In this document: positions 1 to 64,000 of the stretch, piece by piece
How the letters are laid out: every line of letters begins with the position of its first letter
Position numbering within the stretch: position 1 is the stretch's first letter
Assembly (NCBI GenBank): GCA_020635515.1
Contig: JACJZS010000002.1
Span: 1,162,273 to 1,226,272 of the forward strand
Origin: Flavobacteriales bacterium
Lineage (GTDB): Bacteria > Bacteroidota > Bacteroidia > Flavobacteriales > Weeksellaceae
Reading direction: 5' to 3'
Length of the DNA stretch: 64,000 nt
Made by a program: the position numbers and the translations under genes
Notes under the pieces: model-generated
Seen by the model: the letters and a program-made list of their open reading frames with translations, nothing else
Database searches by the model: none
What the model was told of the DNA's origin: nothing

Positions 1-1
1 T

Positions 2-499
2 CGTCATATTCCCAAACTACTAGAAAATAAAAACAATGGATATTATGCCACCGATTACAATAAAAAAACGATAGAATGGAATCAAAAAAATATTCCAAAA
101 GTTTCGTTTAATCTCAATACGTTAGATGCAAAGCTACCTTACGAAGATAACTTTTTTGATTTCATTTATGGGATTTCTATTTTTACACATCTATCTGAAA
201 AAAAACACGAAGAATGGTTTGCGGAATTATACAGAGTTTTAAAACCTAAAGGAATCTTATTATTGACTACACAAGGGGAAAATTTCATTTCAAAATTATC
301 TCTTTCAGAAGTAGAGGCTTTTCGCGGAGGAAGTCTTGTTGTGCGAGGAAATGTAACACAGGGACATAGAACGTATTCTGCTTTTCAACCCAAATCTTAT
401 CTAGAAAATCTTTTTCAACCAATGGAAATCGTACAACATAGCGAGCCTCAAATCCAAGGAAATTACATTCCTCAAGACATTTGGATTGTTCGAAAATAA
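2..499 (+). CDS. Class I SAM-dependent methyltransferase, C-terminal fragment; the 5' end lies outside the window
   Basis: Frame 2 is open from position 2 to the stop at 499. The translation (...FIYGISIFTHLSEKKHEEWFAELYRVLKPKGILLLTTQGENF...) resembles the post-motif-II/III region of Rossmann-fold methyltransferases. The ORF track shows only the M-initiated tail, 263..499. Confidence 0.45.
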   Translation, partial: RHIPKLLENKNNGYYATDYNKKTIEWNQKNIPKVSFNLNTLDAKLPYEDNFFDFIYGISIFTHLSEKKHEEWFAELYRVLKPKGILLLTTQGENFISKLSLSEVEAFRGGSLVVRGNVTQGHRTYSAFQPKSYLENLFQPMEIVQHSEPQIQGNYIPQDIWIVRK

Positions 500-526
500 T
501 TTAAAAATGTAAGAGTAAAAAATGCT

Positions 527-784
527 TTATTTGGTTTCTTTATTGCTAACAATTACGGTAGCGAAATAAGGAATAATAAAGAAAACCCAAACTCCAATTT
601 TCCAAACAGCAAGCACTTCCAACCAATACATTTCAAAAGATGGTTTAGAAATATTCATGAAATAGCTAAAAACACTATAGAGACTATTATTAAAAAATAA
701 GTAAATAATTCCTATTAAAAATAATAATGCGAAGTTGATTACAGAGCACCAACCTAATAATGCTCTAATTTGTTTTAGATTCAT
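527..784 (-). CDS. Small hydrophobic membrane protein, hypothetical
   Basis: 85-aa ORF with two or three predicted TM helices. No recognisable family. Confidence 0.3.
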   Translation of the reverse strand: MNLKQIRALLGWCSVINFALLFLIGIIYLFFNNSLYSVFSYFMNISKPSFEMYWLEVLAVWKIGVWVFFIIPYFATVIVSNKETK

Positions 785-786
785 GG

Positions 787-1212
787 TTAATTCTTTTTTT
801 GACTTACAAATTCAAGTGCTTTATCAATCTGAGAAACATCAAAGTAACGCTCTTCAAAACCTTTTTTTAGTCGTTCAAAGAAAAAAGCGTCTAACGGAAC
901 TAGAGCTTTTAGTATTTTAGAGTGAGCAACAATGGCGATATTTCCCATGTTTTTATAGTTTCGTAACGTCCAAATTATATCTTCCATAAAAGCTTTTGTA
1001 CTGCTTTGATTCAATTTTAATTCATCTAATTTTATAAGTACATTTACATATTCAAACCCTTCATCTATTTTTTGCTTGAAGAAAGTCTGAGCGAGCTTTT
1101 CATCGGTTTCTGTAAAACTACCTATTACTTCAATTGCTAAGGTATTTTCGTTAAATGTTTTGATTTTTTCTATCATTCTATTTTGATTAAACTGCTTTAT
1201 AAATATACACAT
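787..1212 (-). CDS. STAS/SpoIIAA-like (DUF4180-like) small cytoplasmic protein, hypothetical
   Basis: 141-aa ORF. An alternative start at MIEKIK (about 1176) is more typical for this kind of protein. Family assignment is from overall pattern only. Confidence 0.35.
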   Translation of the reverse strand: MCIFIKQFNQNRMIEKIKTFNENTLAIEVIGSFTETDEKLAQTFFKQKIDEGFEYVNVLIKLDELKLNQSSTKAFMEDIIWTLRNYKNMGNIAIVAHSKILKALVPLDAFFFERLKKGFEERYFDVSQIDKALEFVSQKKN

Positions 1213-1326
1213 TTGGATTAGAATATTGAGATAGTATGCAAAATAATATTTATTTTTAAATGGAGTTTTTTAAAAGGAATTCAATTTTTTATCTTTTATT
1301 TGTATTGATAAAATTAGATAGTTTCT

Positions 1327-2196
1327 ATGAAAGTAAAAGTAGGTTTAATTCAAATGAGTTGCGTAGAAAATAAGCAACAAAACATAGATAAATCAGTAGA
1401 GAAAATCAGAGAGATCGCAAAGCAAGGAGCTCAAATTATTTGTTTACAAGAACTTTTCTCTAGTTTATACTTTTGTGATGTAGAAGATTATGAGAATTTT
1501 TCTTTGGCAGAGTCAATCCCAGGGAAAACAACAGAGCTTTTTGAGCAGTTAGCTAAGGAGTTAGGAGTTGTAATTGTAGCATCTTTATTCGAAAAAAGAA
1601 CACACGGAATTTATCATAATACCACTGCTGTAATAGATGCAGATGGTTCTTACTTAGGAAAATACAGAAAAATGCACATTCCCGATGATCCAGCATTTTA
1701 TGAGAAATTTTATTTTACACCAGGAGATTTAGGATATAAGGTTTTTGAAACTAAGTATGCAAAAATAGGCGTTTTAATTTGTTGGGATCAGTGGTATCCA
1801 GAAGCATCTAGAATTACAGCGTTAAAAGGAGCGGAAATTTTATTCTATCCTACGGCAATTGGTTGGGATACTTCTCAAGATGAATCAACGAATAAAGAGC
1901 AGTACAATGCTTGGCAAACGATTCAGAAAAGTCATTCTGTAGCAAATGGAGTTCCTGTTGTTTCGGTTAATCGAGTAGGATATGAGCAAGATGGAAAAAT
2001 GAAATTTTGGGGAGGAAGTTTTGTGACAAACTCTTTTGGTTCTGTTTTGTACCAAGCATCACACGACAAAGAAGAAAATATTGTACAAGAATTAGATTTA
2101 AACGAGATTAATGAGAAACGAATTCATTGGCCTTTTTTACGAGATAGAAGAATTGATTCGTACAATGAAATTAATCAACGGTTTATTGAGGAATAA
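1327..2196 (+). CDS. Carbon-nitrogen hydrolase (nitrilase superfamily), N-carbamoylputrescine amidase-like
   Basis: 289 aa. Starts MKVKVGLIQMS... with a conserved Glu region (CLQELF), a Lys region (KYRKMHIP) and the Cys nucleophile context (VLICWDQWYPE). These are typical CN-hydrolase catalytic triad neighbourhoods. Confidence 0.8.
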   Translation: MKVKVGLIQMSCVENKQQNIDKSVEKIREIAKQGAQIICLQELFSSLYFCDVEDYENFSLAESIPGKTTELFEQLAKELGVVIVASLFEKRTHGIYHNTTAVIDADGSYLGKYRKMHIPDDPAFYEKFYFTPGDLGYKVFETKYAKIGVLICWDQWYPEASRITALKGAEILFYPTAIGWDTSQDESTNKEQYNAWQTIQKSHSVANGVPVVSVNRVGYEQDGKMKFWGGSFVTNSFGSVLYQASHDKEENIVQELDLNEINEKRIHWPFLRDRRIDSYNEINQRFIEE

Positions 2197-3346
2197 TTTT
2201 TTTTAGCTTCAGAGCAATTATTTTTCCACAAGATTGAGTAAATAAATAAAAATTCTCTCCTCCGTCTTTTATTTTGTATTTGTTTTTGATTTGTTTTGCA
2301 TCAAGAGGATAGTTTTTAGAAATAATATTTGCCTGTGTTTTTTTGATGTTTTTTAAAACTAAATTACCTACTATTTCATAAGAATTTCCAGGGAAATTAA
2401 TTAATTTGTTTGAAGTGTAGATATGCGAGTTTAGGTCTAATTTTTCTAGGTTTAATTGAAAAGACAAGGATTTAAAACCATTAGATTTCATAATCGCAAC
2501 ATTGGGAATGTAGATGTATTTTTTAGGATTAGAAAGTTTAATTCCAAGTTCTTTCTCATCAAGATAAGAGAAAGAAACTATTTTTTGATTTGTTTCGAGA
2601 TTTACACAATGAATTGTTGGATTTTTATGCAAGTTTTTGTCTAAAATTAGCAAAACTTCTTTAAGTTCATTTTTGTGAGCAATTAAGTAGAGCGTATGAA
2701 TATTTGGGATTTGTAAGATTAATTGATAAATATCTATAAGTGGAGAAAGTTTTATGACTATATTTTTTCCAAAATTTAAGAGTTTATCTTTAATTTCAAG
2801 TATGTTTGGTTGTAAATCTTCTAAAAGGACATTTTTTTTATTGTTTTTACTTCTTCTATCTGGGTCTAAGTAGATAAGGTCAAATTTTTGGTTGTTTATT
2901 TCTAGGAATTCTTCGGAAGTACTATTTATGAATTGAGTTTGATTTTTGAGTACAGCAAAATTATGTTTTACGATTTCCAGTAATTCCAAATTAGGTTCTA
3001 CAGCAAAATAATCAGTAAAGTTTCTAGAGATAAAGTATGCATCTATGCCAGATCCACAACTTAAATCAATTCCTGTTTTTCCACTGAAAAGTGAGGATTT
3101 GAATTCTGCAACTATTTGTGAACTTGATTGTTCAAGATTTAGGTGTGGCGGAAAGATAATTTGATTGTGTGATAGTAAGAAAGGGATTTTTTTAGAAGCA
3201 ATTTTTTTTCCTTGCAGTTGAGTAGTCAGCTCAAAAGAAGAAACAGTAGAAAAAGGAGATTTTTGTAATGCAAACTTAGGAATATTTGCATTTATATTGT
3301 CCGTAAGGTAGTTTTGAACATCTTCGTTAAGTAGGTCTTTATTCAA
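2183..3346 (-). CDS. Class I SAM-dependent methyltransferase, probably RNA-modifying
   Basis: 387 aa. Carries a SAM-binding motif I (IDLSCGSGIDAYF) and a post-motif II (IYLDPDRR), resembling RsmD/THUMP-associated methyltransferases. The 3' end overlaps the upstream hydrolase by 14 bp on the opposite strand. Confidence 0.6.
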   Translation of the reverse strand: MNKDLLNEDVQNYLTDNINANIPKFALQKSPFSTVSSFELTTQLQGKKIASKKIPFLLSHNQIIFPPHLNLEQSSSQIVAEFKSSLFSGKTGIDLSCGSGIDAYFISRNFTDYFAVEPNLELLEIVKHNFAVLKNQTQFINSTSEEFLEINNQKFDLIYLDPDRRSKNNKKNVLLEDLQPNILEIKDKLLNFGKNIVIKLSPLIDIYQLILQIPNIHTLYLIAHKNELKEVLLILDKNLHKNPTIHCVNLETNQKIVSFSYLDEKELGIKLSNPKKYIYIPNVAIMKSNGFKSLSFQLNLEKLDLNSHIYTSNKLINFPGNSYEIVGNLVLKNIKKTQANIISKNYPLDAKQIKNKYKIKDGGENFYLFTQSCGKIIALKLKKIIPQ

Positions 3347-3702
3347 TTTTGTTTTTTTAAGGAATCTTGTTCATAAGTAACTATGATTATATCTTCGTTA
3401 TCTTTTTTCATAAAGTAATTTTCGCGTGCATATCTTTCGCGTGCTTCCTTGTCGTTTTTTAGACTTGTATATTTGGTTTCACTTTCTTCAATTTTCTTTT
3501 CTAGTGCATTCTTTTCTGATTGGTACTTGTTTATTTGTTTTTGTAAATCGTAGTGAGTTAGGATTGAATTTGTGTCAAAAAAAATCATCCATACAAGGAA
3601 CAAGAAACTAATCAAGAAGTACTTGTGCCAAAATAGTTTTTTTAGTAACACTTGTATTAGTTTGCTGTTAGATGTTTTATTTTCAGTATTATCTTGATTC
3701 AT
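3343..3702 (-). CDS. Septum formation initiator family protein (FtsB/DivIC-like)
   Basis: 119 aa with an N-terminal TM helix followed by a coiled coil (QINKYQSEKNALEKKIEESE...). Its 4-bp overlaps with the neighbouring genes suggest an operon. Confidence 0.55.
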   Translation of the reverse strand: MNQDNTENKTSNSKLIQVLLKKLFWHKYFLISFLFLVWMIFFDTNSILTHYDLQKQINKYQSEKNALEKKIEESETKYTSLKNDKEARERYARENYFMKKDNEDIIIVTYEQDSLKKQN

Positions 3703-4321
3703 TTTGTGTGTTTAGACGATTTTGAATAAAATTGGTAAGAATTTCTATAGAAGCTGGATTTCTTTTCATATTTGGGATTATGATGTCGGCGTATTTTTTT
3801 GAAGGCTCTATAAATTGTTCATGCATTGGTTTTAGTGTAGTTTGGTATCGAGATAGAACTTCCTCTAATGTTCTGTTTCGTTCTTTTATATCTCTTCTGA
3901 TTCTCCTTATCAATCTTTCATCATCATCAGTAGAAATGAAAACTTTTATATCTAATTCGTTTAGTAGTTCTAAGTTGGAAAAAATTAGTATTCCTTCAAC
4001 AAGTATTATTTTTTTAGGTTTAATGAGAGTAGTTTCTTGTTCTCGATTATGTTTTGCAAAGGAATATATTGGTTGATGTATTGTATTTCCTTTTTTTAAC
4101 TCTTTTATTTGATAGATTAATAAATCAAAATCAATGGAATTTGGGTGGTCGTAATTTAGTTTTTCTCTATCCTCAAAGGAAATAGAAGAATTATCTTTAT
4201 AGTAATTATCTTGCGTAAGAATTGTAATATTTTCTTTACCGATGATTCGCATGATTTCATCAACAACGGTGGTTTTTCCTGAACCTGTTCCTCCAGCAAT
4301 TCCAATAACTAGCATAACCAA
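3689..4321 (-). CDS. udk: Uridine kinase
   Basis: P-loop IGIAGGTGSGKTT at the N-terminus, then the typical Udk pattern (QDNYYKD..., DHPNSIDFDLL, LVEGIL). Confidence 0.9.
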   Translation of the reverse strand: MVMLVIGIAGGTGSGKTTVVDEIMRIIGKENITILTQDNYYKDNSSISFEDREKLNYDHPNSIDFDLLIYQIKELKKGNTIHQPIYSFAKHNREQETTLIKPKKIILVEGILIFSNLELLNELDIKVFISTDDDERLIRRIRRDIKERNRTLEEVLSRYQTTLKPMHEQFIEPSKKYADIIIPNMKRNPASIEILTNFIQNRLNTQNESR

Positions 4322-4408
4322 TCTGTTTTCACAAAAGTAATTAGAAAAAACGAAAAAATGAAAACCTAGTTTATGTAGTTTTAAAAGAAGTAATTTTATC
4401 TTTGCGAT

Positions 4409-5347
4409 ATGAAATTTCCAAGACCATATACATTAAAAGAAATATCCAATAGTATTGGTAGGCAATATGTTGGTGATGATGATTTCCTAATTGAAGGAAT
4501 AAATGAAATTCATAGAGTGCAAAAAGGAGAGATTGTTTTTGTGGATCATCCGAAATATTACGACAAAGCACTCAATAGTAATGCAAGTATTATACTTATA
4601 GACAAAATTGTAGATTGTCCTGAAGATAAATGCCTTATCATTTCAGAAGATCCATTTTCAGATTTTAATAAAATAACTTCTTTTTTTCGTCCATTTCTGC
4701 CTGCTAATACATCGATTTCGGATTCTGCAGAGATAGGAGAAGGAACTACGATTCAACCGAATGCATTTATAGGAAACAATGTAAAAATAGGAGAAAACTG
4801 TATTATCCATTCCAATGTTTCTATATATGATAATTGTGAAATAGGAAACAACGTAATCATTCATTCGGGAACAGTACTAGGTGGAGATGGATTTTATTAT
4901 AAAACACGAAAAGAGAAATATGACAAGTTTCATTCTGTTGGGAATGTGATAGTGGAAGATGATGTAGAAATTGGTTGTAATTGTACTATAGATAGAGGAG
5001 TTACGGATTCTACGATTATAGGGAAAGGAAGTAAATTAGATAATTTAATTCAAATAGGACACGAGGTAATTATAGGTGAAAAGTGTTTAATTGCCTCTCA
5101 AGTAGGAATTGCAGGTTGTGTAACTGTAGAAGATAACGTAACTATATGGGGACAAGTAGGAATTCGTTCTGATATAAAAATTGAGAAAAATGCAGTGGTT
5201 TTAGCACAAGCGGGAGTTTCCAAAGATTTAAAAGGCGGTGTTGTTTATTGGGGAACTCCAGCAGAGCCTGTAAGGGAACATAACAAGAAACTTATTCTTC
5301 TTAAAAACTTACCGAAACTCATCGAGGAAATAAAAAATAAATTCTAA
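4409..5347 (+). CDS. lpxD: UDP-3-O-(3-hydroxyacyl)glucosamine N-acyltransferase
   Basis: 312 aa. Hexapeptide-repeat left-handed beta-helix (many IGxN/VxIG repeats) with an LpxD-type N-terminal domain ([12 protein letters not shown]...). Confidence 0.8.
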
Positions 5348-5369
5348 ATTTGCACCAAAACATAAATAT

Positions 5370-6239
5370 ATGTCTGTATTAGTAAACAAAGATTCAAAAA
5401 TAATAGTACAAGGATTTACAGGAACTGAAGGAACTTTCCATGCAGAACAAATGATAGCATACGGCACTCAAGTAGTAGGAGGAGTTACGCCAGGAAAAGG
5501 TGGTACAGAGCATTTAGGTAAACCCGTTTTTAATACAGTTAGTGATGCTGTACAGCAGACAAGTGCAGATGTAAGTATTATATTTGTTCCTGCGGCATTT
5601 GCTCCTGATGCAGTAATGGAAGCTGCCGATGCGGGGATTAAAGTAATCGTATGTATTACAGAAGGAATTCCTGTAGGAGATATGGTAAAAGTAAAGGAAT
5701 ACATTAAAGATAAAGACTGTACGCTTATCGGTCCAAATTGTCCTGGAGTTATAACTTCTGATGAAGCAAAAGTAGGTATTATGCCAGGTTTTGTATTCAA
5801 AAAAGGACGAGTAGGTATAGTTTCTAAATCAGGAACACTTACTTATGAAGCGGCAGATCAAGTGGTAAAAGCAGGATTTGGAATTTCTACGGCAATAGGT
5901 ATTGGAGGAGATCCAATTATTGGAACAACTACAAAAGAAGCCTTAGAATTATTCATGAATGACTCTGAGACGGATTGTGTGGTAATGATAGGGGAAATAG
6001 GAGGTCAGTTAGAAGCTGAAGCAGCAAACTGGTACGATAGTATTGGTAGACCAAAACCAGTAGTTGGATTCATAGCAGGGCAAACGGCACCTAAAGGTAG
6101 GACTATGGGGCACGCAGGAGCTATTGTAGGCGGAAAAGATGATACCGCACAGGCAAAAATGGAAATCATGGCTTCTTGTGGAATCCACGTAGTTGATTCG
6201 CCAGCAGAGATTGGAGATACGGTTAAAAAGATATTATAA
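5370..6239 (+). CDS. sucD: Succinate--CoA ligase [ADP-forming] subunit alpha
   Basis: 289 aa. Highly conserved SucD sequence: [12 protein letters not shown], the CoA-binding fold, and the phospho-His region (TMGHAGAIV). Confidence 0.95.
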
Positions 6240-6262
6240 AAGGATTAAAAAAAGATAAAACT

Positions 6263-6856
6263 ATGAAAATTAAGTTCGCAACGATTTTGTTTATTGTTGC
6301 TGTTGGTTTCTCGTATTCACAATTAAGATTTGGAGTAAAAGGAGGAGTTCAAAGAACAGCATTAAAAGATATTAATAATCCATCTGAAAAAAGAGATTCT
6401 TTTCATGCTGGTATTTTTGGATTGTACAACCTTAGTTCTGATGATCAGTTCTATATACAGTTAGAGGCACTTTATTTTAACCATGGAGAGAAAAGTCCAC
6501 CATACAAATCATATTTAACCTATATTGCTGTTCCTGTTCTTTTTAAAACATACTTTTCCGAAGCTGAAAGTGAATTCTTTTTAGAAGTAGGTCCTCAGTT
6601 TGCATACGAGATAGGAAAAGATAATACATTGCCAAAGGATAGACAATACATTTATGGAGAAGGCGATGTAACAAAAACGGAGAAATTAGATATTTCGGCT
6701 GCCATAGGTTTTGGGTATAGTTACCAAAGAAATTGGGAATTAGGAGTTAGATACAATCACGGATTTACGGATTTGTTTCCTGATTATGAATCAGCTGTAA
6801 AGAAAAAGAATATTGGTTCTGCATTATCTTTGTATCTGAATTACATATTTGACTAA
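6263..6856 (+). CDS. Outer-membrane beta-barrel protein (porin/OmpA-like barrel family)
   Basis: Signal peptide, then alternating amphipathic beta-strands, ending in a C-terminal aromatic (YLNYIFD). Confidence 0.55.
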   Translation: MKIKFATILFIVAVGFSYSQLRFGVKGGVQRTALKDINNPSEKRDSFHAGIFGLYNLSSDDQFYIQLEALYFNHGEKSPPYKSYLTYIAVPVLFKTYFSEAESEFFLEVGPQFAYEIGKDNTLPKDRQYIYGEGDVTKTEKLDISAAIGFGYSYQRNWELGVRYNHGFTDLFPDYESAVKKKNIGSALSLYLNYIFD

Positions 6857-7626
6857 TGCCTTAAATTCTTACAAAGTTCGCTACATTTAGTAAGTAAATT
6901 ACCAATGATTTCGTAGTTGATGATTATTTCTTTGTAGTATATAGCACTTAGCGGTTTTATTTCATCTCTATTGGTAGATTTTAATAAATCTTTAAGTGCG
7001 TCTTCGTAAGCAATATTTATTTTCTCTTTTGTGATGTTGTATTCAGAGTTGGAAAAATCTCCCGAGTTTAAGTTTTGCGAGAACTCAGAACAAGATTGAT
7101 TGATTAATTCTTGTAGGTCAAAAATATGTTGTCGCAACCTTGGAGTCACATAAGAGTCTGATTTTCTTCTTTTAGAATGAATTCGAGAAGTTTTTACTAC
7201 GGTTTCTGCTATTATTTCTAAATGATTCGTTATAGCATATATTTTATTCATTGTAGCAAAGTGATGCTTTGAAAATAAACGAGCTCTATCTACAAAAATG
7301 ATTTGAGATAAGTTTTCTTTGTGTTCTGTAGTTACTTGTTTTATGTTTTTTATTCTTGTTGCAAGTTCGTGTATTTTAGAAGGATTGCTTTCGGTATTTA
7401 AGTCGCCAATTAAATTGATAATCTGTTTGATTGATGAGGTATATTGGCGAAGTAATATATAAGCTTGTTCTATATTTGACTTGGTTTTTTTTCTACATCT
7501 ATAACGCAAGAATAAGAACAATAGTAGAATGAAACCTACAACGATTACCACAGATGTATATATTATATGTGTACTATTTATTCCCATGTTTAAGGTACAA
7601 AAGTATAATAAATTGTGTAAATACAA
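6853..7626 (-). CDS. Membrane-anchored hypothetical protein
   Basis: 257 aa with one N-terminal TM helix followed by a helical domain. No confident family. Confidence 0.35.
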   Translation of the reverse strand: MYLHNLLYFCTLNMGINSTHIIYTSVVIVVGFILLLFLFLRYRCRKKTKSNIEQAYILLRQYTSSIKQIINLIGDLNTESNPSKIHELATRIKNIKQVTTEHKENLSQIIFVDRARLFSKHHFATMNKIYAITNHLEIIAETVVKTSRIHSKRRKSDSYVTPRLRQHIFDLQELINQSCSEFSQNLNSGDFSNSEYNITKEKINIAYEDALKDLLKSTNRDEIKPLSAIYYKEIIINYEIIGNLLTKCSELCKNLRH

Positions 7627-7648
7627 TGTTACCTATAAAGAACGAAAC

Positions 7649-8122
7649 TTAATGTAGATAACTTTTTGTTAATATAAAACCGAATTCATAAACCATTGCA
7701 GAATACGAAAAATCCTCATTATCAACAGGTTTCGGAATTAGATTAAAAGTTACAGCAATGTAAATTGCCAAACTAATTAGAATAAAACCTTTTAGAAAAC
7801 CCAATATAGCTCCAAAGAAGCGATTAGTGAAATTTAATCCAATATTTTTTAGTAATGATTCAAAAGCGGAAGTAAGAAATTTCACACATAGAATAATTAA
7901 AATTAAAAGGATAAGAAAACTAATAAAGTAAGACGTTTCTTCAGAAATTAAGTGACGCTCTATAAAGAAATTTCGAACAGGAATATGAAATAACTTTGTG
8001 CCGATAAAGGCAACAATCATAGAAAGAATCCAACTTATTTGTTTTATTAATCCTTTTGTATAGCCAAAGTAAACAAATAAAGAGGTAATTATAATTAATA
8101 TAAAGTCCATGTTTTCTTTCAT
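7649..8122 (-). CDS. cvpA: CvpA family membrane protein (colicin V production protein-like)
   Basis: Four-TM small protein of the CvpA size and pattern. An internal start at MDFILII (about 8110) is equally plausible. Confidence 0.65.
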   Translation of the reverse strand: MKENMDFILIIITSLFVYFGYTKGLIKQISWILSMIVAFIGTKLFHIPVRNFFIERHLISEETSYFISFLILLILIILCVKFLTSAFESLLKNIGLNFTNRFFGAILGFLKGFILISLAIYIAVTFNLIPKPVDNEDFSYSAMVYEFGFILTKSYLH

Positions 8123-8215
8123 CTGTCAAAGATAATAAAATAATATTTTTCGTTTTTAAATTTTGTGCTATATTGCATTAAGCAAAGCAAAAGAAGTATA
8201 TACACAAAAAAGTAA

Positions 8216-8737
8216 ATGAATTTAAAGATAAGTAAAGCAACAGAAAGTGATGCCGAGGTAATTGCGTTGTTAGGAAGAATTACATTTGATGATTCTATGG
8301 GGGATTTGTTTGTAGATAAAGAAGAACTGCTTAATTATTATGAAAAAGAGTTTTCTTTAGAAAAAACAGTATTAAGTATAAAAGATTCTAACAATATTTA
8401 TTGGATTGCACGTTATAATGGAGTTCCTGTTGGTTATTTAAAGTTAAAAATGGATTCAAAAATAGGATTCAGCACCTCTAAAAACATCTCAGAAATAAAT
8501 CGTGTTTTTGTTCTAAAAGATTACTTGAGCAAAGGTGTAGGGAATCAGCTTCATCAAGTACTGATGGAGGAAATAGAAAATATGTCAACGGAAGTTTTGT
8601 GGATTCGTATTTTGGAAGATAACGTTCCTGCACAGAATTTTTATACTAAGCAAGGTTTTCAAAAAAAAATCAACCAGCTGTATTCAGTAAGCAGGTATGA
8701 CTTAAAATTTGAAATCTTTTTGAAAGAAGTAAAATAA
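8216..8737 (+). CDS. GNAT family N-acetyltransferase
   Basis: 173 aa with an acetyl-CoA-binding motif (RVFVLKDYLSKGVGNQL). Confidence 0.7.
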   Translation: MNLKISKATESDAEVIALLGRITFDDSMGDLFVDKEELLNYYEKEFSLEKTVLSIKDSNNIYWIARYNGVPVGYLKLKMDSKIGFSTSKNISEINRVFVLKDYLSKGVGNQLHQVLMEEIENMSTEVLWIRILEDNVPAQNFYTKQGFQKKINQLYSVSRYDLKFEIFLKEVK

Positions 8738-8832
8738 AACACTGTTTTTTCGTATATTTGAGTTCGTCGAGTTAATCGTAAAAGAGTTTCTATGATAAAA
8801 ATCTATTCTTTATAAACTTTAAAATAAGATAA

Positions 8833-10371
8833 ATGAATATTCTTTGGATAGATGATGAAATAGAACTTCTAAAACCTCACTGTATTTTTTTAGAAAATAA
8901 AGGATACAAAGTTTCAACACTAAACAATGCCATAGATGCTTTTGATGTTATAGAAAATCAAAGTTTTTCTGCTGTACTGCTAGATGAAAATATGCCTGGA
9001 GTAGGAGGAATAGATGCATTAAAAAAAATAAAAGAAATTAGACCCAATCTTCCTGTGGTAATGATTACCAAGAATGAAGAAGAAGAAATTATGGAAGAAG
9101 CAATTGGCAGGCAAATTGCAGATTATATCCTAAAACCAGTAAACCCAAAGCAGATTTTACTTAGTTTAAAGAAAATTCTTTCTAGCGATAAAATAATCGA
9201 AGAAAAAACAGTAACGGATTACATGCAGGAATTTCGAGCTATTTCTACTGATTTAATGAATCTTAGAGATGAGAACGATTGGTTCAGTATCAATAAAAAG
9301 CTTATTTATTGGGATATTCGTTTAGAAAAATCCAAAGAGGAAAGCATGAATTCACTTTTAGAAGATCAAAAAAGTGAAGCAAATTCTTTGTTTTTTAAGT
9401 ATATAGAAAATGAGTATAAAGATTGGTTAAAATCAGAAGATGCACCTGTTTTGTCGCATACCGTTTTCAGAAAATGGGTTGCACCTGAAATTTCAAAAGA
9501 AAAAACATTACTTTTGGTAGTGGATAACTTACGTTTTGATCAGTGGACAACCATAGAACCATTATTCAAAAACCAATTTAATTCTATAGAAGAGCGAAGT
9601 TACTTTAGCATTCTGCCAAGTGCTACACAATATGCGAGAAATGCATTTTTCTCTGGAATGACACCTTTAGAAATGGAAAAGAAATTCCCTGAATATTGGC
9701 TTAACGACACAGACGAAGGGAATAAAAACCAATACGAAAAAGAGTATCTATCAGAACAATTAAAACGATTAGGATTAGGTCATAAAAAATCCAAATACAT
9801 CAAAATTCTGAATGTTGATTTTGAAAGAAAAATTTATGAAGATTACAATCAACTAAAAAAGAATGATTTTATAACTATTGTGTACAATTTTATAGATATT
9901 CTTTCCCATTCCAAAACAGATAATAAAATTGTAAGTGAGATGATTAGAGATGATCAAACGTTCCGTTCACTTACCAAAAATTGGTTTGAAAATTCATATA
10001 TTTTAAAATTAATTAATCAAGCAAAAGAAGACGGATTCAAGGTTATAATTACCACAGATCATGGAATGATTTACATTAAAAATCCTATAAAAGTAGTTGG
10101 AGACAAAGAAACATCTACCAACCTAAGATATAAATTAGGAAGAAGTTTAGCATACGATAAAAAGAATGTATTAGAAGCAAACAAACCAGAAGAGTTTATG
10201 CTTCCGAAGGTAAATATTACTTCTAAATATATTTTTGCCAAAGAGAATTATTTCTTTGCATATCCCAACAATTATCATCAGTTTGTTAATTATTACAAAG
10301 ATACCTACCAGCACGGAGGAGTTTCTATGCAGGAAATGATAATTCCTTTTGTTATTCTCCAAAATAAGTAA
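8833..10371 (+). CDS. porX: Response regulator receiver + PglZ domain protein, PorX-like T9SS regulator
   Basis: N-terminal CheY-like receiver (WIDDE... with a phospho-acceptor Asp in LLDENMPG). The following ~350-aa domain is an alkaline-phosphatase-like PglZ domain. The length of 512 aa matches PorX orthologues. Confidence 0.75.
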   Translation: MNILWIDDEIELLKPHCIFLENKGYKVSTLNNAIDAFDVIENQSFSAVLLDENMPGVGGIDALKKIKEIRPNLPVVMITKNEEEEIMEEAIGRQIADYILKPVNPKQILLSLKKILSSDKIIEEKTVTDYMQEFRAISTDLMNLRDENDWFSINKKLIYWDIRLEKSKEESMNSLLEDQKSEANSLFFKYIENEYKDWLKSEDAPVLSHTVFRKWVAPEISKEKTLLLVVDNLRFDQWTTIEPLFKNQFNSIEERSYFSILPSATQYARNAFFSGMTPLEMEKKFPEYWLNDTDEGNKNQYEKEYLSEQLKRLGLGHKKSKYIKILNVDFERKIYEDYNQLKKNDFITIVYNFIDILSHSKTDNKIVSEMIRDDQTFRSLTKNWFENSYILKLINQAKEDGFKVIITTDHGMIYIKNPIKVVGDKETSTNLRYKLGRSLAYDKKNVLEANKPEEFMLPKVNITSKYIFAKENYFFAYPNNYHQFVNYYKDTYQHGGVSMQEMIIPFVILQNK

Positions 10372-10382
10372 GATTTATAAAT

Positions 10383-10799
10383 ATGGAATTCAAAAATTAT
10401 ACATTGAATGATTTGCCCAAAATAGCAACGTATTTATTAAAGGAAACTCAATCTAAAGTTTTCTTTTTTAATGGAAACCTTGGAGCAGGAAAAACAACAC
10501 TTATTAAGGAAATAGTAAAACAACTTGGATCCGATGATGATGTTTCTTCGCCTACGTTTTCTGTTGTAAATGAATACCATACAGATAACGATGTAGTGTA
10601 TCATTTTGATTTGTATAGAATGAAAAGTCTAGAAGAAATTCTCGATTTTGGATTTGAAGAATACATATTTTCAGGGCATTATTGTTTTATTGAATGGACA
10701 CAACTAGTAGAAGAATGGTACGATGAATCAAAAGTAGATATTACGATAGAAAATACAAATGATATTCGTAAAATAGCTATAAATAACGCGATTAATTAA
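10383..10799 (+). CDS. tsaE: tRNA threonylcarbamoyladenosine biosynthesis protein TsaE
   Basis: 138 aa with the P-loop GNLGAGKTT and the SPTFS motif characteristic of TsaE/YjeE. Confidence 0.85.
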   Translation: MEFKNYTLNDLPKIATYLLKETQSKVFFFNGNLGAGKTTLIKEIVKQLGSDDDVSSPTFSVVNEYHTDNDVVYHFDLYRMKSLEEILDFGFEEYIFSGHYCFIEWTQLVEEWYDESKVDITIENTNDIRKIAINNAIN

Positions 10800-10811
10800 A
10801 ACTTAAAAACC

Positions 10812-12011
10812 ATGTCTATGAAATTTCATACTCCTTTCTCAAAACATGAACTTATACCAAAAGAAGAATGTTTGGAATTAAAAAGACAAAAAGGAAGTTA
10901 CAAAATTGGAATTCCAAAAGAAGATACTTCCGATGAAAATCGCGTATGCTTAACTCCCGATGCAGTATCGGTTTTGGTTAGAAATGGACATCAGGTATAT
11001 GTAGAATCAGGAGCAGGATTAGGTTCTCACTTTCCAGATAATTGGTATTCAGAGGCGGGAGCTCAAATAGAATACGACAAAAGAAAGGTATTTGATAATC
11101 CTATAATCTTAAAAGTTCAACCGCCTACCTTGGAGGAAATAGAAATGATGCAACTCAATGGTTTTCTATTTTCTACTTTACAAGTTAACAATCAGTGTAG
11201 AGCTTATTTTGAACACTTAAATAGAAAAAGAATCACGGCATTGAGCTTTGAATATTTAAAAGATAGCCATAATCAGCTTTCTCTTCTTAGAATGATTAGC
11301 GAAATTACAGGTACAGGTTCTATTTTATTAGCATCTGAGCTATTATCATCTTCTTCAGGCGGAAATGGATTGCTTTTAGGTGGAATTACAGGTGTTCGTC
11401 CTACCGAAATAGTAATTATTGGTGCAGGAACAGTAGGAGAGTTTGCTACACGTTCTGCTCTTGGTTTAGGAGCTTCGGTTCGTGTTTTTGATAATTCCAT
11501 CACCAAACTTCGTAGATTACAAAATCAATTAGGTAGAATTTCTACTTCAACCTTAGATCCAAAAGAATTAAGTAAAATGCTTAAAAGAACAGATGTGCTT
11601 ATCGTTGCGATTCGTTCTAAAGATAAGATTCCTGTTTGGATTACCGAAGAAATGGTAAAAGACATGAAGCAAGGAGCAGTAATTATAGATATAAGCATCG
11701 ATCAAGTGACTTGTGTAGAAACAAGCGAAATTACCACTCATACAAATCCAATAGCTATTAAACATGGTGTGGTGCATTATGGCGTTCCTAATTTTACTTC
11801 TCGTTATGCACGAACTACCTCAAAAGCCATTTCTAATTTTTTCTTGAGCTATTTTTTACATCTCGCAGATGAAGGGAATCTAGAATCTATTTTGTCACAA
11901 GATAAAGGTTTAAAAGAAGGTGCATATGCGTGCAAAGGAAGATGTACCAATAGGATTGTTTCAGAAAAATACAGATTAGATTATCACGATATTAATTTAT
12001 TGCTGTTCTAA
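10812..12011 (+). CDS. ald: Alanine dehydrogenase
   Basis: AlaDH/PNT N- and C-terminal domains with the NAD-binding GxGxxG (IIGAGTVGEFA). Confidence 0.7.
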   Translation: MSMKFHTPFSKHELIPKEECLELKRQKGSYKIGIPKEDTSDENRVCLTPDAVSVLVRNGHQVYVESGAGLGSHFPDNWYSEAGAQIEYDKRKVFDNPIILKVQPPTLEEIEMMQLNGFLFSTLQVNNQCRAYFEHLNRKRITALSFEYLKDSHNQLSLLRMISEITGTGSILLASELLSSSSGGNGLLLGGITGVRPTEIVIIGAGTVGEFATRSALGLGASVRVFDNSITKLRRLQNQLGRISTSTLDPKELSKMLKRTDVLIVAIRSKDKIPVWITEEMVKDMKQGAVIIDISIDQVTCVETSEITTHTNPIAIKHGVVHYGVPNFTSRYARTTSKAISNFFLSYFLHLADEGNLESILSQDKGLKEGAYACKGRCTNRIVSEKYRLDYHDINLLLF

Positions 12012-12029
12012 TAATGCTATTTTGAATCA

Positions 12030-13238
12030 ATGAAAAAGATTGTAATTTTAGGTGGAGGAGCTTCAGGTTTTTTTATTGCTTCTAACCTTGAAAAAAGTAA
12101 AAAATACAGCGTTACCATAGTAGAAAAATCTAAATCCGTGATGCAAAAAGTACGCATTTCAGGAGGAGGAAGATGCAATGTAACTCATGCGTGTTACGAA
12201 CCAGCACAATTGGTCAAATTTTATCCGCGTGGAGAACGAGAATTACAAAGTGTTTTTCATAGATTCAATCCTAAAGATACGATTCAGTGGTTTGAGAAAA
12301 ATAATGTTCCTTTAAAGATAGAGTCAGATAATCGAATATTCCCTAAATCTAATTCTTCCTCATCTATTGTAGAATGTTTGTACGATAAATCCATACAAAA
12401 CGGAACTCTTATAAAAACAGAATTCCCAATTAATTCCATAGAAAAAAAAGAAAATCAATTTATTGTTCATTCTAAAAACGAATCTCTTAGTGCGGATATA
12501 TTACTAGTTTGTAGTGGAAGTGCTCCCAAAATATGGGATTGTCTACAGGAATTAGGACATACTATTATTAATCCTGTTCCATCTCTTTTTTCTTTTAATA
12601 TCCAAGATAAATTGCTTCACGATTTATTGGGAACATCTTTTCAAAATGCAGAAATTTCCATTATTGGAATGAAAAAGTACAAGGAAAAAGGAGATTTACT
12701 CATTACGCATTGGGGATTGAGCGGACCTACAATACTCAGAATTTCTGCTTGGAAAGCAAGAGAATTAGCGGAATTAGATTATAATTTTGAAATTAAAGTA
12801 AACTTTTTAGGCATTTCCTACGAACAAGCATTACAAGAATTTATTGAGTTTAAAAACAACAACGGAAATAAAAAAATAGAAAAAAATAAACCGTTTTCCA
12901 TTACAAATCGATTTTGGAATCGTATTTTGGATAATCATAATATAAATAGTTCAAAAAACTATGCAGAACTAACTAAAAAAGAGCTAACAGCAATTGTAAA
13001 TACGCTTACTCAATCGGTTTTTAACGTTGAAGGGAAAAGCATAAACAAAGAAGAGTTTGTTACTTGTGGAGGAGTTAAACTCAGTGAAGTAAACTTTAAA
13101 ACTATGGAAAGCAAAAAACACAAGAATCTCTATTTTGCAGGAGAAGTACTTAATATTGATGGCATTACAGGTGGATTCAACTTTCAAGCTTGTTGGAGCG
13201 AAAGCTATATTATTTCAGAAGAGCTTAAATCGATTTGA
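12030..13238 (+). CDS. NAD(P)/FAD-dependent oxidoreductase, HI0933/BaiN family flavoprotein
   Basis: FAD-binding GGGASG at the N-terminus, with motifs typical of the HI0933-like family (RISGGGRCNVTH, HWGLSGP). Confidence 0.8.
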   Translation: MKKIVILGGGASGFFIASNLEKSKKYSVTIVEKSKSVMQKVRISGGGRCNVTHACYEPAQLVKFYPRGERELQSVFHRFNPKDTIQWFEKNNVPLKIESDNRIFPKSNSSSSIVECLYDKSIQNGTLIKTEFPINSIEKKENQFIVHSKNESLSADILLVCSGSAPKIWDCLQELGHTIINPVPSLFSFNIQDKLLHDLLGTSFQNAEISIIGMKKYKEKGDLLITHWGLSGPTILRISAWKARELAELDYNFEIKVNFLGISYEQALQEFIEFKNNNGNKKIEKNKPFSITNRFWNRILDNHNINSSKNYAELTKKELTAIVNTLTQSVFNVEGKSINKEEFVTCGGVKLSEVNFKTMESKKHKNLYFAGEVLNIDGITGGFNFQACWSESYIISEELKSI

Positions 13239-13253
13239 TATTGGTTAGTACAT

Positions 13254-14702
13254 TTAATTATTACTCTTCATTTTTAGAGTAATTTCTCCAATATTGTAAG
13301 CGTATACTGAAGCAGGAATAAAAGTAAAATTATATCCTAGTACTTCTTTCATTCCTAATTGGTCAATTGATGTGACAACAGCAGATTCAAATTTATTCTC
13401 TTCACAAAATTTAATTAAACTTTTTAACTCTTGAGGTTTTTCAAAGTACCTATTACTCCATTTAATCTCTACTCCCCAAAGAGGTTTATAACTTTTATCG
13501 TCAACTAAAACAAGGTCTACTTCTCCCTCTTTTCTTCCTTCTTTCCATCTTGCATAAGTTAAGTCGAGTTGCTCTCGATGCATCCATTGAGAAAGAATAG
13601 CCGTTTCTACTATATTTCCAATTTCTTGGTCTGTTTCATTTATTGGAGAAAATAAAGCTGTCCGAAGTGATGGATTTGTGAGGTATACTTTGAAACTTGT
13701 TATTCTTTTCAACCTTTTTGCATTGATTCCTACTTTATTTAAAACTTTAATAAGAAACGCAGCTTCTAAATATTCTAAATATTTTTTTAATGTATCCTTT
13801 TGAATTCCACTTTCCCTAGACATAGTTTCATATGAAAATTCATTTCCTGTATTGTATGCTATGTATGTGAAAAATCTATTTAATTCTTGAACATCTTTAA
13901 TTCCATATAAACTCGGCAAATCTCTGAGTAGAACTTTGTCAACAATATCATTTTTTACATACCTTCCCATATCATTTTGTATTTTTTCAGATAGTACAAC
14001 TTCAGGATATCCTCCAAAGTTTAAATACTGCACAAACTCTTTATTTAATGCCTTTGTATCATGTGCAATGCAATATTTGATATCCTTATTTCCATATTTT
14101 ACTTTACCTTCAAAAATTAAATGGTCTAATTTTTTTAAATGTATATATTCTTGAAAAGTTAAAGGAGGTAATAGAAAGTCAGTAAATCTACCTGCTCCAC
14201 TTTCCTTGCTGTGCCACCTTAAAGCAGCGGCGGCAGATCCAGAAACAATAAATTTAGTTTCAGGATATGTGTCCACCAAAACTTTTAAATGCCTTTCCCA
14301 ATCTTTCAAATATTGTATTTCATCAAAAAAGATAAAACATTCATTAAGGTTTTTAAGATTCAAAGACTCTTTGCAAAGACTTAAAATATCTTCTAAACTT
14401 AGGTTTACGTAGATGGGGTTATCAATTCCTATAAAAAATAGTTTATGAGGATTCACACCGTCTTTAAGCAACTTATCAATGCTATGAAATAGCATTACTG
14501 TTTTACCAACTCTCCTAGGTCCCATTAAAACTAAAGCTCTTTTAATATTCCGCTCAAGAACAAAAGGATAGAGTAATTTAAAATAGAGTCTTTTTGACAT
14601 TGAGCTATATGCTTTTGGTATTTCTTTAGTTATCCACCATGGATTTTCATATCGAAGACGCTCAATAATCTTTTCTGTTGGAATAAGGTTTGTTTTAGAC
14701 AT
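13254..14702 (-). CDS. AAA+ ATPase with DUF4143 C-terminal domain (COG1373-type ATP-binding protein)
   Basis: Walker A LMGPRRVGKT and Walker B IFFDEIQ. The architecture is common in Bacteroidetes. Confidence 0.8.
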   Translation of the reverse strand: MSKTNLIPTEKIIERLRYENPWWITKEIPKAYSSMSKRLYFKLLYPFVLERNIKRALVLMGPRRVGKTVMLFHSIDKLLKDGVNPHKLFFIGIDNPIYVNLSLEDILSLCKESLNLKNLNECFIFFDEIQYLKDWERHLKVLVDTYPETKFIVSGSAAAALRWHSKESGAGRFTDFLLPPLTFQEYIHLKKLDHLIFEGKVKYGNKDIKYCIAHDTKALNKEFVQYLNFGGYPEVVLSEKIQNDMGRYVKNDIVDKVLLRDLPSLYGIKDVQELNRFFTYIAYNTGNEFSYETMSRESGIQKDTLKKYLEYLEAAFLIKVLNKVGINAKRLKRITSFKVYLTNPSLRTALFSPINETDQEIGNIVETAILSQWMHREQLDLTYARWKEGRKEGEVDLVLVDDKSYKPLWGVEIKWSNRYFEKPQELKSLIKFCEENKFESAVVTSIDQLGMKEVLGYNFTFIPASVYAYNIGEITLKMKSNN

Positions 14703-14852
14703 GTTTTAATTTATATTTACAAATATACAAATAATAAATATATTTAAATCCATCTAAAATTACAAAAATGTAGTCTATAAATGATTTATAGATGTATATA
14801 TATACTTAATTATACAATCTACGCAAATCAAAATAAGAGTTCATATGAAATC

Positions 14853-14908
14853 AAAAAAAAGAAAGTATAAATATCAAATCGATTTGATATTGGTACTTTC
14901 TTTTTTTT
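14853..14908. terminator. 56-nt near-perfect palindrome (bidirectional intrinsic terminator) embedded in the last 13 codons of kdsC
   Basis: aaaaaaaagaaagta-taa-atatcaaatcgatttgatat-tgg-tactttctttttttt. Outer 15-bp arms and an inner 20-bp perfect palindrome. An A-run on one side and a T-run on the other give a U-tract in either orientation. Confidence 0.6.
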
Positions 14909-15410
14909 CAATATTAAACCATCGACTTTGAACTTTTAAGGTTTGTTCTATAACATCTCTTACGCAACCTTCTCCACCTTTGAATGGAGAAACATAATCG
15001 GTAATTGATTTTATTTCTTGGCAAGCATCATGAGGACAAGCAGAAACTCCACAAATTGTCATTACTTCGTAGTCAGGAATGTCATCTCCCATGTAAAGCA
15101 ATTCCTCATCTTTGAATCCGTATTTATATTTAAAATCTTCGTAATCTTCAATTTTATTGTGAGAATTTAAATAAATATCGGTAATCTGTAAACCTTTAAA
15201 ACGTTCAGCAACAGAATCATCTTTTCCTCCTGTGATAATACATATAGGAAATCCTTTTTTTACCGCAAATTGCATAGCAAAACCATCTTTTGTGTTCATA
15301 GAACGGCTCATAGTTCCGTCTTTTAGCAAGATTTTTCCGTCAGTTAAAACTCCATCAACATCAAATATAAAAGCTTTTATATTGTTTAGTTTTTCTTTGT
15401 AATTTATCAT
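14874..15410 (-). CDS. kdsC: 3-deoxy-D-manno-octulosonate 8-phosphate phosphatase (HAD superfamily, KdsC family)
   Basis: HAD motif I FDVDGVLTDG, plus the KdsC-specific pattern and its size of 178 aa. Confidence 0.8.
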   Translation of the reverse strand: MINYKEKLNNIKAFIFDVDGVLTDGKILLKDGTMSRSMNTKDGFAMQFAVKKGFPICIITGGKDDSVAERFKGLQITDIYLNSHNKIEDYEDFKYKYGFKDEELLYMGDDIPDYEVMTICGVSACPHDACQEIKSITDYVSPFKGGEGCVRDVIEQTLKVQSRWFNIEKKESTNIKSI

Positions 15411-15421
15411 TATAAAAGGAA

Positions 15422-16180
15422 TTAATTGTATTTAGAATTTATTTTTTTGCTGATTAAATCATAAATCAGTTTTAATTTATCGTCTTGCAATACGTTTAAG
15501 TGCTTTTCGATTACAATTTTATCGTTTCTTTTTGCGGGACCTGTTTGAGCTTTTTCAGGAGATAATTCTTCTATTTTGTCGGCAGTTTCCTTTATTAGTG
15601 GTTTTAATATATCAAAAGGTAAATTATTTTTTTTGCAAATATCATCTCCAACAGAGTACATATAATTTACGAAGTTACAAACCCAGACTGCACTCATTTG
15701 TAAAAATAAACGTTGCTGAGAATCGGTTTTGTATACATGTTCCGAAACCTTGGAGATAAGTTCTTCTAACTTTTTTGAGTCATCTTCATTTTCAGTTTCT
15801 ATAAAAAACGGAATTTCATTGTAGTTTAATTTTCTGTCTTTGGTAAATGTTTGTAATGGATACAAAACGCCTTTTCTGTATTTTCCTTTTAATGATTGTA
15901 TTGGCATAGAACCAGAAGTGTGTACTACCAAAGCATTTTCAAAAGGAATATGATATGAAATTTCTTCTATAGATGAATCTGATGAGGTAACAATATATAA
16001 GTCAGCTTTTTCAATCTCGGAAATCTTATCGGTGTATGCTATATTATTTTCTTCAGCTACTTTTTTTGCTTTTTCTAGTGTGCGATTGTATATTTGTTTT
16101 ACTTGAATGGTATTTTCTATAAAAGCACGCGTTAAGTGAAAAGCTACATTTCCCGCTCCTAAAATTACAACCGTTTTCAT
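15422..16180 (-). CDS. Rossmann-fold NAD(P)-binding protein, DUF2520 / ProC-like oxidoreductase family
   Basis: N-terminal VVILGAGNVAFHL dinucleotide-binding motif. The C-terminal DUF2520-like region is usual for Bacteroidetes. Confidence 0.55.
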   Translation of the reverse strand: MKTVVILGAGNVAFHLTRAFIENTIQVKQIYNRTLEKAKKVAEENNIAYTDKISEIEKADLYIVTSSDSSIEEISYHIPFENALVVHTSGSMPIQSLKGKYRKGVLYPLQTFTKDRKLNYNEIPFFIETENEDDSKKLEELISKVSEHVYKTDSQQRLFLQMSAVWVCNFVNYMYSVGDDICKKNNLPFDILKPLIKETADKIEELSPEKAQTGPAKRNDKIVIEKHLNVLQDDKLKLIYDLISKKINSKYN

Positions 16181-16220
16181 AAATGATTTTTTTTATCTGT
16201 GGTGTAAAGGTAATTCATTT

Positions 16221-16553
16221 TTAATGACTTGTATATATCCAACCTTGATTTCCCGATTCAAAAGTTACTAAAATTCTTTTGTAGTCAGAAACTTCATATT
16301 CATCGGAATGTTTCAGTTCTTCTTTAGTAATTTCATACAGAATTCCTTCTATTTCATCAGCTGGATTTCCTGTATACATAGCAATCGGATGAATATTTTT
16401 TCCACTTTGTTCAATTACTTTTTTGTCTTTTATTTCTAAATCCAATACTTTGTAGTTCTTTAAGACTTCATGATTTCCGTGTAATCTTCTTCCAAAATTT
16501 GCCATTTGAACCGATTCTAATTGCAATGTTCCGTACGAAAAAAGTTTTTCCAT
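16221..16553 (-). CDS. Gamma-glutamylcyclotransferase-like (AIG2/GGCT family) protein
   Basis: Starts MEKLFSYGTLQ, the characteristic YGTL motif of GGCT-like proteins. 110 aa. Confidence 0.65.
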   Translation of the reverse strand: MEKLFSYGTLQLESVQMANFGRRLHGNHEVLKNYKVLDLEIKDKKVIEQSGKNIHPIAMYTGNPADEIEGILYEITKEELKHSDEYEVSDYKRILVTFESGNQGWIYTSH

Positions 16554-16559
16554 TGTTTT

Positions 16560-17876
16560 TTAGTTGATTATATAAATTCCGTCAGTATCTATTTTATCCA
16601 GTAGTACAGTTTCTAATGTGTTGATTTTATTTTTATTGAACTTCGTTTTTACACGTACATAATTTTCTGTGAATCCAAACATCATTCCGCTTTTGTTTTC
16701 GTGTTCCCAAAGAGCAGTTTTTCTTTTTCCGAGCTGAGATAAATAAAATTGTTTTTTCTTTTTTTCTGAGAGAATTCGGAGCATTTTATTTCTCTTTTTT
16801 CGTTCAGAAACAGGGACAATACCTTCCATTTCTACTGCTTCTGTATTTTCTCTTTCAGAATAAGTAAATACGTGTAAATAACTAATGTCTAAGTTATTGA
16901 TGTAGTTGTATGTTTCCATGAATTTTTCTTCTGTTTCTCCCGGGAAACCTACGATTACATCAACACCTATACAACAGTCAGGAATTTGATTTCGAATTGC
17001 ATCTACTCTTTCTGAGTAGAGTTTTGTTAAGTATCTGCGTTTCATTTTATTTAGAAGCTCATCACTTCCTGATTGTAAAGGAATATGAAAATGAGGAACA
17101 AATACTTTACTTTTAGATACAAATTCTATGGTTTCATTTTTTAATAAATTTGGTTCTATAGATGAAATTCGCACACGATTGATTCCTTCTATATTTTCCA
17201 GATTTTTTACCAAATCAAAGAATGTATGCTCGTGTTTTTTATTTCCGAATTCTCCTTTTCCATAATCTCCTACATTTACACCTGTTAAAACAATTTCCTG
17301 AATTCCTTGTTCGGAGATTTCTTTTGCTTGTTTTAGTATGTTTTCTAGTGTATCGGAACGAGAAATTCCTCTTGCTAACGGAATCGTACAATACGTACAT
17401 TTGTAGTCACAACCATCTTGAACTTTCAAAAATGCACGTGTTCTATCTCCTATAGAATACGAACCAACATAAAAATCTGTTTCTTCTATTTCGCAGGAAT
17501 GAATCTTTTCGTCGTGATTTTTATCATACGATTCTAAAAATTCTATAATGTTAAATTTTTCTTTTGCACCTAATACTAAGTCAACTCCTTCTATTTCTGC
17601 AATTTCATTGGGTTTTAGTTGAGCATAACAACCAATAATGATTACAAATGAATCAGGATTTGCTTTTAATGCTCGTTTTACAATGGTTTTACATTCTTTA
17701 TCTGCATTTTCGGTAACCGAACATGTATTAATTACTACTACATCAGCAAAAGTTCCAAATTCAACTTTTTTATATCCGTTTTCCACTAATTGACGTGCAA
17801 TAGTTGAGGTTTCAGAAAAGTTTAGTTTACAACCTAACGTATAAAAGGCAACTGTTTTTGTTTCCACAGAAATCAT
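16560..17876 (-). CDS. mtaB: tRNA (N6-threonylcarbamoyladenosine) methylthiotransferase, radical SAM MiaB-like
   Basis: N-terminal MTTase domain (FYTLGCKLNFSE), a radical-SAM CxxxCxxC (CDYKCTYCTIP) and a TRAM-like C-terminus. Shorter than MiaB, consistent with MtaB. Confidence 0.8.
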   Translation of the reverse strand: MISVETKTVAFYTLGCKLNFSETSTIARQLVENGYKKVEFGTFADVVVINTCSVTENADKECKTIVKRALKANPDSFVIIIGCYAQLKPNEIAEIEGVDLVLGAKEKFNIIEFLESYDKNHDEKIHSCEIEETDFYVGSYSIGDRTRAFLKVQDGCDYKCTYCTIPLARGISRSDTLENILKQAKEISEQGIQEIVLTGVNVGDYGKGEFGNKKHEHTFFDLVKNLENIEGINRVRISSIEPNLLKNETIEFVSKSKVFVPHFHIPLQSGSDELLNKMKRRYLTKLYSERVDAIRNQIPDCCIGVDVIVGFPGETEEKFMETYNYINNLDISYLHVFTYSERENTEAVEMEGIVPVSERKKRNKMLRILSEKKKKQFYLSQLGKRKTALWEHENKSGMMFGFTENYVRVKTKFNKNKINTLETVLLDKIDTDGIYIIN

Positions 17877-17932
17877 TTTACAAAGGTATAAAAAGAAATG
17901 TTTATTACATTTGCAAAATATTCAAAATAAGA

Positions 17933-18316
17933 TTGAAATACGTAGTTGCATTAACGTTAATTATTATTTTTTCACTACCATCTTTACAAAAGATTTGGAT
18001 TGTTATTGATTTTAAAATTAATCAAGATTTTATTGCTGAAGTCTTGTGTATCAACAAAGAAAAGCCAGAAAAACATTGTAATGGTAAATGTTATTTAGCA
18101 AAAGAATTAGAGAAATCAGACGAAGAAAACGATAAAAAGCAACCAAAAGAAGTTTCTAAAAAGAAAATAGAGTTTAATTTTATTTGTCCTGATTTTCAGA
18201 TTGACTTACCTAGAAAGAGTAGAATTACAAAGAAAAAGTTTTATACTTTTAAAAATATACCAATTTCTTCCTATTCCGAGGAGTTGTTTCATCCTCCTGA
18301 ATTACGTTGTATTTAA
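17933..18316 (+). CDS. Small secreted/membrane-anchored Cys-containing protein upstream of a TonB-dependent receptor; start is uncertain (TTG proposed)
   Basis: The ORF-track version (17804..) has its first 73 bp overlapping the mtaB 5' end on the opposite strand. A TTG at 17933 gives M-KYVVALTLIIIFSLPSLQ, a clean signal/anchor sequence. The mature part carries CNGKC and CPDF motifs. Confidence 0.3.
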   Translation: MKYVVALTLIIIFSLPSLQKIWIVIDFKINQDFIAEVLCINKEKPEKHCNGKCYLAKELEKSDEENDKKQPKEVSKKKIEFNFICPDFQIDLPRKSRITKKKFYTFKNIPISSYSEELFHPPELRCI

Positions 18317-18375
18317 TTCAAAACTTGACGAACATATTCGTCAAAATCATCTTATTAATTAAATCAAACAAAGAA

Positions 18376-20637
18376 ATGAATCGAAATAAATACATTATAC
18401 GATTTGTTATGTGTATATTTTTATACTTTATGTATACGCATATATCGTATTCTCAAATTATAAATGAAATAAAACTAGTAGATAAAGAAGATAATTCTCC
18501 TATAGAAGGAGTGGTTTTTACCTACGGAAATCAATCAGGTATTTCTGATGAAAATGGGATTATCAATTTACAAGAAAAAGAAAATATTTCTCTAATTCTT
18601 TCTCATATTAAGTATGGGGAAAAAGAATTAAGTAAAGAAAAGCTGAAAGAGGTTTTTAAAACACAAATTTATTTTATGCAGGAAATTCCTTCTATGCTTT
18701 ATCCGATAACCATTATAGGAACAAAGGAAAATCCAAATGAAATTTCAGTAACGAGCCAAGATAGAATGACGCATGACGGAGCGGTACTACTGAATCAAAT
18801 CCCTGAATTTAACAGTATTAGAAAAAGTGGAAACTATGGTTTTGATCCTGTTTTTAGAGGATTTAAAGATGCTCAATTAAATGTGGTAATGAATGGAGTT
18901 CAGACTAGTACAACGGCTTGTCCCAATAGAATGGATCCAGTTACAAGCCAAATGTCGCCAAACATGATGGAAAAAGTTGAAATCATAAAAGGACCTTATG
19001 CATTGCGTTATGGTTCAGGATTGGGAGCAACAATTAATTTTGTTTCAAAAGAACTAAAGTATTCAAAACAAGAAAATCTTTATGGACGCTTATCGGGAAA
19101 ATACGAGAGTAATGGAGAAGTTTTACGTAGTGAAGGACAAATAGGATACAGCCAGAAAAACTACAATGTAAATGTGTTTTCCGCATGGTCACAAGGAAAT
19201 GATTATAAAGATGGAAATGGAGAAACAGTTCCAGCAAATTTTTCGCGAGGAAGTTTTGGTGTAAGTGGAGGAATTAAAATTACTGATAATCAAGAGTTGA
19301 AAGCTTCGGTAATTCATAATGTAGCAGATGATACAGATTTTCCAAGTTTAATGATGGATTTAAGGAAAGATGATGTTTGGATGTTAAATCTGGAACATAA
19401 AATAGAGTTAAATAAGAAGAATTTAAAATCATGGAATTCTAACGTTTATGGTTCTTTTGTAAATCATTTAATGGATAATAAATTAAAGGAATTAAATCCA
19501 AGAATGATGAATGCGGAAACGTCAATTAATACTAAAAATTATGGAGTTAGGACAGAAGGGAAATGGAAATTTAAAAATGATGAATTATATACGGGATTGG
19601 ATATTCGTCATGAGCAAGCTGAGGGAGAAAGAAAAAGAGAATTTTTAATGGGACCTAATGCAGGAAAGACATTTACAGAAACTGCTTGGCAAGATGGATT
19701 TATTACTAAATCAGCATTATTTGGAGAATACCACACCAATCTGAATGATTTTGAATTTGTTTTTTCTTCTCGATTAGAACTTAATTCTTCTGATGTAAAA
19801 AATCCTGATAGCGACTATACGAGTGTATATTCCGATGTTCAAAAAACTCAATTTAATCCAAATTTTAGTTTAGGAGTTTCAAAAGCAATTTCAAATAAAA
19901 TTAAGTTGGGAGCGTGGTTGGCACGAGTTCAAAGGAGTGGAAGTTTAACAGAAAGATATATTAATTACTTTACGGTTGGAAAAGATGCATACGAGATGTT
20001 GGGAAATCCAAATTTAAATCCTGAAGTAAATAATCAGATTGATGTAGTTTTTGATTGGAGCACTTCTAAAACAAAAGTTAATGTAGATGTTTTTGCTTCT
20101 TATCTGCAAGATTATATTTCTTCGGTAATCAATCCTAATTTAACTTCTATGATTGCTTCGAGTCCTGGTGTTCGGCAATACATAAATATAAGTAAAGCTC
20201 AGAAAATGGGATTTGAACTTAAATGGAAACAAGATTTAGTTAAAAATATTTATCAGAATGTAGCAATTGCGTATACATATGCTCAAGATTTAGAAAGAGA
20301 TAAACCTTTACCAGAAATTGCACCGTTGGATTTTAGGTATTCATTACAAGGAAATTATTTTGATGGAAAATTTAAACCTGAAATTTCTTTCCGTCATGTT
20401 TTGAGGCAATCGCGTATTTCTAGTGAATTTGGAGAAACTGAAACACCTTCTTTTTCGGTGTTTGATTTTGATGTAATGTATAAATTATCAAAAAAAGTAC
20501 ACTTGAATGCTGGAATTTTAAATTTATTTGATGAGAATTATTACGAGCACTTAAATAGAAATAGGATAAATACTCAAAAACCAATTTATGCTCCAGGAAG
20601 AAATTTTTATATTTCTTTTACGGCAGATTTCAACTAA
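18376..20637 (+). CDS. TonB-dependent receptor
   Basis: Signal peptide after the internal Met (MNRNKYIIRFVMCIFL...), a plug domain (DGAVLLNQIPEFNSIRKSG...FRGF) and a ~600-aa beta-barrel. The ORF-track start at 18307 looks like an N-terminal over-extension. Confidence 0.85.
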   Translation: MNRNKYIIRFVMCIFLYFMYTHISYSQIINEIKLVDKEDNSPIEGVVFTYGNQSGISDENGIINLQEKENISLILSHIKYGEKELSKEKLKEVFKTQIYFMQEIPSMLYPITIIGTKENPNEISVTSQDRMTHDGAVLLNQIPEFNSIRKSGNYGFDPVFRGFKDAQLNVVMNGVQTSTTACPNRMDPVTSQMSPNMMEKVEIIKGPYALRYGSGLGATINFVSKELKYSKQENLYGRLSGKYESNGEVLRSEGQIGYSQKNYNVNVFSAWSQGNDYKDGNGETVPANFSRGSFGVSGGIKITDNQELKASVIHNVADDTDFPSLMMDLRKDDVWMLNLEHKIELNKKNLKSWNSNVYGSFVNHLMDNKLKELNPRMMNAETSINTKNYGVRTEGKWKFKNDELYTGLDIRHEQAEGERKREFLMGPNAGKTFTETAWQDGFITKSALFGEYHTNLNDFEFVFSSRLELNSSDVKNPDSDYTSVYSDVQKTQFNPNFSLGVSKAISNKIKLGAWLARVQRSGSLTERYINYFTVGKDAYEMLGNPNLNPEVNNQIDVVFDWSTSKTKVNVDVFASYLQDYISSVINPNLTSMIASSPGVRQYINISKAQKMGFELKWKQDLVKNIYQNVAIAYTYAQDLERDKPLPEIAPLDFRYSLQGNYFDGKFKPEISFRHVLRQSRISSEFGETETPSFSVFDFDVMYKLSKKVHLNAGILNLFDENYYEHLNRNRINTQKPIYAPGRNFYISFTADFN

Positions 20638-20644
20638 AAAAAAG

Positions 20645-20673
20645 AAGCGTTCGGAACGAAGTTCCGAACGCTT
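20645..20673. terminator. Bidirectional rho-independent terminator between the convergent TonB-receptor genes
   Basis: Perfect 13-bp stem aagcgttcggaac / gttccgaacgctt with a gaa loop. An A-run precedes it and a T-containing tract follows it. It is the most GC-rich hairpin in the local AT-rich context. Confidence 0.75.
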
Positions 20674-20677
20674 TGTA

Positions 20678-23020
20678 TTATAAACTTAAGTCAATTCCTG
20701 CATAAACATTGGTTCCTTGTATAGGAGCATAAACCAATGATGAATCAAAATAATTTCCAAATGGATTTTTAGCATCAATAATAGGATAGGATTGAGTATA
20801 TCCGCCAATGTTTTCAAAGCCTAAATAAGCTCGGATTTTTTTAGAGAAATTTCTGCTGATTTGAGCATTTGCTAGAAAATAAGAATCTGAAAATGCTTTT
20901 CTTTGAAATGGAATAGGATTTTTGGACGTGTCGGGAATTCGCTGTTTGCTAAAGTATTGCAATGTAAAGTCAAAATTCCAATTGCGTTGCTGTTCAATTT
21001 TATTTGTTTGGTAACTTAGATTTAGAAAAGAACGATGTTTTGGTTGAAAAGGAGCTTGCTGAAGTTTTCCGTTGTACGTTGCTTTTACATCGTAATATTT
21101 ATATGCCAATCTCATCTCGAAACCTCGAAACCATTTAGCTATCCATTCTGCCTGAAAACTATTTGCAAATGTTTTTTTATCTTGGTTGGTAATTACGATT
21201 TCTTGTGAAGAGTAATCTAAATCGGGAATAATTTGATTTTTAAATTCGGTTCTATAAAAGTCAAAATTAAACGAAGTTTCTTTCCCAAAAATTTCTAAAC
21301 AATGTGTAATTGATGTTCCGTAATTGGTTGCAATTTCAGGTTTTAAACCGTATATTTTTCCATTGTTATTTTTAATTGTTAGCTTTCTGTTCGATATAAA
21401 GTATTTCTGATTTTCTGCCAATACATTTGCTGTTCTAAATCCTTTCCCAAAAGAAGCTCGTAAGGTAGTTTCTCTAAACAATTTGTACTTCAACATTACC
21501 TTAGGTAGAAATTGCGTTCCTGCAAGATTGTGGAAATCTACTCGTGAACCAATTATTGCATTAAACTTATCATTTAAAAACTCATATTCTCCAAATAGAG
21601 AATAGTTGTTTTCGGTTCGGTTGTATTCTGTATTTTCAAAGTTTTCTTTAAAATCATTGAACATGAAAGAAGAACCAATCTTATAGGAATGATTCGTGTT
21701 TTTAAATATATTCTGAAATACAATTTGTGATAAAAAGTAATTTTCTTTTCCAGTGTATGCTCTATTTCCGTATAGGTTATCTGTATTTGTAGAGTAATAT
21801 TTATTCATAAATCCGATGGATTTATACGGTTTGTTTTTGAAGTTATAGGCGGTTTTATTCCAAATTTGGAAGTGTTTATTATTTTGAGTAAGACCATAAA
21901 AAGCATTGTTCCTAGGAATGGAGAAGTATTGTTTTTGTCCACCTTCTTTTTCATCTATAGTTGCCTGAAATCCTGTTTTGGAAAATATTCCATTTTTACT
22001 TGTACCATCGTATTTGATTATATTCATGATGTTTAATTGCTTAGAAAGCGGATTATCTATAAAAGAATCGTTATTTCTGTCTTGTTTTTGAAATCGTCCA
22101 CTTGCATGACTCATAAAAGCATTGCTCCATAAGGAATCAATTTTTTGTACAGAGGTAAAGTTAGCTTCTGCTCTAGAGTTGTTATTGTAGTAAACATTTA
22201 GATTGGTTTCATTTTTATTTTTATAATCCAATGGATTTACAGATATAATTCCTGTTATAGATTCGTAACCATTTATTACAGAAGTACTTCCTTTAGAAAT
22301 ATCGATGGAGTTAATGAATCTTCCTGGAATGTAATTGATTCCTTGTGTTGTGTTTATACCGCGAACTTCAGGAAAACCATCAAGATTAATCTGAATGTAT
22401 TTTTGGTCTAAACCTAGCATTTTTATTTGTTTACTTCCTGTAACTGCATCAGCGTAAGAGACGTCTATAGATGAATTGGTATCAAAGCTTTCAGCTAAAT
22501 TACAACAAGCTGCTTTTTGCAATTCTCTTTTAGATAAAGTATACGTTAGTTGAGCATCTTTAGAGTTTATTTTTGTTGCTTCTAGTTTTTTTCTTACACT
22601 TACGGTTTCAAGAACTTTTGTCGAATCAGAAGAAAAAGAGTCGTACTTAAAAGGATTTTTATGTATAGAATCTTTTTCAGGAACTCTATATTGACAACAC
22701 ATAGGAAGGTCTTCATACGTTGTTTTATTTGCTTGGTATTTTTGATTATCATGACCAGCTTCTGCGACTTTCTTTAGAATAGTATCTAATGATGTTTGTA
22801 TAGAATCGTATTTTATTGTAGCGATTTTGGTATCTACGTTCCATATTCCTGATGATGTATTTTCTTTAAAAATAGCTTTTTCTATTCTATTTTTACACAT
22901 TTCGCAGTTTCCACTAATGTGTGCATTTTCTGTCTTTTCGTTTTGTATTTGTCCGTATACAACGGAATAGTTTAGTACTATTAACACAAGTACTAAAAAT
23001 GATTTTTTATTAAATAACAT
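20678..23020 (-). CDS. TonB-dependent receptor with an N-terminal heavy-metal-associated-like (CxxC) domain
   Basis: Signal peptide, then an HMA-like segment ISGNCEMCKNRIEKAI (CxxC), then a TonB plug (ETVSVR...) and a large beta-barrel. Confidence 0.8.
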   Translation of the reverse strand: MLFNKKSFLVLVLIVLNYSVVYGQIQNEKTENAHISGNCEMCKNRIEKAIFKENTSSGIWNVDTKIATIKYDSIQTSLDTILKKVAEAGHDNQKYQANKTTYEDLPMCCQYRVPEKDSIHKNPFKYDSFSSDSTKVLETVSVRKKLEATKINSKDAQLTYTLSKRELQKAACCNLAESFDTNSSIDVSYADAVTGSKQIKMLGLDQKYIQINLDGFPEVRGINTTQGINYIPGRFINSIDISKGSTSVINGYESITGIISVNPLDYKNKNETNLNVYYNNNSRAEANFTSVQKIDSLWSNAFMSHASGRFQKQDRNNDSFIDNPLSKQLNIMNIIKYDGTSKNGIFSKTGFQATIDEKEGGQKQYFSIPRNNAFYGLTQNNKHFQIWNKTAYNFKNKPYKSIGFMNKYYSTNTDNLYGNRAYTGKENYFLSQIVFQNIFKNTNHSYKIGSSFMFNDFKENFENTEYNRTENNYSLFGEYEFLNDKFNAIIGSRVDFHNLAGTQFLPKVMLKYKLFRETTLRASFGKGFRTANVLAENQKYFISNRKLTIKNNNGKIYGLKPEIATNYGTSITHCLEIFGKETSFNFDFYRTEFKNQIIPDLDYSSQEIVITNQDKKTFANSFQAEWIAKWFRGFEMRLAYKYYDVKATYNGKLQQAPFQPKHRSFLNLSYQTNKIEQQRNWNFDFTLQYFSKQRIPDTSKNPIPFQRKAFSDSYFLANAQISRNFSKKIRAYLGFENIGGYTQSYPIIDAKNPFGNYFDSSLVYAPIQGTNVYAGIDLSL

Positions 23021-23090
23021 TTTTTTGTTTTTAGAAATTAGTAAAATAGTATGTCTTTATTTAGAAAGCATACCATGAAGAGATGAGTTA

Positions 23091-23453
23091 CTAAATTTCT
23101 ATTTTTGGAGGCGTGAAAAGAGAGTAAGATAGTTCCTTTAGTTTCTTATTTTTATAATAAAATGAATGTTTTGTAAGTAATTTTGAGTTTTTAATAGGTT
23201 TGTAATTTTCTGATTTAGGTATTACAATATTACTGATGGTTTTGTGTATACAACAGCTATGATTACAACTGTGTTTTTCTTTTTGATGTTTACTACTACC
23301 ATGACAATCTGATTTCTCTTTTTCTAAAGAGGAACATGTATGTGTAGAGCAATCGTTATGACTCATGCTTGTAGAATAAATTCCTTCGATAGGAAACAAG
23401 AATACAAGCATTAATAAAGAGTAATTTATGTACGTTCTTAGAATCATTACCAC
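23091..23453 (-). CDS. Small secreted Cys/His-rich protein, putative metal-binding, co-directional with and upstream of the HMA-TonB receptor
   Basis: Signal peptide followed by HNDCSTHTCSSLEKEKSDCHGSSKHQKEKHSCNHSCCIHK. The high Cys/His density suggests metal coordination. It lies 70 bp upstream of the receptor gene. Confidence 0.45.
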   Translation of the reverse strand: MVMILRTYINYSLLMLVFLFPIEGIYSTSMSHNDCSTHTCSSLEKEKSDCHGSSKHQKEKHSCNHSCCIHKTISNIVIPKSENYKPIKNSKLLTKHSFYYKNKKLKELSYSLFTPPKIEI

Positions 23454-23550
23454 AAAGGTACGGAATATTTAGATTATGCACAAATTAATTACCTAACTCA
23501 CTTTAAAAAATTACAACAAAAAACGTACATTTGTATTTATAAAATAGCAC

Positions 23551-24408
23551 ATGAAATTTCCTGATTATATTACAACAGAAAAACTTAATTATTTTATAAA
23601 GAATGCATTAGAAGAAGATTTAGGAGGTGGAGATTATTCTACTCTTGCTACTATTCCCAAAAGTTTAATTCAAAAAGCACAGCTTATTGTTAAAGAAGAT
23701 TGTATTCTTGCAGGAGTTGAAATTGCTAATTATATCTTTAAGTATTTTGATGAATCCATACAAATTGAGAATCTAATTAAAGACGGAAGTAGTGTGAAAA
23801 AAGGAGATATTGCTTTTATTGTAGAAGGTAAAGCACAATCAATTTTAAGTACAGAAAGACTTATTCTCAACTGTATGCAACGAATGAGCGGAATTGCTAC
23901 GTATACTTACCAAATGAATCAACTGATTAAAGATACCAATTGCAAACTTTTAGATACCAGGAAAACAACTCCCAATTTTAGAATGCTAGAAAAACTTGCA
24001 GTTCTTATAGGTGGAGGAACGAATCATCGATTTGGATTGTATGACATGATTATGCTCAAAGACAATCACATAGATTACAACGGAAGCATTACCAATGCTG
24101 TAGAAATGACAAAAAAATACCTTAAAGAAAATAATTTAAACCTAAAGATAGAAGTAGAAACTAGAAATTTAGAAGAAGTAAAAGAAGCACTAAAAAGTAA
24201 GGTAGATAGAATCATGCTCGACAATATGAACTATGAAACCATGAAAAAAGCCGTAGCAATAATTGACAAGCAATGTGAAACGGAAGCTTCTGGTGGAATC
24301 ACAGAAAAAAACCTACGTCAAGTTTCAGAAACAGGAGTTGATTTTATCTCCATCGGTGCTTTAATTCACTCAGCAAAAAACATTGATTTAAGTTTAAAAG
24401 CGGTTTAG
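23551..24408 (+). CDS. nadC: Nicotinate-nucleotide pyrophosphorylase (carboxylating) / quinolinate phosphoribosyltransferase
   Basis: 285 aa with conserved NadC regions (RMSGIAT, LDTRKTTP, IMLDNM). Confidence 0.9.
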   Translation: MKFPDYITTEKLNYFIKNALEEDLGGGDYSTLATIPKSLIQKAQLIVKEDCILAGVEIANYIFKYFDESIQIENLIKDGSSVKKGDIAFIVEGKAQSILSTERLILNCMQRMSGIATYTYQMNQLIKDTNCKLLDTRKTTPNFRMLEKLAVLIGGGTNHRFGLYDMIMLKDNHIDYNGSITNAVEMTKKYLKENNLNLKIEVETRNLEEVKEALKSKVDRIMLDNMNYETMKKAVAIIDKQCETEASGGITEKNLRQVSETGVDFISIGALIHSAKNIDLSLKAV

Positions 24409-24410
24409 AT

Positions 24411-24492
24411 TTTTTAGAGGAGAGAAGATAGAGAAAAGAACAAAGACGTGGCAAAACCATATTCTATCCTCTTTGTTCTAATGTCTTTTTTC
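24411..24492. repeat. Direct repeat, left copy (~82 bp), flanking the TA cassette; contains a 10-bp-stem hairpin
   Basis: tttttagaggagagaagatagagaaaagaacaaagacgtggcaaaaccatattctatcctctttgttctaatgtcttttttc. It recurs at 25066..25160. Inside it, agaacaaaga and tctttgttct are inverted repeats. Confidence 0.7.
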
Positions 24493-24494
24493 TT

Positions 24495-24805
24495 CTAAGA
24501 AATAGGTTTTTCTCTAGTTCCTCTAAAATTAATGATTTCAATTAGCTTTTTTCTAGATTTTATTCGGTAAATTATGTAATTATTCTTGTCTATCAATTAT
24601 TCTTGTCTATCAATCCTTTATGAGTGTTTTTGAACCTTGAAGTTTGAGGAAACATCAAAGGATATTCCTTAATGGATTCAATAAATTTTTCAATTTTAGA
24701 TTCCAGTTGTTTAATTTCTCTAGTTGTCCATTCTTTTTCTAAGTAATTTATGGCTTTATCAAGTCCCTTAAGAGCTTGAGGAGTCCAAAGTACTTTTACT
24801 TCCAT
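24495..24805 (-). pseudogene. ParE/RelE-family type II toxin gene disrupted by a 17-bp tandem duplication; the track-called remnant is 24593..24805 (70 aa)
   Basis: The called ORF ends at GLIDKNN*, with the stop created inside the second copy of the duplicated 17-mer. Deleting one copy in silico restores the frame and gives MEVKVLWTPQALKGLDKAINYLEKEW...GLIDKNNYIIYRIKSRKKLIEIINFRGTREKPIS*, 98 aa. That is the canonical ParE/RelE N- and C-terminal signature, with a stop at 24495-24497. Confidence 0.7.
24580..24613. repeat. Perfect 17-bp tandem duplication (ttattcttgtctatcaa x2) causing the toxin frameshift
   Basis: Copies read directly at 24580-24596 and 24597-24613. 17 is not divisible by 3, and on the minus strand the junction reads ...aataaTTGAtag..., introducing a TGA. 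Confidence 0.9.
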
Positions 24806-25023
24806 TTGGAAAATCTTTTCATTGCCTCTTTATGAGAAATTCCTTCTTCATGATTTGCCTCTTTAATTCCTTGAGCAATTTCTTCTTGTTCTGTTTCTGA
24901 AAGATTAATCCACCAATCCGTTTTTTCTTCTCTCAGTACCTGATCTAAATGTTTAATAACACTCTCTTTATTTAAAGCAATGATTCTTTGAATGATGTCT
25001 AATTTAGTAAGTTCCAAATTCAT
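24796..25023 (-). CDS. Type II antitoxin, putative addiction-module component (ParD/Phd-like small helical protein)
   Basis: MNLELTKLDIIQRIIALNKESVIKHLDQVL...AMKRFSKWK. Its stop overlaps the toxin start by 10 bp, the classic TA arrangement. The ORF-track start (25041) adds MYIWSI; the internal Met at 25023 is preferred. Confidence 0.6.
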   Translation of the reverse strand: MNLELTKLDIIQRIIALNKESVIKHLDQVLREEKTDWWINLSETEQEEIAQGIKEANHEEGISHKEAMKRFSKWK

Positions 25024-25065
25024 GATACTCCAAATATACAAAATTATTTATTTGACTTTTAGATT

Positions 25066-25160
25066 TTTTAGAGGAAAGAAGATAGAGGAAAGAAGATAGA
25101 GAAAAGAACAAAGATGTGGCAAAACCATATTCTATCCTCTTTGTTCTAATGTCTTTTCTC
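25066..25160. repeat. Direct repeat, right copy (~95 bp), with an internal 14-bp tandem duplication
   Basis: Matches the left copy except for three point mismatches (g/a, c/t, t/c) and an extra gaaagaagatagag. It ends 16 bp before the stop of the TPR gene. Confidence 0.7.
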
Positions 25161-25176
25161 TATCTTTTACTATCTC

Positions 25177-28131
25177 TCAAAATTTCTTCTTCACTTTATT
25201 AGCTTCTTCTATAATATCCGAATATTCGGTATAATTTTCCAATACTTGGTTTATAGTGTAGTTTGCTTGATACAAATCATTTAAATAGAAATAATTTTCA
25301 GACATTACAACCAAAGATTTTGCTCCCCAGTATTGTTGTTCAGAATAATTAGATACCAAATTGAATATTACTTCGTTGGATTCTTTATACTTTTTATCTT
25401 TATTTAGAAAGTATGCCTTGTAATACAAACTTTCTGCTTTTACGGCTTCATTACTCGAATTTTCTAATTCTTTGTATAATTCTTTTGCTTTATTTTCTTC
25501 TCCTAAACTTAATTCTGATTTTGCTATAATTACTTTTGCCGTTTCTTTGATTGTTTGTGAATTAGTATCATTTGAAATCACTTTATTTGCCATTTCTACA
25601 GCATTTTTATATTGTTTCTTTTCTGCATACAAATGCATCAATTCCAGTTCACAGAAACTTAAATAATTAGGATTATTAGAAACTTGATACAATGCTTCTA
25701 ATGATAAAAATGCTTCATCTTTTTTGTTTTGATTCAAATAAATTTGAGATAACCTAAGTAACGCTTCTTCTTGATTTTCATTTGGTTTTCCTGCTACTTT
25801 TGTAAAATAAGGAATTGCTTTTTCAAGTTGTTTTAACTGATAATAACTTTCTGCTAAATAGAAATTTACCAAGGTAGTTTTAGTGCTTTTAGGGAAATTA
25901 ATATCAAAACCAGTCAAATCATTGATAGTTTGTTGGTATTTTTGGGAACTGAAACTTTTCTGAGCAACAGCGAATACAAATTCTTCTTTTTCTTGGTTGG
26001 TAATGGAATAATTGATGCTTTTAATCCAGCTTTCAAAACCTTTAACATTTCCTGTTTTTACATAAAGTGATTGAGCTTCAGAAACTGCTCGCTTTACATA
26101 ATCGGTTTGTGCGTATTTTTTTGCGATTGATTTATACTCATTAATTGCTCTTTCATCTTGATTTAACTGTGCATAACTATCGGCACGAGCAAAATAAGAG
26201 TTTGTTAGGATTTCATTTTGCTTATCCATAGAAATTACTTTGTCGTAATAACTAATTGCATCATTGTATTTTTGTAGAGAATAGTATGCATTTGCAATTT
26301 CGTAATAAGCGGTTTGTTTTTTATCGCTATTAGGATAGTTTTGTATATAATCTTGAAGTGTTTTTATTTTTTCACTTTGTTTTCCTTGCAATCCATATAG
26401 ATTTGCTCGCTGAAATGTTGCATATTCAGAATTTTCCGTTTCTTCTGCTGTATCATAAATTGCAATAGCTTTATCGTAATTATTCAATCCTAAATACGCA
26501 TCTGCAAGGCGAAGTTTTGCATCTTCTTCTAACTCTTTTGTTGGATTATTTAAAAAACGCTCAAAGTATTCAACAGATTTTTCATAATTCTTTACTTTTA
26601 AATACGTAAATCCAAACAAATAAGGAAGTTGTATTTTTTCTGAATAATTAATGTTGATTTTCTCTAAGGTTTTTAAATTTAGGAGAGTTTCAGTATAATT
26701 ACCTAACTGAAAATTAGATTCTGCACTCCAGAAAAGAGATTTTGCTAACACTTCTTGATTAGACGTAATTTCTATTGCGTGTTTAAAGTTATCTATTGCT
26801 TGCTGGTACTTTCCTTCATTAAAAAGACGTACTCCATTTAGGTACGAAACTTCTTGGTATGCATTTTTTAATTCAGGAGATTTATTTGATTTTGTTTTTA
26901 GAATGTTTACAGCATCGTCTAACTGATTTGATTTCACATAGGATTTTACCAAAAGTTGGTTCATTTTTGCTTGATGTGGATTTTTAGGATAGTTGTCCAA
27001 AAAACGCTGAATTGCATTTGGTGTAGATTCAAATGGATTCCCAATATCAAAACTTAATTTCGCATAGTTGTAATGAGCATTTTCAGCAACTTTTGCATTA
27101 AAGTTCATTTCGCTTGCAGATTTATACGCAGTTAATGCTTCCTGCTTTTTGTTGGTTTTTAGATACGAATTACCTAATTGATAATATGCATTTTGTCCTA
27201 ATTCCGAATTTTCAGAAGTTATCTTATTAAAGTTATCTACCGCTTTTTGGTAGTTTCCGTTCACATAATACACATATCCTAATTGGTAAAAGTCTGATGC
27301 TTTTGGATTTTCTTGCGAATCAATATAATTTTCTAAGTATGGAATAGCTTGTTTGTATTCTTGAAGTTTAAAGTAACTTTCTCCTATAATTTTTGAGATT
27401 TCTGATTTCATCTCAGGAAATGCTCCCGAATTGAGAAGTTTTTTCCCTTCCTCTATTGCTTGATTGTATTTTTTGTCGTTAAAATAAATTTGAATCAAAT
27501 ATGGACGAACTTTTTGAGAATAATTTTCATGATTTAAAAGAGGTTCAAAATAGTTCATTACTTGAGCATATTTTCCTTCATGATAAAGAATATGTCCTAT
27601 CATGTAATCGGTTTCATTTTTATAATGATTTGCTTTATTGACTTTTTTTAGTGGAGATAATGCTTTTTGATATTCCTCACTCATAAAATAAGCATATCCT
27701 AGTTTGTAATAATGATTAATTTTTTCTTCTTCATTAAAATCGCTCGGTAAAACTTTAGATAAATAATATGCAGAATTTTCATATTGTCCATTTATCAAAT
27801 AGAAATTTCCAAGCGGTTCATATAGAGAATATTCTTGTTTTATTTCTGGATTTTCATTTGCATACTTTTCATATTCTTCTAGTGCATATTTCTCTTGAAG
27901 AACCAAATCAGCAACTACTTTTTTGAATGTTAAATCATTAGCAATAACAGCATTTGGTTTCTGAAAACTCAGTATATCTCTTGCTGAATTTTGTACAGCA
28001 GAATATGCTTTGTCATTAAACTGACTTTCTGCTTTTGTGATTTCGTATGTAATTTGTTTATAATAATCAGATTGTTGACCAAAAGAAAATGTAGTAAATA
28101 ATATATATATATAAAGACTTTTGAATTTCAT
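25177..28131 (-). CDS. Tetratricopeptide-repeat (TPR) protein with signal peptide, 984 aa
   Basis: An N-terminal signal peptide, then TPR-like 34-aa repeats along the whole length (recurrent Y..G..Y..A motifs). Confidence 0.8.
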   Translation of the reverse strand: MKFKSLYIYILFTTFSFGQQSDYYKQITYEITKAESQFNDKAYSAVQNSARDILSFQKPNAVIANDLTFKKVVADLVLQEKYALEEYEKYANENPEIKQEYSLYEPLGNFYLINGQYENSAYYLSKVLPSDFNEEEKINHYYKLGYAYFMSEEYQKALSPLKKVNKANHYKNETDYMIGHILYHEGKYAQVMNYFEPLLNHENYSQKVRPYLIQIYFNDKKYNQAIEEGKKLLNSGAFPEMKSEISKIIGESYFKLQEYKQAIPYLENYIDSQENPKASDFYQLGYVYYVNGNYQKAVDNFNKITSENSELGQNAYYQLGNSYLKTNKKQEALTAYKSASEMNFNAKVAENAHYNYAKLSFDIGNPFESTPNAIQRFLDNYPKNPHQAKMNQLLVKSYVKSNQLDDAVNILKTKSNKSPELKNAYQEVSYLNGVRLFNEGKYQQAIDNFKHAIEITSNQEVLAKSLFWSAESNFQLGNYTETLLNLKTLEKININYSEKIQLPYLFGFTYLKVKNYEKSVEYFERFLNNPTKELEEDAKLRLADAYLGLNNYDKAIAIYDTAEETENSEYATFQRANLYGLQGKQSEKIKTLQDYIQNYPNSDKKQTAYYEIANAYYSLQKYNDAISYYDKVISMDKQNEILTNSYFARADSYAQLNQDERAINEYKSIAKKYAQTDYVKRAVSEAQSLYVKTGNVKGFESWIKSINYSITNQEKEEFVFAVAQKSFSSQKYQQTINDLTGFDINFPKSTKTTLVNFYLAESYYQLKQLEKAIPYFTKVAGKPNENQEEALLRLSQIYLNQNKKDEAFLSLEALYQVSNNPNYLSFCELELMHLYAEKKQYKNAVEMANKVISNDTNSQTIKETAKVIIAKSELSLGEENKAKELYKELENSSNEAVKAESLYYKAYFLNKDKKYKESNEVIFNLVSNYSEQQYWGAKSLVVMSENYFYLNDLYQANYTINQVLENYTEYSDIIEEANKVKKKF

Positions 28132-28275
28132 TAGATGTGTTTTAAAATTGAACGTAATTCAGATAAGTATATTTTACTAATGTGCAAAATAAGAGCGAAT
28201 TTACTTAAAAATCCACTCTTACTAAAATTAATCCGAAAGTTTTAATATATCTTGACATTCGTCTGAAAAGAATGA

Positions 28276-28923
28276 TTATCTTTTCTCTAAATTTTCAATT
28301 CGTTTTTCCAGCTCAAATAATTTAGAATAGTACTTGTTATCTTTTGTAGTACTGAGATGTGTCACTACGGAATAAACATTACCTTCACTTATTTTAAAAG
28401 TTTTATTTGTTTTTATCAGTGTTAAGTTTTCTTCTTTTACGCTAATTTTATCTATAAATATAAATCCATTTAAATTAACTATATATTCCCTTGAATCAAG
28501 AGTATTTTCATTCAGATTTAATTTAATAAGTAATAATAAATCTCCTTTTTGATAGAAATCTTGCGGGTTATCTAAAATTATAAAATGATTAAAAAATGTT
28601 TTTAGTTTTTCAGCTTGAACTTCATAGATAATACCATCTTTTTTTTCTAATTCTAGATTTTGAAGTAATTTACTTTGAATTACTTTTTCTGCTTCAGTAT
28701 AGTTGGCGATTTGATTTACAGTTAGTTTCTTTTTCAATAAATCATCAGTAGATAGTTCAAAATGATCCGATATGCGTAATAACGTCTCTATTTTCGGTTC
28801 AGCTCTTCCTTCCTCATACGAACTCACTACTCCTCTATTTAAATTAACCAATTCTCCAAACTGAGTTTGACTTAATCCCTTTAACTGCCTGATTTTTTTA
28901 ATATTTGTGCCAAAATACGACAT
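28276..28923 (-). CDS. XRE-family helix-turn-helix transcriptional regulator with a LexA/S24-like (apparently non-catalytic) C-terminal beta domain
   Basis: The HTH is IKKIRQLKGLSQTQFGELVNLNRGVVSSYEEGRAEP. The C-terminal ~120 aa have an S24-like strand pattern (GDLLLLI, NGFIFIDKI, VYSVVTHL) but no obvious Ser-Lys dyad. The start is taken at the internal Met (28923); the track start at 28977 adds a hydrophobic extension. Confidence 0.6.
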   Translation of the reverse strand: MSYFGTNIKKIRQLKGLSQTQFGELVNLNRGVVSSYEEGRAEPKIETLLRISDHFELSTDDLLKKKLTVNQIANYTEAEKVIQSKLLQNLELEKKDGIIYEVQAEKLKTFFNHFIILDNPQDFYQKGDLLLLIKLNLNENTLDSREYIVNLNGFIFIDKISVKEENLTLIKTNKTFKISEGNVYSVVTHLSTTKDNKYYSKLFELEKRIENLEKR

Positions 28924-28935
28924 AATGCAAAATGT

Positions 28936-29002
28936 ATTTGCAAATATACAGAAATAAATTGTTAATTTTATTTGCATTTATGATTTTTAACTGTATATTT
29001 GC
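28936..29002. promoter_or_regulatory. Candidate operator/promoter elements in the divergent regulator / psp-like operon intergenic region
   Basis: A perfect 10-bp palindrome ATTTGCAAAT (28936-28945). A 12-bp inverted repeat gcaaatatacag (28940-28951) / ctgtatatttgc (28991-29002). Further TTTGCAT half-sites at about 28971 and 29112. Confidence 0.25.
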
Positions 29003-29147
29003 TAATATAATTATCAATAAACTCGATTATCGTTTAAAAACAACCGATTAAATGAAAATCATACCGAATATAAAAATCAGATTATTTATATAAAATAAAA
29101 AACATTAATTTGCATTAAATATTCAAGATAAATAAACACATAATAAT

Positions 29148-29540
29148 ATGAAAAAAAAGAACCTTATAAAAGAGCTATTATTAGAACTAGAATATACAAT
29201 TACGCATCAAACTGACGATTTATCTGTATTTGTGATTGATAAAGAAGTAGATGGAATCAAAAATTTGGTAATTGCTTATTCCGAACCAATTCTTATCATA
29301 GAGCAGTTCTTATTCGAGATAAAAAATGAATCTCTCTTTATGTATAAAAATTTACTTAAAAAGAACAGAGATATTGTGCATGGAGCTTTTGTATTAGATG
29401 ATTCGGGAACTAAAGTGATTTTTAGAGACACCTTACAAACCGAAAATTTAGATAAAAATGAACTAGAAGCAAGTTTGAATTCTCTAAGTCTTTTACTAAG
29501 CGAATACTCAAAAGAAATTGTAGAATTTTCAAAAAATTAA
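29148..29540 (+). CDS. YbjN-fold / YjfI-like (DUF2170-like) small cytoplasmic protein, first gene of the psp-like operon
   Basis: 130 aa. It has the size and motif pattern of YbjN-type domains (hydrophobic core PILIIEQFLFEI, then LLKKNRDIVHGAFVLDDSGTKVIFRDTL, then an acidic helical tail). Only 30 bp separate it from pspA. The assignment is by pattern recognition only. Confidence 0.35.
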   Translation: MKKKNLIKELLLELEYTITHQTDDLSVFVIDKEVDGIKNLVIAYSEPILIIEQFLFEIKNESLFMYKNLLKKNRDIVHGAFVLDDSGTKVIFRDTLQTENLDKNELEASLNSLSLLLSEYSKEIVEFSKN

Positions 29541-29570
29541 AAATAGATTAACTAAAAAATTAAAAATACC

Positions 29571-30272
29571 ATGAACATATTTAAACGATTATTCAGAATA
29601 GGTGAAGCACAAGTTCATTCCACTATAGATAAACTTGAAGATCCAATCGCTATGACCGAACAAGGAATACGCGAAATGAAAGAGCAATTAGATAAAGCGA
29701 TTCAAGCATTAGCCGAAATAAAAGCTCTTGCCATTAGAAAGAAAAATGAAGTAGAATCCTCAAAAAATCAAGCAGATGAATACCAAAACAAAGCTATGAT
29801 TATACTAAAGCGTTCTTCAGAAGGAGAAATACCTCAAGAAGACGCAGATAGATTAGCTTCGGAAGCGATTAAAAAGAAAAATCAAGCACTAAATAATAGT
29901 AAAATTGCCACTCAAGCACAAGAAAAATATGAAACTGATGTTGCAAAAATGCAAAAAAACATCAATGAATTAAAAGCTGATATCTCTAAGTGGGAAGGAG
30001 AATTAAAAACATTAAAAGCAAGAGTAAAAGTATCGGAAGCAACAAAAAACATAAACAAAAGCATGGCGGCGATTGATTCTAACTCTACAGTTTCATTACT
30101 TGAAAGAATGAAAGAAAAAGTGGAAGAACAAGAATCATTAGCCGAAGCATACGGAGAAATTGTGGATTCATCAAAGAGCATAGATGAGGAAATTGACAGT
30201 TATACCAATCAAGAAGATATGCAAGTAGCATCTGAACTAGAAAAATTAAAAAACCAATTAAATAGACAATAA
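29571..30272 (+). CDS. pspA: PspA/IM30 family protein (phage-shock protein A / Vipp1-like, bacterial ESCRT-III)
   Basis: 233 aa. It opens with MNIFKRLFRIGEAQVHSTIDKLEDPIAMTEQGIREMKEQL, the canonical PspA N-terminus, and continues as a long coiled coil. Confidence 0.9.
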   Translation: MNIFKRLFRIGEAQVHSTIDKLEDPIAMTEQGIREMKEQLDKAIQALAEIKALAIRKKNEVESSKNQADEYQNKAMIILKRSSEGEIPQEDADRLASEAIKKKNQALNNSKIATQAQEKYETDVAKMQKNINELKADISKWEGELKTLKARVKVSEATKNINKSMAAIDSNSTVSLLERMKEKVEEQESLAEAYGEIVDSSKSIDEEIDSYTNQEDMQVASELEKLKNQLNRQ

Positions 30273-30275
30273 AAA

Positions 30276-30935
30276 ATGAATATAGAAGAGTTGATTTCTA
30301 TTTCCTTTTCTCCTGTAAATACAGTACTTACGATTTTCCTTATTTTAAGCGTTATCTACTGGTTATTTACAATTATATCGGGAATGGATATAGATTTGGG
30401 TATTGATTTTGATGCAGATATAGATGTTGATACCGATTTTGAGCATCCAGACTCTACTGTTGAAGTACCTCAAGACCCTTCTATGTTTATTCAATTTTTA
30501 AAATTTCTTAACCTAGATGTTATTCCTATCACATTTTTCATAACACTTACAATTCTATTTTCTTGGTTAATTTCGGTCAATTTAAATTACTATTTTCCAA
30601 TTCCAAATTGGTTAGGATTCCTTTTACTAATTCCCATATTTTTTGCAAGTATTACCGTAACTAAATTTGTCACTTTTCCTTTAAAAGGTATTTTTAAAAA
30701 CTTAAATCATCAAGGAGAAAAGACATATGATTTTTTAGGAAGAACAGGAAAACTAAAAGCAACTATACAAGAAAATAAGCTAGGAACAATGGAACTTTAT
30801 ATTCAAGGTGATCCTATAAAAATTTTAGTAAAAAGCAAAGACGGAATTAAACTAGAAGAAAATAGTTCTGTGGTTGTGGTGAACGAAAATCCAGACAAGA
30901 AATTTTACATCGTAGAACAAGATTATCAATTATAA
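30276..30935 (+). CDS. YqiJ-like inner-membrane protein with a C-terminal NfeD-type OB-fold (DUF1449-like)
   Basis: Acidic DxD-rich periplasmic loop, then TM helices, then a C-terminal beta-barrel GRTGKLKATIQENKLGTMELYIQGDPIKILVKS...VVVVNEN typical of NfeD partners of SPFH proteins. It starts 3 bp after the pspA stop. Confidence 0.75.
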   Translation: MNIEELISISFSPVNTVLTIFLILSVIYWLFTIISGMDIDLGIDFDADIDVDTDFEHPDSTVEVPQDPSMFIQFLKFLNLDVIPITFFITLTILFSWLISVNLNYYFPIPNWLGFLLLIPIFFASITVTKFVTFPLKGIFKNLNHQGEKTYDFLGRTGKLKATIQENKLGTMELYIQGDPIKILVKSKDGIKLEENSSVVVVNENPDKKFYIVEQDYQL

Positions 30936-30953
30936 AATTATTTATTTAACATT

Positions 30954-33047
30954 ATGAACATATCATTTATTATTACAGTTGCGGTAATTGCGATTGTAGC
31001 TTTAGGTCTTATTTTTTGGATTCTTTCCATGTATAAAAAGACAACTCAAGGTATCGTAATTGTGCGTACTGGATACGGAGGGACAAAAGTATTCTTTAAC
31101 GCAGGAATTGTAATTCCAATTATTCACAGAATGGAACTGATGGATATTTCCGTGAAAAAGTTAGAAATTGAAAGAGAAGCAAAAGACGGATTAATCTGCA
31201 AAGATAATATGCGTGCAGACATACAAGTTGCTTTTTTTATCCGAGTTAACAAATCTGCAGGAGACATTATTAATGTTGCTCAAACCATTGGTTGCAGTCG
31301 TGCTTCGGATATTGAAACATTACGTCAGCTTTTTGAAGCTAAATTTTCAGAAGCATTAAAAACCGTAGGTAAAAAGTTTGAATTTATAGAACTTTACGAA
31401 GCAAGAAGTGAATTTAGAAACGAAATTCTAAACATTATAGGTACAGATTTAAATGGTTACGTACTAGATGATTGTGCTATTGATTACCTAGAGCAAACTT
31501 CATTGCAATACCTAAATAAAGACAATATTCTCGATTCCGAAGGTATCAAAAAAATAACAGAACTAACTGCTGAACAGAATGTTAAAGCAAACTTTGTTCG
31601 TAGAGAAGAAGAAAAAACCATAAAAAAACAAAACGTAGAAGCTCGTGAAGCAATTCTTGAATTAGAAAAACAATTGGTAGAGAAAGAAGAATCCCAAAGA
31701 AGAGAAGTAGAAAACATTAAATCCAAGGAAAATGCTACTATTTTAAAGGTTCAAGAAGAAGAACGTTTAAAATATGAAACGGTACGAATTGCTACCGAAG
31801 AGCAACTTGCTATTGCAGAAGAAAATAAGTTACGCCAAGTTGTTATTGCTTCTAAAAATAAAGAACGTGCAGAGCTAGTAGAAACCGAAAGAGTAGAAAA
31901 AGACAGAGCATTAGAACAAACCGAAAGAGAAAGAATTGTTGCTCTTGCAGATATAGAAAAAGAAAAAGCGGTAGAGGTAGAAAAGAAAAACATTCAAGAT
32001 GTAATTCGAGATAGAGTTGCAATGGAAAAAACTGTAGTACAAGAAGAACAAAACAAACTCGACATAGAAGCATTTAAAACTGCAGATAGAAAGAAACAAG
32101 TAGAAATCACTCTTGCTCAACAAGAAGCAGAAAAAAGATTAATTCAAGAAATTAAAGCTGCCGAAGCGAGAAAACTTGCCGCAGAAAAAGATGCAGAAAA
32201 ATACGTTATCGAAGCACAAGCCAAAAGAGATGCTGCAGAAAAAGAAGCAAATGCAAGAATCATAATTGCCGAAGCTCAATCAAAAGAAGAAGCAGTTGTT
32301 GGCCTTTCAGAAGCTCAAGTAATGCATGCAAAAGCCGATGCATCAGAAAGACAAGGTATTGTAGAAGCTAGTATAATTGAGAAAAAAGCAAAAGCGGAAG
32401 CTGTAGGAATCAAAGAAAAAGCATCTGCAAAAAAAGACGATGGTCTTGCAGAAGCACTTGTGATTCAAGAAAAACTAACAGCACAAGCGACAGGAGAAAA
32501 AGAAAAAGCTCTTGCCGAAGCTGCTGGAATTACAGAAAAAGCGGAAGCAATGAAAAAACTAAACGAAGCAGGAAGAGAACACGAAGAGTTTAGACTGAAA
32601 CTTGCCAAAGAAAAAGAAGTAGAGCTTGCTCATATAAATATTCAAAAAGATATTGCACAAGCACAAGCTAGCGTTCTTGCCGAAGCATTTAAAACTGCTG
32701 ATATAGACATTGTTGGTGGAGATAATACATTCTTCGAAAATGTAATCAAACAAATTTCTGCAGGACAAGGAATAGACAAATTCATTAAACATTCCGAAAA
32801 TGCACAAATTATTAAAGAATCTTTATTAAGCGATGATTCTAGTGACAATATAATTGGTAAAGTTTTAAACCTTGTAGATAAATATAATGTTTCCTCAGAA
32901 GACATCAAGAACCTAACCATTTCCAGTTTGATTTTTAAACTCAATGGAATGGTAGAAACTTCTTCCGAAAAAGGAATCCTAAACCAAGCACTTGATTTTG
33001 CTAAACAATTAGGCGTTGAAAACAAACCAATTAGCAAAGTAAAATAA
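30954..33047 (+). CDS. Flotillin family (SPFH/band-7) protein, YqiK/FloT-like, with an expanded Ala/Glu/Lys-rich coiled coil
   Basis: N-terminal TM helix, then an SPFH domain (IVRTGYGGTKVFFNAGIVIPIIHRMELMDISVKKLEIEREAKDGLICKDNMRADIQVAFFIRV), then a ~350-aa low-complexity EA-repeat coiled coil and a flotillin C-terminal domain. Confidence 0.9.
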   Translation: MNISFIITVAVIAIVALGLIFWILSMYKKTTQGIVIVRTGYGGTKVFFNAGIVIPIIHRMELMDISVKKLEIEREAKDGLICKDNMRADIQVAFFIRVNKSAGDIINVAQTIGCSRASDIETLRQLFEAKFSEALKTVGKKFEFIELYEARSEFRNEILNIIGTDLNGYVLDDCAIDYLEQTSLQYLNKDNILDSEGIKKITELTAEQNVKANFVRREEEKTIKKQNVEAREAILELEKQLVEKEESQRREVENIKSKENATILKVQEEERLKYETVRIATEEQLAIAEENKLRQVVIASKNKERAELVETERVEKDRALEQTERERIVALADIEKEKAVEVEKKNIQDVIRDRVAMEKTVVQEEQNKLDIEAFKTADRKKQVEITLAQQEAEKRLIQEIKAAEARKLAAEKDAEKYVIEAQAKRDAAEKEANARIIIAEAQSKEEAVVGLSEAQVMHAKADASERQGIVEASIIEKKAKAEAVGIKEKASAKKDDGLAEALVIQEKLTAQATGEKEKALAEAAGITEKAEAMKKLNEAGREHEEFRLKLAKEKEVELAHINIQKDIAQAQASVLAEAFKTADIDIVGGDNTFFENVIKQISAGQGIDKFIKHSENAQIIKESLLSDDSSDNIIGKVLNLVDKYNVSSEDIKNLTISSLIFKLNGMVETSSEKGILNQALDFAKQLGVENKPISKVK

Positions 33048-33063
33048 GATTTGATGTATAAGT

Positions 33064-33103
33064 TTAAGAAGTTAAGTTTTAGATAAATAACTTAACTTCT
33101 TAA
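33064..33103 (+). terminator. Perfect 15-bp-stem hairpin 17 bp after the flotillin stop; candidate terminator or attenuator without a strong U-tract
   Basis: ttaagaagttaagtt - ttagataaat - aacttaacttcttaa. Confidence 0.4.
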
Positions 33104-33116
33104 TTATGAGTAAGTA

Positions 33117-33326
33117 ATGTTTTCAATAATTATAAATATATTTTCTATTTCTATTGTGTTTTTTTGTATTCTAAAATGCATTAAATATGATAAAATTATC
33201 AAAAAAAAAATAAACAATATTTTACTAACCTATGAAGAAAGTAAAGTATATCAAAAGCTTAAAAGCTATTTTCTATATGCATTTATTACATTACTAATTT
33301 TACAATTTTTAGGCTTAATTCTGTGA
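33117..33326 (+). CDS. Small two-TM ORF in the 378-bp AT-rich spacer between the flotillin and giant ATPase genes; may be spurious
   Basis: 69 aa with two hydrophobic helices, in a very AT-rich region that favours chance ORFs. Confidence 0.2.
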   Translation: MFSIIINIFSISIVFFCILKCIKYDKIIKKKINNILLTYEESKVYQKLKSYFLYAFITLLILQFLGLIL

Positions 33327-33425
33327 TTATTTATCTCATTAGAAAAATAAAATTTGTAAAAATGCATTCATTTAAAGACAAGAATTAAATATAATTCATC
33401 ATTAATAATTTATAATTAACAATTA

Positions 33426-36400
33426 ATGTCCGAAGAGTCACAAAACAATCAAGTTTCCAAGGAAACGTACGAAATCATAAAAACTCGTCTTAATAAGCAA
33501 AAAGACGATCTAATTCTGCGTTTAAAAAAGTTAAACGAAAATAGAAATGAAGTTTTTGGAAACAAAGAGTTTAGTTTAATTGCAAACGAAAGAATCTCCA
33601 CAGAACAAGCATGCAAACCAAAGGATATTTTTTCCATTGAAAATCATGTAATCCTCGGATACAACGTGCATCTAGGTTTAAAAAATGAAATTGATATTTC
33701 CGATATTTTTTCTGTTTATTCTTTTGAGAACAATACGTTTGAACCATCTCATCTTAACTTCTTGTCTGATGCAAATTTTATAGACGAAATAAAAAACCTG
33801 TATAAATACTACCGAAATACCAATTTTAAACGTTTTTACTCTACCGAAAATTATCTTTATTTCGTATTTCAACTTTCGGAATCTGTATCGGATATCAAAG
33901 CATTTAAATTTCTAATTGAAAAAGAACAAATTACTTATATTGACTCTCGTTCGGCATCAGAAGTTACTTTCCCTCAACAACACAGTTTTAAATGGGAAAA
34001 AGCCACACGCGACATGCAAAAAACGGGAAAATTTCCTCACGTTTCTCTTGCAAATAAAGTTTTTGTAGAGGCAATTGACGGAGATATTACCATAAAAGTG
34101 GAAGATAACACCGACTCTGGTCTTGGAATCTATTCGGAAGAAGTACAGCACAAAGATCAATCGTTAGACGATGCCGAAATTCATTTTTGTGATTTAGGTA
34201 ATTTAGTTATTTTCAAGATAAAACCGTATCGAGAAGAAGAGCGATATTTTATTTATAATCACAAAGAAAAAAAGGTTTTTAAAGTTGATTCTTTGGAAAA
34301 TTCTGGTATTCTTTTGCCAGAAAATCAAGGAATCATATTTCCAAACGGATACATTCTGCAAAATGGAGAATCGAAAGTAATACATCAAGAAAACCAAGAT
34401 ATTCGTTTTTTGAAACGTATTGCTAGTTCAAATGGAGAAAACTTTCTCTTCGTATACTACAACATTACCTCATCAGATTATTTAATTCTTCCTTACAGCA
34501 TCATTTCTCAAACCATAGATACTCCTATTAGCTGTACGGGTTTTTCTATATTTGATGATGGAACTTTAATTTATTTAAAAGCTAATGAAGAAACAACTAA
34601 AAACCATTTGGTACAACTTTGGGAAACACCTTTTTCCAAGGAAATTAAAATTAACAAGGAACTTGAAAATAATCTTTTGTTTAAAATTGGCAATAAAGAT
34701 TTGGTTCGTCTTCTCGCTGATTGCAACGAATTAATTACATTATTAGAAAAAGAAGATTCTTACTCAGGATTATACAACGATATTGTAACAGAATCTACCG
34801 ACATTTTAGATGCGTATTATTTTTTAAATGAAGAAAAAGTAGGAGAAATTCAAATTCCGTTACTTGAAATTCGAAAAATTGCTCATTCTGCAATAAATGA
34901 ATACGAGAAAGTAGTTGAAATTCGAAAAAATACAAAACAAAAAGTATCCGAAGTTCAAGAAAAATGTGAGAATATTCTTCAAACTACCAAACATTTAGAA
35001 TACAATACTCTTACAGAATACATAGATAATCTTTCTGAACTAAGGAAAATCGTTGGAGAAATTATTTCTGCTCGAAACCTTTCTTATGTAGATATTTCAC
35101 TATTAGACGAACTAGAAAATAAAATTAAAGAACGTTCCGAAGAGCTTTCAGGTGCATGTGTTAAATTTTTACTTCAAGATAACGCTTTAACTCCTTACGA
35201 AGAAAAAGCAAATAATCTATCCCAAAAGATTGAGAATTTAACAAAAGCTATACAGAAAAAAGAAATTGAATCCGAACTCGATGAACTCGCTTTCCAATTG
35301 GAGCTTTTAGTTGATGTTGTAAATAATTTAAAAATAGAAGATACTTCTCAATCAACTGAAATTATTCAAAATATTTCTGTAATCTTTTCACGAATCAATA
35401 CAGAGAGAATAGAACTCAACAAAAAGGTAAAAGAAGTTTCTTCTAAAGAATTATCTGCTGACTTTCAAGCTCAAATTACACTTTTCGACCAATCTGTAGT
35501 CAACTTTATGGAGCTTGCAAATACTCCAGAAAAATGCGATGAATACCTTACCAAATTATCTTTAAGTTTAGAAGAACTAGAAACCAAATTTGTAGATTTT
35601 GAGGAATTTATTGAGGAAATAGCAGAAAAACGAGAAAATGTATACAATCATTTTCAAGCAAAAAAAGTTCAACTCAACGAACAAAGAAATAAAAGAACCA
35701 ACACTTTGTTTTCTTCTGCCAAAAGAATTCTAAATGGAATAAAAAACAAAGCAGAAAACTTTAAATCAGAAACTGAAATCAATGGTTTTTTTGCTTCGGA
35801 TTTAATGGTAAATAAAGTAATTGACTTTTCTAATCAACTGTTAGAATTAGAAGATTCTGCAAAATCGGAAGAAATTCTCACGTTGCTCAAAACAACGCAA
35901 CAAGAAGTAATAAGGAAACTAAAAGATAAAAACGAACTTTTTAAAGACGGAGATAATATTATTTCTTTTGGCGAATACAAATTTGCAATCAATACTCAAA
36001 AGTTAGATTTATCTCTTGTTTTAAGAGAAAATCAATACTATTTTCATCTAACAGGAACTAGCTTTTACGAAAAAATTAAAGATGAATCCATTTATCATTT
36101 AAAAGAAGTTTGGAATCAAGAATATAAATCCGAAAACAAATCAGTTAAGCATTTCGAATACTTAGCTTTTCAAATCTTCTCTAAGAACAAAGAGCTAAAT
36201 AATGTCGATAAAAACACTTCTCTCATACAAGAGTATATGTCCTCTAACTATTCCGAAGGATATGTAAAAGGAATACACGATTCAGATGCTTTGCAATTAA
36301 CAAATGTTTTACAGCATCTTCATAATGAACTGGGAATTCTAAAGTTTAATCCAAAAGAACGAGCATTAGCTCAGCTTTTTTGGAATCAACAATCCAGCGA

Positions 36401-38249
36401 ATATAAAGAGCTTTTAGAAAAGCAATTCAGTGCAATTCAGTTGGTAAATGAAACCTTGAATAGCAATGCAACATTTGATTATATTGTTGATGAGGTAGCT
36501 GAAAAAATTGCGGAATTTTCTATCGAATTTCAAGAATTTAAAAATACAAATCTAAATAACTCTGTAAGTTACTTAATCAAAGAAAATAGAAATGAATTTA
36601 CAATTTCTAAAACTGCATCGGATTTTTACCTCTCATTTCTAAAATACTTAAAAAATAAAACAAAAGATATTGACTTCTTAAATAAAATTGAAAACTTAAA
36701 AAATCATGTAGAAGAATGTTTTTCGATTATTTATAGTTCGTTGAAAAGTTATGCTGAAATCGAAAATTATTCCATAGAAGAATCGTATTTAGTAGAAGTT
36801 GCGGTACTTTACTTATTGAATAATTATCATGAAAATCAAGTGCTAAATGTTCCAACTCAAATCGAACTGAAAGAACTAAAGTCTCTTGAAAGCAATCAAA
36901 TATACAAGCTAGATTATCATCAATTTACTCGAAAACTCGATTTATACACACATGAAATTGTTCCGAAGTTCGATGAGTTAAAAAAGCTAAAACATCAATT
37001 GGTAGTTGAGAAAAAAAATCAATTAAAAATTGATAGCTTCCAGTCAAATGTATTGAGCTCATTTGTAAGAAACAAACTTATCAACCAGGTATATTTTCCT
37101 CTTATTGGAGCAAATCTATCCAAACAATTAGGAACAGTAGGCGAAAATAAACGCACAGATAAAATGGGAATGTTGCTTTTAGTTTCTCCTCCAGGATACG
37201 GAAAAACTACACTTATGGAATACCTCGCCAATCGACTTGGGTTAATTTTTATGAAAATAAATGCTCCATCAATAGGACATTCCATTACTTCTGTAGATCC
37301 TTCTCAGGCAGATAATTCTGCTGCTAAACAGGAGTTAGAAAAATTAAATCTTGCTTTTGAGATGGGAGATAATGTAATGTTGTATTTAGATGACATTCAG
37401 CATTGTAATCCTGAGTTTTTACAAAAATTCATTTCTCTTGCAGACGGACAAAGAAAGATAGAAGGTATTTACAACGGAGAGTCAAAAACCTATGATTTAC
37501 GTTCCAAAAGATTTTGTTTGGTAATGGCAGGAAATCCATATACAGAAAGTGGAGAAAAATTCAAAATACCAGATATGCTTTCCAATCGTGCAGATATCTA
37601 CAATTTAGGAGATATTGCAGGTAATAAACGAGATTTATTCGATTTAAGTCTTATAGAGAATGCGTTAATGTCTAATGTGTACCTTAGAAAACTAACGGAA
37701 TTATCATTAGAAAATCTGTATAGTTTACTCAGTTTAATTCAAAACCCAAATAGTTCTAGTAAAATTAAAGGTAACTTTTCTAATCAAGAAATAGAAGATT
37801 TTAAATCTGTGTTGTTAAAGTCAATTCAAATTAGAAATACGGTAATAAAAGTAAATGAATTGTACATAAAATCTTCTGCGATGAGCGACGACTATCGTAA
37901 AGAACCAGTATTTAAACTGCAAGGTTCATACAGAGATATGAATAAACTGTTAAGTAAAGTGCAACCGATACAAAATGAAAGTGAAATTACAGATATTGTA
38001 TTAGAGCATTATCAGAATGAAAGTCAAACACTTACTATCGATGCAGAAGCAAATCTACTTAAACTTCGTGAATTGATGAATCTTCTATCTAATGAAGAAA
38101 AAAGCAGATGGGAGGAAATAAAAACTACTTTCCAAAAAAATCAAAAGTTTAAATCACTAGGAGATAATGATAGAATGAGTCAGATAGTTGCCTTGCTTTC
38201 TGAGTTTTCTGACGGTTTAAATGGAATCAAAGATGTTTTAAAAAAGTAG
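33426..38249 (+). CDS. Giant (1607 aa) protein: N-terminal ~400-aa beta-rich domain, a long helical/coiled-coil middle, and a C-terminal AAA_5-type (MoxR/McrB/dynein-like) ATPase module
   Basis: Walker A LLLVSPPGYGKTT (about nt 37186-37212). Walker B plus sensor region MLYLDDIQHCNPEFLQKFISLAD. Sensor-1/Arg region LVMAGNPYTESGEKFKIPDMLSNRADIYNL. This collinear pattern matches AAA_5 ATPases (LLDEINRA-NPEV...; ..TMNP.....L..AL.NRF). The ORF is uninterrupted, with no frameshifts. Confidence 0.85.
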   Translation: MSEESQNNQVSKETYEIIKTRLNKQKDDLILRLKKLNENRNEVFGNKEFSLIANERISTEQACKPKDIFSIENHVILGYNVHLGLKNEIDISDIFSVYSFENNTFEPSHLNFLSDANFIDEIKNLYKYYRNTNFKRFYSTENYLYFVFQLSESVSDIKAFKFLIEKEQITYIDSRSASEVTFPQQHSFKWEKATRDMQKTGKFPHVSLANKVFVEAIDGDITIKVEDNTDSGLGIYSEEVQHKDQSLDDAEIHFCDLGNLVIFKIKPYREEERYFIYNHKEKKVFKVDSLENSGILLPENQGIIFPNGYILQNGESKVIHQENQDIRFLKRIASSNGENFLFVYYNITSSDYLILPYSIISQTIDTPISCTGFSIFDDGTLIYLKANEETTKNHLVQLWETPFSKEIKINKELENNLLFKIGNKDLVRLLADCNELITLLEKEDSYSGLYNDIVTESTDILDAYYFLNEEKVGEIQIPLLEIRKIAHSAINEYEKVVEIRKNTKQKVSEVQEKCENILQTTKHLEYNTLTEYIDNLSELRKIVGEIISARNLSYVDISLLDELENKIKERSEELSGACVKFLLQDNALTPYEEKANNLSQKIENLTKAIQKKEIESELDELAFQLELLVDVVNNLKIEDTSQSTEIIQNISVIFSRINTERIELNKKVKEVSSKELSADFQAQITLFDQSVVNFMELANTPEKCDEYLTKLSLSLEELETKFVDFEEFIEEIAEKRENVYNHFQAKKVQLNEQRNKRTNTLFSSAKRILNGIKNKAENFKSETEINGFFASDLMVNKVIDFSNQLLELEDSAKSEEILTLLKTTQQEVIRKLKDKNELFKDGDNIISFGEYKFAINTQKLDLSLVLRENQYYFHLTGTSFYEKIKDESIYHLKEVWNQEYKSENKSVKHFEYLAFQIFSKNKELNNVDKNTSLIQEYMSSNYSEGYVKGIHDSDALQLTNVLQHLHNELGILKFNPKERALAQLFWNQQSSEYKELLEKQFSAIQLVNETLNSNATFDYIVDEVAEKIAEFSIEFQEFKNTNLNNSVSYLIKENRNEFTISKTASDFYLSFLKYLKNKTKDIDFLNKIENLKNHVEECFSIIYSSLKSYAEIENYSIEESYLVEVAVLYLLNNYHENQVLNVPTQIELKELKSLESNQIYKLDYHQFTRKLDLYTHEIVPKFDELKKLKHQLVVEKKNQLKIDSFQSNVLSSFVRNKLINQVYFPLIGANLSKQLGTVGENKRTDKMGMLLLVSPPGYGKTTLMEYLANRLGLIFMKINAPSIGHSITSVDPSQADNSAAKQELEKLNLAFEMGDNVMLYLDDIQHCNPEFLQKFISLADGQRKIEGIYNGESKTYDLRSKRFCLVMAGNPYTESGEKFKIPDMLSNRADIYNLGDIAGNKRDLFDLSLIENALMSNVYLRKLTELSLENLYSLLSLIQNPNSSSKIKGNFSNQEIEDFKSVLLKSIQIRNTVIKVNELYIKSSAMSDDYRKEPVFKLQGSYRDMNKLLSKVQPIQNESEITDIVLEHYQNESQTLTIDAEANLLKLRELMNLLSNEEKSRWEEIKTTFQKNQKFKSLGDNDRMSQIVALLSEFSDGLNGIKDVLKK

Positions 38250-38293
38250 ATAAAATGTCTATATATACTATATGTCATATTGTCATATTTTTG

Positions 38294-38301
38294 TAAATTT
38301 G
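38294..38301 (+). promoter_or_regulatory. Bacteroidetes-type -7 promoter element (TAnnTTTG) upstream of miaB
   Basis: taaatttg lies 16 bp upstream of the miaB ATG, with TTG-containing sequence about 20 bp further upstream. Motif match only. Confidence 0.25.
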
Positions 38302-38316
38302 CACAAATCATAATTA

Positions 38317-39765
38317 ATGCAAGAAGGCGAAAAAATAATTGTGGAGTCTATACAAGGTACGACTACTCAAATTGTAGAAGATAAAAAGAATACAAAAAAA
38401 GTATTTTTAGAAAGTTACGGATGCCAAATGAACTTTTCTGATAGCGAAATTGTAGCTTCTATTTTGCAAAAACAAGGATACAATACAACATCTGATTTAA
38501 AAGATGCAGACTTAATTTTACTTAATACGTGTTCCATTAGAGATAAAGCAGAACAAACCGTTAGAAAAAGGCTATCTGAATTTAATTCGCTTAAAAAAAA
38601 CGAAAAAAAACCTACCATTGGAGTTTTAGGTTGTATGGCAGAGCGACTAAAAGCTAAATTTTTAGAAGAAGAAAAATTAGTTGACTTAGTTGTTGGTCCT
38701 GATGCGTATAAAGATTTGCCAAACCTTTTACAGGAAACAGATGACGGTAGAAATGCAATTAACGTTATTCTTTCTAAAGATGAAACCTACGGAGATATTC
38801 AACCTGTTCGTCTAGGAGGAAATGGTGTAACGGCATTTGTTACCATTACGCGTGGTTGCGATAATATGTGTACATTTTGTGTAGTTCCGTTTACTCGTGG
38901 TAGAGAACGTTCTCGTGACCCGCATTCTATACTAAATGAATGTGTAGATTTATATGAAAAAGGATACAAAGAAATAACACTTCTCGGACAAAATGTTGAC
39001 TCTTATCTTTGGTTTGGAGGTGGACCCAAAAAAGATTTTGAGAAAGCATCTGATATTCAAAAGGAAACTGCAATAAACTTTGCTCAACTGCTAGAAATGA
39101 TTGCTAAAAAACTTCCTGAAACGCGTATTCGTTTTTCTACTTCCAACCCTCAAGATATGAGTTTAGAGGTGTTTGAAGCAATCAAAAAATACAATAATAT
39201 TTGTAAATATGTTCATTTACCTGTACAAAGTGGAAGTACATCTGTTTTAAAAAGAATGAATAGACAACATACACGAGAAGAATATATAGATTTAATCAAA
39301 AAAGCTAAAGAAATCGTTCCTGATATTGCCTTCTCTCACGATATGATTGCAGGTTTTTGTGGAGAAACAGAAGAAGAACACAAAGATACATTGTCTTTAA
39401 TGGAAGAAATTAAATACGACTTTGGTTATATGTTTGCGTACTCTGATCGTCCAGGCACTCCTGCTCACAAAAAAATGGAAGATGATGTTCCTCATGAAAT
39501 CAAAAAGCGACGGTTAAGTGAAATCATTGAATTGCAAAGTCAACATTCTTTGTTTAGAATGAAATCTTATGTTGGGAAAACATACGAAGTACTGATTGAA
39601 GGAGATTCCAAAAAGGATAAAAACCAATGGAAAGGAAGAATTTCTCAGAATGCTATGGTAGTATTCAACAAAACAGAAAACGAAAACATAGGAGATTTTG
39701 TTCAAGTGAAAATCAATGATTGTACTTCTGCAACTTTGATAGGAGAAGTGATTAATACTATTTGA
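38317..39765 (+). CDS. miaB: tRNA-2-methylthio-N6-dimethylallyladenosine synthase
   Basis: MTTase N-terminal (YGCQMNFSDSE), a radical-SAM CxxxCxxC (CDNMCTFCVVP) and a C-terminal TRAM domain. 482 aa. Confidence 0.9.
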   Translation: MQEGEKIIVESIQGTTTQIVEDKKNTKKVFLESYGCQMNFSDSEIVASILQKQGYNTTSDLKDADLILLNTCSIRDKAEQTVRKRLSEFNSLKKNEKKPTIGVLGCMAERLKAKFLEEEKLVDLVVGPDAYKDLPNLLQETDDGRNAINVILSKDETYGDIQPVRLGGNGVTAFVTITRGCDNMCTFCVVPFTRGRERSRDPHSILNECVDLYEKGYKEITLLGQNVDSYLWFGGGPKKDFEKASDIQKETAINFAQLLEMIAKKLPETRIRFSTSNPQDMSLEVFEAIKKYNNICKYVHLPVQSGSTSVLKRMNRQHTREEYIDLIKKAKEIVPDIAFSHDMIAGFCGETEEEHKDTLSLMEEIKYDFGYMFAYSDRPGTPAHKKMEDDVPHEIKKRRLSEIIELQSQHSLFRMKSYVGKTYEVLIEGDSKKDKNQWKGRISQNAMVVFNKTENENIGDFVQVKINDCTSATLIGEVINTI

Positions 39766-39769
39766 ATTT

Positions 39770-40774
39770 ATGGAAATAAAAGAGTATAATACACTTTTTG
39801 TAGATATAAAGCAAAAAATACAGAACGCTCAAATAAAGGCTATTGTTGCTGTAAATACCGAATTAATTATACTTTATTGGAATATAGGAAATAGTATTTT
39901 AAAACAACAACAAAGCCTAGGATGGTCAGCTAGCGTTATTCCTCTTTTATCAAAAGATTTAAAAAAATCATTCCCTAAAATTAAAGGGTATTCGGAAAGG
40001 AATTTAAGTTATATGCTTCGTTTTGCTAAGGAATATAATGATGAGGTATTTTTGCAACAGACTGTTGCAAAAATACCTTGGGGGCATAATATTTTACTTA
40101 TTGAAAAATTAAAAAATATTAAAATACGAAAATGGTATATTCAAAAATGCATAGAAAACAACTGGAGTAGAGATGTATTAGATTTTCAAATTAAATCTAA
40201 CTTATATAAAAGGGAAGGAAGTTCAATTAATAATTTTAAGAATACTTTGCCTAAACCTTTTTCTGATTTAGCAAACCAAACATTAAAAGATCCTTATATT
40301 TTTGATTTTCTTTCATTAGATGAAAAAATTAGAGAAAAAGATATAGAACGACAATTAATTGAACATATCAGTAAATTTTTATTAGAACTTGGTAAAGGGT
40401 TTGCTTATATAGGAAATCAATATCATTTAAAAATAGCAGAAAATGATTATTATTTAGATTTACTTTTTTATCATACTAAATTAAAATGTTATGTCGTAAT
40501 TGAATTAAAAAACACAAAATTTATTCCAGAGTTTGCGGGGAAATTAAACTTTTATTTATCTGCTGTTGATACCCTGATAAAAGATGAATCTGATAATCCT
40601 ACTATTGGTATTCTGTTATGTAAAGATAAAAATAATATAGAGGCTGAATTTGCCTTAAGAGATTTAAATAAACCAATGGGTATAAGTGAATTGAAATTAA
40701 TAGAAAACTTACCTGAAGACCTTAAAAGTAGCTTGCCTACTATTGATGAAATTGAAAAAGAATTCAAGAAATAA
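39770..40774 (+). CDS. PDDEXK-nuclease domain protein, DUF1016 / YhcG family
   Basis: The N-terminal YhcG-like region, the WSRDVL motif and a C-terminal restriction-endonuclease-like core (D...ELK). This family is frequently found in accessory contexts. Confidence 0.8.
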   Translation: MEIKEYNTLFVDIKQKIQNAQIKAIVAVNTELIILYWNIGNSILKQQQSLGWSASVIPLLSKDLKKSFPKIKGYSERNLSYMLRFAKEYNDEVFLQQTVAKIPWGHNILLIEKLKNIKIRKWYIQKCIENNWSRDVLDFQIKSNLYKREGSSINNFKNTLPKPFSDLANQTLKDPYIFDFLSLDEKIREKDIERQLIEHISKFLLELGKGFAYIGNQYHLKIAENDYYLDLLFYHTKLKCYVVIELKNTKFIPEFAGKLNFYLSAVDTLIKDESDNPTIGILLCKDKNNIEAEFALRDLNKPMGISELKLIENLPEDLKSSLPTIDEIEKEFKK

Positions 40775-40783
40775 ATTCAACTG

Positions 40784-41344
40784 ATGAAGAAAATGGATTT
40801 CAAAACATTAAACTTACAATATCCAATAGGAACTTTTGAAGAATCAGATTATTATGGCAATCAGAAAATTTTTGAAATGATATCCGAAATAGAAAAATTC
40901 CCATTAAAGCTAAAAGAAATAGTATCTTCTTTAAGTGAAGAAGAGTTAAATATTCCTTATAGAGAAAAAGGTTGGAATTCTAAACAAGTGGTTCATCATT
41001 TAGCTGATAGTCATTTAAATGCTTATTTAAGATTTAAACTAGCGTTAACAGAAAATAATCCTACTATAAGACCTTATTTAGAAGATAAATTTGGAGAATT
41101 AGAAGAATACAATACAACTCCAATTAAGTTATCATTAGAATTCATTGATGTATTACATCAAAAGTGGATTATTTTACTCAATACATTGTCGGAAAATGAT
41201 TTAGAAAAGACGTATTTTCATCCAGAGTTAAATGAAAATGTATCATTAAAAACTGCTGTTAAAATGTATGCTTGGCATTCGGAACATCATTTTCAGCATA
41301 TAGTTTTAGTTAAAAATGAAAAACAATCCTTTTCTAAATTCTAA
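40784..41344 (+). CDS. DinB/YfiT-family putative metal-dependent hydrolase
   Basis: 186 aa. Carries a His triad typical of the DinB_2/YfiT four-helix bundle (HHLADSH..., WHSEHHFQH). Confidence 0.75.
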   Translation: MKKMDFKTLNLQYPIGTFEESDYYGNQKIFEMISEIEKFPLKLKEIVSSLSEEELNIPYREKGWNSKQVVHHLADSHLNAYLRFKLALTENNPTIRPYLEDKFGELEEYNTTPIKLSLEFIDVLHQKWIILLNTLSENDLEKTYFHPELNENVSLKTAVKMYAWHSEHHFQHIVLVKNEKQSFSKF

Positions 41345-41382
41345 TTACTAACCACCAAAACCTAACCACTCAAACTTAAACA

Positions 41383-42639
41383 ATGATAAACCTACAAACC
41401 ATAAAACAACGTTTTGAAATCATAGGGAACGACCCTCAACTTAATCGTGCACTAGAAAAAGCAGTACAAGTTGCTCCTACAGAAATATCGGTACTTGTAG
41501 TGGGAGAAAGTGGTGTAGGTAAAGAATTTATACCTAAAATCATTCATCAGAATTCTGCACGAAAACATGAAAAATACATTGCTGTAAATTGCGGAGCAAT
41601 TCCAGAAGGAACCATAGATTCAGAACTTTTTGGTCACGAAAAAGGTGCGTTTACCGGAGCTGATAAAACGCGAAAAGGTTATTTTGAAGTTGCAGATAAC
41701 GGAACCATTTTTCTAGATGAAATAGGAGAACTACCAATGTCTTCTCAAGTACGTCTTTTACGTGTGCTAGAAAATGGAGAATTTATAAAAGTTGGTTCAT
41801 CAAACGTTCAAAAAACAAATGTAAGAATTATTGCAGCGACCAATGTTAATATGATGTCTGCCGTTGAAAATGGAAAATTTAGAGAAGATTTGTATTACCG
41901 CCTGAATACCGTACAGATTGATATGCCTGCATTACGAAACAGAAAAGAAGATATTCATTTGCTTTTCAGGAAGTTTTCAGGAGATTTTGCTGAAAAATAT
42001 GGGATTCCTAACGTAAAATTAACTTCTGATGCAGTACATTACATCGCTAATTATTATTGGCCAGGAAACATTCGTCAGCTAAAAAACTTTGCCGAACAAA
42101 TAACAGTTCTCGAAAAAGAACGTGAAATTTCCCTTCAAAAAGTACAGGAATACTTACCAAACAATACTTCATTAATCCTCTCAAAAGAAGGTAAGAGAAA
42201 TGCAGAAACCGATTTTTCTAATGAACGAGAAATACTTTACAAAATCCTTTTTGATATGAGAAAAGATTTAAACGATTTAAAATCTCTTACGTTGGAACTC
42301 ATCAATAATCCGAATGAAAATCTATCTTCTACTCAGCAGGATTTAGTAGATAAAGTGTTTAATTCTCGTAAAGAGGAAAGTACACCTTTACTCTTGGTTG
42401 AAAATAAATCCGATAATTATACTAAATTTGAAGACGAAAACGATAATCAATTTGAAGAACTGGAATACGAAGAATTACAAATGCCACAAGATGAATCGTT
42501 ATCTATAGTAGACAAAGAAATAGAGCTTATAAGAAAAGCCCTCGATAAATACAAAGGAAAAAGGAAATCAGCTGCTAAAGAATTAGGAATCTCAGAAAGA
42601 ACATTATACAGGAAAATTAAACAATATGACTTGGAATAA
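41383..42639 (+). CDS. Sigma-54-dependent transcriptional activator (bEBP) lacking an N-terminal receiver/sensor domain
   Basis: It starts directly in the AAA+ sigma-54 interaction domain (GESGVGKE Walker A, GAFTGA loop, DEIGEL Walker B, R-finger) and ends in a Fis-type HTH (ELGISERTLYRKIK). An acidic linker separates the two. Confidence 0.85.
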   Translation: MINLQTIKQRFEIIGNDPQLNRALEKAVQVAPTEISVLVVGESGVGKEFIPKIIHQNSARKHEKYIAVNCGAIPEGTIDSELFGHEKGAFTGADKTRKGYFEVADNGTIFLDEIGELPMSSQVRLLRVLENGEFIKVGSSNVQKTNVRIIAATNVNMMSAVENGKFREDLYYRLNTVQIDMPALRNRKEDIHLLFRKFSGDFAEKYGIPNVKLTSDAVHYIANYYWPGNIRQLKNFAEQITVLEKEREISLQKVQEYLPNNTSLILSKEGKRNAETDFSNEREILYKILFDMRKDLNDLKSLTLELINNPNENLSSTQQDLVDKVFNSRKEESTPLLLVENKSDNYTKFEDENDNQFEELEYEELQMPQDESLSIVDKEIELIRKALDKYKGKRKSAAKELGISERTLYRKIKQYDLE

Positions 42640-43159
42640 ATATAATAAAATCTCGTTCGTACTTTGTGCTTTGTGTTTTGTGCTTTGTACTATGAATTCT
42701 TGTTACTCATTTTCAGGTGCATCTATTCATCCTGATGCTAAAACTATTGCAATTCCTACTTTTTCTAATCAATCTGCATACTTCGATCCTAATATCAGTC
42801 AAGAATTTACACTTGCTCTTCAAGATATATTTATACAAAGAACTCAACTAAATCTTACAGAAGAACAAGCAGACATGACCATTTCTGGAAACATAACTTC
42901 TTATACAATTTCTTCTGTAAATGTGCAAGCAGGAACTTCCGATACCGCTGATTCTTCCGCCCAAAACAGACTTACAATGACTGTTCAAGTAAATTATGAA
43001 AGCAAATACGAACCCGAAAAAAACTTTCAGAAAACCTATTCCGATTATGCTGATTTTGAGGGAAATAAAACACTAAATCAAGCAATAGGCGAATTGGTTC
43101 CACTATTAAATAAACGTCTAATCAATCAAATTTTTAATGATATAGCTGTCGACTGGTAA
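42626..43159 (+). CDS. lptE: LptE-like LPS-assembly lipoprotein (Bacteroidetes type)
   Basis: Lipoprotein signal with Cys (FVLCTMNSC) and a beta-rich ~150-aa domain. The conserved position downstream of the sigma-54 activator is inferred from Flavobacteriia synteny. The ORF overlaps the upstream gene by 14 bp. Confidence 0.45.
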   Translation: MTWNKYNKISFVLCALCFVLCTMNSCYSFSGASIHPDAKTIAIPTFSNQSAYFDPNISQEFTLALQDIFIQRTQLNLTEEQADMTISGNITSYTISSVNVQAGTSDTADSSAQNRLTMTVQVNYESKYEPEKNFQKTYSDYADFEGNKTLNQAIGELVPLLNKRLINQIFNDIAVDW

Positions 43160-43161
43160 TT

Positions 43162-44115
43162 ATGAACACAGAACGAATTTTAACTTTATTAGAAAATCCA
43201 CTAGAAATACAACCTTCAGATGCAAAAATCCTGAAAGAAACTTCAGAACAATATCCGTATGCTCAATTCATTCATGCTTTGCATTTAAAAAGTATTTATA
43301 ATGAAGAAAATATCTTTGAGCAAGAGTTAAAAAAAACAGCGAGTATTACATTAAATAGATTTCAGCTGAATGATTTCTTACAATTTGGAAAACCAATAAC
43401 TCAAGAAACAGTTTCTATTTCTGAAAATATTCAACCCGATGAATTACCTCAAAAATTAGAAAATAATAAAGAAAAAGAAGAACAGACAAATGCTTTAGAA
43501 GAAATAAAGCAAGATGTTGCTGAACAAGATGCCTTTATAGAAGATCCCAAAGAGCAAGAAAAATTAAAAAATGCTAACTTAGAAGATTATTTGGGAATAT
43601 TAGGTCTTACGCATCTTTCAGAGAAGTTAAATCATGAAGAAAATTCAAAACTTCAGACGGAAATTAAACCAGAAATTACATTTGATTTAGATACCAGCAT
43701 AGAAGAAATTAGCATTGAGAAACCCAAAAAACAAGAGGAAAATAATAAAATATCCATTAAGAAAAATAAGCTAAGGTTTGAAGATTGGGTTTCATTAAAT
43801 ACCAAAATAAACTCACTAAATACTAAAAATATCCAATCTAAAATCATTGATGATTTTATAGATAAAAATCCAAGAATATCTCCTCTTCAAAATAAAAATA
43901 CAACTTCAAAAGAAATCTCAAATACTTCTGACTCTAAAAACAACAATCCTTTTGAACATACTGTTACAGAAACGTTAGCAAAATTGTATGTAGAACAAGC
44001 AAAGTACGATAAAGCAATTCAAGCATATAAAATTTTAAGTTTGAATAATCCAAAAAAAAGTAGTTACTTTGCAAATCTTCTAGAAGAAGTAGAAAAACTA
44101 AAAAATACAAAATAG
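43162..44115 (+). CDS. Hypothetical protein with a low-complexity middle and a TPR-like C-terminal helix pair
   Basis: 317 aa with no catalytic motifs. The C-terminus LAKLYVEQAKYDKAIQAYKILSLNNP is TPR-like. Confidence 0.4.
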   Translation: MNTERILTLLENPLEIQPSDAKILKETSEQYPYAQFIHALHLKSIYNEENIFEQELKKTASITLNRFQLNDFLQFGKPITQETVSISENIQPDELPQKLENNKEKEEQTNALEEIKQDVAEQDAFIEDPKEQEKLKNANLEDYLGILGLTHLSEKLNHEENSKLQTEIKPEITFDLDTSIEEISIEKPKKQEENNKISIKKNKLRFEDWVSLNTKINSLNTKNIQSKIIDDFIDKNPRISPLQNKNTTSKEISNTSDSKNNNPFEHTVTETLAKLYVEQAKYDKAIQAYKILSLNNPKKSSYFANLLEEVEKLKNTK

Positions 44116-44117
44116 TT

Positions 44118-44459
44118 ATGAGTAGTGCTTTTATTCTTTTAATGATATGCGTAGTGGTGTTATGCATCATTTTGATTTTTTTAATCCTTTCTCAAAACCC
44201 AAAAGGTGGAGGATTATCGAGTACTTTCGGTGGTAGCGGAACACAGATGTTTGGTGTTAAAAATACCAACGATTTTATGGATAAAGCAACGTGGACAGTA
44301 GCTTCTGCTATAGCTATTATTATAATTCTTTCGGGAATAATGATTGCAAATCCTACTTCTGTTGTTGAGGACGAAGAAGCAGATATACAAACAGAACAAA
44401 CAGACACAAATGGAAATATGCAAAACGAATTACCTAAAGCAGAAGTTCCAACAGAATAA
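44118..44459 (+). CDS. secG: Preprotein translocase subunit SecG
   Basis: Two TM helices flanking the conserved loop LSQNPKGGGLSSTFGGSGTQMFG. 113 aa. Confidence 0.85.
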   Translation: MSSAFILLMICVVVLCIILIFLILSQNPKGGGLSSTFGGSGTQMFGVKNTNDFMDKATWTVASAIAIIIILSGIMIANPTSVVEDEEADIQTEQTDTNGNMQNELPKAEVPTE

Positions 44460-44484
44460 AGCATATAGATAATATCTTAAAAAA

Positions 44485-44516
44485 AGTCTGTATGATTCAA
44501 AATACAGACTTTTTTT
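44485..44516 (+). terminator. Rho-independent terminator after secG
   Basis: Stem agtctgtat / atacagact, loop gattcaaa, followed by TTTTTT. Confidence 0.75.
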
Positions 44517-44561
44517 ATATACTTTGAGTATGTATCTTTGTTAGATAAAAGTTAATTAAAC

Positions 44562-44978
44562 ATGAAAATACGTGTAGAAAGACAAGACGGTTTATTTCAT
44601 TTTGTAGGAAAAGATAATAATGGAACCGAAATTCACATGGATGCAGCAGAGAAAATTGGTGGAACCGATAAAGGTGTCCGTCCTATGCAAATGCTTTTGT
44701 ACGGAATTGCAGGTTGTAGTGGAATTGATGTAGTTTCAATTCTAAATAAACAAAAACAAACCTTAGATGATATAGCTATTGACATCGAAGCGGAAAGAGA
44801 AGAAGGTAAAATCCCTTCATTATTTACAAAAATAAACGTTCATTATACATTAAAAGGGAATTTAGATGAAAATAAAGTAAAAAGAGCTTTGGAGCTTACT
44901 TTTACAAAATATTGTTCGGTTTCTAAAATCATTGAAAAAACAGCAGAAATCACTTATTCTTATTCCATAGAAAACTAA
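44562..44978 (+). CDS. OsmC/Ohr family peroxiredoxin-like protein
   Basis: 138 aa with the OsmC pattern and two conserved Cys (GIAGCSG and YCSVS). Confidence 0.8.
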   Translation: MKIRVERQDGLFHFVGKDNNGTEIHMDAAEKIGGTDKGVRPMQMLLYGIAGCSGIDVVSILNKQKQTLDDIAIDIEAEREEGKIPSLFTKINVHYTLKGNLDENKVKRALELTFTKYCSVSKIIEKTAEITYSYSIEN

Positions 44979-44985
44979 TATACTT

Positions 44986-46146
44986 ATGCACAACGAAACC
45001 AAACTGATACGCACACAAATAGAGAGAAGTCAATACAACGAACATTCGAATCCTATTTTTATGACTTCGAGCTATGTTTTTGATTCTGCTGAAGATATGG
45101 CATCAAAATTTTCTGGAGAAATACCAGCAAATATTTACTCTAGGTATTCTAATCCTAATGTTGCGGAGCTTATTCAAAAAGTTGCTCAATTAGAGGAAAC
45201 AGAATCGGGTTGGGCAACAGCAACAGGAATGTCTGCTATTTATACTACTTTTATGGCGTTGCTTTCTTCGGGAGATCATATTGTTTCTTCACGTTCAGTA
45301 TTTGGTTCTACACATCAATTATTTACCAAAATATTCCCTAAGTTTAATATCACTACTTCGTATGCGGAAATTTTAGATATAGATAGTTGGGAAAAAGAAA
45401 TAACTGAAAATACCAAAATCTTATACTTAGAAACTCCATCTAATCCAGGAATAGATTTAGCTGATTTAGAAAAAATAAGCATTCTTGCCAAAAAGTATAA
45501 TTTATTAGTCGCTGTAGACAATTGCTTTTCTACACCTTATTTACAAATTCCTAAAAGGTTTGGTGCAGATATTATCATACACTCTGCAACTAAACACATA
45601 GACGGACAAGGAAGAACTCTCGGCGGATTAATTCTTTCATCAAATGAAATAATTGCGAAAGTAGAAGAATATGCCCGTCATTCAGGTCCTGCGATATCTC
45701 CTTTTAATGCTTGGATTTTATCTAAAAGTCTTGAAACCTTGCATGTAAGAATAGAAAAGCATTCAGAAAACGCATTGAAACTTGCTCAAAAGTTAGAGCA
45801 AAACCCAAATGTAGAACTGGTAAAATATCCTTTTTTAGAAAGTTTTCCACAGTATGAATTAGCAAAAAAACAGATGAAAGCAGGAGGAGGAATCGTTACT
45901 TTTTATATAAAAGGCGGATTAGAAGAAGGAAAAAAATTCATTAATTCCATAAAAATGTGTTCTGTTTCTGCAAATTTAGGAGATACCAGAACCATAGTTA
46001 CACATCCTGCAAGTACCACACACGCAAAACTAACTCCCGAAGAGAGAAATTCTGTTGGAATAACAGATAATTTAATTCGTGTAAGTGTTGGTTTGGAACA
46101 CGAAGAGGATATTATCAATGATATAGAAAATGCATTGTTAAAATAA
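44986..46146 (+). CDS. PLP-dependent trans-sulfuration family enzyme (O-succinyl/acetylhomoserine sulfhydrylase or cystathionine gamma-synthase-like)
   Basis: Cys/Met-metabolism PLP-enzyme fold with the Schiff-base Lys context SATKHIDGQG. 386 aa. Confidence 0.8.
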   Translation: MHNETKLIRTQIERSQYNEHSNPIFMTSSYVFDSAEDMASKFSGEIPANIYSRYSNPNVAELIQKVAQLEETESGWATATGMSAIYTTFMALLSSGDHIVSSRSVFGSTHQLFTKIFPKFNITTSYAEILDIDSWEKEITENTKILYLETPSNPGIDLADLEKISILAKKYNLLVAVDNCFSTPYLQIPKRFGADIIIHSATKHIDGQGRTLGGLILSSNEIIAKVEEYARHSGPAISPFNAWILSKSLETLHVRIEKHSENALKLAQKLEQNPNVELVKYPFLESFPQYELAKKQMKAGGGIVTFYIKGGLEEGKKFINSIKMCSVSANLGDTRTIVTHPASTTHAKLTPEERNSVGITDNLIRVSVGLEHEEDIINDIENALLK

Positions 46147-46228
46147 TTACAATCTTTTCATTTTCTTTAACTTAAAATCTCTAACATGATAAATTTCAGT
46201 ATAGAGATAGTTTTTATTTCTCTTATTT

Positions 46229-46477
46229 TTGCTTCTAATGATTGTCAAAGAATTAGTAACAAGAGTAGCTTATTTTTACTTTAGTTTGTACAGAAATGGT
46301 TTCCGTTCTATGTCCAAACAAAGTAAGACCTTATGGATTATTGCTGTAATTAAGCTGGTTATTATGTTTGGCATTTTAAAAGTTTTTTTCTTTGGTAATT
46401 ATCTTGATAGTAAATACGATACGGAAAAAGAAAAAATAGAACATATTCATAAAGAATTAACTGAAATAAAAAAATAA
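46229..46477 (+). CDS. Small membrane protein upstream of cydA (DUF4492-like)
   Basis: 82 aa with two TM helices. It sits 11 bp upstream of cydA, a conserved position in Bacteroidetes. Confidence 0.45.
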   Translation: MLLMIVKELVTRVAYFYFSLYRNGFRSMSKQSKTLWIIAVIKLVIMFGILKVFFFGNYLDSKYDTEKEKIEHIHKELTEIKK

Positions 46478-46488
46478 AAGCTACTTAT

Positions 46489-48024
46489 ATGGAAACAGTA
46501 GATTGGAGTTTAGTTGACTGGTCTAGAGCTCAGTTTGCACTTACAGCTATGTATCATTGGTTGTTTGTTCCTCTTACTCTAGGAATTACTTTCATTATTG
46601 CTATTATGGAAAGTATTTATGTGAAAACAGGTGATGAGAAGTGGAAAGAAATCACTAAATTTTGGATGAAACTTTTTGGAATCAATTTCGCAATAGGAGT
46701 AGCAACGGGAATCATTCTAGAGTTTGAGTTTGGAACCAATTGGTCTAATTATTCTTGGTTTGTAGGAGATATTTTTGGAGCTCCACTTGCAATAGAAGGA
46801 ATCATGGCTTTTTTTATGGAAAGTACTTTTATTGCTATTATGTTTTTCGGTTGGGAAAAAGTAAGTAAAAAATTTCATTTGGTATCCACTTGGTTGGTTG
46901 CGTTTGGTTCAAACCTATCTGCTCTTTGGATTTTAATTGCCAACGGTTGGATGCAAAATCCTGTAGGTATGGAATTTAATCCTGATACAATGCGTAATGA
47001 GATGATTGATTTTTGGGAGGTTTTATTTAATCCTGTAGCTGTTAATAAATTTTTGCATACCATTATATCTTCTTATGTAGTAGCTGCCGTATTTGTTGCG
47101 GGGATAAGTGCTTGGTTTTTACTGAAAAATAGAGAAATAGTATTAGCAAAAAGAAGTTTAGTTGTTGCTGTTGTTTTTGGACTTACTTCGAGTATAATGA
47201 CATTATGGACAGGAGATGAATCTGCTAGAACAGTTGCTAAATACCAACCTATGAAACTAGCAGCGATGGAAGGTTTATACAAAGGAGATAGACAAGCACC
47301 ACTAATCGCATTAGGTATTTTTGGAGATCCTGAAGATACGTTTCATAAGAAAGAGCAGTTGGTGGTTGAGGTAAAAATACCCAAACTGCTTTCTTATTTA
47401 GCTTTTTTAAATGGAGATGCATTTGTTCCTGGTATTGAAGATTTAATTCATGGTAATGAAAAAGAAAACATAGTGTCTTATGAAGAGCGAATTAGAAAAG
47501 GGAAAATAGCTATTGATGCTTTGGCTTTATACAAAAAGAAAAAAGAATTAGGAAATGAAATAGAAGCACAACAGCAATTGGACTTATTTCAGCAAAATTT
47601 CGAATATTTTGGCTACGGTTATTATTTTGGGAAAGATCCTCATTTATTGATTCCGAATGTAAAAATGTCTTTCTATTCTTTTCATATAATGGTACTACTT
47701 GGTATGCATTTTTTGGTTCTTTTTATTCTCCTTTTATATTTTATTTGGAAAGGAACATTGCAAACTAAAAAAACATTATTACGAGTTACTTTATTTACGA
47801 TTCCTTTGGCATACTTGGCTTCTCAATCAGGTTGGGTTGTAGCAGAAGTAGGACGTCAACCATGGACAATTCAAGATTTGATGCCAAATATAGCAGCTGT
47901 TTCTCAGATAGATGCTTACAGTGTGCAAATCACTTTCTTTTTATTCCTTATTATATTTACGTGCTTACTGATTGCGGAAATAAAAATTATGCTTTCTGCA
48001 ATTAAAAGCGGAACTAAACATTAA
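46489..48024 (+). CDS. cydA: Cytochrome bd ubiquinol oxidase subunit I
   Basis: 511 aa with the conserved CydA N-terminus (WSRAQFALTAMYHWLFVPLTLG) and a Q-loop. Confidence 0.9.
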   Translation: METVDWSLVDWSRAQFALTAMYHWLFVPLTLGITFIIAIMESIYVKTGDEKWKEITKFWMKLFGINFAIGVATGIILEFEFGTNWSNYSWFVGDIFGAPLAIEGIMAFFMESTFIAIMFFGWEKVSKKFHLVSTWLVAFGSNLSALWILIANGWMQNPVGMEFNPDTMRNEMIDFWEVLFNPVAVNKFLHTIISSYVVAAVFVAGISAWFLLKNREIVLAKRSLVVAVVFGLTSSIMTLWTGDESARTVAKYQPMKLAAMEGLYKGDRQAPLIALGIFGDPEDTFHKKEQLVVEVKIPKLLSYLAFLNGDAFVPGIEDLIHGNEKENIVSYEERIRKGKIAIDALALYKKKKELGNEIEAQQQLDLFQQNFEYFGYGYYFGKDPHLLIPNVKMSFYSFHIMVLLGMHFLVLFILLLYFIWKGTLQTKKTLLRVTLFTIPLAYLASQSGWVVAEVGRQPWTIQDLMPNIAAVSQIDAYSVQITFFLFLIIFTCLLIAEIKIMLSAIKSGTKH

Positions 48025-48036
48025 AAACTCATAACT

Positions 48037-49221
48037 ATGTTTTCACTATTAGATTACTCGGAACTGCAACATTATTGGTGGATAATTGTTTCTCTATTGG
48101 GAGCTTTATTGGTATTTTTACTTTTTGTTCAAGGAGGACAATCTCTTATTTATTCTTTGGCAAAGACAAAAGAAGATCAAGCTCTTTTATTGAATGCAAC
48201 AGGCAGGAAATGGGAATTAACTTTCACGACTTTAGTAACGTTTGGAGGAGCTTTTTTCGCTTCATTTCCACTTTTTTATTCTACTAGTTTTGGAGGAGCA
48301 TATTGGGTTTGGATGATGATTTTATTTGCTTTTGTAATACAAGCTATTTCGTATGAATACCGAAGCAAAGCAAATAATTTTTTAGGAATTAAAACATTTA
48401 ATTTCTTTTTGTTTTTGAATGGTGTTTTAGGAACTATTTTACTTGGAGTTGCTGTTTCTACATTTTTTACAGGATCAGAATTTTCTGTGGATAAAAATAA
48501 TTTAGTAAACTTATCTTTACCTAAAATGCCTGTAATTTCTTCTTGGGAAACGCCTTTTCATGGATTAGAAGCTCTTTGGACAATAAAGAATTTATCTTTT
48601 ATACAGAATATTTCATTAGGTTTGGCTGTGTTTTTTTTAGCTAGAACATTAGGATTGCTTTATTTTCAGAAGATAATTAATGATGAAATCATTCAGAAAC
48701 GAGCAAAAAAATCATTAATACTAAACAGTTTATTGTTTTTAGTTTTTTTCTTATTTTGGATAATTAGATTGATGTTTCTAGATGGATTTGCGGTAAATCC
48801 TATAAATCAAGAAATTTATATGCAACCACATAAGTACTTTTTGAACTTTTTAGAGATGCCTTTAGTTAGTATGTTATTTCTAGTAGGAATTGTTTTGGTT
48901 TTAATTGGTATAGGAATAAATGTTTTCAACAACAATAAAAATGGGATTTGGTATACAGGATTAGGAACAGTACTTACTGTTTGGATGTTGTTTCTAAATG
49001 TAGGATTTAACAATACTGCATACTATCCGAGTACATATAATATTCAAAATTCTTTAACGATTGGCAATAGCTCTTCTAGTGAATTTACGTTACTAACTAT
49101 GAGTTATGTTTCGTTATTGGTGCCTTTTGTAGTTGCTTATATCTGGATTGTCTGGAAAAAAATAGATTCTAAATCCATTACTAGAGAAGAATTAACATCT
49201 ACTGAATCTCACATCTACTAA
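48037..49221 (+). CDS. cydB: Cytochrome bd ubiquinol oxidase subunit II
   Basis: 394-aa polytopic membrane protein, 12 bp after cydA. The CydB N-terminus (LQHYWWIIVSLLG...) is recognisable. Confidence 0.85.
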   Translation: MFSLLDYSELQHYWWIIVSLLGALLVFLLFVQGGQSLIYSLAKTKEDQALLLNATGRKWELTFTTLVTFGGAFFASFPLFYSTSFGGAYWVWMMILFAFVIQAISYEYRSKANNFLGIKTFNFFLFLNGVLGTILLGVAVSTFFTGSEFSVDKNNLVNLSLPKMPVISSWETPFHGLEALWTIKNLSFIQNISLGLAVFFLARTLGLLYFQKIINDEIIQKRAKKSLILNSLLFLVFFLFWIIRLMFLDGFAVNPINQEIYMQPHKYFLNFLEMPLVSMLFLVGIVLVLIGIGINVFNNNKNGIWYTGLGTVLTVWMLFLNVGFNNTAYYPSTYNIQNSLTIGNSSSSEFTLLTMSYVSLLVPFVVAYIWIVWKKIDSKSITREELTSTESHIY

Positions 49222-49233
49222 ATAAAAATAAAA

Positions 49234-49353
49234 ATGGAATATTTAAAAGAGATATCACAGTTTATAGGTTGGCCAATAATGATTTATGTTATGTATCGTT
49301 TATCTTTTTGGTTGTTTAAAAAACTAAATGATAAGGACTTTCTAAATGATTAA
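49234..49353 (+). CDS. Candidate CydX/CydS-like single-TM small protein (39 aa); not in the ORF track
   Basis: MEYLKEISQFIGWPIMIYVMYRLSFWLFKKLNDKDFLND. It has one TM helix and starts 12 bp after the cydB stop, which is the position, size and topology of bd-oxidase small subunits. Confidence 0.3.
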   Translation: MEYLKEISQFIGWPIMIYVMYRLSFWLFKKLNDKDFLND

Positions 49354-49422
49354 TACCTTCAAGTATTTATGTTTTTTTTATTAAATTTGAAAATGCTTAA
49401 ATCTAGATAACTAACTTATTTT

Positions 49423-50013
49423 ATGATAAATAAGAAGATAGAATTTCTACCAAATGAACGATTAAAAAAGGTTTCTCTAGAAGGGAAAAACAGCTATAAT
49501 TACGCTATTTCAGATTATGGTAGAATGATTCGTTATCAGAATGATATGTCAAAAGATGGAGAATTCTTGAAAGGTGGACTCACTTCAGGTTATCCTTCAT
49601 TTCATTATAAACATAACAATAAAAGTTATTGCATTTATTTTCATAAACTTGTTGCTCAATGTTTTTTAGGGAAAAATTCAAATGAGCAAGACATGGTACT
49701 TCATTTAGATTACGATAAAACGAACAATCATTATTCTAATTTAAAGTGGTGTACAAAGCAAGAATCGTTAGAACATCAACGAAAAAATGCTAAATACGTA
49801 GTTGGAAATTCAAATCCTAAAAAAGGTGCCAAATTAGATGCAAAAAAAGTAATTAGTATTAAAAAAAAGTTACTCAAGCTGGAAAAAACTACCAATAAAG
49901 TACAGAGAAAGATGTTAATACAAAATCTCACAAAATACTACAAAATAAGCAAAGTGCAACTTTATAGGATTAAAAACGGACAAAGCTGGAAACATATCCA
50001 AGTGGAGGATTAA
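49423..50013 (+). CDS. Free-standing HNH endonuclease with NUMOD4-like N-terminal motif (phage/homing-endonuclease-like)
   Basis: The N-terminus is NUMOD4-like (NERLKKVSLEGKNSYNYAISDYGRM). The core HKLVAQCFLGKNSNEQDMVLHLDYDKTNNHYSNLKWCTKQE is an HNH_3 His-Asn-His core. The basic C-terminal tail suggests DNA binding. The gene sits between cydB and an ABC ATPase gene. Confidence 0.65.
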   Translation: MINKKIEFLPNERLKKVSLEGKNSYNYAISDYGRMIRYQNDMSKDGEFLKGGLTSGYPSFHYKHNNKSYCIYFHKLVAQCFLGKNSNEQDMVLHLDYDKTNNHYSNLKWCTKQESLEHQRKNAKYVVGNSNPKKGAKLDAKKVISIKKKLLKLEKTTNKVQRKMLIQNLTKYYKISKVQLYRIKNGQSWKHIQVED

Positions 50014-50023
50014 CTCAATTATT

Positions 50024-50683
50024 TTAGATGATATTCCCGTCTTTCATGGTTAGAATTCTATCGGACATTTTTGCAAGTTCATGGTTATGAGTAACAATTA
50101 TAAATGTTTGATTAAATTCTTCTCGCAACTTAAAAAATAGTTGATGCAGTTCTTCTGCGTTTTTAGAATCAAGATTTCCAGAAGGTTCATCGGCGAAAAT
50201 AACTTTTGGTTGGTTAATAAGAGCTCTAGCAACTGCCACACGTTGTTGTTCTCCTCCTGAAAGTTCCGAAGGCTTATGATTGATTCTATGCGATAAATTC
50301 AAGAAGTCTAAAAGCTCTTTGGCTTTGTTTGTAAGCTCTTTTTTTTGCCTTTTTGCAATCATTCCAGGAAGCATTACGTTTTCTAATGCAGTAAATTCAG
50401 GAAGTAATTGATGAAATTGGAAAATAAAACCAATATTTTTATTTCTAAATTCCGAAAGTTCTTTGTCTTTTAGTGAAAGAATTTCGTTGGAATCAAAAAG
50501 AAGTTTAGTTTTGGAATCTTTATTTGGCTTGTCTAACGTTCCTAAAATTTGTAGCAATGTTGATTTTCCTGCACCTGATTCGCCTACTATAGAAACGATT
50601 TCTCCTTGTTTAAAGGAAACATCAATTCCTTTTAGAACTTCTACCAATCCGTAGTTTTTATAAATGTTTTTTGCTTGAATCAT
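50024..50683 (-). CDS. ABC transporter ATP-binding protein (LolD/FtsE-like)
   Basis: Walker [10 protein letters not shown], the signature LSGGEQQRV and Walker B IFADEP. 219 aa. Confidence 0.85.
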
Positions 50684-50704
50684 AATGCGAAAAAGACATT
50701 AATC

Positions 50705-51307
50705 TTACTTCTTGTAAAGCACAGGATTTAATTCCTCGTCGTTGTACATTTTCATTTGTTTGTATGATTTCATGTACTTGTTTCCTTGCTCTAAATCTTC
50801 TAAAAGTTCCTCTATTGCAGTAGATAAATCGTTGTGTTGCGTTTCTAGAATAAAAAGTTTTTCTTTACATTTTTTTATATGACTTTCAGATGCATTTTCG
50901 CGAGTAGTTTCTTCTTTCATGTGGTATATTTTTAATGAAAGAATAGAAAGTCTATCGATTGCCCAAGCAGGAGATTCGGTATTAATTTTTGCGTTTTCTT
51001 TTACGTTTACCTCTTTAAATTGATTCTGAAAATAATCATCAAACAGTTCTACAACGTCGGTTCTTTCTTGATTGGAGTTATCAATCCAACGTTTTATTTC
51101 TAATGCTTTTTCTGGATTGATGTTCGGGTCTCTTATAATGTCTTCTAAATGCCATTGAACGGTATCAATCCAATTTTTTTTATACAGAACAGCTTCTATG
51201 GATTCCTCGTTGTAAGGATTATTGATTTTGGTGTTTACGTCGTCGATTTTGTGATAATCGTTTATACTTTCGTTGAATATTTTCCAAGCAAGTTCTGTAA
51301 ATTTCAT
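50705..51307 (-). CDS. DUF4254-like conserved Bacteroidetes protein
   Basis: 200-aa soluble helical protein. The family call is by recall only. Confidence 0.4.
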   Translation of the reverse strand: MKFTELAWKIFNESINDYHKIDDVNTKINNPYNEESIEAVLYKKNWIDTVQWHLEDIIRDPNINPEKALEIKRWIDNSNQERTDVVELFDDYFQNQFKEVNVKENAKINTESPAWAIDRLSILSLKIYHMKEETTRENASESHIKKCKEKLFILETQHNDLSTAIEELLEDLEQGNKYMKSYKQMKMYNDEELNPVLYKK

Positions 51308-52284
51308 TATGGTATATTTTTTAGCGTTAGAAAGATGTTTTCTGATTCCAGTATGTATTCTCTTTTCTTTTTGCTTTGAGCAAGTGCAACAATAGAAGAA
51401 GTTCCTATAGTAATGGTGTTTTTTACTTTATCAAGGATTATTTTAGCAACCAAAGGACCTCCGAGTTGTTCGTTTTGCATCGACCAATTTCCTTGAATTA
51501 AGTATTCTTCTGTTTGTTTTGAATCAAGTGTTTTTGTAATATATACAGGTAGATTTCTTTCTATTTCTGCGTGATTTTCTTTTTTAGCACCTTTTATTTT
51601 CTGCAACGTATATGCATCAATTAAGTGAAGTGCAATCGTGTCATTTATTTGTTTGGCTTGATTTGGAACCTTAGTAAAAATTAGGTTTACAAAATCCCAA
51701 CCTTTATTGACATTTCGTTTATCTTTTCTAAACCAAATTAAATCATCTTTCTGTTCTACAACGACAAATGAGTCAGGAATGTTTGCCGAAATTCCTATTT
51801 TTTCTATTTTCTTTTTGTTGTTGGTTGCTTTTGTTCTAGAGCGAATAAAGTCGAGGTCGGTTTTTACAAATTCGTTGTAAATGGAATCTCTATACTGATT
51901 GATGACTGCTGTTTGTTCATTTTGATTTTCCCCAAAAACCTCTATGTATGCTTGATGTCTTGCATTTTTATCTTCTTCGAATTTGATGTTTGGTTTTCCT
52001 TTAGAAAGTTTTAGAACAAGCCGAGTTTGTGGGAATTTTTTAAAATCGTTTGGCGTAAAATTTCTTATTGCAAAACGAGATTCAGGTACTGTCATTCCTT
52101 TGAGAGTAGTTCCTAGTACTGCAGTATCTTTTAAAAAATGAACAATATTTTTATACTCGGTAGTATCAGCAACAACCGTAATGGTGTTTGTAGGGCCTTT
52201 GGAATCGCTGTATTTTTCAGAACTATTCTTTTTGCAGGAAAAAATAAAAAGAGAAAGTATGAAAGTAACTGCAAAAATTCTCAT
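51307..52284 (-). CDS. Lipoprotein, hypothetical (DUF4837-like)
   Basis: Signal peptide with a lipobox (FIFSC). 325 aa. Follows tatA directly. Confidence 0.45.
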   Translation of the reverse strand: MRIFAVTFILSLFIFSCKKNSSEKYSDSKGPTNTITVVADTTEYKNIVHFLKDTAVLGTTLKGMTVPESRFAIRNFTPNDFKKFPQTRLVLKLSKGKPNIKFEEDKNARHQAYIEVFGENQNEQTAVINQYRDSIYNEFVKTDLDFIRSRTKATNNKKKIEKIGISANIPDSFVVVEQKDDLIWFRKDKRNVNKGWDFVNLIFTKVPNQAKQINDTIALHLIDAYTLQKIKGAKKENHAEIERNLPVYITKTLDSKQTEEYLIQGNWSMQNEQLGGPLVAKIILDKVKNTITIGTSSIVALAQSKKKREYILESENIFLTLKNIP

Positions 52285-52286
52285 AA

Positions 52287-52463
52287 TTATTCCTTGTTTT
52301 CTTTGTTTCCCTTTGAATCTTCTTCGTCTTCTTTGGTTGCTTTCTTGAATTCTTTGATTCCATTTCCAAGACCTTTCATAAGCTCTGGAATTTTTCTTCC
52401 TCCAAATAAAATTAATACAACAACAACGATTGCAATGATTGTACCTGTGCTAAAATGTCCCAT
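52287..52463 (-). CDS. tatA: Twin-arginine translocase subunit TatA/E (58 aa); not in the ORF track
   Basis: Hand translation of the minus strand gives [58 protein letters not shown]. This is the canonical TatA TM helix, hinge and amphipathic helix (FGxxKLPELxxxLGxxxKxFKKA). The stop abuts the ATG of the downstream lipoprotein gene. Confidence 0.8.
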
Positions 52464-52504
52464 TTTTTTGTATTTATCTTTTACAAAGATACGTAATTAA
52501 ATGT

Positions 52505-53878
52505 TTATTGCTGTAAGATATTTTCTTCCTTTTTTATAAATGTTGGGTCGTTTAACCAATTAATTGTAAAGGAACAATCTTTATAATCATCAGTTATAGA
52601 AATGAAAGTACCTTGTATTTGTTCTACAATCCAATCTTCGAGTATTTTGTTCTCCTTTTGGTTTTCTGCTATTTTTTTGATTTTTGCATAATCTTTATTC
52701 AACGAAAGTTGATGTTCGGGGATTATTTGGTTTAAGCGAAGTAATCGAATTGCTTTTTTATCGTTAAAAGTATCTTCAAACACACCAGACATTTCATTTT
52801 CTTTTAAACCAGAAATATGGATAAGTTCCTTAGAAGATAAGTCTAACTTTTCGGTTCTATTTTCGCCTGTATTTTGATCTACAATATCTCCTGAGTTATA
52901 ACGAGTGTATTTGTCATCAGAAAACTTTAAGGCAGCTTCTTTAAACGTGATTTTATTGTCTTTTATAAGATTCCGAATGGAGTCGAGCTTTTGTTTTGTT
53001 TTCGAAATTTCCTCGCTGTTGGGAACGGTTTTGATTAAAATATGCCTTAAATCTAGAATTTGACCTCGCCTTTTTTCCAACTTTATAATGTGGTATCCAA
53101 ATTCTGTTTCAAAAGGACTGGAGATTTCGCCTTCCTTTAAATTGAAAGCAACGGCATCGAACTCTTTTACCATTTTTCCTCTTTTCACATTTTGGTATAA
53201 ACCACCTTTAGATGCACTTCCTGGATCTTCAGAATAAATAATTGCTTTGTTTTCGAAAGTAGAAATACCATCTTCTACATCTTTTTTCATAGCATTTAGT
53301 TTATCTATGACTTTTTGTTTTGATTCCTTTGTTAGCTCAGGATACATTACAATATGAGAAAGACTTACTTCTTCTTTTACATTAGGAAGTTTGTCTTTGT
53401 ATTTTTCAAAGAATTCTTGGAGTTCGTATGGAGAAACATCAACATCTTTTGTGATTGACATTCTTTTTTGGCGAGAATATTCATTGTTTTCAACTTCTCT
53501 TTGCATTTGTTCTTTTAAGTCTTTCATTGATGCTACACCAAAACCTTCGAGTAGTACTTTTTCTGAACCAGCACGAGCAATGTATTGTTCTAATTGCATA
53601 TCAACTTGTTTTTCTACATCTTCTGGGGAAATTTGAATCAAAGTATCTTGTTTTGCTTGATAAAGCAATACTTTATTCATAAGTATATTTTCTAGAACTT
53701 GGCATTTATCGGTATCATCAAAACCTTGAGCTTTGCTGTATTGCATTAATTCTGCTATATCTGAATCTAGTACTATTTCATCTCCTACCACAGCAACAAT
53801 TCCGTCTATTTGTTTTTGCTGAGCATAATTTATTAGAGAAAGTGTAAGTGTAAAAAGGTATAATGTTTTTTTTATCAT
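52505..53878 (-). CDS. Peptidyl-prolyl cis-trans isomerase, SurA-like (SurA_N + PpiC parvulin domain)
   Basis: Signal peptide, a SurA N-terminal chaperone domain and a parvulin domain (SKGGLYQNVKRGKMVKEFDAVAFNLKEGEISSPFETEFGYHIIKL). Confidence 0.75.
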   Translation of the reverse strand: MIKKTLYLFTLTLSLINYAQQKQIDGIVAVVGDEIVLDSDIAELMQYSKAQGFDDTDKCQVLENILMNKVLLYQAKQDTLIQISPEDVEKQVDMQLEQYIARAGSEKVLLEGFGVASMKDLKEQMQREVENNEYSRQKRMSITKDVDVSPYELQEFFEKYKDKLPNVKEEVSLSHIVMYPELTKESKQKVIDKLNAMKKDVEDGISTFENKAIIYSEDPGSASKGGLYQNVKRGKMVKEFDAVAFNLKEGEISSPFETEFGYHIIKLEKRRGQILDLRHILIKTVPNSEEISKTKQKLDSIRNLIKDNKITFKEAALKFSDDKYTRYNSGDIVDQNTGENRTEKLDLSSKELIHISGLKENEMSGVFEDTFNDKKAIRLLRLNQIIPEHQLSLNKDYAKIKKIAENQKENKILEDWIVEQIQGTFISITDDYKDCSFTINWLNDPTFIKKEENILQQ

Positions 53879-53889
53879 GATCGCTTTGT

Positions 53890-55746
53890 TTAAAGTTTAT
53901 ATCGTTTTTTTAATGTATTTATTGCTTCTTGGTTTATATCTATTTTTGCTTCTCGCTTAATTTCATAGATTTTCTTTTGAACGAGTTTTGATTTTAAATC
54001 AGGTAAGAAATCATCTTTAGCTTCTTGGAATGTTTTGCTTCTTGCTTCGTCTATAGAGTATACTTGTACAACTATGAATTTTTTATCATTTTTTAATTTT
54101 TGAATTCCTTTTTTTAGTTCAAATTCCTTAGGTAATTCTTTGCTGTTCTTTGAGAATTTTCCAGAAATAATAAAGACATTTAATTCGTTATTTTCGTTTT
54201 TAGAATTTTGAAATTTTGCTTTAATTTCTTCTTTGGAAGTATTTTTTTCTAATAGATTATAAATCTCATTAGCTATTTTTTCGCTTTCACAGTTGTATAT
54301 AGTTGCATTTGCGTGCTCTGGAAGAATGTATTTTTCTTTATGTTTTCTGTAGAATTCGTGTTGTGCTTTTTCGTTATCTAATTCTTCTTTAATGATAACA
54401 TCAAAAAAGTATTCCAATGCGATTGCATTTTTAACATCTTTGGAATAGTTAATTACGTGAGGCATTTGGTCAAAATTTCCATTGTAATATTTAATTATTT
54501 CATCGTTTAGATAGTTGGAAATTATATTTTTAGCAAAAGGTACTAAATTATTGTAACTGGGATTTATATCTATACTTTTAGATAGTGAATCACAGATTTT
54601 ATGCATAGGTACAACATACTTGTTTATAGAAAATAGATCTTTGTTTTTAATTTCAGAAAGCATTTTCTTGTCAGAATTTTTAACTGCTAAAAGAGTAGAG
54701 TCGATGGCATTTTGATTTAATTTAAAAGGAAGTTTCTCAGTTACTACTTGTTTTATTGAGTTGTTGAGTCTGTTTGAATAATACGAAGTTTCTAATCTTT
54801 CTTTGATGTATTTTCTATCTTTAGCATCTCCTTTTTTAGGTTTGTACACATTATCTACTTTAAATATATGGTACTTATCTCCAATTAATACAGGAATACT
54901 CACTTGATTAACGTTTAGATTAACTAGCACGTCGTATACATTTTCGGAAACAGCATTTGTAATGGAAGGAAGTATTCCATTTGATTTTTTTGATTCCTCA
55001 TCATCAGAATATTTTTCTACTGCTTTAGCAAAATCAAGACCTTCGTCTATTTCTGTTTTTATCTTCTTTGCTTTTTCTAGGTTATCTGCTCCATTTACCA
55101 CAATTTGACTAAGGAATAATTCTCCTAAAGCTTTTCTTTCATCTATAATGTGAAATAAAAATAAATGATTATTTTCTTCATATAAGCTACTAATGGTGTT
55201 TATAGGTGTTTGGAATAAGGTGTTTTCTGCAGGAGAGTTAAATTCAAAATAGGCGTAGTACTGCGGTTTGTTTTTGTATTCGGAATATTTTTCTACTGCA
55301 TCATTAAAGGAGATTTTTTCAGAAGTTATTTCGTCTTTTATATTTTGTAGTTCTTTTATTTTTTGTTTTCTTTCTTCTGCATTATTATAAGAAAGGAAAA
55401 TATACTGAGCTTTTCTTTCTATTTTGCTTCGTTCTAATTGTTGATTTATAATTGGGTTAATGACTTCAGGAGGATATTGTAGCGAGTCTTTTAGTTTGAG
55501 GAGTTGATTGCTGTATTTTACATGAAAAAAAGTATTGTTTTCCATTCCTTTTTTTCTAGCATATTGTCCAATTAGTTGAGATTCTATGAAGTAATCTAAA
55601 GATTTATTGATTCCTTGTATTTCTAGGTTTTTTTTATACTTATTCTCAAATTCTTGTAGAGAAAATGATTCTCCATTTATAGTTACGATATTTTGTCCAA
55701 AAACATTACAAACAACAAGTAATAGGATAATATAAAAATGTTTCAT
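53890..55746 (-). CDS. Peptidyl-prolyl cis-trans isomerase, second SurA/PpiD-like paralogue (618 aa)
   Basis: Signal peptide and a parvulin-like domain (SNGILPSI...GDKYHIFKV). This tandem arrangement with the preceding PPIase is common in Flavobacteriia. Confidence 0.55.
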   Translation of the reverse strand: MKHFYIILLLVVCNVFGQNIVTINGESFSLQEFENKYKKNLEIQGINKSLDYFIESQLIGQYARKKGMENNTFFHVKYSNQLLKLKDSLQYPPEVINPIINQQLERSKIERKAQYIFLSYNNAEERKQKIKELQNIKDEITSEKISFNDAVEKYSEYKNKPQYYAYFEFNSPAENTLFQTPINTISSLYEENNHLFLFHIIDERKALGELFLSQIVVNGADNLEKAKKIKTEIDEGLDFAKAVEKYSDDEESKKSNGILPSITNAVSENVYDVLVNLNVNQVSIPVLIGDKYHIFKVDNVYKPKKGDAKDRKYIKERLETSYYSNRLNNSIKQVVTEKLPFKLNQNAIDSTLLAVKNSDKKMLSEIKNKDLFSINKYVVPMHKICDSLSKSIDINPSYNNLVPFAKNIISNYLNDEIIKYYNGNFDQMPHVINYSKDVKNAIALEYFFDVIIKEELDNEKAQHEFYRKHKEKYILPEHANATIYNCESEKIANEIYNLLEKNTSKEEIKAKFQNSKNENNELNVFIISGKFSKNSKELPKEFELKKGIQKLKNDKKFIVVQVYSIDEARSKTFQEAKDDFLPDLKSKLVQKKIYEIKREAKIDINQEAINTLKKRYKL

Positions 55747-55754
55747 AGTTTTTC

Positions 55755-57008
55755 TTAATTGTTTTGTATGGTTATACGTACTTCTTCTATTTTTGTATTT
55801 GAAACCTTTTCTATAGAGAATTTTATATTGTTTAATATGAAGTTTTCGCCTATTTGTGGAATGTCTTCAAGATGAGAAACGATAAAGCCTCCGAGAGTTT
55901 CATAATTATCTGAAGTTTCTATTTTTAATCCATATTCTTGATTGATGTAATCGATTTCTAGGCGAGCAGAAAAAAGATATTCGTTTTTAGTGATTTTTTG
56001 TTCGGTTAGCTGAGGTTTGTCGTGCTCATCTTCTATTTCGCCAAAAAGCTCTTCCACTATATCTTCAAGAGTTACCATTCCTGCAGTTCCTCCATATTCA
56101 TCGATAACAATGGCAATACTTCTTCTTTTTTTGATAAGTACATTCATTATATTTTTCACAGACGCCGTTTCATGAACAAATTCCACTGGCATAAGTACAT
56201 TTTTAATGTATTTAGGTTTTTTGAACATATCAAAAGCATGCACATAACCGATGATATTATCGATATTTTCTTTGTAAATCAGTATTTTACTAAATCCTGC
56301 ATCTATAAATTTTTGTTTGACAGAATTTATGGAATCATTGAGTTCAAAACCTATAATTTCCTTTCTAGGAATCATGCAATCTCTAGCTCTTACATCGGAA
56401 AAATGTAAGGCATTTTTAAAAATTTGAACTTCTGAATCTACTTTTTCTTCGTCAGCTTCTTCCATCTTTTGACTTATGAAATAGCTCATTTCTTCTTTAA
56501 ACTCAAGATTTTCCTCTTCTTCGTGTCCTTTTTTTAGAAGTTTTAGTATGAATTCAGAAAATCCATTGACGATAAATACCAAAGGAGAGAGAATGATGTA
56601 AAAGAAATAAGCAGGAGCTGTAAAAAATTTAAAATAACGATACGGATTTGTACTAAATAAAGCTTTTGGAAGATATTCGGCAGTTACTAAGATTATAAAA
56701 GTAGAGATGAATGTTTGAATTAATAATAGAGCGAACTGATTAATATCTATAAGAGCGGTAATCCACTGAGTGAGTATTTTTCCCGTATAATAACTATATA
56801 CAACTAGAGCGACGGTATTCCCAATTAGAAGTGAGGTTATAAATCTTTTGGGTCTATCGCAAAGAAAAATAAAGAGTTTAGAAAAATAGTTTTTCTTTTT
56901 CCGTTCGAGTTCAATCTGCATTCTTCCCGTAGAGACAAACGCTATTTCGGTTCCAGAGAAGAATGCAGATAAGATGATTGAAAGTGCTATTATAAAAAAT
57001 TCAAACAT
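55755..57008 (-). CDS. Hemolysin-family protein (DUF21 TM domain + CBS pair + CorC/HlyC), GldE-like
   Basis: An N-terminal four-TM DUF21 region, a CBS pair and a C-terminal CorC_HlyC transporter-associated domain. GldE of gliding bacteria has this architecture, but an orthology call needs synteny with gldD. Confidence 0.75.
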
Positions 57009-57083
57009 ATTGTTTTCTCGATTTCACAATACAGAAAGGCTTTATTTGCATCGAATAGGCATATAAATAGGTGTGGAAAAAGA

Positions 57084-58514
57084 TTAGATAGTTGTAATCC
57101 TTAATGTATTCGTTTTTCCGTTTTCATTTTCAGGCATTGCGTTTAGATTAATTACAAAATCTCCCCAATTTACCAATTTTTCATTTACGGTATTTAAATT
57201 AACGTCTATTACGGTTTCATCGGAGCTGTCTTTCGCTTCGTAGTAGAATGCTTTAACTCCCCACAGAAGGTTTAGCATAGGAATAATATCTCTGTTTTCG
57301 GTATAAACCACAATGTATGCATTAGGTCTATGAGATGATATTTGGAATGCTGTATATCCTGTGTGTGTAAGTGTTATGATTGCTGTTGCTTCTATTTGAG
57401 TAGCAATTTTGGTTGCGTTGTAGCAAATTATATCTGTTATGTATCTGTCGTTTAGGCAACTAGGTTTGTGTTCAGGTATGTTTATGTGCGGATCGTCTTC
57501 TACTTTTTGAATGATTTTAGTCATGGTTTTAATCACTTCGACAGGGTATTGTCCCACAGAAGTTTCTCCACTAAGCATCACTGCATCAGCACCGTCTAAT
57601 ACGCTGTTAGCAACATCATTTACTTCTGCTCTAGTAGGTGTCATGCTTGTAATCATGGTTTCCATCATTTGAGTAGCAATGATTACAGGTTTTCTTCTAA
57701 TTTTAGCTTTATCTACTAGTTTCTTTTGAATAAGAGGAACATCTTCGTAAGGAACTTCAACTCCTAAATCTCCTCTAGCAACCATCAATCCATCTGCGTA
57801 ATCTAATATTTCATCAATATTTTTAACACCTTCTGGTTTCTCGATTTTTGCAATGATAGGTATTTTTTTATTTGATTTTTCTTGTATAAGAGAAATTAGA
57901 GATTTTATATCGTCTGCATGCCTTACAAAAGATAATGCAATCCAATCTACACCTTGTTCTATAGCAAAAGTTGCATCTTCTATGTCTTTTTCAGTAAGTG
58001 CTGGCAAAGATACGTTTGTGTTGGGAAGGTTTACGCCTTTTTTTGATTTTAAAGGACCACCTTGTATTACTTTTGCTTTTACTTCTTTGTCGTTGTCTGT
58101 GCTTACTACTTCAAGCACTAATTTTCCATCGTCAATCAGAATTCTTTCGCCAACTTTTACATCGTTTGGGAAATTTTGGTAGGTCATGTATACTCTAGTA
58201 GAATCACCTTCGCATTTGTCATTGGTAAAAGTTAGTATATCTCCAGGTTCTAGTTTTGAACCTTCTTTTACAACACCAACTCTAAGTTTAGGACCTTGAA
58301 GGTCTGCAAGTATTGCAATTGCGAATCCATACTCTTCATTGATTTCGCGTACGTATTTAATTCTTTGTTTTACGTCTTCGTAGTCGGCATGGGAAAAATT
58401 AATACGGACAACATTCAATCCGCATTGTACCATTTTTAGGATTGTTTCTTTATCTCCACATGCAGGACCTAGTGTTCCTACGATTTTTGTCTTTTTTAGG
58501 TATTTGTTATTCAT
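57084..58514 (-). CDS. pyk: Pyruvate kinase
   Basis: 476 aa. TKIVGTLGPA at the N-terminus, and the regions MVARGDLG and K+/Mg-binding are conserved. Confidence 0.95.
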   Translation of the reverse strand: MNNKYLKKTKIVGTLGPACGDKETILKMVQCGLNVVRINFSHADYEDVKQRIKYVREINEEYGFAIAILADLQGPKLRVGVVKEGSKLEPGDILTFTNDKCEGDSTRVYMTYQNFPNDVKVGERILIDDGKLVLEVVSTDNDKEVKAKVIQGGPLKSKKGVNLPNTNVSLPALTEKDIEDATFAIEQGVDWIALSFVRHADDIKSLISLIQEKSNKKIPIIAKIEKPEGVKNIDEILDYADGLMVARGDLGVEVPYEDVPLIQKKLVDKAKIRRKPVIIATQMMETMITSMTPTRAEVNDVANSVLDGADAVMLSGETSVGQYPVEVIKTMTKIIQKVEDDPHINIPEHKPSCLNDRYITDIICYNATKIATQIEATAIITLTHTGYTAFQISSHRPNAYIVVYTENRDIIPMLNLLWGVKAFYYEAKDSSDETVIDVNLNTVNEKLVNWGDFVINLNAMPENENGKTNTLRITTI

Positions 58515-58532
58515 ACAATAGAATGATGTTTT

Positions 58533-58988
58533 TTAAATTAATTTTTTATAGTTTCTTAACTCGCTGGATTTGATGTCTTCAAATCCGATGACAAATTTAG
58601 AACTTCGCAAAAATAAATAAAAGTTATTAGAAATAGGATAAATATATTTAATTATATAACTAAATGTCTTTTTTTGGGGGATTAAGTAGTTTATTACAGG
58701 TATTTCTGAGAACAGCAGGTTGTTAGATGTATTGATTTCCTTAGGTATAGAAATATTCCGTATAAGTTCTATAGGATATTCAATAAAGTTTTTTGTACTT
58801 TTATAATGAATGAATTCAAATTCTTCGTTTTTTTCTTTTACTTTATGATTTTTTATTTGAGTGAGATGTATATTGAATTCTTGGTTGATTAGATATGCAA
58901 ATTTATGAGGTTCAATAAAATGTGTATTTATGAATATGACGTGAAATTCATTATCCTCTTCCTCTTCTATGGAGAACTTTCTAATCAT
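58533..58988 (-). CDS. Conserved hypothetical protein between pyk and rnc (possibly the Bacteroidetes 'IPExxxVDY' family)
   Basis: 151 aa. The position between rnc and pyk is conserved in Flavobacteriia by recall. The family name was not verified from the motif. Confidence 0.35.
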   Translation of the reverse strand: MIRKFSIEEEEDNEFHVIFINTHFIEPHKFAYLINQEFNIHLTQIKNHKVKEKNEEFEFIHYKSTKNFIEYPIELIRNISIPKEINTSNNLLFSEIPVINYLIPQKKTFSYIIKYIYPISNNFYLFLRSSKFVIGFEDIKSSELRNYKKLI

Positions 58989-59697
58989 TTTGTGGAATTT
59001 TTAACGAATAAAATGCTCTTTTTGCAGCAATTTCTTCGGCTTTTTTCTTTGATAGTTCTCTTCCTTTTGAAATTTTATTTCCATTTAGTTTAAGGATAGA
59101 CACAAATACAGTGTGATTTTGTGCATTTTTCTCTTCTGAGGTTTCAAATGAAATATTAATTTTATGTTTTTGAGAATGTTCTATAATCATGCCTTTGTAA
59201 CTGGAAATTTGATTTTCTAGGTTTTCTAGATTCTCCTTGTTGAGTATGTTTTTGTGTATGAAATTTTTACATTCTTTAGTTCCATAGTCTAAGTAAATAG
59301 CACCTATTAGAGATTCAAGAATGTTTCCATGAATATTTTCTCCAAGAGAAGATTCTTTGTCTTTCCGAATTAAATCAATTAAATGAAGTTCTTTTGAGAT
59401 TTTATTTAATTTTTTTCTACTGACTAATTTAGAACGCATTTGTGTAAGATATCCTTCTTGCTGATTAGGAGCACTATGAAAAAGATATTCTGATACAATA
59501 CATCCTAAAACGGAATCTCCCAAGAATTCCAGTCGCTCATAATTTGCAGAATATGATTTGTTTCTATAAAACGATTTATGAGTGAGAGCTTCTTTATATA
59601 ACTCTATATTTTTTGGTTTAAAACCTATAACTTGATGTATTTTTTGACTGAAAGTATCGGTTTTTTTTTTCGAAAAAAAAGATTTGAGGGATAACAT
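58981..59697 (-). CDS. rnc: Ribonuclease III
   Basis: RNase III signature ERLEFLGDSVLG and a C-terminal dsRBD. 238 aa. Confidence 0.9.
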   Translation of the reverse strand: MLSLKSFFSKKKTDTFSQKIHQVIGFKPKNIELYKEALTHKSFYRNKSYSANYERLEFLGDSVLGCIVSEYLFHSAPNQQEGYLTQMRSKLVSRKKLNKISKELHLIDLIRKDKESSLGENIHGNILESLIGAIYLDYGTKECKNFIHKNILNKENLENLENQISSYKGMIIEHSQKHKINISFETSEEKNAQNHTVFVSILKLNGNKISKGRELSKKKAEEIAAKRAFYSLKIPQND

Positions 59698-60945
59698 TTA
59701 GTATTTTTTGAACAAAACACAAGCATTGTGTCCTCCAAATCCAAAAGTATTACTCAAGGCATAAGTTACATCTTTTTCTTTAGGTGTATTGAATGTGAAA
59801 TCTAGTTTAGGGTCTATATTTTCATCATCGGTAAAATGGTTTATAGTTGGAGGTACTTTTGAGTGAAGTATCGCACCAATTGAAGCAATTGCTTCAACAA
59901 CACCTGCGGCACCTAATAGGTGTCCTGTCATTGATTTTGTAGAGTTTATTTGAATATTGTATGCACTTTCTCCAAATAAATCAACTATAGCTTTTGATTC
60001 TGCTATATCTCCTAATGGAGTAGAAGTACCATGCATATTGATTGCATCTACCATATCTGGCGTAACTCCAGCATCTTCTAAAGTAGCTTTCATTACATTG
60101 TATGCACCTAGGCCTTCTGGGTGTGGAGCGGTCATATGATACGCATCTGCACTTAAACCTCCACCTACTAGTTCAGCGTAAATAGTAGCTCCTCGTGTTA
60201 TAGCATGTTCATACTCTTCTAGGATTAAGCAACCAGCACCTTCACCAAGAACAAACCCATCTCTGTCTTTATCAAATGGTCTTGAAGCGGTTTTATAATC
60301 ATCGTTTCGAGTGGATAATGCGTGTAGAGAATTAAATCCACCAACACCACTTGCTGTAACAGCCGCTTCAGAACCTCCTGCAACTATTATATCTGCTTTT
60401 CCTAATTGAATTAGCATTCGGGCATCAATTAAGGCGTTTGTAGAAGAGGCACATGCGGAAACAGTTGCGTAATTAGGTCCACGGAAACCATATTGTATCG
60501 AAATATTTCCAGGAGTAATGTCTGCAATCATTTTAGGAATGAAAAATGGGTTAAACCTTGGTGTTCCATTTCCTGTTGCATAGTTTGTAACTTCTTCTTC
60601 AAAAGTTTTAAGTCCACCAATTCCAGATCCCCAAATAACACCAACTCTATTTTTGTTTATTGAGTCGTTATTTATTCCTGAATGTTCAACAGCTTCTCTA
60701 GCGGCAATTATACCAAGCTGAGTACAACGATCCATTTTTCGAACTTCTTTTCTGTCGAAATGGTCTTCTGGATTGTAGTTTTTTACTTCGCAAGCGAATT
60801 GGGTTTTAAAGTGAGTAGCATCAAATAGGGTAATGGGAGCAGAACCACTGGTTCCCTCAATTATGTTGTTCCAAAATTCCGTATAGGTATTTCCGACAGG
60901 TGTAAACGCACCAATCCCTGTAACTACTACTCGCTTTAATCCCAT
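59698..60945 (-). CDS. fabF: Beta-ketoacyl-[ACP] synthase II
   Basis: 415 aa with KRVVVTGIG at the N-terminus, the active-site Cys context (ATVSACASS), the His regions and GHNA at the C-terminus. Confidence 0.95.
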   Translation of the reverse strand: MGLKRVVVTGIGAFTPVGNTYTEFWNNIIEGTSGSAPITLFDATHFKTQFACEVKNYNPEDHFDRKEVRKMDRCTQLGIIAAREAVEHSGINNDSINKNRVGVIWGSGIGGLKTFEEEVTNYATGNGTPRFNPFFIPKMIADITPGNISIQYGFRGPNYATVSACASSTNALIDARMLIQLGKADIIVAGGSEAAVTASGVGGFNSLHALSTRNDDYKTASRPFDKDRDGFVLGEGAGCLILEEYEHAITRGATIYAELVGGGLSADAYHMTAPHPEGLGAYNVMKATLEDAGVTPDMVDAINMHGTSTPLGDIAESKAIVDLFGESAYNIQINSTKSMTGHLLGAAGVVEAIASIGAILHSKVPPTINHFTDDENIDPKLDFTFNTPKEKDVTYALSNTFGFGGHNACVLFKKY

Positions 60946-60953
60946 AAATAATA

Positions 60954-61190
60954 TTATTTATTAACTTCTTCTATATAAGATACCGCTTGTCCTACAGTTG
61001 CTATTTTTTCAGCTTGATCGTCTGGTATTTGAATATCGAATTCTTTTTCAAATTCCATAATTAATTCTACTGTATCCAATGAATCTGCACCTAAATCATT
61101 AGTGAAACTTGCTTCTGTAGTAACTTCTGATTCGTCAACTCCTAATTTGTCAACGATAATCGCTTTAACTCTAGATGTAATATCTGACAT
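60954..61190 (-). CDS. acpP: Acyl carrier protein
   Basis: 78 aa with the DLGADSLD phosphopantetheine-attachment motif. Confidence 0.95.
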
Positions 61191-61322
61191 AACTTAATAA
61201 AATTTAAATTCAACGGCAAAGATATAAAATAAACTTTAATTCAAAAAAAGATTTGTGCTCAGTTGATTTTTTTGTAATAAAAGGAAAGGTTTTCTACATT
61301 TACGAAATTAAAAAGTAAAATA

Positions 61323-61937
61323 ATGCATATTGCAATAACAGGGAACATAGGAGCAGGTAAGACAACATTAACTAAATTATTAGCAAAACATTATAAGTGG
61401 ACTCCGCAGTTTGAAGATGTAGATACGAATCCGTATTTGAATGATTTTTATACGGATATGGAAAAGTGGTCGTTTAATTTGCAGATTTACTTTCTTGGTT
61501 CACGTTTTCGTCAAATAAAAGAAATTCGTGAAAGTGGAATGGATATTATTCAAGATAGAACGATATATGAAGATGCATATATATTTGCGGATAATTTACA
61601 TGATATGAACTTGCTTTCTGCTAGAGATTATAAAAATTATTTAAGTCTTTTTGAGCTTATGAAAGAGCATGTACAAGCTCCTGATCTATTAATTTATCTT
61701 CGTGGGTCTGTTCCTGTATTGGTAAATCAAATCTATAAAAGAGGGAGGGATTATGAGTCTTCAATCAGTATTGACTATCTTTCTCGTTTGAATGAAAAGT
61801 ATGAAAATTGGATACAATCTTATGACGAAGGAAAATTGTTAATTATAGATGTAGACAAGGTAAATTTTGTAGATAAGGAGGAAGATTTGGGATTAGTGAT
61901 AGAAAATATAGATGCAGAGATTAATGGATTATTTTAA
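61323..61937 (+). CDS. Deoxynucleoside kinase (dNK family)
   Basis: P-loop GNIGAGKTT, and the ERS/DRY-like motif region typical of dAK/dGK/dCK-type kinases. 204 aa. Confidence 0.85.
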   Translation: MHIAITGNIGAGKTTLTKLLAKHYKWTPQFEDVDTNPYLNDFYTDMEKWSFNLQIYFLGSRFRQIKEIRESGMDIIQDRTIYEDAYIFADNLHDMNLLSARDYKNYLSLFELMKEHVQAPDLLIYLRGSVPVLVNQIYKRGRDYESSISIDYLSRLNEKYENWIQSYDEGKLLIIDVDKVNFVDKEEDLGLVIENIDAEINGLF

Positions 61938-61964
61938 ATTTTAACAAAATAAACGATAAGAATT

Positions 61965-63614
61965 ATGAGTACATTGAAACCTACAAATTATCCTGCATTG
62001 TATATGCTGATAGTTGTTTTCTTTTTTTGGGGATTTATAGCAGCAGGAAACAGTGTTTTTATTCCATTTTGTAAGCACTATTTTGGTCTTGACCAGTTTC
62101 AGAGTCAGCTGGTTGATTTTGCTTTTTATGGTGCATACTATTTGGGAGCACTAGTCTTGTTTATTTCAGGCAATTCCTCAGGAAAAGATTTAGTTGGGCA
62201 ATGGGGATATAAAAAAAGTATCGTTTATGGATTGCTTTTTTCTGCATTAGGAGCCGCGGCTATGATATTTGCAGTAAATGGAAAATCCTTCCCTGGAATG
62301 TTGATAGGTTTATTTGTGGTGGCACTTGGGTTTTCGATTCAGCAAACTGCAGCAAATCCTTTTGCAATATTATTAGGTGATCCTTCTACAGGTTCTACAC
62401 GTGTGAATTTAGGTGGAGGAATCAACTCTTTTGGAACGATGATAGGTCCTTTGATTGTCGCATTTGCTCTTTTTGGTTCTTCCAAGGCAGTAACCGATGA
62501 TATGATTTCCTCGTTGGATTTGAATAAAGTTATTGTTTTATATGTGGTGGTAGGAGTTCTTTTTGTGTTGGCAGCATCGCTGTTTGGTTTTTCTAAATCA
62601 GTTCCTAATGGAGTTAGTGAAGAAAAAACGGAAAAGGCGAATAAGGCAATGAAAAGTCTGATGATTATCACAGGATTGCTCATTGTTATTTTTAGTCAAG
62701 TATTTAATAGTTATTCTGCTTCTTATTTGACTACACATCAAGATTTAGAGCAAGTAGAATATTTTAGAGTGTTGATGTTATTTTTGGCGTTGGTAGTGAT
62801 TGTAGGAGGTTTGGTGTATTCTTATTTTTTATCTCAGAAGAAATCAGAAGGTTGGGGAGCAATGCAGTATCCGCAATTGGTTTTAGGTATGTTGGGTATA
62901 TTTATTTATGTAGGAGTGGAAGTTGCTATCGGTTCTAATCTTGGAGAACTTTTAAAGCAAAAGGAATTTGGAGGGTACGAGTCTTCGAGTATAGCACCGT
63001 TTATTTCTATGTATTGGGGGAGTTTAATGATTGGACGTTGGGCAGGAGCGATTTCTGCATTTAATTTTTCTAATCAGTGGAGGAAAATATTGACTTTTGT
63101 AGTTCCGCTAGTGGCTTTTGGTTTAATTTTATTATCAAATTCTATTGCTAAATACGATGTTTCTGATTTGTATTGGTATATAATATGTGTGGTAGTTCAA
63201 ATTATAGCATTTTATATAGCTGATGACAGACCTGCAAAGTCGTTAATTATTTTTGGAATTTTAGGAATTATCTCTATGATTATAGGAATGCTTACGAGTG
63301 GATTGGTTGCGGTATATGCATTTTTAAGTGGAGGATTGTTTTGTTCCATTTTGTGGCCTTGCATCTTTACACTTTCTATTGCAGGTTTAGGAAAATACAC
63401 TTCTCAGGGTTCTGCGTTTTTAATTATGATGATTCTTGGAGGAGCAATAATTCCACCGATTCAAGGGAAACTTTCTGATATTATAGGAATTCATTTTTCA
63501 TTTATAATACCTGTACTATGCTTCGGTTATTTGGCATTTTTTGGTATAAAAGTAAAGTCAATTCTCAAAAGTCAAGGTATAGATTTCGATGAAAAAGTAG
63601 AAAGTTTACATTAA
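61965..63614 (+). CDS. MFS transporter, FucP/glucose-galactose (FHS) family sugar:H+ symporter
   Basis: A 12-TM MFS topology with an FHS-family N-terminus ([29 protein letters not shown]). Confidence 0.7.
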
Positions 63615-63624
63615 AGGAGGGAAT

Positions 63625-64000
63625 ATGCATAAAATAATTTTCATAGTATTTTTTATGATTTCAATATTCATAAATGCACAAGTTTTATACTCTCCGAATA
63701 AAGATTTTAAAATGGAATTTTCATTGGAAGATGGTATTCCTCAGTATAAATTGACGTATAAAGGAGAGCCAATAATTAAAAAAAGCCAATTGGGACTTGA
63801 GCTAAAGGGAAAGAAATTAGTGGAAGATTTTGATGTTTTGGGTTCAAGTACTTCAACTTTTAATGAAACATGGAGTCCAGTTTTGGGAGAATATTCTGAA
63901 ATTAGGAATAATTACAATGAACTGTTAGTTGAGTTGCAACAGCAAGACTCAGAAATTAAGTTAAATCTTGTTTTTAGATTGTACGATAGCGGTTTAGGGT
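63625..64000 (+). CDS. Glycoside hydrolase family 97-like protein, N-terminal fragment; continues beyond the window
   Basis: Signal peptide, then SPNKDFKMEFSLEDGIPQYKLTYKGEPIIKKSQLGLEL, which resembles the GH97 N-terminal beta-sandwich. Immediately downstream of the sugar transporter. Confidence 0.5.
   Translation, partial: MHKIIFIVFFMISIFINAQVLYSPNKDFKMEFSLEDGIPQYKLTYKGEPIIKKSQLGLELKGKKLVEDFDVLGSSTSTFNETWSPVLGEYSEIRNNYNELLVELQQQDSEIKLNLVFRLYDSGLG

Follow-up and report, generated by a model that had tools for sequence, protein, structure and literature searches.

A giant AAA+ ATPase encoded beside a YqiJ/flotillin gene pair in a conserved operon of a Flavobacteriales bacterium

HflK/C with FtsH, and prohibitin with the m-AAA protease, are systems in which an SPFH cage has an AAA+ partner (for background on SPFH and NfeD-type proteins see PMC2636767). 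In archaea and eukaryotes, Vps4/CdvC is the AAA+ ATPase of ESCRT-III. PspA is a bacterial member of the ESCRT-III superfamily, and according to a 2025 review no Vps4-like ATPase is known for it (PMC7619361). YqiJ and YqiK in E. coli, and their counterparts in B. subtilis, are encoded by the operons yqiJ-yqiK and yuaF-floT. A yqiJK pair lacking an ATPase is also the subject of the Shewanella SO1377 paper. A computational account of an operon in which such genes are associated with an ATPase, called “Betapropeller+Coiled-coil+AAA-ATPase”, has been given by Ravi et al. 2024 (PMC11237479); the operon of Dokdonia donghaensis listed there includes a “cHTH+Protease” gene. For the assembly and disassembly of bacterial flotillin microdomains and of PspA/ESCRT-III-like polymers, the family described by these authors provides a strongly conserved candidate ATPase, genetically tied to both kinds of scaffold.

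The locus analysed here lies in a stretch of 64,000 nucleotides of a Flavobacteriales bacterium, hereafter the window, and differs from each of the above systems except the last. As in HflK/C-FtsH and in prohibitin/m-AAA, an SPFH protein, an NfeD-type protein and an AAA+ enzyme are encoded together, but the giant ATPase of the window has neither a protease domain nor a transmembrane (TM) segment, and a cage is here conjectural. The genomic coupling of an AAA+ ATPase to PspA, an ESCRT-III-superfamily protein, at the membrane makes Vps4/CdvC a plausible functional analogue; yet the N-terminal MIT domain, the classical-clade fold and the lack of a pre-sensor-1 insert which distinguish Vps4 are not found in the giant ATPase. 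The two genes upstream of the ATPase are homologues of yqiJ and yqiK, but the E. coli operon hosts no ATPase gene. In contrast, domain order, length and all invariant motifs are the same in the giant ATPase and in the family of Ravi et al. 2024, with no material difference, and gene order in the D. donghaensis operon is identical to that of the window, the divergent cHTH regulator included (PMC11237479).

The operon and its conservation

The giant ATPase is encoded by the last gene of a conserved operon of five genes, preceded by a divergently transcribed gene. From left to right in the window:

28276..28977, minus strand: HTH protein of Cro/XRE type whose C-terminal domain is S24/LexA-like but degenerate (HTH_3, E 3e-13)
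29148..29540, plus strand: CesT/Tir-like chaperone of 130 aa, encoded by the gene that opens the operon (PF22550 CesT_Tir_1, E 5e-50)
29571..30272, plus strand: PspA/IM30, bacterial ESCRT-III superfamily, 233 aa (PF04012, E 5e-40)
30276..30935, plus strand: YqiJ/YuaF-like (NfeD-type) membrane protein, 219 aa, three TM segments
30954..33047, plus strand: YqiK-like flotillin, 697 aa, in which an SPFH domain and a long coiled coil are combined with a single TM segment at the N-terminus
33426..38249, plus strand: giant ATPase, a single ATG-to-stop ORF of 1607 aa

The HTH protein is likely the regulator of the operon; the Ser/Lys dyad is not conserved in its S24/LexA-like domain. The 219-aa and 697-aa proteins have no match in Pfam or NCBIfam even at E 10, and their identity was settled by profile-profile comparison (hhalign) to E. 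coli YqiJ (probability 96.6%, E 6e-10) and YqiK (probability 100%, E 4e-43), respectively. The profile of the 219-aa protein is also related to the soluble domain of B. subtilis YuaF (2k14, E 0.003). The single N-terminal TM segment of flotillin suggests that the bulk of the protein is cytoplasmic.

Synteny was monitored in 80 related loci, 67 of which have enough upstream DNA to assess flotillin adjacency. The genes of the operon are syntenic in 38 to 66 of the 80 loci. Flotillin adjoins the giant gene in 64 of the 67 assessable loci, and the YqiJ-flotillin-ATPase trio is retained in as many (64/67); the YqiJ-like gene is syntenic in 62 loci. Only three of the 67 loci (L064, L066 and L069) carry the giant gene with no adjacent flotillin. 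The trio extends to Planctomycetota, Verrucomicrobiota, Desulfobacterota and Kiritimatiellota; the loci of the most distant family members have it as well, and so does Proteus mirabilis. The remaining genes are distributed in a narrower manner. PspA is syntenic in 44 of the 80 loci, all from Bacteroidota, the CesT/Tir-like gene in 38 and the HTH gene in 41; among the 80, neither PspA nor CesT resides beside the giant gene in any non-Bacteroidota locus, and PspA cannot therefore be an obligatory substrate. What accompanies the ATPase constantly is not PspA but the pair of YqiJ and flotillin.

The link of PspA to the giant gene nonetheless recurs in three phyla. In an Actinomycetota-like locus (L082) PspA lies directly downstream of the giant gene, and the order YjfI-PspA-...-SPFH-ATPase is found in the Pseudomonas megaplasmid pQBR103. 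PspA might be the true client, the giant ATPase working as a functional Vps4 analogue which disassembles or recycles PspA (ESCRT-III-like) polymers, and flotillin being only a recruiting platform. We regard this as unlikely. PspA is not adjacent in loci of Planctomycetota, Verrucomicrobiota, Desulfobacterota and Kiritimatiellota, nor in Proteus, where flotillin and YqiJ are; matches of the ATPase to MIT domains are no better than those to spectrin, BAG, GAT or designed bundles, hence unspecific; and the ATPase falls in a MoxR-like group, not in the classical clade of Vps4.

The gap between the flotillin and the giant genes measures 378 bp, somewhat more than is typical in relatives, and contains a hairpin; co-transcription of the two genes is therefore only presumptive. 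A scan for sigma-70 promoters and terminators gave background levels, with a model unsuited to Bacteroidota, and no Bacteroidota -7 motif was detected between the two genes. A 69-aa hydrophobic ORF in the gap was dismissed, as it is not conserved in related loci; genes occasionally found at this place in other genomes are mutually unrelated. Scans of the window for tRNAs and Rfam families were empty. The operon context, the most informative fact about the giant gene, had been missed in the initial annotation.

Architecture and family of the giant ATPase

The giant gene encodes a soluble cytoplasmic protein of 186.5 kDa (pI 5.2), in which no TM-like segment is found by hydropathy. At the base composition of the window the fraction of stops among random codons is ~0.081, and the probability of 1607 consecutive sense codons by chance is ~1e-59. 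The ORF is thus real, and uninterrupted over 4.8 kb with no internal frameshifts, as first noted; strong purifying selection, which had been deduced from this, is borne out by conservation of the full length in 120 close and 179 distant homologues. The NCBI protein from a Flavobacteriales MAG (P0001) is 100% identical to the giant ATPase, and the nearest relatives from other organisms (P0002-P0031) share with it 62-63% identity.

Regions upstream of the ATPase core are listed below. AlphaFold2 (AF2) models have pLDDT 85 for aa 1-1200 and 88 for aa 1180-1607.

33510..34820, plus strand: Pfam DUF3686 domain, aa 29-465 (PF12458; AF2 pLDDT ~90)
34674..35939, plus strand: helical-bundle region, aa 417-838 (AF2 helices)
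35181-35435, plus strand: Pfam DUF7902, aa 586-670, inside the helical-bundle region
35958..36818, plus strand: small beta unit, aa 845-883, followed by a helical domain, aa 887-1131 (AF2 pLDDT ~90)
36270-36287, plus strand: G949-x-H951-D952-x-D954 motif of the helical domain, kept in 176-179 of 179 homologues

In the models the DUF3686 region consists of a helix (aa 14-44) that lies against a beta-propeller of about 26 strands (aa 50-400), which matches WD40 and seven-blade propellers in Foldseek at E 1e-5 to 1e-4. The question raised at the outset, whether a known enzyme domain might be hidden in the N-terminal region, is answered in the negative by this propeller. A “coatomer-like” reading was rejected as unsupported: where Foldseek aligned a long stretch, with IFT-A, Elp1 and nucleoporins, the TM-score was 0.07-0.13, and the other matches are generic propellers. 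About 400 aa of beta-rich sequence followed by about 800 aa of helical sequence, as in the initial annotation, is an accurate description according to the models. The second part had been called a heptad-like coiled coil; it is helical, but short helical bundles and two extra small domains are predicted rather than a heptad coiled coil. No sequence relative of the part made up of the small beta unit and the helical domain (aa 845-1131) is found in the PDB. Searches of the PDB by sequence, either with the single protein or with the family profile, matched only ~40 residues around Walker A, and no member of the DUF3686 family with a solved structure is found there.

By its domain matches the giant ATPase is a typical member of the Pfam DUF3686 + DUF7902 + AAA family. 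PF12458 (DUF3686) is matched over positions 2-448 of 448 of the profile (aa 29-465, E 6e-170), PF25472 (DUF7902) at aa 586-670 (E 6e-22), and AAA and AAA_5 both at aa 1250-1375, in one C-terminal AAA+ module. Homologues of the same length exceed 1,600. A search with the N-terminal domain gave 617 clusters at 50% identity, whose full-length members range from 1500 to 2036 aa, and homologues in this range carry the same list of domains. The DUF3686 family is present in the genomes of at least 587 species from many phyla, experimentally tractable hosts among them being Proteus mirabilis, Flavobacterium, Chryseobacterium, Streptomyces and Pseudomonas fluorescens SBW25 (pQBR103). The architecture, held to be unusual when first noticed, is thus not new: the order DUF3686 + DUF7902 + AAA is fixed, is already found in the literature, and is the standard form of a catalogued family rather than a new kind of protein. 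DUF3686 is mentioned in no paper that we found; in the searchable literature we found no experiment on any member of the family, and no paper pairing a “DNA repair ATPase” with flotillin.

The latter name deserves attention. Both the NCBI product name and the Pfam description of PF12458 read “DNA repair ATPase”, a label for which no support was found and which most likely derives from coiled-coil similarity. Reasons to take it literally are a weak, sub-threshold match of the P-loop region to RuvB_N (E 2.5e-4), and the presence downstream in the window of a DinB_2 gene and a gene for a YhcG nuclease. Similarity to RuvB is however confined to ~40 residues around Walker A, and the genes downstream are syntenic in none of the 80 related loci, whereas the upstream membrane genes are. 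No SMC_N, ABC-signature, nuclease or DNA-binding domain is detected with Pfam, nor did we find in the literature any paper backing a role in DNA metabolism. The split ABC head joined by an antiparallel coiled coil, and the SMC_N match, which are typical of SMC/Rad50/SbcC/RecN-type proteins, are missing; Walker A and Walker B stand 60 residues apart in one contiguous AAA+ fold, located C-terminally. A DNA repair ATPase is on these grounds highly improbable, and the unsupported database name should not be propagated.

The AAA+ core

The elements of the core and of the following helices are:

37143..37610, plus strand: AAA+ alpha/beta core, aa ~1240-1395 (AF2 model)
37185-37211, plus strand: Walker A SPPGYGKTT, aa 1254-1262
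37374-37394, plus strand: Walker B VMLYLDD, with D1322 and D1323, within LYLDDIQH
37455-37496, plus strand: pre-sensor-1 beta-hairpin, model strands aa 1344-1349 and 1352-1357, before strand 1363-1369
37533-37535, plus strand: sensor-1 N1370, in MAGNPY (aa 1367-1372)
37587-37589, plus strand: arginine-finger candidate R1388, in IPDMLSNRAD (aa 1381-1390)
37629..38246, plus strand: helical lid and C-terminal helices, aa 1402-1607 (AF2 model)
37932-37934, plus strand: sensor-2 candidate R1503, in the invariant LQGSYR motif, assigned from position

All the ATPase motifs quoted in the initial annotation are present. Among 179 homologues at 26-63% identity, 178-179 retain K1260, T1261, D1322, D1323, N1370, R1388 and R1503, 178 retain R1491 and R1503, and 178-179 carry the motifs SPPGYGKTT, DDIQH, MAGNPYT, PDMLxNR and LQGSYR. 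Conservation of the Walker B Asp-Asp and of the sensor Asn, which had been indicated as a check on orthologues, thus holds (178/179). Walker B reads DD, not DE: D1323 occurs in 178 of the 179 homologues, and the residue is never Glu. The invariant set of motifs points to an active ATPase under selection, in which hydrolysis, given the DD, may be slow or switch-like.

The core had been assigned to AAA_5 (MoxR/midasin/dynein type) rather than to STAND, ABC or SMC ATPases, and this placement stands. AAA_5 (PF07728), with 26.7 bits, exceeds its cut-off of 22, though generic AAA (PF00004) is also above its own, with a slightly higher score of 29.9 bits, so that sequence by itself does not discriminate AAA_5. 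No SMC, SMC_N or ABC match was found with Pfam, and a core of ABC/SMC type, the outcome that might have overturned the assignment, can be set aside. The pre-sensor-1 beta-hairpin is shared with the MoxR family (CbbQ, NorQ, RavA) and with midasin and dynein, and the “NP” sensor-1 motif and the “xPxxLxxR” arginine-finger segment of AAA_5 are likewise recognizable. The closest solved structures are the MoxR/AAA_5 proteins CbbQ and NorQ, at 15-16% identity. In the model the fold is MoxR-like, yet it is not that of a textbook MoxR. A beta-hairpin inserted in helix 2 is clade-defining for the MoxR group (PMC7159879), but no hairpin is predicted in the giant ATPase, where helix 2 is interrupted, a short helix (aa 1280-1283) and a second helix (1298-1313) being separated by a non-regular loop of 14 residues (model only, pLDDT ~93). 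Differences from MoxR proteins are the DD instead of DE in Walker B, the position of the core behind ~1200 aa of propeller and helical bundles, MoxR being a stand-alone protein of ~300 aa, and the absence of a vWA/MIDAS partner: no vWA domain was detected in the giant ATPase or in the ten flanking gene products scanned. The MoxR-like placement and the invariant DD of Walker B are among the practical gains of this analysis, beside the lack of support for the database name and the constancy of the YqiJ/flotillin partner.

MoxR-type ATPases are core components of several conflict systems (PMC7159879), and the giant ATPase could belong to a system of this kind, directed against phages or engaged in inter-genomic conflict, in the manner of McrB-type or MoxR-vWA ternary systems. 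Weak PADLOC matches over the P-loop region (mad8, E 0.0024; TRIP13, E 0.006), a PDC-S02/YhcG gene 1.5 kb downstream and one copy of the family on the megaplasmid pQBR103 go in this direction. No PADLOC model matches, however, beyond generic P-loop similarity, the YhcG neighbour is not syntenic, and neither a vWA protein nor an effector or variable-domain partner is present. The gene order is stable among housekeeping genes and has the look of vertical inheritance; no family member was found on viral contigs, and only 13 of 72,556 plasmid records carry the family, mostly megaplasmids or chromosomes filed as plasmids. We consider there to be very little chance that the protein serves in conflict.

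Quite improbable, though less so, is a mainly structural role, in which the protein would be a spectrin-like submembrane tether or scaffold, and the AAA+ module a nucleotide-controlled switch of oligomerization rather than a motor. The invariant sensor-1 Asn and the likewise invariant arginine-finger and sensor-2 candidates form the pattern expected of a hydrolysing enzyme, and CbbQ and NorQ, nearest to the giant ATPase in structure, actively remodel their targets.

A probable role in the remodelling of membrane scaffolds

The probable task of the giant ATPase is to remodel assemblies associated with the membrane, not to repair DNA. We favour, with some confidence, the hypothesis that it uses ATP to remodel the membrane assemblies of flotillin (and PspA), and that it is encoded by the last gene of a membrane-stress operon. 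According to this hypothesis, the C-terminal AAA+ modules would form a ring, most probably hexameric and of ~1.1 MDa, which the N-terminal propeller and the helical-bundle arms would anchor to the flotillin/NfeD scaffold on the cytoplasmic side and, in Bacteroidota, to PspA polymers too. Binding and hydrolysis of ATP may then remodel, load or disassemble the membrane-bound assemblies, in whichever direction, in response to some presumed physiological trigger. The mode of action could be chaperone-like, exerted on a partner protein as by other MoxR ATPases, and the function comparable to that of Vps4 on ESCRT-III, or of FtsH in HflK/C cages.

A more general and rather speculative extension is that the family supplies the ATP-driven engine so far missing from the dynamics of membrane scaffolds in bacteria, a MoxR-type ring of ~1 MDa which, through propeller and spectrin-like arms, would sit on flotillin cages, and in some lineages on PspA/ESCRT-III polymers, and assemble, open or recycle them. 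The docking site would be the flotillin subtype-specific C-terminal region (aa 430-697); this 268-aa region of the window flotillin has no detectable similarity to the C-terminus of YqiK (hhalign probability 1.4%). Were this so, bacteria would host a counterpart of Vps4, or of FtsH in HflK/C, drawn from a different AAA+ lineage. The constancy of the YqiJ/flotillin pair points to the first interaction worth testing.

Reading frame, fold and conservation of the giant protein

The giant gene is a single ATG-to-stop frame (33426-38249, + strand), encoding 1607 aa (186.5 kDa, pI 5.2) in a window of 30% G+C. At the window base frequencies stop codons make up ~8.1% of random codons, and an uninterrupted run of 1607 sense codons would arise by chance with a probability of ~1e-59; the single 4.8-kb ORF is real. 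A protein 100% identical, deposited from a Flavobacteriales MAG (1.55-Mb contig), is named 'DNA repair ATPase'. Pfam detected four domains, and two AlphaFold2 models, each built on 44-sequence alignments, together span the entire chain. The model of aa 1-1200 has pLDDT 85 and pTM 0.52, and the relative placement of its domains is uncertain because of the latter value; the model of aa 1180-1607 has pLDDT 88 and pTM 0.81.

Domains and structural elements of the giant protein
aa 14-44: N-terminal helix (AlphaFold2 model)
aa 29-465: DUF3686, 'ATPase involved in DNA repair' (Pfam, E 6e-170, full profile covered)
aa 50-400: ~26 strands (AlphaFold2 model)
aa 417-838: fourteen helices (AlphaFold2 model)
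aa 586-670: DUF7902 (Pfam, E 6e-22)
aa 845-883: small beta unit (AlphaFold2 model)
aa 887-1131: well-ordered helical domain (AlphaFold2 model)
aa 1250-1330: AAA (Pfam, 29.9 bits)
aa 1250-1375: AAA_5 (Pfam, 26.7 bits)
aa 1344-1357: pre-sensor-1 beta-hairpin of the AAA+ alpha/beta core (model of aa 1180-1607)

Beyond the helical domain, the first model shows a hairpin and then a long connecting helix; in the second model a helical lid and three long helices lie C-terminal to the AAA+ core. Hydropathy revealed no TM-like segments; the protein is soluble, with large propeller and helical-bundle appendages. The initial annotation is confirmed as to ORF, motifs and domain anatomy, all the motifs quoted there being located at aa 1254-1262, 1317-1326, 1367-1372 and 1381-1390. 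The assignment to AAA_5-type ATPases it proposed is equally supported, the fold being MoxR-like. The protein departs from the textbook MoxR in three respects: helix 2 is broken in the model by a loop, and not by the beta-hairpin which defines the MoxR clade (PMC7159879), no vWA partner was found by Pfam in the protein or its operon, and Walker B is Asp-Asp.

More than 1,600 homologues found in a first search share domain list and length with the giant protein. When the N-terminal 480 aa were searched exhaustively, 617 clusters (50% identity) were obtained, of which 208 fell below 1e-30; members of full length range from 1500 to 2036 aa. Conservation was scored in 179 full-length homologues (26-63% identity). 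K1260, T1261, D1322, D1323, N1370, R1388, R1491 and R1503 are kept in 178-179 of them, R1388 lying where helix 4 ends, directly ahead of strand 5, as arginine fingers usually do. The Walker B Asp-Asp and the sensor Asn, singled out for checking in orthologues, are thus universal. The AAA+ enzyme is intact, and strong selection acts on it. D1322-D1323 (window 37389-37394) form an Asp-Asp Walker B in 178/179 homologues, the usual Asp-Glu in none, which suggests slow or regulated ATP hydrolysis family-wide. The same pair would fit a mainly structural, switch-like role, which we hold to be quite improbable. A GxHDxD motif (aa 949-954, window 36270-36287) is invariant within the ordered helical mid-domain, for which no sequence relative was found in the PDB. 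Conservation is lowest at aa 1001-1150.

The operon and its variants

Genes flanking the giant gene on its upstream side
28276-28977, - strand: Cro/XRE-type HTH protein, divergent from the operon
29148-29540, + strand: CesT_Tir_1 protein
29571-30272, + strand: PspA/IM30
30276-30935, + strand: YqiJ-like protein, 219 aa
30954-33047, + strand: YqiK-like flotillin, 697 aa

Neither Pfam nor NCBIfam gave a match to the 219-aa or 697-aa protein, which were identified by aligning ortholog profiles to E. coli YqiJ (probability 96.6%, E 6e-10) and YqiK (probability 100%, E 4e-43), respectively. The former, which has three TM segments, also matches the NfeD-like domain of YuaF; the latter has one TM segment. 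Of 80 related loci, 67 hold enough upstream DNA to be assessed; in 64 of these, across phyla, the two genes and the giant gene lie next to one another in the same orientation. This trio is also retained around the most distant family members. In three loci (L064, L066, L069) upstream DNA is present, and the giant gene adjoins neither a flotillin nor a YqiJ-like gene. The extension including HTH, CesT and PspA genes occurs in 38-44 of the 80 loci, in Bacteroidota only. The coupling of the ATPase to the membrane flotillin/NfeD pair is near-obligate, that to PspA and a CesT-like chaperone recurrent. The DNA repair role implied by the database label has no support: the protein has no DNA-related domain, similarity to RuvB is confined to the P-loop, and synteny is membrane-related.

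Proteus mirabilis carries a bare trio; in L082, an Actinomycetota-like locus, a PspA gene lies directly downstream, in addition to the trio. A ten-gene version resides in pQBR103, a megaplasmid of Pseudomonas fluorescens SBW25 (L086/L087, NC_009444.1 positions 84437-97641). It includes YjfI (CesT-like), PspA, a rhomboid protease, DUF2491, DUF350, DUF1190, a glutathionylspermidine-synthase-like protein, YqiJ-like and SPFH proteins, and the ATPase, and thus joins a yjfI-yjfJ (CesT-like and PspA) polyamine-type cluster, along with the rhomboid protease, to the trio; ~8 kb downstream lies a gene for phospholipase D.

The operon class of the window is exactly that described by Ravi et al. 2024 (PMC11237479), who also noted shorter operons lacking PspA; their Dokdonia donghaensis entry has identical gene order, including a divergent 'cHTH+Protease' gene. 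The giant protein is an ordinary member of an already catalogued family with a computationally described operon. The searchable literature yielded no experimental paper on the DUF3686, DUF7902 and AAA family. The divergent HTH protein, syntenic in 41/80 loci, is likely the operon regulator. Its C-terminal domain recalls the S24/LexA-like fold, with no conserved Ser/Lys dyad.

Distribution and plausible role

With each species represented by one genome, a scan showed the family in at least 587 genomes, the matches listed including Bacteroidota, Planctomycetota, Verrucomicrobiota, Desulfobacterota and Kiritimatiellota. A search seeded with a distant member adds Actinomycetota (Ilumatobacter, Streptomyces, Actinoplanes, Kitasatospora), Myxococcota, Acidobacteriota and Gammaproteobacteria; plasmid records add Deinococcus, Vibrio, Proteus and pQBR103. 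Among 72,556 plasmid records the giant gene is present in only 13, and no member was found in the viral contigs searched. These figures, along with the PADLOC scan, in which the giant protein gave only weak hits over its P-loop region, disfavour a role in defence.

The flotillin/YqiJ pair is ranked above PspA as primary partner because both genes are constant neighbours of the giant gene, PspA being confined to certain lineages. According to a 2025 review (PMC7619361), bacterial PspA apparently lacks a Vps4-like ATPase. A PspA-centred, Vps4-like role for the giant protein is unlikely. A further hint toward flotillin comes from its C-terminal 268 aa (aa 430-697), in which hhalign detected no similarity to the C-terminal part of E. 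coli YqiK (probability 1.4%); the E. coli YqiK operon lacks the ATPase, in contrast to that of the window. On this single comparison, the region could be a docking module for the ATPase. It carries a conserved SSEDIKNLTI-like segment. In the proposed mechanism, ATPase modules would assemble as a ring, the propeller and helical-bundle appendages would dock on the flotillin scaffold from its cytoplasmic side, and also on PspA where present, and ATP turnover would remodel or recycle flotillin/PspA assemblies. The giant ATPase may reasonably be proposed as the component of bacterial flotillin/PspA membrane systems that depends on ATP.

Downstream genes and the gap before the giant gene

No downstream gene is conserved across the 80 related loci. 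The regions 38317-39765 (+) and 40784-42639 (+) encode a MiaB-like radical-SAM methylthiotransferase, a DinB_2 protein and a sigma-54 activator, housekeeping in appearance, none of which accompanies the giant gene elsewhere. A YhcG-type PD-(D/E)XK nuclease (DUF1016; 39770-40774, + strand), scored by PADLOC as candidate defence family PDC-S02 (E 1e-147), shows no synteny with the operon elsewhere.

The gap between flotillin and giant genes, usually 20-380 bp, measures 378 bp in the window, and holds mutually unrelated inserted genes in some loci. An ORF of 69 aa in this gap (33117-33326, + strand), which encodes two strongly hydrophobic segments, is probably no gene, since a counterpart is absent in the 80 related loci. 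The gap was searched for the Bacteroidota-type promoter motif TAnnTTTG, with no match. A perfect, AT-rich 13-bp inverted repeat (AAGAAGTTAAGTT / AACTTAACTTCTT; 33066-33101), located 19 bp past the flotillin stop codon and lacking a T-run, may act as terminator or attenuator between the two genes.
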